A DNA stretch of 20,000 nt, from IMG/VR virus record IMGVR_UViG_3300027754_000076; one strand, written 5' to 3'. The position numbers and the translations under genes are program-made. Under the pieces are notes generated by a model. The model was not told the origin of the DNA, did not search any database, and was given only the letters and a program-made list of their open reading frames with translations. Shown here piece by piece: positions 1-20,000 of this stretch (the stretch's first letter is position 1; each line of letters opens with the position of its first letter). Source of the stretch: an uncultured virus (IMG/VR IMGVR_UViG_3300027754_000076) (taxonomy: Duplodnaviria > Heunggongvirae > Uroviricota > Caudoviricetes).

Positions 1-2256
1 CGTGCCGCCAACCGTGGCGGCACCAGCCACGGTGATCGTGCTGGGGAAGGTTGCCGTATTCAGAATGACCGCGTTGGCCGTGCTGTCGAATGCCTGCGAT
101 GAATACGGTCTAGAATAGGTGCCAAGGACGGTTCCGGCGACGACTGGATAATTTCCTGCCGTTACCAGCGAAAGATTAAGCGTTCCACCCGCTTTGGCGT
201 AGTCGCTTATCTTCACCGGGCCGATGCTCATGGACGACCCAGCATAGTTGGGGTTGCACAGGGTCGCCGTGTAGCCCGGCCCGACGCCGGAACTGATAAG
301 CTGCATCGCCCCGACACTCATCCCTCCCGCCGCCGATTGCTTGAAAATCTGATAACTGCCCGTGGATGTAATACACTCAAGATGAAGTTGGTCGAACGAA
401 AGCACATTGGCTGACGAGTCGATGAATGGACCCGCCGGGAAATTGACATGCTCGAAGTCTGCACCAATAAACGAAACGGTGGTATTGACTCCGAGTTGTA
501 TGGGCGCTTCGGCAAGGATTCCATCCGCGAAGGCGATTGTGCCGGTAGTTCCGGTGATAGTTCCGGGGTCGGAGTTCATCGACAGGCCGATCTGATTGCC
601 GCTGATCGTGCTGATGAAATAGCGGTTGTTGATCGCGCTCTGAGAAGTCGTCAGAGTGACCAGCAGGTTAGTGTTGAACACCGGAGGAATCGTGCCCGTA
701 AAATACACTGTCAGATTCGTGCCCGCCGACTTGACAACGTTTGTTACCGTTACGCTGTTTGATGTTATGTTAGCGCCGCCTTGAAAGTATGGGTGGTTGA
801 ATTGAAGCGTGGTTCCAGCTCCGGGCCATTTAATCCACGCACGCTTGACATTGTTGACGTATAGATTGTTAAAGGTGTGCTGCCATGTGCTGTCCGTAGA
901 AAGGCAACCAACGCTGTAATTATGGCCACTAAGACCAACTCCATTCACCTCGTTTTCAGAACTAAGAGACTCAAAATAAACCCCGAAAGAGTTTGTTTCG
1001 GTTGAGGCAGGATTAGATAAAATGGTCAGGTAAACGTCTTCCAGTTTTGATTTGATCGTGTTGGCAGCGAAAACCCAGTTCGGACTGTTGGCGGTCGTGA
1101 TTGTGATCGTGGTGGTTCCGGGGTCTTGATATTTCCCGCCCGCACCCTTGAACCAAAGCCCGGCGCGGTTGGTCGGTGTCAGAGATGTATAAAAGTTTCC
1201 CGGCCCAGCCGCGAGCTTGGCAGTCACGCCTGCCGTGGATGCGCCATGATAGGCCAGCGCGTTGGTAAAGGCCGTGGCGTTGTCCGTCGCCCCGTCGCCG
1301 ACGGCCCCATACCATTCGATGTAGGCCGGGCCGTTGTATTTCGCAAGGAATCGCCCGCTTCCCATTGCTGTGGCGACAAAGATTTCCCCAAGGTTAGCCG
1401 TGGCCGTCGATGACGAAGAATAAAGAAACAGGGGCATCTTGGTGTCGCCGGATGCGGTTCTGCCCTGCGGTTGCACAAGATCTCCGTTGATCAGGCCGGT
1501 CAATGCCTGCATCGCAGCGACGGTGGCGACTTGGCGCACACGGGCGGCTGCGGCCGCCGACGTGGTGGTCGCACTGGCCACGTCGGTCACGTCCACCGTG
1601 CCGCTGACGATGGACTTGGTGGTCGAGTGTTTGCCGATGATCTTGCCCGAGGTTACGGTCGTGCCAAGTTGCAACGATTCGAGCGGGACAAACTTCACCT
1701 GCCCCGTGGTCGGGTCGGTCAATACCGGGACCGCATTGGTGGTCAATGAGAAGCTCGCGATTTCCGGCGTGTTGAAATAGAGATTCGTGTAACTGGTGAT
1801 AAAGAGATTACCGCCGGCGATGGTCGCGTCCTGCACGCCATACCAGTTGATATGGTTCGCCTGGCTGTTCTGGATGTAGTCGAAGTTTTGCAGCGAGAAG
1901 CTGCGCGGCCAGGTGCCGCCGCCGCCGCCGGGGATGCCGTCAAAGGTCAGGCTGCCGTTGGTCACGATGACCGTGCCCCAGATCTTGGGGGCGTAAAGCA
2001 GGGCGTTGGTGGTGGTGAGCCCATTGGTGGCGGCGACGGAATTGAGCGTCGATGCCAGGGTGAGCAGCGAGATTCCCTTGAGACCGTAGGTGGCGTCATC
2101 GAGGGCCACGCGGCCGTTGGTGGTCGTGGTGGTGGCGAGCGGGAGATCCTTGATGCGGGTCTGCGCGGCCACGCGCGGGCAGCCGGGCGCGAGCGCAGAC
2201 AGGAGCACGGCGAGCCGGAAAATCCACGCGGAGAAAGGACGGACGGCGCAAGGCAT
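1..2256 (-). CDS. Tailspike/receptor-binding protein with pectate-lyase-3-like beta-helix entry motif; 3'-truncated by the window edge (at least 752 aa)
   Basis: Manually translated: ATG at 2256, open to position 1 (absent from the ORF track because there is no stop). MPCAVRPFSAWIFRLAVLL...AQTRIKDLPLATT...; motif WYGAVGDGATDNATAFTNAL at about 1255-1314; T/N/G/S-rich; preceded by the conserved upstream box. Confidence 0.8.
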   Translation of the reverse strand, partial: MPCAVRPFSAWIFRLAVLLSALAPGCPRVAAQTRIKDLPLATTTTTNGRVALDDATYGLKGISLLTLASTLNSVAATNGLTTTNALLYAPKIWGTVIVTNGSLTFDGIPGGGGGTWPRSFSLQNFDYIQNSQANHINWYGVQDATIAGGNLFITSYTNLYFNTPEIASFSLTTNAVPVLTDPTTGQVKFVPLESLQLGTTVTSGKIIGKHSTTKSIVSGTVDVTDVASATTTSAAAAARVRQVATVAAMQALTGLINGDLVQPQGRTASGDTKMPLFLYSSSSTATANLGEIFVATAMGSGRFLAKYNGPAYIEWYGAVGDGATDNATAFTNALAYHGASTAGVTAKLAAGPGNFYTSLTPTNRAGLWFKGAGGKYQDPGTTTITITTANSPNWVFAANTIKSKLEDVYLTILSNPASTETNSFGVYFESLSSENEVNGVGLSGHNYSVGCLSTDSTWQHTFNNLYVNNVKRAWIKWPGAGTTLQFNHPYFQGGANITSNSVTVTNVVKSAGTNLTVYFTGTIPPVFNTNLLVTLTTSQSAINNRYFISTISGNQIGLSMNSDPGTITGTTGTIAFADGILAEAPIQLGVNTTVSFIGADFEHVNFPAGPFIDSSANVLSFDQLHLECITSTGSYQIFKQSAAGGMSVGAMQLISSGVGPGYTATLCNPNYAGSSMSIGPVKISDYAKAGGTLNLSLVTAGNYPVVAGTVLGTYSRPYSSQAFDSTANAVILNTATFPSTITVAGAATVGGT

Positions 2257-2288
2257 CTTAATGGATGCGGCGCGTGTATAGGGTCGGG
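2257..2288 (-). promoter_or_regulatory. Conserved upstream motif copy 1 (CCCGACCCTATAC-N14-TTAAG-ATG)
   Basis: + strand cttaa at 2257 and gtatagggtcggg at 2276-2288; box edge 20 nt from the ATG at 2256. Confidence 0.65.
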
Positions 2289-2297
2289 CGGCGGGGG

Positions 2298-2389
2298 AAG
2301 AAGTAATCAGTGGTCAGTGATCAGTGGTCAGTAAACAGTGGTGCGGCGGCTGATTACTGATTACTGATCACTGATTACTTCCCCTCTTC
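2298..2389. repeat. Heptamer (CAGTRRT-type) tandem array plus inverted array (hairpin)
   Basis: gaagtaatcagtggtcagtgatcagtggtcagt ... ctgattactgattactgatcactgattacttc. Confidence 0.9.
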
Positions 2390-2590
2390 TCACCACAGGG
2401 CGGCAGGGCAGGAGCGCTGCTTGCGCCATGGTTGGACGCGCACGGCGTTGGTCGGGCAACCGCAGGACCGGGAGGGATGGCGGCAGATTTCAGCGGCCAG
2501 CCATTCGCAGCCCTGGCAGATTTTCTCGCGTTCGAGCGTGCGGTCGATCTGCCGGCCCAGGCGGGCGGTGCCGCGGAAGATCAGTTTCAT
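2390..2590 (-). CDS. Small Cys-rich hypothetical protein (66 aa), possibly metal binding
   Basis: ATGA overlap with the stop of the upstream 1296-aa gene; CxxC...C...CGC...CPxxxW pattern typical of small phage Cys-rich proteins. Confidence 0.7.
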   Translation of the reverse strand: MKLIFRGTARLGRQIDRTLEREKICQGCEWLAAEICRHPSRSCGCPTNAVRVQPWRKQRSCPAALW

Positions 2591-5500
2591 GCGAGGGGCA
2601 CGTTGAGGATGATGGCGTCCTGGTCGATGGGCGCGAAATACAGAGAGGCATTGCTAGCCGTGCAACAGTCGGTGGGGCCGGCCACGTTCTTGGCGATGAC
2701 GAAGACGCCGGACGGACCGACCGCGGTGTGCAGCGTGCCCGTGGCGGACACGAAACGGCACGTCGTCACGTCCACGACCTCGGTGGAGTATTTCCAAGCA
2801 TAGACGCCGCCGTTGACCGTCAGCCAGGCGCCCGCGCTGTTGCAGGCCGTGCCGTCGGCCAGGAGCACGATGGATGATTTCGGCGTCTCGGTGGTGACGG
2901 TGTATTTCGTGAGCAGCTCGCCGTTGGTCGCGAGCATGTCGGACCACGCGGGCTGAAAGGCGTTGGCGGCGTTGGCATCGACCAGCGACCAGCGCCATTT
3001 CTGATCACGGCGAAAGGCATTCAAATACCACGCACCGCCACCGGGGCAGACCGTCAGATCGGGTCGGGCGCCGGCGGTGGACTGGCAATAGGTCGCGGCG
3101 GAATAGCCCACGTCCGCGCCGGTGGCGACATCGCCCGGTGTGGCGCTGCCGTAGCCGCGCAGATTGCCGATGGTCGTGCAGGAGAGCGCGGAGCCGTCGG
3201 CGGCGTTGTAGCCGTTGAACGTGACCGGCAGGCCCGTGTTGGTCGTGCCCACGTCGGTCTCGAACTGATACGGCACCATCACCCGGAAACGGGTCAGCAG
3301 ATTGCAGATGCGCGCGAGCCAGTTGAACTGCTCGGCGGCGCAGAGGGTGGCGGGCACCACGCCGTAACCGCTCGGGGCATCGGTGCGGGCATCGGCGGCA
3401 GGGATGCGCGTGGTGGGCGTGGCCGCGAGCGCGGGCACCCAGGCGAGGCCGTTGGCATCGAAACAGGCATTCGGCCACGTGTAGTCAAACACGCTCTCGT
3501 AGCCCAGCGTGCAGCCCATCTCTTCGGTCGTGCGGCCATCGACGCAGCCTTCGCACATCAGCCGCAGATAAAGCTCCGCCGTGCTCAGGGCATCAGAGCG
3601 CAACGGCGAGTCGGCATCGCTGGGGCTGTTGTTCGTGTCCTCGTAGGGTTTTTCGAGCAGCTTGACGAAGTAGAACGACGGGTAGCAGGTCGCCGTGGGC
3701 TTGTCCGGGTAAGTCTGCACCACGGAGTTCTTCGCCTGGTCGCCGAGTTTCCATGTGGGCGTGTGGGCGTGCTCGCTGGCGAGGTAGTCGCGGAGGCCAT
3801 TCTCGTCGGTGCGGTAGGCTTCGGCATCGAGGTTGGCCAGATTCCACGTGGTGTAATCCGAAGAAATATCCCCGGCAGCCAGAGCGGTCGGCGTGCAGTG
3901 AAGCCGGCCCGAAAGCGTGACCTTGACCAGCGTGGTGTTGCCTTCGCCGGCCACGGTCTCGGTCTTCTCGACTTGGAGGCAGGGCTCGTAAAGGCGGCAG
4001 CTTGAATAAAAGTCCGCCGTGGCGGAGGCGTTGGTCGCGTAGCCTCCGGCCTTGGCGTAGCGGTAGGAGGTCGGCGCTTCCGGGGCGAGCCAGATTTTCT
4101 CGCCCTGGGCAAACTGCCAGCGGAGATCCGCGGGCAGTGTGGTGGCGTTGTAGTCGGGGTAAAACTGGCAGCGCTCGGAAAACGCGAAGTAGTCCGAATA
4201 TGCGCCCGGCTTCCAGATCGAGGATTCGTTCGCCCGGTAGGCTTTCAGTTGCAGGCCCATGACCCATTCGCGGGATTCGCCGGTCGGCTCGGCGTTCGCG
4301 CGGATGCCGTTGGCCTCATACACCAGCCCGTTGCCGGTGTAGTTCAGATCGTCGCGCCCGGCGGTGAAGGTGGTGCCGGCGGGATAATACGCGCCCGCAT
4401 AGCCGACGCCGCCGGTGGTCACTTTGTAGGTGCGACCCCATACCAGCGAACCGCTCGCGATGGGCGTGAGCGCGGGGCCGAGATCGTCGAAAATATCACC
4501 CGCCACCGGCGTGGACAGCGACGGCGGCAGCGTGATGGGCGCGGACAGGAACACCTTGGACCCGGCAAAGTTGACCGTGTAGCCGGTGACCGCGGCGAGG
4601 CCGGTGAAAGTCTGCCCGTCGGTGTAGGTCACGGCGTTGTAATCAATCGATGAACTCGCGCCGGCGCCGCCCACGATGTAGATAGTGTCGGCCGAGATTT
4701 CGCCGGTGGGCACTTCGTTGCTGGGCGGGGCCGTGCCGCCGCTCTGATACGCGCCGAGGCCGTAGCCGTAGGCGAAGCGATTGAACCACAGGCACGACTT
4801 GCCATTCTCGACGGCGTAGGCGGTGAGCTGGAAACGGTTCAGCAGGCGCACGCGCTTCGAGAGCTGGCGGGCGGATTCCATCACGGCGTTGGTGTTGATT
4901 TCGCCGAGCCCTTCGTAAAGTTGGACCGCATCATCGCGGTTGATGATGGCGCCCCACCGGAAATAATTGTCGCCGAGGGTCTTCGCCGATTCTTCGGTCA
5001 GACCGCTGCCGTCGGTGCCGTCGGTGGGCACCGTGCGCGCGCCGGCGAGGCGCAGGACAAGCGTCCAGTCGTGATGTTGCGGCAGATAGTCGAGCAGCTC
5101 GGCCAGCTCCACCAGGAGGCCGCCGGAGGCGCTGGTGAGCCGGGCGCCGCTCTCCACCTTGAACGTCAGCGCGCCGGTGGCGGGGGCATCGAGGACGAGC
5201 ACGTCCTCGGCATGGCCTCCCGCGTCCGGGGTCAGGGTAACTCTCCCAACCTCGACCCCGGCCGCGAAAATGACAATGGTCGCCGCTTCGGCGAGCTTCT
5301 CCGCCCCGAACAGCACCGCCGGCACGACGAAGCCCGCAGCGACATAGTGCGTGGTGGCCCCGGTGGCGCGGTTGTGCAGCGCCTGATTGCCGGGCACGTT
5401 GGTGGCCCCGGTGAACTCATACACCGGATACTCCACCGCGACCGTCTCGGGGTCGGTCTGCACGCCGAGCGCGGGGGCGAGCAGGTATTGCGAGGTAAAG

Positions 5501-6477
5501 AAACCCTGCGTCCAGAAGCCGACTTTGCGAACGGAGGAGGTGAGCCGTTGCGCCTCGGTGCCGCGGAACTGGCTGGCGAAATGATTCAGCACGCGCGCAG
5601 GGAATTCCCCGTCGTGCTTCATCAGCCGGGCGCCGCTGGCATAGGGCCCCTCGATGTAGTAACGGCGATCGAGGTAATCCACCGCGCCGGAATTCAGCAC
5701 CACCACGAAGGCCCACGGGTAACGATAGACGAAGGCCACGTCGGTGCTGGGGCCGTAGGGATCGAGGCAGCTTCCGGTGTAGGTCTTGGTGGCGTAACCG
5801 GCGGCAATCCCCGCGGCGGTCGCGGTGAAAAAGTAGGCGTAAGACCGCGTGCCCACGTTGGTGCTGGTGGCGTCGCCGCACGGGCCGAGGTCTTCCGGCG
5901 TGGGCGCATATCCGCCGTAGCTTTTGCCGTGGGGCGAGGTGGCGGCGGTGACAATGCGGAACTGCGAACGGGCCGCGGTGAAGCTCGGCGAATTAAGCAG
6001 GCCCGTGGCGGGGTCGTAACCGCCGCGCTGTTCCTTCGCGAGCTGCCAGTAATACTGCGCCGTGCCTTTCGCCGCGGTGGTGGCCTGCGGGATGAGCGGC
6101 ACGCCGCCCGCGCCGGGATCGCTCAGGCGGATGGATTCGCTGTCGAGATCGGCGGCCTCCACCCCGAAGACAAAGGCGGGCATGATGCTCGCCACGTTGA
6201 CGCCGGCGGGATCACCGGGGCCGGTCTCCGGCCACGTCGCATCGGTGGGCGCGATGCTCTGATAGAATTCGAGGAATTCGCCCCGGGCGGGCCAGAGGTA
6301 GCCGTCGGGGTTGCGGATCTGCGAGAGGCAGGAATAGAAGTAATACGCGATCCGCCAGGGTTCGCAGAGGCCGGAGGTGAGGCGGGCGTTGATGCCATTC
6401 GCCAGAGCGACGAGTTGCGCACTGTCGAAGACCTCGCCCGCCGCCACGGTGGGCACGCGCGGGAAGGTGATGGCCAC
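2587..6477 (-). CDS. Large putative virion structural protein (1296 aa)
   Basis: Long ORF with GTG start 4 nt after the upstream stop; A/T/G/Y-rich; lies between the neck genes and the tailspike. No family recognised. Confidence 0.75.
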   Translation of the reverse strand: MAITFPRVPTVAAGEVFDSAQLVALANGINARLTSGLCEPWRIAYYFYSCLSQIRNPDGYLWPARGEFLEFYQSIAPTDATWPETGPGDPAGVNVASIMPAFVFGVEAADLDSESIRLSDPGAGGVPLIPQATTAAKGTAQYYWQLAKEQRGGYDPATGLLNSPSFTAARSQFRIVTAATSPHGKSYGGYAPTPEDLGPCGDATSTNVGTRSYAYFFTATAAGIAAGYATKTYTGSCLDPYGPSTDVAFVYRYPWAFVVVLNSGAVDYLDRRYYIEGPYASGARLMKHDGEFPARVLNHFASQFRGTEAQRLTSSVRKVGFWTQGFFTSQYLLAPALGVQTDPETVAVEYPVYEFTGATNVPGNQALHNRATGATTHYVAAGFVVPAVLFGAEKLAEAATIVIFAAGVEVGRVTLTPDAGGHAEDVLVLDAPATGALTFKVESGARLTSASGGLLVELAELLDYLPQHHDWTLVLRLAGARTVPTDGTDGSGLTEESAKTLGDNYFRWGAIINRDDAVQLYEGLGEINTNAVMESARQLSKRVRLLNRFQLTAYAVENGKSCLWFNRFAYGYGLGAYQSGGTAPPSNEVPTGEISADTIYIVGGAGASSSIDYNAVTYTDGQTFTGLAAVTGYTVNFAGSKVFLSAPITLPPSLSTPVAGDIFDDLGPALTPIASGSLVWGRTYKVTTGGVGYAGAYYPAGTTFTAGRDDLNYTGNGLVYEANGIRANAEPTGESREWVMGLQLKAYRANESSIWKPGAYSDYFAFSERCQFYPDYNATTLPADLRWQFAQGEKIWLAPEAPTSYRYAKAGGYATNASATADFYSSCRLYEPCLQVEKTETVAGEGNTTLVKVTLSGRLHCTPTALAAGDISSDYTTWNLANLDAEAYRTDENGLRDYLASEHAHTPTWKLGDQAKNSVVQTYPDKPTATCYPSFYFVKLLEKPYEDTNNSPSDADSPLRSDALSTAELYLRLMCEGCVDGRTTEEMGCTLGYESVFDYTWPNACFDANGLAWVPALAATPTTRIPAADARTDAPSGYGVVPATLCAAEQFNWLARICNLLTRFRVMVPYQFETDVGTTNTGLPVTFNGYNAADGSALSCTTIGNLRGYGSATPGDVATGADVGYSAATYCQSTAGARPDLTVCPGGGAWYLNAFRRDQKWRWSLVDANAANAFQPAWSDMLATNGELLTKYTVTTETPKSSIVLLADGTACNSAGAWLTVNGGVYAWKYSTEVVDVTTCRFVSATGTLHTAVGPSGVFVIAKNVAGPTDCCTASNASLYFAPIDQDAIILNVPLA

Positions 6478-6481
6478 GGGA

Positions 6482-6868
6482 TCAGAAGCCTTCGACGACG
6501 ATCACATTGAGGCGCGCCGCGAGGGTGACGGCATAGACTTTGACGATCTTGGATGCCTCCACGCGGAACGGGCCGCAGGTTTCGCCACCGAACAGGATCA
6601 GCGGATAGGTGGCGCCGTCGTCAAAGGTCACTTTGACGTAATCGGTGGAGAGCGCGTTCTGATTGCGGAGCAGCACCCAGAACTGGGAGGCGGGAGCCAC
6701 GGTGCCGACCGGGATGGCGGTCTTCGTGGCGAGGGCGAAGTCATAGACATCGCCGACCATGTTATTGCCCGTCGTCATGGTCACGCTGCCCACGCTGGTG
6801 GCGTTGGTGACCGAGGAGCCGCCCTTGCTGGCTTCCAGTTTCGCCGTTACCTTAATCTCGTTTGCCAT
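6482..6868 (-). CDS. Putative small virion structural protein (128 aa, beta-rich)
   Basis: MANEIKVTAKL...; composition typical of virion proteins; preceded by the conserved upstream motif. Confidence 0.7.
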   Translation of the reverse strand: MANEIKVTAKLEASKGGSSVTNATSVGSVTMTTGNNMVGDVYDFALATKTAIPVGTVAPASQFWVLLRNQNALSTDYVKVTFDDGATYPLILFGGETCGPFRVEASKIVKVYAVTLAARLNVIVVEGF

Positions 6869-6900
6869 CTTAACCGATGGCGCGGGCGTATAGGGTCGGG
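6869..6900 (-). promoter_or_regulatory. Conserved upstream motif copy 2
   Basis: cttaa at 6869 and gtatagggtcggg at 6888-6900; same spacing as copy 1. Confidence 0.65.
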
Positions 6901-6906
6901 CGGGCG

Positions 6907-6956
6907 GAAGGAATCAGTGATCACTTTCTGACCACTGGCCACTGATCACTTCTTCC
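6907..6956. repeat. Short heptamer array, imperfect inverted pair
   Basis: gaaggaatcagtgatca ... tgaccactggccactgatcacttcttcc; overlaps the stop codon at 6946. Confidence 0.7.
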
Positions 6957-7785
6957 CTACACGCTCTTTGCGGATCAGGGCGCGGATGGTGCGCTCGATG
7001 TATTGGGGAAAACTGCGGTGCATGCCGGCGGTCGCCATCTCCATGATGCGGAGTTCGGCGCCGGTGGCCTGCAACCAGCCGATGGTGTTGCCGACTTTGA
7101 CGGCGGGCTTCTCGTTGCCGCCGCTGCGTTGGAAGAGTCCGTGCCCGTGCTCCTGCCGCAGCCAGCCGGGGAGTTTGCCGCCGAGCGCGAGGTAGGCGCG
7201 CGCCCAGCCGCTCTTGGCGTAGCCGATGAATTTCAGTTTTCGTTTTGTGAAATCCGCGGCCGAGCCGGCGTGCTGCACGAAGAAAGATTTTCCACCCTGC
7301 CCGCGCGTGAGCACGCGGCCGCGCCGGTTACGGTTGGCGTCGTGCAACGGGCGCGTGACCCAGCCGACGGCGCGCTCTTTCCAGTGGCCCCGCTCCAACA
7401 GTTGGTTGGCGAGCGTGACATTCCCCTGACGCAACGCCTGGGCGATGGCCCGCGAAAGCCGTTTGCCTTTTTCGGTGCCGCCTTCGCTGCGGAACACGCC
7501 CGCTTTTTCCCACGCCTTGAACAGCTTTCCGAGATCCTTGCTGACCGCATTATTGCCCACGGCGCGCTGCTCGCCCCAGCTCGCGGGCTTCTCGGTGTCG
7601 AGCCCCTGGGCGGCGCGGTTCTCCTTGCGCTTGGGATCGAAGGGCGGCGTGAGCATGATGGCGTTTCGCACCACCACGCGGGCGGCCTGGTCGAGCACGG
7701 CGGGCAGCGTCTTCTTCGTCGCCGCGGCGAGCCGGCGGAGATCGTTCTCAAACTGCGCGCTGTCGAGCCGGGCTTTGAAACTCAT
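6946..7785 (-). CDS. Basic neck/tail-completion-type protein (279 aa; HK97 gp10/minor-tail-like position)
   Basis: R/K-rich; N-terminus (FENDLRRLAAATKKTLPAVLDQAARVVVRNAIMLTPP) resembles neck proteins; follows the head-closure gene. Confidence 0.55.
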   Translation of the reverse strand: MSFKARLDSAQFENDLRRLAAATKKTLPAVLDQAARVVVRNAIMLTPPFDPKRKENRAAQGLDTEKPASWGEQRAVGNNAVSKDLGKLFKAWEKAGVFRSEGGTEKGKRLSRAIAQALRQGNVTLANQLLERGHWKERAVGWVTRPLHDANRNRRGRVLTRGQGGKSFFVQHAGSAADFTKRKLKFIGYAKSGWARAYLALGGKLPGWLRQEHGHGLFQRSGGNEKPAVKVGNTIGWLQATGAELRIMEMATAGMHRSFPQYIERTIRALIRKERVGKK

Positions 7786-7795
7786 ATGGGGAGGA

Positions 7796-7853
7796 GAAGT
7801 AATCAGTGATCAGTGGTCAGTGATCAGTGGTCAGTGATCAGTGATCAGTGATC
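7796..7853. repeat. Heptamer tandem array, about 8 units
   Basis: aagtaat cagtgat cagtggt cagtgat cagtggt cagtgat cagtgat cagtgat. Confidence 0.95.
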
Positions 7854-7855
7854 TT

Positions 7856-8173
7856 TTACTGGTTCACGCCTTGGAGGAGAAAGACCCAGCCGCTGCCGTC
7901 GCGGTGGAGTTCGGCGATGGTGTAGGTGTGGCCGTCGCAGTAAAGACGGGTGCCGGTGCGGGGCAGGGTGAGGCCGTCGAACTGGCTGGCGTGCGCCATG
8001 AGGGTGGCGTCGATCTGCAGCTCGAAGCCGCCGGCGGCGAGCTTGGTCCGCTTGCGGTGGGCATCGACCACGCCGGTGTAGAGCGTGGTGGCGCCGTCGA
8101 GCTTAAAGGTGCGGCCGGCGACGGCGGCGGCGTGCGCGGTGGCGGTGTCGCAAAGAGTGTCAAAGGCGTTCAT
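7856..8173 (-). CDS. Head-tail joining/head-closure protein (lambda gpFII-like, 105 aa)
   Basis: Size, position after the capsid gene, C-terminal PRTGTRLYCDGHTYTIAELHRDGSGWVFLL pattern. Confidence 0.65.
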   Translation of the reverse strand: MNAFDTLCDTATAHAAAVAGRTFKLDGATTLYTGVVDAHRKRTKLAAGGFELQIDATLMAHASQFDGLTLPRTGTRLYCDGHTYTIAELHRDGSGWVFLLQGVNQ

Positions 8174-8245
8174 AGGGAGCGGGGAGCAGAGAGCAGGGAA
8201 CAGGGAGCGGGGAGCGGGGAGCAGTAAGCAGTGATCAGTAATCAG
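8174..8245. repeat. Heptamer array of a second type (CAGGGAG) grading into the CAGTRAT type
   Basis: agggagc ggggagc agagagc agggaac agggagc ggggagc ggggagc agtaagc agtgatc agtaatc. Confidence 0.9.
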
Positions 8246-8288
8246 ATATAAAAAGGCCGCCGAAGGGGGACAAATCCTTCGGCGGCCT
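8246..8288 (-). terminator. Rho-independent terminator after the major capsid gene
   Basis: 13-bp stem aggccgccgaagg (8254-8266) / ccttcggcggcct (8276-8288) followed on the minus strand by a T tract. Confidence 0.85.
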
Positions 8289-8326
8289 GGCCCCGAGGGG
8301 CGCGGTGGGTGCGGTGGTGCGGGAGA

Positions 8327-9487
8327 TTAACCGAGGAGTATGGCGATGTGCTCGGGCTTGACGGCGAGGACACCCCACGCCGCGGCGACTTCATACCGGA
8401 CCTGCCGGTATTGCGGATACATGGAGATCTCCAGCGAGATGCCCGAGCGGGCATCGGTGACGACCTGACGGTCCATCGCCATGTCGCCGCTGGAGATGGC
8501 GGGCAGACGGGTGGCGAGCACGATGGCGTTGCGGGAGAAGCCCACGTTATGCGTGCCCGTCGCGGTGACGGTGATGGCGCGGGTGGCGACGCCCTGGGCC
8601 TTGAGCAGGCCGGGCGCGGCGAGGGTGATGGTGTCGCCCGAGGCCGGATTCGCACCCGCGAACGAGACCGAGGTGACGACATACTTGTTCGTATCGTTGG
8701 CGAACGTGATCACGTCACCAGCGGCGACCACGCCGGTGCCGGCGGTCGCGAGGGGGATGACGGTCTGGCCGACCGTGAAGGCGGCGGAGGTGGACGTGGC
8801 GCTCGCCATCGTGCCGCCCGTGAAGCTGGCGACCGCGGCGGATTCCTTGATGGAGAAGCCGTGAACATTCAGCAGCTCGCCGTCCCGGAGGGTGAGCGTG
8901 CTTCCGGATTCGTTGACGTTCGTGAGCTGCGTCAGCGAACGCAGCGCGGCGCCGGCCGTGGTGTCGATAACCAGTGAACGCGAGCCCATCGGAGCGCCGT
9001 TGTCGGTCAGGATCTTCCCGATCTGGGCGGTGAAGGCCAGCTTGTTGGTGCTGTCAAACGGCGTCGTTCCGGCCGTGCCGTAAGCGCGGGACGCGGCGAC
9101 GTGGGCCGCGGTCCAGATGTCGGATTCCATCTGGTTGATGATGGCGCGGATGGCCTGCTCGATCTTGTCGCTGGCCATGTTGCCATACGCGGACCCGAGC
9201 GCCTTTTCCTCTTCGCCGGTGAAATAAAAGGAACTGTCCTTGTAGTTCGAGATGGTCAGCGACTTGCTGGCCATGGTCGCATCGCTCGCGCTGGGCGGAT
9301 AGGCGCCGGGCGTGATCGTTTCGAGCGAGGCCGCGGGCGCGGCCCAGGAGTAGAGCGTCTGGCCTTTGGCCACGCGGTCGGCGGTGGCGTCACGGGTGAC
9401 ACCGGGGAGGAAGCCGACGGCCTCGCGAGAGACCAAGTCGAGCCCCTGCACCACGGTGGGGATGAGGTTTGTGAGTGTATTTGCCAT
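8327..9487 (-). CDS. Major capsid protein (P22 coat/Gp5-like family, with insertion domain; 386 aa)
   Basis: MANTLTNLIP...LDLVSRE start; C-terminal WGVLAVKPEHIAILLG; follows protease and scaffold; followed by a terminator. Confidence 0.88.
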   Translation of the reverse strand: MANTLTNLIPTVVQGLDLVSREAVGFLPGVTRDATADRVAKGQTLYSWAAPAASLETITPGAYPPSASDATMASKSLTISNYKDSSFYFTGEEEKALGSAYGNMASDKIEQAIRAIINQMESDIWTAAHVAASRAYGTAGTTPFDSTNKLAFTAQIGKILTDNGAPMGSRSLVIDTTAGAALRSLTQLTNVNESGSTLTLRDGELLNVHGFSIKESAAVASFTGGTMASATSTSAAFTVGQTVIPLATAGTGVVAAGDVITFANDTNKYVVTSVSFAGANPASGDTITLAAPGLLKAQGVATRAITVTATGTHNVGFSRNAIVLATRLPAISSGDMAMDRQVVTDARSGISLEISMYPQYRQVRYEVAAAWGVLAVKPEHIAILLG

Positions 9488-9513
9488 AAGGGGAGCGGAT
9501 CAGGTTGGGGACG

Positions 9514-9975
9514 TTATTCGGTGAGCCGTCCGTTGCGTTTGCAGAACGCGAGCTGGTCGGCGGGGGAGAGGGATTTGAACTCGGCGAACGAGAGCACGGC
9601 GGCCGCGGCGGGTCCGGCGGGCGGCGCGCCGGCGGGGAGCGGGGCGATGCCGTGGCCGGCGAGCTGCTCGGCGGCGAGGCGGCTGGTGCGCTCGGTGATC
9701 GCCGTGGTGAGATGGGTGGCGTCACCGGCAACCAAGTCGGCATTCAGCCCGGCTGCGAGCAGCCCGGTTTCCAGCGCGGACAGGCGCGCGGTGACGGTTT
9801 GAAGATGTTCCGCGGCGACCGGGTCGGCGGCGACCGCTTCGAGGGCGTCGCGGAGGAAATTGGGATTGCGCGCTTCGAGCGCGACGGCAAAGGCGGATTC
9901 ATCGACGCCGGCGGCGGCAAGGGCGGCGAGCGCGAATTGTTCGCGGGCGGAGGGGCCGAAAGAAAAGAGCTTCAT
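9514..9975 (-). CDS. Putative scaffold/head assembly protein (153 aa)
   Basis: Ala-rich and helical, between protease and capsid; C-terminal EFKSLSPADQLAFCKRNG pattern. Confidence 0.55.
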   Translation of the reverse strand: MKLFSFGPSAREQFALAALAAAGVDESAFAVALEARNPNFLRDALEAVAADPVAAEHLQTVTARLSALETGLLAAGLNADLVAGDATHLTTAITERTSRLAAEQLAGHGIAPLPAGAPPAGPAAAAVLSFAEFKSLSPADQLAFCKRNGRLTE

Positions 9976-9976
9976 T

Positions 9977-10007
9977 CTTAATGATCAGTTGCGGGCGTAT
10001 AGGGTCG
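9977..10007 (-). promoter_or_regulatory. Conserved upstream motif copy 3 (box lies in the 3' end of the protease CDS)
   Basis: cttaa at 9977 and gtatagggtcg at 9997-10007; upstream of scaffold and capsid. Confidence 0.6.
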
Positions 10008-10824
10008 CGGCTTTTGCGGCCTGAATGCGGGCCAGAAACTCGGCGCGGCCGGAGACCACGCCATCCACCAGCCCGGCGGTGAGGGCTTCGGCTCCGAGGA
10101 AGCCCTGACCTTGCATGGTGTCGCGGGATACCTGCGGGCGGAGGGCGTTGACATCCTGGGCAAACATTTCGTAGAGCGAGTCCACGCGGCTTTGGATCTG
10201 CGCGCGGTCGGTGTCGGAGAGCGGCAGGCCGGCGATGCCCGCGGCCTTGAACGTGCCGGCCTTCATGAGTTCGAGCTTGAGCCCTTCGTTGGCCCAGGCG
10301 CCGGACTCATCGACGAGCGCGCAATAGACACCGATGCTGCCAAGCTCGGCGCTTGGCGTGCAGGCGATCTGCGAACAGGAGGCCGCGAGCCAGTAGGCGG
10401 CGGAGCAGCACATGGAATCGGTGAAGGCGACCACGTGCTTGATCTGGCCGGCGGCGCGCAACATCGCGGCGGCTTCCGGGATTCCGGTGGTGACGCCGCC
10501 GGGACTGTTGAAATCGAGCGCGAGGCATTGCACCGCGGGATCGGCGAGGGCGGCGGCGACTTGGGCTCCTAGTGTGTCGAGATCGTAACCGCCACACGCC
10601 ATCTCCATCAGGGAGAGGTGCTGTCCGATGATGCCCCAGACGGGGATCAGGGCGACGCCGTCGCGGATTTCGTAACCGGGCGCGGCGGGGGCGGATTCGG
10701 CGGGGAGATCGGCGCGGGGAGATTCGAGATGCGCCCGCAGGGTGGCGGTGATGGCGCCGAGCGTCGTGGGGCGGACGGCCCAGATGGAGCCCGCCACGGC
10801 GGCAAGGATGTGCGGATAGCGCAT
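9985..10824 (-). CDS. S49-family (SppA/lambda C-like) head maturation protease (279 aa)
   Basis: Motifs NSPGG, CSAAYWLAAS (catalytic Ser), GSIGV, AGTFK, GLVDGV. Confidence 0.93.
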   Translation of the reverse strand: MRYPHILAAVAGSIWAVRPTTLGAITATLRAHLESPRADLPAESAPAAPGYEIRDGVALIPVWGIIGQHLSLMEMACGGYDLDTLGAQVAAALADPAVQCLALDFNSPGGVTTGIPEAAAMLRAAGQIKHVVAFTDSMCCSAAYWLAASCSQIACTPSAELGSIGVYCALVDESGAWANEGLKLELMKAGTFKAAGIAGLPLSDTDRAQIQSRVDSLYEMFAQDVNALRPQVSRDTMQGQGFLGAEALTAGLVDGVVSGRAEFLARIQAAKAATLYARN

Positions 10825-10834
10825 ACCCGATGCG

Positions 10835-10853
10835 CGGTGCGTATAGGGTCGGG
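10835..10853 (-). promoter_or_regulatory. Conserved upstream motif copy 4
   Basis: gtatagggtcggg at 10841-10853; 17 nt from the ATG at 10824; no TTAAG. Confidence 0.6.
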
Positions 10854-10860
10854 GGAAGGG

Positions 10861-10892
10861 GGAAGTAATCAGTGATCAGTATTCAGTGATCA
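10861..10892. repeat. Heptamer tandem array
   Basis: ggaagtaatcagtgatcagtattcagtgatca; provides the TGA stop at 10890. Confidence 0.85.
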
Positions 10893-11378
10893 GGGGAAGA
10901 GGGAGGTGATGGCGGCGTGGAGGTCGGCGAGGGTGCCGGTGTTGCCGACGGTGTAATCAAGGAAGCCAAAGCCGCGGAGGCAGGCCAGGGCGGCGGCTTC
11001 CTCGGGCTCGGCGGGGCGCAGGCCGGGGCGGTGGATCTCGACAATCACGCCGCCCAGGGCGCGCCATTGCTTCGCCTCGCGGATTCGCAGCAGGCGGGTG
11101 TTGACGCAGCGCGGGGGCAGATTGCCGAAGAAGCGGCGTTCGACCTCGTCGTAAAATACGTCGCCGCCGTGGACGAGCAGCGGGCGGATCCGCTCCTTGT
11201 CAGGCCGATGCTCGGTGAAGGCGGAGAAGCCGAGCAGCTCGCGGCATTGGGCGTCAAAGATGCCTTTGATGACATCGCCGAAGCACGCGCGCTGATAGCC
11301 GCGGGCGAGCAGGGGTTGCGCGGAGGAATCCTTGCCGCAGCCGGCGAGGCCGGTGAAGGCGATGCGGGAGGAGGTCAT
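10890..11378 (-). CDS. Deoxynucleoside monophosphate kinase-like P-loop protein (162 aa)
   Basis: IAFTGLAGCGKDS Walker A, FGDVIK, RPLLVHGG, GGVIVEIHRPG, NTGTLADL: pattern of phage dNMP kinases. Confidence 0.8.
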   Translation of the reverse strand: MTSSRIAFTGLAGCGKDSSAQPLLARGYQRACFGDVIKGIFDAQCRELLGFSAFTEHRPDKERIRPLLVHGGDVFYDEVERRFFGNLPPRCVNTRLLRIREAKQWRALGGVIVEIHRPGLRPAEPEEAAALACLRGFGFLDYTVGNTGTLADLHAAITSLFP

Positions 11379-11384
11379 GGGCGG

Positions 11385-11412
11385 GAAGAAGTGATCAGTA
11401 ATCAGTGATCAG
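11385..11412. repeat. Heptamer tandem array
   Basis: gaagaagtgatcagtaatcagtgatcag; provides the ssb stop codon. Confidence 0.85.
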
Positions 11413-11813
11413 AAGGGGATTTGGCCGGGCACGGCGGCGGGCTTGTTAGTCGCTGTCGGGGCGGGTGTGCTGTCGCCGCGGCCGGCTTCGAGGAAGGAAA
11501 AGGATTCGAGCACCACGCCGAGGCGGGACTTTTTTTGGGCGGTGGCCCGGTCCTCCCACTGGTCGAGTTTCAGCCGCCCTTCGACGAGGATGCCGCGGCC
11601 TTTGCTGAAATACTTGGCGATGGTCTCGGCCTGTTTGCCGAAGGCGTCCACATCCACAAAGGTGACTTCTTCGCGCTTCTGGCCGTCTTCGGTGGTCCAG
11701 TTGCGGTTGATCGCCAGGGCGAGCTTGGTGACGGCGTTGCCGCTGGGCAGGTGGCGGAGTTCGGGGTCGCGGGTGAGGTTGCCGGCGAGGACGACGAGAT
11801 TAAAGGAGGGCAT
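11409..11813 (-). CDS. ssb: Single-stranded DNA-binding protein (134 aa)
   Basis: FNLVVLAGNLTRDPELR, FVDVDAFGKQAE, VEGRLKLDQW, C-terminal IPF. Confidence 0.97.
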   Translation of the reverse strand: MPSFNLVVLAGNLTRDPELRHLPSGNAVTKLALAINRNWTTEDGQKREEVTFVDVDAFGKQAETIAKYFSKGRGILVEGRLKLDQWEDRATAQKKSRLGVVLESFSFLEAGRGDSTPAPTATNKPAAVPGQIPF

Positions 11814-11823
11814 GCGGGGGAAA

Positions 11824-11856
11824 GAAGTAATCAGTGGTCAGTGGTCAGTGATCAGT
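11824..11856. repeat. Heptamer tandem array
   Basis: gaagtaatcagtggtcagtggtcagtgatcagt. Confidence 0.85.
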
Positions 11857-11869
11857 CGGGACGTGCTGT

Positions 11870-12058
11870 TTACAGGCCACTTCTCCGCTTCGTTTCCGAG
11901 TCTGTAAGCCCAGAGAGGTAGCCGACGGTCCAGATCCGAAACTGCCATTCGGCCAATGAGTCACCCGGGGTCGGCTCAATTCCGGTCAGCGCCTTTATCG
12001 CGGCCGAAAATCGAGCCCACGCGGGGCGGGGTTGGATTTGGTTTTGGTTTTCTTCCAT
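11870..12058 (-). CDS. Hypothetical protein (62 aa, MEENQNQIQ...)
   Basis: ATG at 12058, 7 nt after the upstream stop; the longer track ORF 11870..12304 overlaps another gene. Confidence 0.55.
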   Translation of the reverse strand: MEENQNQIQPRPAWARFSAAIKALTGIEPTPGDSLAEWQFRIWTVGYLSGLTDSETKRRSGL

Positions 12059-12065
12059 AAAATAA

Positions 12066-12320
12066 TCAGTAATCGGTGATGAGGAGGTGGCGGGATTTGG
12101 TTTTTTTCTTGGGGCGATAGTGGGGCGTGGGATAGTTGCCGCGGGCGGTGGTGACGGGGAACATCCGGCGCTCCCATGTGCCAGCGGCCACGCATTGGCT
12201 GAGCAGGTGGTTGCAGTAGGCACGGCGGAGATTTTCGGCGGTGCAGATTTGGGCGGCGGTTTTCCAGCCGTCGCCGGGGGGCGTGGCGGGCGGCGGGGCG
12301 GCATCGGTGCGGAGGCTCAT
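12066..12320 (-). CDS. Small basic protein, possible winged-HTH (84 aa)
   Basis: ATGA-coupled to the metallophosphoesterase stop; GWKTAAQI...LLSQCVAAGTWERR...PHYR. Confidence 0.6.
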   Translation of the reverse strand: MSLRTDAAPPPATPPGDGWKTAAQICTAENLRRAYCNHLLSQCVAAGTWERRMFPVTTARGNYPTPHYRPKKKTKSRHLLITDY

Positions 12321-13264
12321 CGGTGGAAGAGGGCGCCGCCGAAGCTGACGCCGTTTTCAATGGAGACGTTGACCATCTGGAATTGGCCGCCGGCGGCGAT
12401 GAAGCGCACCAGGTAGCCGTGGGTCCAGCCGGTGGGGCGGGTGTTGCACCAGAGGGGCTGGCGCTTGCAGAGGCAACCGGGATTCCACGCGGCGATCAGG
12501 CCGATGCCGGGGAGGTTGCGCGGCTGGAAATCGGCGCGATGGGTGTCGAAGAAAACGACGTTCGCGGCGGTCTGGCCGAGGGCCACGTCGGCGGCGTTGC
12601 GGGCGTTGTTCAGTTTATGGACGTAGTTGAGTCCGTCGAGTTTCACCCAGCCGGGCACGCGGCAATTGCCGTGGTGTTCCCCTTGGCGATAGTAGGTGAT
12701 GCCGCGGGCTTTGAGATCGAGGACGAATTCAGGGGCGAAGGTGCGGCGCAACATCTCGGTGTCGCGATGGTGGGCGAGGCGTTGGGTGACGGCCCAGCGT
12801 TCGACACGCCATTCGTGGTTGCCTTCGAGGTAGTGGATTTTTGCGCGCGGCGCGGCGGACTGGATGCGGTTCAGTATCTCGCGGGTGGCGGCGATGTCGG
12901 TCTCGTAGCTGTCCTCGGTCTCGGCGACATAGCCCAGGGTGTGGTGCTCGGCGAGGAAGCCGCCGCAGTCGATGATGTCGCCACCGAGGAAGACGCGGTC
13001 GGGGTTGATGTCCTTGAGATCGAGCAGGAAGGCGGCGAGGGCGGCGGGATCGTGCTTGTTGCCGTGGATGTCGGAGACGATGACCTCCACCCGGTCACCG
13101 CGAAGGCGGGGCGCGGGGCGGGCGGCGGCGAGCAGGTGGCCGGCCTTGACGAGCCGGGCGCGGGTGAGGGCGTCGATGGCGGTATCGCGCTGGCGGGTGA
13201 GGGCGAGGACTTCCCGGCGCGACTGGCGCTGGGCATGGGCCGCGGCGGCGTGGGTGAGTTTCAT
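12317..13264 (-). CDS. Calcineurin-like metallophosphoesterase (315 aa)
   Basis: Motifs SDIHG, GGDIID, EGNHE, YVH, FDTHR, plus NPGCLC as seen in phage members. Confidence 0.9.
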   Translation of the reverse strand: MKLTHAAAAHAQRQSRREVLALTRQRDTAIDALTRARLVKAGHLLAAARPAPRLRGDRVEVIVSDIHGNKHDPAALAAFLLDLKDINPDRVFLGGDIIDCGGFLAEHHTLGYVAETEDSYETDIAATREILNRIQSAAPRAKIHYLEGNHEWRVERWAVTQRLAHHRDTEMLRRTFAPEFVLDLKARGITYYRQGEHHGNCRVPGWVKLDGLNYVHKLNNARNAADVALGQTAANVVFFDTHRADFQPRNLPGIGLIAAWNPGCLCKRQPLWCNTRPTGWTHGYLVRFIAAGGQFQMVNVSIENGVSFGGALFHR

Positions 13265-13492
13265 TCAGTCGCGCGGGCGCTTGGAACGGAAGGAGCGGAA
13301 GAGGCTTTCGACGGCATCATCTCGCTCGGTGAAGGCGGCGCGGGGCGGGGGCACGCCGACGTGCTGGCCGACGGCGTAAACCTCATTGATCAACTGGCGC
13401 AGCTTGGCGGCGGAGAGGGTGATGCTCTCGGCGGGGTGGCGCAGCTTGGGGTTGCGCGCACAGTAGGCTTCCCAAATGTCGTCTGTGGTCAT
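13265..13492 (-). CDS. Hypothetical protein (75 aa)
   Basis: Stop abuts the next ATG; first gene after motif copy 5. Confidence 0.65.
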   Translation of the reverse strand: MTTDDIWEAYCARNPKLRHPAESITLSAAKLRQLINEVYAVGQHVGVPPPRAAFTERDDAVESLFRSFRSKRPRD

Positions 13493-13521
13493 GGTAGAAA
13501 AAACGTTCAGAGCGCGGGCCG

Positions 13522-13553
13522 CTTAACCGGAGCGGCGGGCGTATAGGGCCGGG
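13522..13553 (-). promoter_or_regulatory. Conserved upstream motif copy 5
   Basis: cttaa at 13522 and gtatagggccggg at 13541-13553; same spacing as copies 1-2 although the ATG is 49 nt from the box. Confidence 0.65.
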
Positions 13554-13559
13554 GCGGGG

Positions 13560-13661
13560 AAAGAAGTAATCAGTGGTCAGTGATCAGTGGTCAGTGGTCA
13601 GTGCGGAACGTGACGACGGACTCTCGGGGCTACTGATCACTGATTACTGATTACTTCTTCC
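13560..13661. repeat. Heptamer array plus inverted array (hairpin) after the portal gene
   Basis: aagaagtaatcagtggtcagtgatcagt... / actgatcactgattactgattacttctt. Confidence 0.9.
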
Positions 13662-13665
13662 TCTC

Positions 13666-15285
13666 TCAGGCCGGTTCAGTGGGGGGCTGGCCGCGGGTGC
13701 GCGGGGGCGGGTCCAGTTCGTTGGAGTTGGAATCATCGGCAAACATGACGCTGGCCGGCTGGCTGGCGACGCCGGGGTTGTAGATGTGCGAGGCTTCGAC
13801 ACCTTCTTCGGTGGCGATGCGTTCGACGAGTTTCCACGTTTGCGCGTTGCGGCGCAGGAAGGTTTCGACATCGCCGTCGCCGGATTCGGTGACGTATTCG
13901 CTGAGGGATTTGATGCCCATCGCCAGATCCTGCCGGTTGTTGGCGGCATCACGGCCGACATCGACGCCGAAGGTGGCAGGCAGGCTGAAACCGATGTTGT
14001 CCCAATCGGCGGTGAAGGGGATGTCGCCGCGTTTCATGTAGCGGGCGACGGCGTAGAGGACGGCGCTGCGGAAGACGGCGGTGAGAATTTCCTGCCGGTT
14101 TTCGACGGCGCGTTTCACCTGGCCGACGAGGGCGCGGACGGAGGCGCCACCGATGCCGCGGAGGTCGTGCATCTCCAAAGGCCAATCGAGGCCGCGATGC
14201 GCGCTGCGGGCGATGTGATCCATGAAGCCCTCCCAATTTGCACCGGGGCGGGCGTCGCCCATGCTTTCGAGCTTGTGCCCGGAATTGGCGCGCATGTAGG
14301 CGATGGTGCCTTCCTCCATGATCCGTATGGAGGGATCGAGATCGGCGGCGCTGGGCGTGGTGCCGGCGGCATTGGCCGCGGCCATGGCGTCGCGGATCTG
14401 CCGGTCGGGCGTCTTGGCGAGGCCGGTGTCGTTATACTCCTGCATCATGATGCGGGAGCGGCCTTTTTGTCCGACCTTCTCGGCGCTGCGGATTTCGTTC
14501 AGGTCGAACCAGTCGAGGACGCCGTTGACGATGGTGGGCACGCCGCGGCCTTGGGAATAATATTCCGGGTCGTAGAGGTGCAGCACCGACGAGGCGGGCA
14601 CGAGGTTGGGCTCGGCATTCTGGGCGGCGTAGTTGGCCAGCTCTCGCGGGAGCAGGTTATAGGCGAGGGGTCGGTCAAATTCATCATAGACAACGCCGCT
14701 GAGAATGGTGCGCCCGGCGTAGGGACCGTCTTTGATGACGGTGTCGGCATTCGGGTTGCCGATGCGGTGCGATTCGAGGAATTGCAACCGGGGGCTGCCC
14801 TGTTCGCTTTCGGTGAGCACCAGGAAGGCGTCGCCATCGCGGTCGAGGGCCACGCTGGCGATCCACACGTCCTGCTGGAAATCGAAGGGCGCGCCGCGCA
14901 GATCGGCGTTGCGGCACCAGCGCGACATGACGGTCGTGAACGCAGTGCGGAAGGCTTCGTCGCTGCCGTAGTATTGCGGGGCGAAGGCGGTGCCGACGGA
15001 GTAGTTGGCCTTTTCACGGATGGCGCCGGACACCTGGCCGACGCGGGCATAGATCCAGCGGCCATCGCTGACCATGTCGCGTTGCTTATACTCGGGGACC
15101 AGCCGCGTGACATCGCGGGTGAGTTTGGGCCGGAAGTCGCGCTTGCCGTCATCCTGCGACCCGGGGTAAAGGCCGGCGGGGCGGCGGTAGTAGCCGCCGG
15201 GATAGCTCGCGGCGGCGACGACGGCGGGCGGTTTCGCCACGGCGGCGGGCTTGCGGGAACGGGCTTTGACGGCGGGGCGGCGCAT
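13666..15285 (-). CDS. Portal protein, lambda family (539 aa)
   Basis: DRDGDAF, LQFLESHRI, SGVVYDEFDRPLAY, VLHLYDP...QGRGVP, DVGRDA...DLAMGIKS; position after terminase and gpW. Confidence 0.92.
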   Translation of the reverse strand: MRRPAVKARSRKPAAVAKPPAVVAAASYPGGYYRRPAGLYPGSQDDGKRDFRPKLTRDVTRLVPEYKQRDMVSDGRWIYARVGQVSGAIREKANYSVGTAFAPQYYGSDEAFRTAFTTVMSRWCRNADLRGAPFDFQQDVWIASVALDRDGDAFLVLTESEQGSPRLQFLESHRIGNPNADTVIKDGPYAGRTILSGVVYDEFDRPLAYNLLPRELANYAAQNAEPNLVPASSVLHLYDPEYYSQGRGVPTIVNGVLDWFDLNEIRSAEKVGQKGRSRIMMQEYNDTGLAKTPDRQIRDAMAAANAAGTTPSAADLDPSIRIMEEGTIAYMRANSGHKLESMGDARPGANWEGFMDHIARSAHRGLDWPLEMHDLRGIGGASVRALVGQVKRAVENRQEILTAVFRSAVLYAVARYMKRGDIPFTADWDNIGFSLPATFGVDVGRDAANNRQDLAMGIKSLSEYVTESGDGDVETFLRRNAQTWKLVERIATEEGVEASHIYNPGVASQPASVMFADDSNSNELDPPPRTRGQPPTEPA

Positions 15286-15289
15286 GTTA

Positions 15290-15320
15290 GGAAGCAGGGA
15301 GCAGGGAGCAGGGAGCAGTC
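15290..15320. repeat. CAGGGAG heptamer array
   Basis: ggaagc agggagc agggagc agggagc agtc. Confidence 0.85.
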
Positions 15321-15321
15321 A

Positions 15322-15630
15322 TCATGGGTAGCCGAGGGCGGTGACTTCGGGCGAGACGGCGACTTGTTCGGAGCTGGTCAGCGGGACGGTGACATCGACC
15401 CAGGCAAGGGCTTGCAGGAGTTCGGCGATTTCGGATTCAAGGCTTTTCCCATTGTTGGTGTAACCGAATGACCGGCCGTTGACGCTGGCGGAATTGAGCG
15501 CGCCACTGGCGCCGCCGACCGCCGCGAGCTTGGCCGCGGTGAGGATCGCCAGTTTGGCGTTGAGCTGCGCGGCCGTGCAGCCGAAATACGGACCATAAGG
15601 GACAGTGGCATACGCCGTCAGTGTGGCCAT
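15322..15630 (-). CDS. gpW-like head completion protein (102 aa)
   Basis: Between terminase and portal; helix - SASVNGRSFGY hairpin - helix pattern. Confidence 0.6.
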   Translation of the reverse strand: MATLTAYATVPYGPYFGCTAAQLNAKLAILTAAKLAAVGGASGALNSASVNGRSFGYTNNGKSLESEIAELLQALAWVDVTVPLTSSEQVAVSPEVTALGYP

Positions 15631-15642
15631 CTACCGAAAGGG

Positions 15643-15660
15643 GCGGGCGTATAGGGTCGG
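15643..15660 (-). promoter_or_regulatory. Conserved upstream motif copy 6
   Basis: gcgggcgtatagggtcgg; box edge (15649) is 19 nt from the ATG at 15630. Confidence 0.6.
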
Positions 15661-15673
15661 AGCCGGGGGGGGG

Positions 15674-15754
15674 AGAAGTAATCAGTGATCAGTGATCAGT
15701 AATCAGTGATCAGTGGGCTTACTGAATACTGAATACTGAATACTGAATACTTCC
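15674..15754. repeat. Heptamer array plus inverted (ACTGAAT)4 array (hairpin) after the terminase gene
   Basis: agaagtaatcagtgatcagtgatcagtaatcagtgatcagt / actgaatactgaatactgaatactgaatacttcc. Confidence 0.9.
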
Positions 15755-15755
15755 C

Positions 15756-17552
15756 TCAGGGCCCGGTCTTCTCGGTTTCGCCGCGGTCCTGGCCGTAGTA
15801 GCCGAGGAGGCGGGCGTGGATGTTGGCCATGACTTCGCAGTCGAAGGCGTGGTTGGGGCCGACTTTGTGCCATTCGCTGACCCATTCCTCGGGGTTGCGC
15901 GGGTGGCGTTTGATGCGGAGGACTTCGCCGGCGCGTTGCTTGCGATACTCGGCGCCGGTGTTGCGGGCGGCGGTGTGCAGTGGGCGGCCCAGGGCGTCGT
16001 GGGCGTCGGTGATGGATTTCAACGAATCCTTGGCGGCGCGGCTGACAAAATTGTATTGCAAACAGACGGGCGCGGAGCGGCTTTGGCCGCCCATGAAGGC
16101 GTCAATGACGGAGAGTTCGGAGTAGATGCGGCGCAGGCCATCACGCCAGAGGATGGAGCGCTGGGCGGTGGCGGTTTCGCCGATGCCGTTGACGGCGATC
16201 CAGTGGCGAACGGCGCACATCTGGCGGACGCGTTCAGGGGCGTAGTTGCTATCGACGACGACGTTGCCGGCGCGGACGTTGAACCGGGCGCGGATGTCTT
16301 CGAGGTGGCCTTCGGAAATGCCGCGTTCGAAGTGTAGCAGGCGGCTGTGGCCGTAGGTGCCGGGGCGGTTGCTGAATTGCCGGATGACGACCCAGTAGTG
16401 ATCCTGCTGGACATCGACAGCCATCACGCGGAGCGGGGTGCCGTCTTCGGCATCGACGCCTTCGTCGGGCCATGGGTCGCCGAGTTGGTAGTCGCCCTCG
16501 GTGAGCGGCTTGGCGGCCTTGAGATGGCGGGTGGGTGACCACGCACGGACGCGGACCTTGCGGTCGAAATTCTCGGTGGGCACGTAGTCGCCGAGGTGGC
16601 GGGAGTTGCAGGCGTTGAGCCAGTTGCCGACGAGTTCCTCCCACGGGCGAAAGCAGGCGGCTTCGGCGTGCCAGGCGTGGATCTGCGGGTCGCCGCCGGG
16701 GTTGGTGGTGACGTAGCCGGCGCCGCGGGCGGGATCATTGAGCTGCCGCAGGGCGCCGGCGGAGTAGCGGGTGGGGGCTTCGCAGGCGGGACAGACCCAG
16801 CGGGTGGTGCCCTTGGCCACGCCCACCAGCCAGTGGCCGGTGTGGTCGCGGGTGAATTCGTCGGAGTCCCAGCGCAGGCCGCCCTTGCCTTCGGCCTCGC
16901 CGAATTCGAGCGGGACACGTTCGCGGCAGTGCAGACACACGACGCGCCATTCGCGGCGCGGGCTGGCTTTCCAAAGCTGATCGCAGGCATCGCCCTCAGT
17001 GGGGCCCGTCAACGTGAATAGGGTGCGCCTTTGCCAGCCGAAGCTGTCGGCGCGGTGGAGGATTTCGTCAATGGTGCCGGGGTCGTATTGCCACGCTTCG
17101 TCGAGGTAGAGATCGCAGGCGGTGCGACCGTTGCGATGGGCGAGGACATCGGCGGAGAGGAGGGACACGGGCGAATCGACGAAGCGGAAAATACGCTTGC
17201 CACCGCGGCGGTCTTCCTCCTTGGGAAACCGCGCCATGACGGCGGGGGTGGCTTCCATGAGGGGAAACAATTTTTCGTCGCTGAGGGCGTTGGCTTCTTC
17301 GCCGGTCTTGCAATACCAGAGGGAACGCACGGGCTCGACGGCGACGGTGCGGAGGAGGCGCAACTGCAGGAACAACGTCTTGAACACCTGCGGGGGAAAC
17401 AGGAGGAGAAACTTGGCGTTGCGCTCGCGATCTACGGTGGCGGCGATCTCGGTGAGCCACGGGTAATCGGCGGGCACGAAGGGCACGCCGTCGAGGGTCA
17501 CATGGCGGGCGGCCCAAGCGAGGGTGCCGATAAAGGAGGGGGCGCGGGACAT
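15756..17552 (-). CDS. terL: Terminase large subunit, lambda GpA family (598 aa)
   Basis: Deviant Walker A PPQVFKT, Walker B LYLDEAW, CLHC/CPAC pair, nuclease VMAVDVQ and NHAFDCEV. Confidence 0.92.
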   Translation of the reverse strand: MSRAPSFIGTLAWAARHVTLDGVPFVPADYPWLTEIAATVDRERNAKFLLLFPPQVFKTLFLQLRLLRTVAVEPVRSLWYCKTGEEANALSDEKLFPLMEATPAVMARFPKEEDRRGGKRIFRFVDSPVSLLSADVLAHRNGRTACDLYLDEAWQYDPGTIDEILHRADSFGWQRRTLFTLTGPTEGDACDQLWKASPRREWRVVCLHCRERVPLEFGEAEGKGGLRWDSDEFTRDHTGHWLVGVAKGTTRWVCPACEAPTRYSAGALRQLNDPARGAGYVTTNPGGDPQIHAWHAEAACFRPWEELVGNWLNACNSRHLGDYVPTENFDRKVRVRAWSPTRHLKAAKPLTEGDYQLGDPWPDEGVDAEDGTPLRVMAVDVQQDHYWVVIRQFSNRPGTYGHSRLLHFERGISEGHLEDIRARFNVRAGNVVVDSNYAPERVRQMCAVRHWIAVNGIGETATAQRSILWRDGLRRIYSELSVIDAFMGGQSRSAPVCLQYNFVSRAAKDSLKSITDAHDALGRPLHTAARNTGAEYRKQRAGEVLRIKRHPRNPEEWVSEWHKVGPNHAFDCEVMANIHARLLGYYGQDRGETEKTGP

Positions 17553-17618
17553 CAGGGGGCGAGGTAGTAGTTGTTAATCACGGCGAGGCGGCGGGAGGCA
17601 TCACGGACACTGCGGAAC

Positions 17619-17831
17619 TCAACCCAGGCGACTTCTTGCATTTGGGCTTTTCACCCACAGCACGCACAGGGAGTCCCCACTTGGCGCGTCTATTCCGCTT
17701 AGATTGAGTCGCATACAGTATGCAGTATCCTTCCTGCGTTTCCCTATCCAGTGTTTGCAGTTGAAGCAGCACGCCGACCCACGCGCTGCACCTAACCCGG
17801 CCATGCCGCTCTCGTTGCAATCGGTAGTCAT
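17619..17831 (-). CDS. Cassette-like small Cys-rich protein (70 aa, MTTDCNES...CFNCKHW...)
   Basis: ATG at 17831 inside the attC-like loop, ATGA-coupled with the upstream stop; CxxCxxW...C...C. The alternative frame 17578..17820 cannot be excluded. Confidence 0.55.
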   Translation of the reverse strand: MTTDCNESGMAGLGAARGSACCFNCKHWIGKRRKDTAYCMRLNLSGIDAPSGDSLCVLWVKSPNARSRLG

Positions 17832-17864
17832 AGTGGGCCGGGTAGGTGAGCTTGGGCGTTCGGC
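17773..17864 (+). other. Integron attC-like site (complete, 92 bp)
   Basis: gccgacc ... gttcggc outer boxes; inner arms GCTgCACCTAaCCCGGCC / GGCCGGGTAGGTGAGC pair with two extrahelical bases; unpaired spacer between outer and inner boxes. Confidence 0.7.
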
Positions 17865-18073
17865 GGCTCCAGCAGTCCGGCAGCGCCGAGCGCGTTCATC
17901 ATCACCCACCACGAGCGGCTACATTCCGCTTCCCAGCACTCTTGGCAGATGTCGTGGCCTGCCTCGCCCGGCCATGTCATCTCCCCGATCGTGTCTCGGT
18001 TGCAGGCGTGGCAAGCCGACGAACCACGCGCTGCACCTAACCCGGCCATGCCGCTCTCGTTGCAATCGGTAGT
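17779..18073. repeat. 50-bp exact direct repeat (17779-17828 and 18024-18073)
   Basis: ccacgcgctgcacctaacccggccatgccgctctcgttgcaatcggtagt twice, period 245 bp. Confidence 0.95.
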
Positions 18074-18343
18074 TTTCATTGGCCGGCCGTTCGGCGACTC
18101 GCCAAGCACGCATTCGATGGCTTCGCGGGCCGCTTTAGGCCTGCCCACTTTCCAGTCTGTCCGCTCACCGAGGATTCCGATGATACAGAAGCGTTGCTTG
18201 TCCCACTTCGTGACCCAGCTATTGCCGAGCACCCATTTACTGACTCCATTGCGGGAGTCTCTGTGGTATTTCCACCAATGACGCCGAACGTCCGCAGGCA
18301 GCGAATGGCCTTTCTTCGTGTTGGCGGGGCGCAGTTTTTTCAT
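17828..18343 (-). CDS. Hypothetical protein (171 aa); apparent in-frame fusion of two cassette-like ORFs (internal ATG at 18079)
   Basis: Trp/Lys-rich N half; the C half starts MKTTDCNESGMAGLGAARGS (shared with the next ORF) and has CxxC...CxxC. Confidence 0.6.
   Translation of the reverse strand: MKKLRPANTKKGHSLPADVRRHWWKYHRDSRNGVSKWVLGNSWVTKWDKQRFCIIGILGERTDWKVGRPKAAREAIECVLGESPNGRPMKTTDCNESGMAGLGAARGSSACHACNRDTIGEMTWPGEAGHDICQECWEAECSRSWWVMMNALGAAGLLEPPNAQAHLPGPL
18018..18095 (+). other. attC-like site with deleted right inner arm (78 bp)
   Basis: gacgaac ... gttcggc; left arm identical to the first site, right arm lacks gtaggtgagcttggg (net -14 bp). Confidence 0.6.
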
Positions 18344-18349
18344 AGAGAG

Positions 18350-18982
18350 TTACAGCGCCGGAATGGCCGACGCGGCAGGGCAGCCGCAGGGCATGCAGGG
18401 GCCAGGCTCGATCAGCAGGAGATCGAGCTGCGCCTGCTCGCGGCGGAGCAGCTCATGCCATTTGCAGAGGGGCGGCGCGCCGGCGGGTGAAGCGCGCCGC
18501 ATCCGCGCCCGCGCTTGCAGGGGATTCAGGCTGGGGTGCAGCACCACGGCCCGGAAGTCTTCGACGGTGCGTTGCACCAAGGATTTGCTGACGGAGAACA
18601 CGGTGGCGATGCGGTCCATGGGCATGGCGTTGCGCATGTGGGGGGTGAGTTCATAGATTACAATGGCCGCGCGAAGGCCCAAGCGCCGGGCCGCAATCTG
18701 CCCTTCTGTCTCGCGGAGGCGGCTGGCGGCAGATCCGGTGGCCCGCGTTTTGAAATCGCGTCCTGAAGCAATCCAGCCCACGGCGCGCTCGGTCAGGGCG
18801 AACTCATCGCCGCTATGCCGGCGGCGGGACCATTCGGCCACGGCTTGCGCCTGGGCGGCCGTCAGCGGCACGCGGAACCCGGCGAAGTCTTCGCGGATCT
18901 CGTCGAGCGGATCTTCGACGGCAGCCCAGTCGAAGTCGGCGGCTTCGTCGAGGCCGGGGGTGTTTTGAGGATTGCTTAACAC
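18350..18982 (-). CDS. Putative HTH DNA-binding protein (210 aa, GTG start)
   Basis: MPMDRIATVFSVSKSLVQRTVEDFR fits an HTH pattern; acidic N-terminus. Confidence 0.55.
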   Translation of the reverse strand: MLSNPQNTPGLDEAADFDWAAVEDPLDEIREDFAGFRVPLTAAQAQAVAEWSRRRHSGDEFALTERAVGWIASGRDFKTRATGSAASRLRETEGQIAARRLGLRAAIVIYELTPHMRNAMPMDRIATVFSVSKSLVQRTVEDFRAVVLHPSLNPLQARARMRRASPAGAPPLCKWHELLRREQAQLDLLLIEPGPCMPCGCPAASAIPAL

Positions 18983-19066
18983 AGGATTCTTCTTTCGTCG
19001 CCTACCTCACCACCGCAGCGCGGTGGAAAAATTTCCTGCGGTCCCTAGAGGGTGCGTCGCAAAAAG

Positions 19067-19163
19067 CTGGGAAGGCTGGGAAGGGGAAAGGGAAAGACCA
19101 GCTTCGCACATACACGCGTCATGTATGCGTGTAGATTTGTTTTGCCCTTCCCAGCCTTCCCAG
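19067..19163. repeat. 19-bp perfect inverted repeat of tandem CTGGGAAGG 9-mers with an inner palindrome
   Basis: ctgggaaggctgggaaggg (19067-19085) / cccttcccagccttcccag (19145-19163); inner tacacgc-N9-gcgtgta (19111-19133). Confidence 0.9.
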
Positions 19164-19209
19164 AAATCACCTTTACCCGTTTGCATTAGAGAAATAATAG
19201 TCATTTGCC

Positions 19210-19986
19210 TTAGTTCTTCTCAGAGACTGTCAATGGGGAGTAGTCGCCGGGGTTGACGTGGTCGGCGGCGGCGGTGCGGAGTTCGGTCAGAAACCAGTCG
19301 GGCAGGCCGCAGCCGGCGGCGAGGTTTTCGACGCGGGCGAAGGGATCGAGCAGGCCGGCGATGAGGAGGGCGGGCTCGAGGACGTCGGCAGCCTGCGCCT
19401 CGGTGGTGAGCTCCAACAGCTCGGGGGCCAGGGTGTCGCGCAGCCGGCTCAAGGCCACGCACGCCCGGGCGAACCAGGCGCGCACCAGCCGGGCGACCGC
19501 GGCGCGGGCGAGGAGATCGCCGGATTCGATGCCGAGCTGGGCCATCTGCTTGCGGGCGGCGCCGATGTTGGTGGAGAACTTGGCGGCCAGGGCGGATTCG
19601 CGGGTGAGGGTTAGGTTGTCGGGGGTGGGGCCGTTGGCCTGGGCGATCCGGCGGATGCAACCGCGCAGGAGGTCTTCTTGCTGGGCAACGAATTCACGGA
19701 GGCTGCGATCGCCGGGCTCGGCGTCGTCGGCCGAGGCCGGCAAAACCGAGGGCGGCGTCTGGGCGGCGAGGATCTTGTTGGAGCGCTCGCGGACGTGATC
19801 AAGGCAGCGGCCGGCGTGCAGGAGGCGATCCGCCAGCGCGGCATCGTCCGCGCAGACCACGGGGCCGAACCGGGCCACCCACCGCTGCGCCGTGCGCAGA
19901 TGGACCGACCAATCGGAGGCCAACCGACTGGCGGGGGCCGGCGACATGACAGCCGCGGGGATTTGGTTTTGTGCGATATTGCTCAT
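19210..19986 (-). CDS. Putative terminase small subunit, Nu1-like (258 aa)
   Basis: N-terminal HTH-like SRLASDWSVHLRTAQRW; GDLLARAAVARL...LSRLRDTLAPEL resembles the Nu1-type C-terminal helices; TAAGGA 6 nt before the ATG. Confidence 0.5.
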   Translation of the reverse strand: MSNIAQNQIPAAVMSPAPASRLASDWSVHLRTAQRWVARFGPVVCADDAALADRLLHAGRCLDHVRERSNKILAAQTPPSVLPASADDAEPGDRSLREFVAQQEDLLRGCIRRIAQANGPTPDNLTLTRESALAAKFSTNIGAARKQMAQLGIESGDLLARAAVARLVRAWFARACVALSRLRDTLAPELLELTTEAQAADVLEPALLIAGLLDPFARVENLAAGCGLPDWFLTELRTAAADHVNPGDYSPLTVSEKN

Positions 19987-20000
19987 TGAGATTCCTTACC

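Follow-up and report, generated by a model that had tools for sequence, protein, structure and literature searches.

The window, i.e., the whole stretch of 20,000 nucleotides from an uncultured Caudoviricetes virus that was analysed, contains a short array of three small genes, A, B and C, at 17619..18343. In the part of the window that holds this array, every gene lies on the minus strand: ORFs of 210, 171 and 70 amino acids are followed by a large terminase subunit (15756..17552, minus strand), which matches Pfam GpA_ATPase (7e-21), Pfam GpA_nuclease (1.2e-6) and phrog_15 (1e-27). Given the large terminase subunit downstream of the array, the context is that of a phage. The 210-aa ORF that adjoins the array upstream (18350..18982, minus strand) has no match in Pfam or PHROG, which leaves the terS label it had been given without backing; it presents a weak sigma-70-like match with an E-value of 0.005, far under the cut-off. 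As predicted, the units are poorer in GC than their surroundings, with a GC content of 0.53-0.59 in the cores of A and C and of 0.63-0.67 in B, against 0.67-0.73 in the flanks.

When positions 17500-18400 were searched against the GenBank phage collection, no match was obtained, and the nearest record (G001), a fragment of 4.7 kb, stops at window position 16937 and does not reach the array. A comparison of the terS-terL interval among related phages, which the original prediction had proposed, gave no return, since an attC-type site is present in 0 of the five available flanks of the nearest terminase relatives (L003-L007, 35-36% identity). An Rfam scan of 17000-19200 presented no match in the array region; the only matches are microRNA-like and fall on a palindrome at about 19044-19185.

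The 171-aa ORF contains gene A (18080..18343, minus strand), which encodes a small protein, fused in frame to gene B (17828..18079, minus strand), which encodes a Cys-rich small protein (CxxC...CQECWE.ECSRSWW) and has an internal ATG at 18079-18077. Residues 14-93 of the ORF match stand-alone proteins of about 60-112 amino acids, such as P0007 (78% identity, E 5e-32), and residues 93-166 match other stand-alone proteins, such as P0008 (72% identity, E 1.5e-30). A HMMER search with the ORF yielded 119 matches at E<=0.001, whose best stretches cover either residues ~10-94 (family A) or residues ~86-169 (family B), and the A/B junction is spanned in 3 of them. To judge from these homologues, the ORF is two genes fused in frame; the possibility of one ancestral gene was rejected because each half has its own separate stand-alone homologues. 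A scan of viral contigs with the 171-aa ORF as a single protein returned nothing, and relatives were found by alignment-based scans.

Gene C (17619..17831, minus strand) encodes a Cys-rich small protein of 70 amino acids (CCFNCKHW...), and its six homologues, with E-values from 3e-13 to 4e-24, have a common core and differing N-terminal leaders. Pfam and PHROG searches assigned no family to A, B or C. The 19 residues that B and C have in common are missing from the homologues of both. Furthermore, the cores of A, B and C are unrelated, yet a short stretch (GS-A or CSAS) precedes each of them and all end in a common tail (..PN..). A leader and a tail shared by unrelated cores indicate a translated nucleotide element rather than a protein domain.

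In the relatives reached through family B, the same hairpin occurs at many gene junctions. Nine phage copies were aligned, presenting 22 predicted pairs, of which 12 have compensatory changes, and a covariance model (R1) was built solely from these nine copies. R1 detects some 200 copies of the element among other phage contigs and genomes of Verrucomicrobiota and Planctomycetota. With filters off, it finds two sites in the whole window, at 17766-17869 and at 18011-18100, which lie 141 nt apart.

The first of these (17766..17869, minus strand, i.e., the gene-sense strand, which corresponds to the attC bottom strand) is a complete attC-type site that scores 99.1 bits with R1 (E 4e-22), and its opposite orientation scores just 9.0 bits. 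Its 104 nt form a long imperfect palindrome, which as single-stranded DNA folds at -29 to -30 kcal/mol, with z-scores of -3.1 on the plus strand and of -3.3 and -3.4 on the minus strand; 0 to 2 of 200 shuffled sequences fold as well, and for the minus-strand fold at -29.2 kcal/mol (z -3.3) none of 200 does. The complete attC-shaped hairpin of the original prediction is hence confirmed by the fold on both strands and by the model score. Its R' box, GCCGAAC, is located at 17864-17858, and the box on the R'' side, GGTCGGC, at 17779-17773. In the loop, the stop codon of gene B, and so of the 171-aa ORF (17830-17828), overlaps the ATG of gene C (17831-17829) as ATGA (17831-17828), which agrees with the predicted start codon in the hairpin loop and its ATGA coupling. 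When this site was aligned with sites from Verrucomicrobiota genome bins and from one phage contig (six sequences), the mean column identity was 82%, and the sites from bins labelled Akkermansia and Verrucomicrobiota resemble it also in the loop.

The second attC-type site (18011..18100, minus strand) scores 51.6 bits with R1 (E 9e-11), and 7.4 bits in reverse, so that R1 distinguishes the two orientations at both sites. Its R' box, GCCGAAC, is located at 18095-18089, and the internal ATG of gene B falls in its loop. A total of 14 positions are missing from its 5' arm (L' side); it cannot fold fully, and its fold is no better than that of shuffled sequences (z +0.9 and +1.0). Due to this deletion, A and B share one frame with no stop codon in between, and the ORF runs uninterrupted across the site, from 18343 to 17828. 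The two sites belong to a direct repeat (17755-17841 and 18000-18086) that is 84% identical, with an exact core of 50 nt (17779-17828 = 18024-18073) that includes the loop and 3' arm of both sites and encodes the TTDCNESGMAGLGAARGS leader common to B and C. The second copy with an identical 50-bp arm had been predicted, and both its exact core and its model score bear this out. In sequencing run X1, a contig of 50 nt covers exactly 18024-18073, at a depth of 39.8, against 14-20 in the adjoining contigs.

Besides these two sites, the original prediction named two half-sites at the ends of the array. On the left, an attC 3'-arm remnant (L''-R'' side; 18282..18305, minus strand) matches the 3'-arm motif of the family with 0 mismatches and has no matching 5' arm. 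It sits directly before the conserved core of gene A, and at the same place the homologue P0007 reads GSLQRMVGRR, which is the translated consensus 3' arm of the family. Allowing up to two mismatches, the 3'-arm motif has four matches in the window, where 0.91 would be expected; as many occur in 2 of 200 shuffled sequences. The left half-site thus stands as an exact motif match, though 18282-18305 has no covariance-model match in gene-sense orientation; a model match on the opposite strand that overlaps it scores just 7.7 bits (E 2.9). The right half-site (17641-17647) was discarded: these bases are Pro-Asn codons of a conserved core motif in family C (N64 is invariant in alignment A3), and the homologue P0001 has the same motif plus a separate box further on. 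The GCCNAACG box by itself is not enriched in the window, with three matches against 5.95 expected. The array therefore comprises an intact site, a second site that has lost 14 nt of one arm, and an arm remnant, with no site after gene C. It has the look of a small cluster that has partly decayed rather than of a large active array.

To characterize the element beyond the window, we considered 50 sites from phage-type loci, which are not independent, given that contigs L071-L074 share near-identical copies. Bases pair in 89.4% of the cells, against 66.3% when shuffled and 21-43% when the partners are slid, although these alignments were fitted to the model, which favours the model's structure. 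All 16 pairs of the main helix present double changes, and the R-box register pairs in 74.2% of the cells. Site lengths in the family range from 74 to 147 nt, with loops of varying length.

These sites can be set beside the published anatomy of attC. An attC is defined in the available text of PMC5027507 as an imperfect single-strand hairpin of 57-141 nt. The same text (Nivina 2016, PMC5027507) describes the bottom strand as having AAC/GTT boxes, an unpaired central spacer of five to six bases on either arm, and extrahelical bases, the latter only on the L'' arm, where one base in L'', usually G, and one conserved T lie six base pairs apart. In the 50 phage sites, the AAC triplet is kept with A in 50/50, A in 45/50 and C in 50/50, and the GTT triplet with G in 49/49, T in 42/50 and T in 50/50. 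The bulged T is present in 50/50 sites and the second bulge lies six pairs away, both on the 3' arm in gene sense; the second (L'') bulge is C in 40, A in 6 and G in 4 sites, i.e., it is mostly C, whereas G is usual in the literature. The 3'-arm spacer has 5 nt in 47/50 and 6 nt in 3/50 sites, and the 5'-arm spacer has 6 nt in 27, 5 nt in 18, 7 nt in 4 and 1 nt in one site, the latter being the deleted site of the window. The features kept in 50/50 sites are those that the integrase reads, as described in the available text of PMC5027507.

In both window sites, the R' box GCCGAAC has the AAC triplet of RYYYAAC, with G instead of Y as the fourth base. The R'' boxes, GGTCGGC and GTTCGTC, depart from the consensus GTTRRRY, and the complete site has GGT, not GTT. 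With these deviations, the comparison, made on sites located with our home-built model R1, supports the reading that the window hairpins carry the published bottom-strand anatomy of attC.

Each of the genes A, B and C is encoded by the bottom strand and has an attC at its 5' end, which is the opposite of a canonical cassette, whose ORF is on the top strand and carries the attC at its 3' end. The same holds for the other phage arrays, so bottom-strand genes are a general property of them; ORFs that start inside a site in the sense direction include matches to N6_N4_Mtase (2.5e-52), MT-A70 (4e-18) and PAPS_reduct. The AAC box is read in these arrays as an Asn codon. Of the frames open upstream, the one in which AAC is a codon is the longest in 42/50 phage sites, and in 48/50 its stop codon falls within the site. 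In 40/50 cases, an ORF that extends at least 25 codons past the site begins at an ATG within it, and stop and start overlap as ATGA in 20/50. When equal usability filters were applied to phage and bacterial sites, all three features are present in 25/43 phage sites against 4/132 bacterial sites, and ATGA in 16/43 against 2/132. Among the various cargo genes, all three reading frames of the 3' arm are used, as expected for a DNA element. Given the layout of stop and start codons within the site, we infer that it may link the translation of the neighbouring genes.

The bacterial members of the family allow the strand to be assigned. The 25-nt 3'-arm motif is found in nine viral loci and in 78 stretches within 67 bacterial genome loci; by record title, 54 of the genome matches are Verrucomicrobiota and 8 are Planctomycetota, groups to which we take the genera in those titles to belong. 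The model built from phage copies yields 161 matches in the 67 genome loci, among which arrays with a spacing of about 500-700 nt are frequent. An integron-integrase-like gene adjoins the array in seven of the 67 loci, and the five full-length integrases score 445.5, 418.5 and 396.5 bits against TIGR02249, above the cut-off of 265, and 262.9 and 258.5 bits, just below it. In all seven loci (7/7), the 5' end of the integrase gene faces the array and its strand is the sense strand of the model. In the bacterial arrays, a Pfam match at E<=1e-5 is found for 14 of the 80 longest antisense ORFs, against 0 of the 61 longest sense ORFs, and the matched antisense cargo includes SUKH, HicA, Mrr, a Shedu domain and GNAT, among others. 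The orientation of the integrases, together with this Pfam-supported antisense cargo, indicates that the sense strand of the model is the attC bottom strand. On this evidence, the bacterial cassettes of the same site family are in canonical orientation, and the claim that the phage genes are inverted relative to ordinary cassettes is upheld. Neither a homologue of A, B or C nor any other shared cargo was found in the bacterial array loci compared.

Movement of units is seen in relatives, not in the window phage. In L071-L074, which are metagenome contigs of 1.4-2.3 kb without a phage hallmark gene, a cassette B of about 272 nt is 99.3-99.6% identical and has three left and three right neighbours; the left-right linkage across this repeated cassette could be the assembler's choice, and each junction in itself is assembled sequence. 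A further cassette, Y, comes after B in L071 but ahead of it in L073. Cassette B changes neighbours in six distinct ways, and each of these changes, like both ends of cassette Y, falls at the AAC box, with a breakpoint resolution limited to the shared box and with ACC in cassette B's own box. The unit that moves thus comprises a hairpin, the gene behind it and the first part of the following box, as would be predicted for AA|C cleavage of the bottom strand. Hence, these contigs bear out the expectation of a unit content that differs between relatives and of breakpoints located at the AAC (= G|TT) box. For the window itself, a relative in run X4 that is ~90-99% alike in the flanks has unlike sequence beyond 17594 and before 18360, the interval being unbridged, which suggests that it holds other content between these positions. 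Logan contigs of four runs presented no joints, contigs being unable to show rare circles.

As originally stated, there is no integrase in the window: a tblastn search of the 20 kb with two integron integrases yielded a best E-value of 0.58. The original prediction also allowed for a recombinase of the phage's own, which finds no support in the viral records: a search with the integrase model at E<=0.001 matched 0/5 viral records with arrays, one complete genome included, whereas the same search finds tyrosine recombinases in 14/14 control genomes. The complete genome (G003) is a 58.6-kb phage with terminal repeats and has eight sites in one cluster. In another contig (L069), cassette B follows a cytosine-methyltransferase-like gene, labelled so from its PPCQ motif and having no match in Pfam or NCBIfam, and is accompanied by an attC-type site that scores 95 bits; after B comes a 142-aa N-terminal fragment of an integron integrase (TIGR02249 3e-19, PF13495 9e-23) that has no catalytic domain. 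Given no integrase is seen in the phage, a host enzyme is the most likely, and we infer that the host's integron integrase is the simplest candidate.

Taken together, both hairpins are probably true attC sites of a family belonging to the chromosomal integrons of Verrucomicrobiota and Planctomycetota, and the array is probably an integrase-less phage CALIN. Under this model, the folded bottom strand would be cleaved within the AAC box, between its second A and its C, by an integron integrase that most likely comes from the host, and this AA|C cutting would excise, insert or reorder units, each consisting of a hairpin, a small gene and the first six bases of the next AAC box. The upstream gene would end in the loop where the next one starts, often as ATGA, such that the translation of both could be coupled. 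In the window, one site would have lost 14 bases, resulting in the A/B fusion, and the first site would have been reduced to an arm remnant.

Four other accounts were weighed against this one. A tandem duplication of small paralogues kept alike by gene conversion, with no mobile element involved, could be argued from B and C, which have an identical 19-residue N-terminus as well as CxxC motifs (BLASTP 40% identity, E 4e-12). Beyond the shared leader, however, B and C are different families with stand-alone homologues of their own, and in other phages the element stands in front of unrelated genes, methyltransferases among them, and is read in all three frames, besides filling bacterial integron arrays; this account is scarcely credible. 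Shuffling by homologous recombination between the repeated junctions, with no site-specific integrase, could draw on the long identical stretches within a genome (50 nt in the window, 25 nt in L036), which are enough for phage recombinases, but the leaders of B and Y differ strongly (58 vs 91 bits) and their order is swapped nonetheless, the B/Y joints lie at the 7-nt box instead of being spread over the element, and the same element family adjoins integron integrases in bacteria. We regard it as quite unlikely.

It is also conceivable that the hairpins now act at the RNA level only, in coupling, mRNA stability or processing, and retain an attC ancestry with no present recombination. Every site at a phage locus is on the sense strand of co-directional genes, and ATGA is found in the 20/50 sites mentioned, which such a role would explain; it also fits a window array that has decayed to one intact site and has no integrase. 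Yet the AAC-box permutations of units in 99%-identical relatives need an event at the DNA level, and no role in RNA is evident for the AAC/GTT triplets, the spacing of six pairs or the bulged T that all 50 sites retain, which makes an exclusively RNA-level function unlikely. As a second function, an RNA-level role is compatible with the attC reading. Lastly, another recombinase, e.g., a Xer-like enzyme encoded elsewhere in the phage, might drive the phage arrays, since the known part of this phage is 20 kb and the integrase fragment in L069 indicates that phage copies exist or existed. Against this stand the absence of any integrase-model match in the five viral array records, in a search that succeeded in all 14 controls, and the lack of a catalytic domain in the L069 gene, and we consider such an enzyme very improbable.

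Returning to the attC reading, a broader proposal can be made tentatively: phages of Verrucomicrobiota and Planctomycetota may keep a pool of inverted cassettes of their own, in which the attC serves as recombination site, in-frame linker and translational coupler at once. We hold this wider picture to be possible, though somewhat doubtful. If it were true, an AAC that codes for Asn would let any unit follow any other with the frame intact, deletions within a site, such as that at 18011-18100, would fuse units into two-domain proteins, and the system would be a phage analogue of exon shuffling at the DNA level. If the host integrase recombines these sites, the accessory genes of phages, among them those for DNA methyltransferases and for small zinc-binding proteins, could be rearranged in the course of infection. 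The phage of the window appears to carry a small stock of exchangeable accessory genes.

Integrons have mostly been described as devices by which bacteria capture genes. Phage attC clusters were only recently reported, as ordinary cassettes, and the main text of that report (Qi 2023, PMC9892861) presents phage CALINs, the recognition of their sites by IntI1, and methyltransferase cargo. With the minimum for a CALIN given there as two attC sites (PMC9892861), the window, in which two model matches and no integron integrase are found, is a CALIN, and it is not a complete integron, since its 20 kb are without intI. In comparison with the phage CALINs in the text of PMC9892861, the present array is alike in having at least two attC sites, no integrase and a presumed host enzyme, and in the methyltransferases among the cargo of related arrays. 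It differs in that its genes lie on the attC bottom strand, in frame through both arms and with stop and start codons in the loop, in that its site family is that of Verrucomicrobiota and Planctomycetota, and in the natural permutations of units among relatives. The main text of PMC9892861 does not contain the terms "start codon", "opposite" or "Verrucomicrobia", and our literature search found no report of bottom-strand, in-frame phage cassettes. Hence, phage attC clusters are already known, and the inverted, in-frame design is a new variant of them.

The closest bacterial counterpart is the sedentary chromosomal integron, which has the same attC family, with the same layout of boxes, spacers and bulges, and sites that are alike within one array. 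The window differs from it in having no integrase and no shared cassette, and in its inverted gene orientation. One attC family is thus common to bacterial chromosomal integrons and to several unrelated phages, with opposite gene orientation, and, if a host integrase acts on the phage arrays, these would provide a natural test case for cassette orientation, expression and origin.

A resemblance to a phage system also exists. Arbiol, Comeau and Krisch reportedly described, in 2010, promoter-stem-loop "mobile regulatory cassettes" in T4-type phages, with a proposed role in gene shuffling and expression. These are said to be intergenic units made of a promoter plus a hairpin, with homologous recombination as the proposed mechanism. 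Both systems place a repeated structured element 5' of small accessory genes in a variable phage region; unlike the T4-type cassettes, the element described here belongs to the attC type and is itself translated, and its breakpoints fall at one fixed triplet.

Among the contig loci carrying the window's attC family, the phage-type locus L069 contains a 142-aa ORF (3192-3617) directly after cassette B, a unit with a hairpin and a small gene. This ORF matches both the integron integrase model TIGR02249 (3e-19, positions 4-98 of 315) and PF13495 (9e-23). Of an integron integrase it has just the N-terminal SAM-like domain and lacks the catalytic one. A SWIM-finger ORF comes next. The 142-aa ORF may be the remnant of a phage-borne integrase, or it may be a stand-alone site-binding domain.

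Nine attC sites, eight of which were taken into the GC3-based strand call, are present in L096, a 45-kb IMG/VR contig classed as viral. Its long ORFs are on the antisense strand, which is the same arrangement as in bacterial arrays. The contig may represent a piece of a bacterial integron or the border of a prophage. Four further sites, closely resembling those of the window down to the loop sequence, are found in L157, a 6.6-kb contig labelled as belonging to an Akkermansia muciniphila bin. This binning may be wrong; the genus named in the label is gut-type. Separately, defence-type genes occur as cargo in bacterial cassettes with attC sites of this family, at L140 (6589-7728) and L146 (3994-4902 and 5603-5992); they encode a Shedu SduA C-terminal domain, an Mrr restriction endonuclease and a HicA toxin.

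Within the window, a long, nearly perfect hairpin lies at 19062-19169 (minus strand), between a 258-aa ORF (19986..19210) and a 210-aa ORF, in a gap that is low in GC (0.44-0.55). GGGAAGG-type repeats make up the stem, which has about 19 pairs; the hairpin also contains an inner palindrome, and a T run follows it on the gene strand. It folds at -32.5 kcal/mol (z -5.2), a value matched by 0 of 200 shuffles. This hairpin could be a strong terminator, a regulatory site or a packaging site.

Finally, a 29-aa ORF that may or may not be a gene lies at 17552-17641 (minus strand). Its ATG lies immediately 3' of the Pro-Asn motif of gene C, which encodes a small Cys-rich protein; at the other end, the stop codon and the start of the large terminase gene overlap as TGATG.
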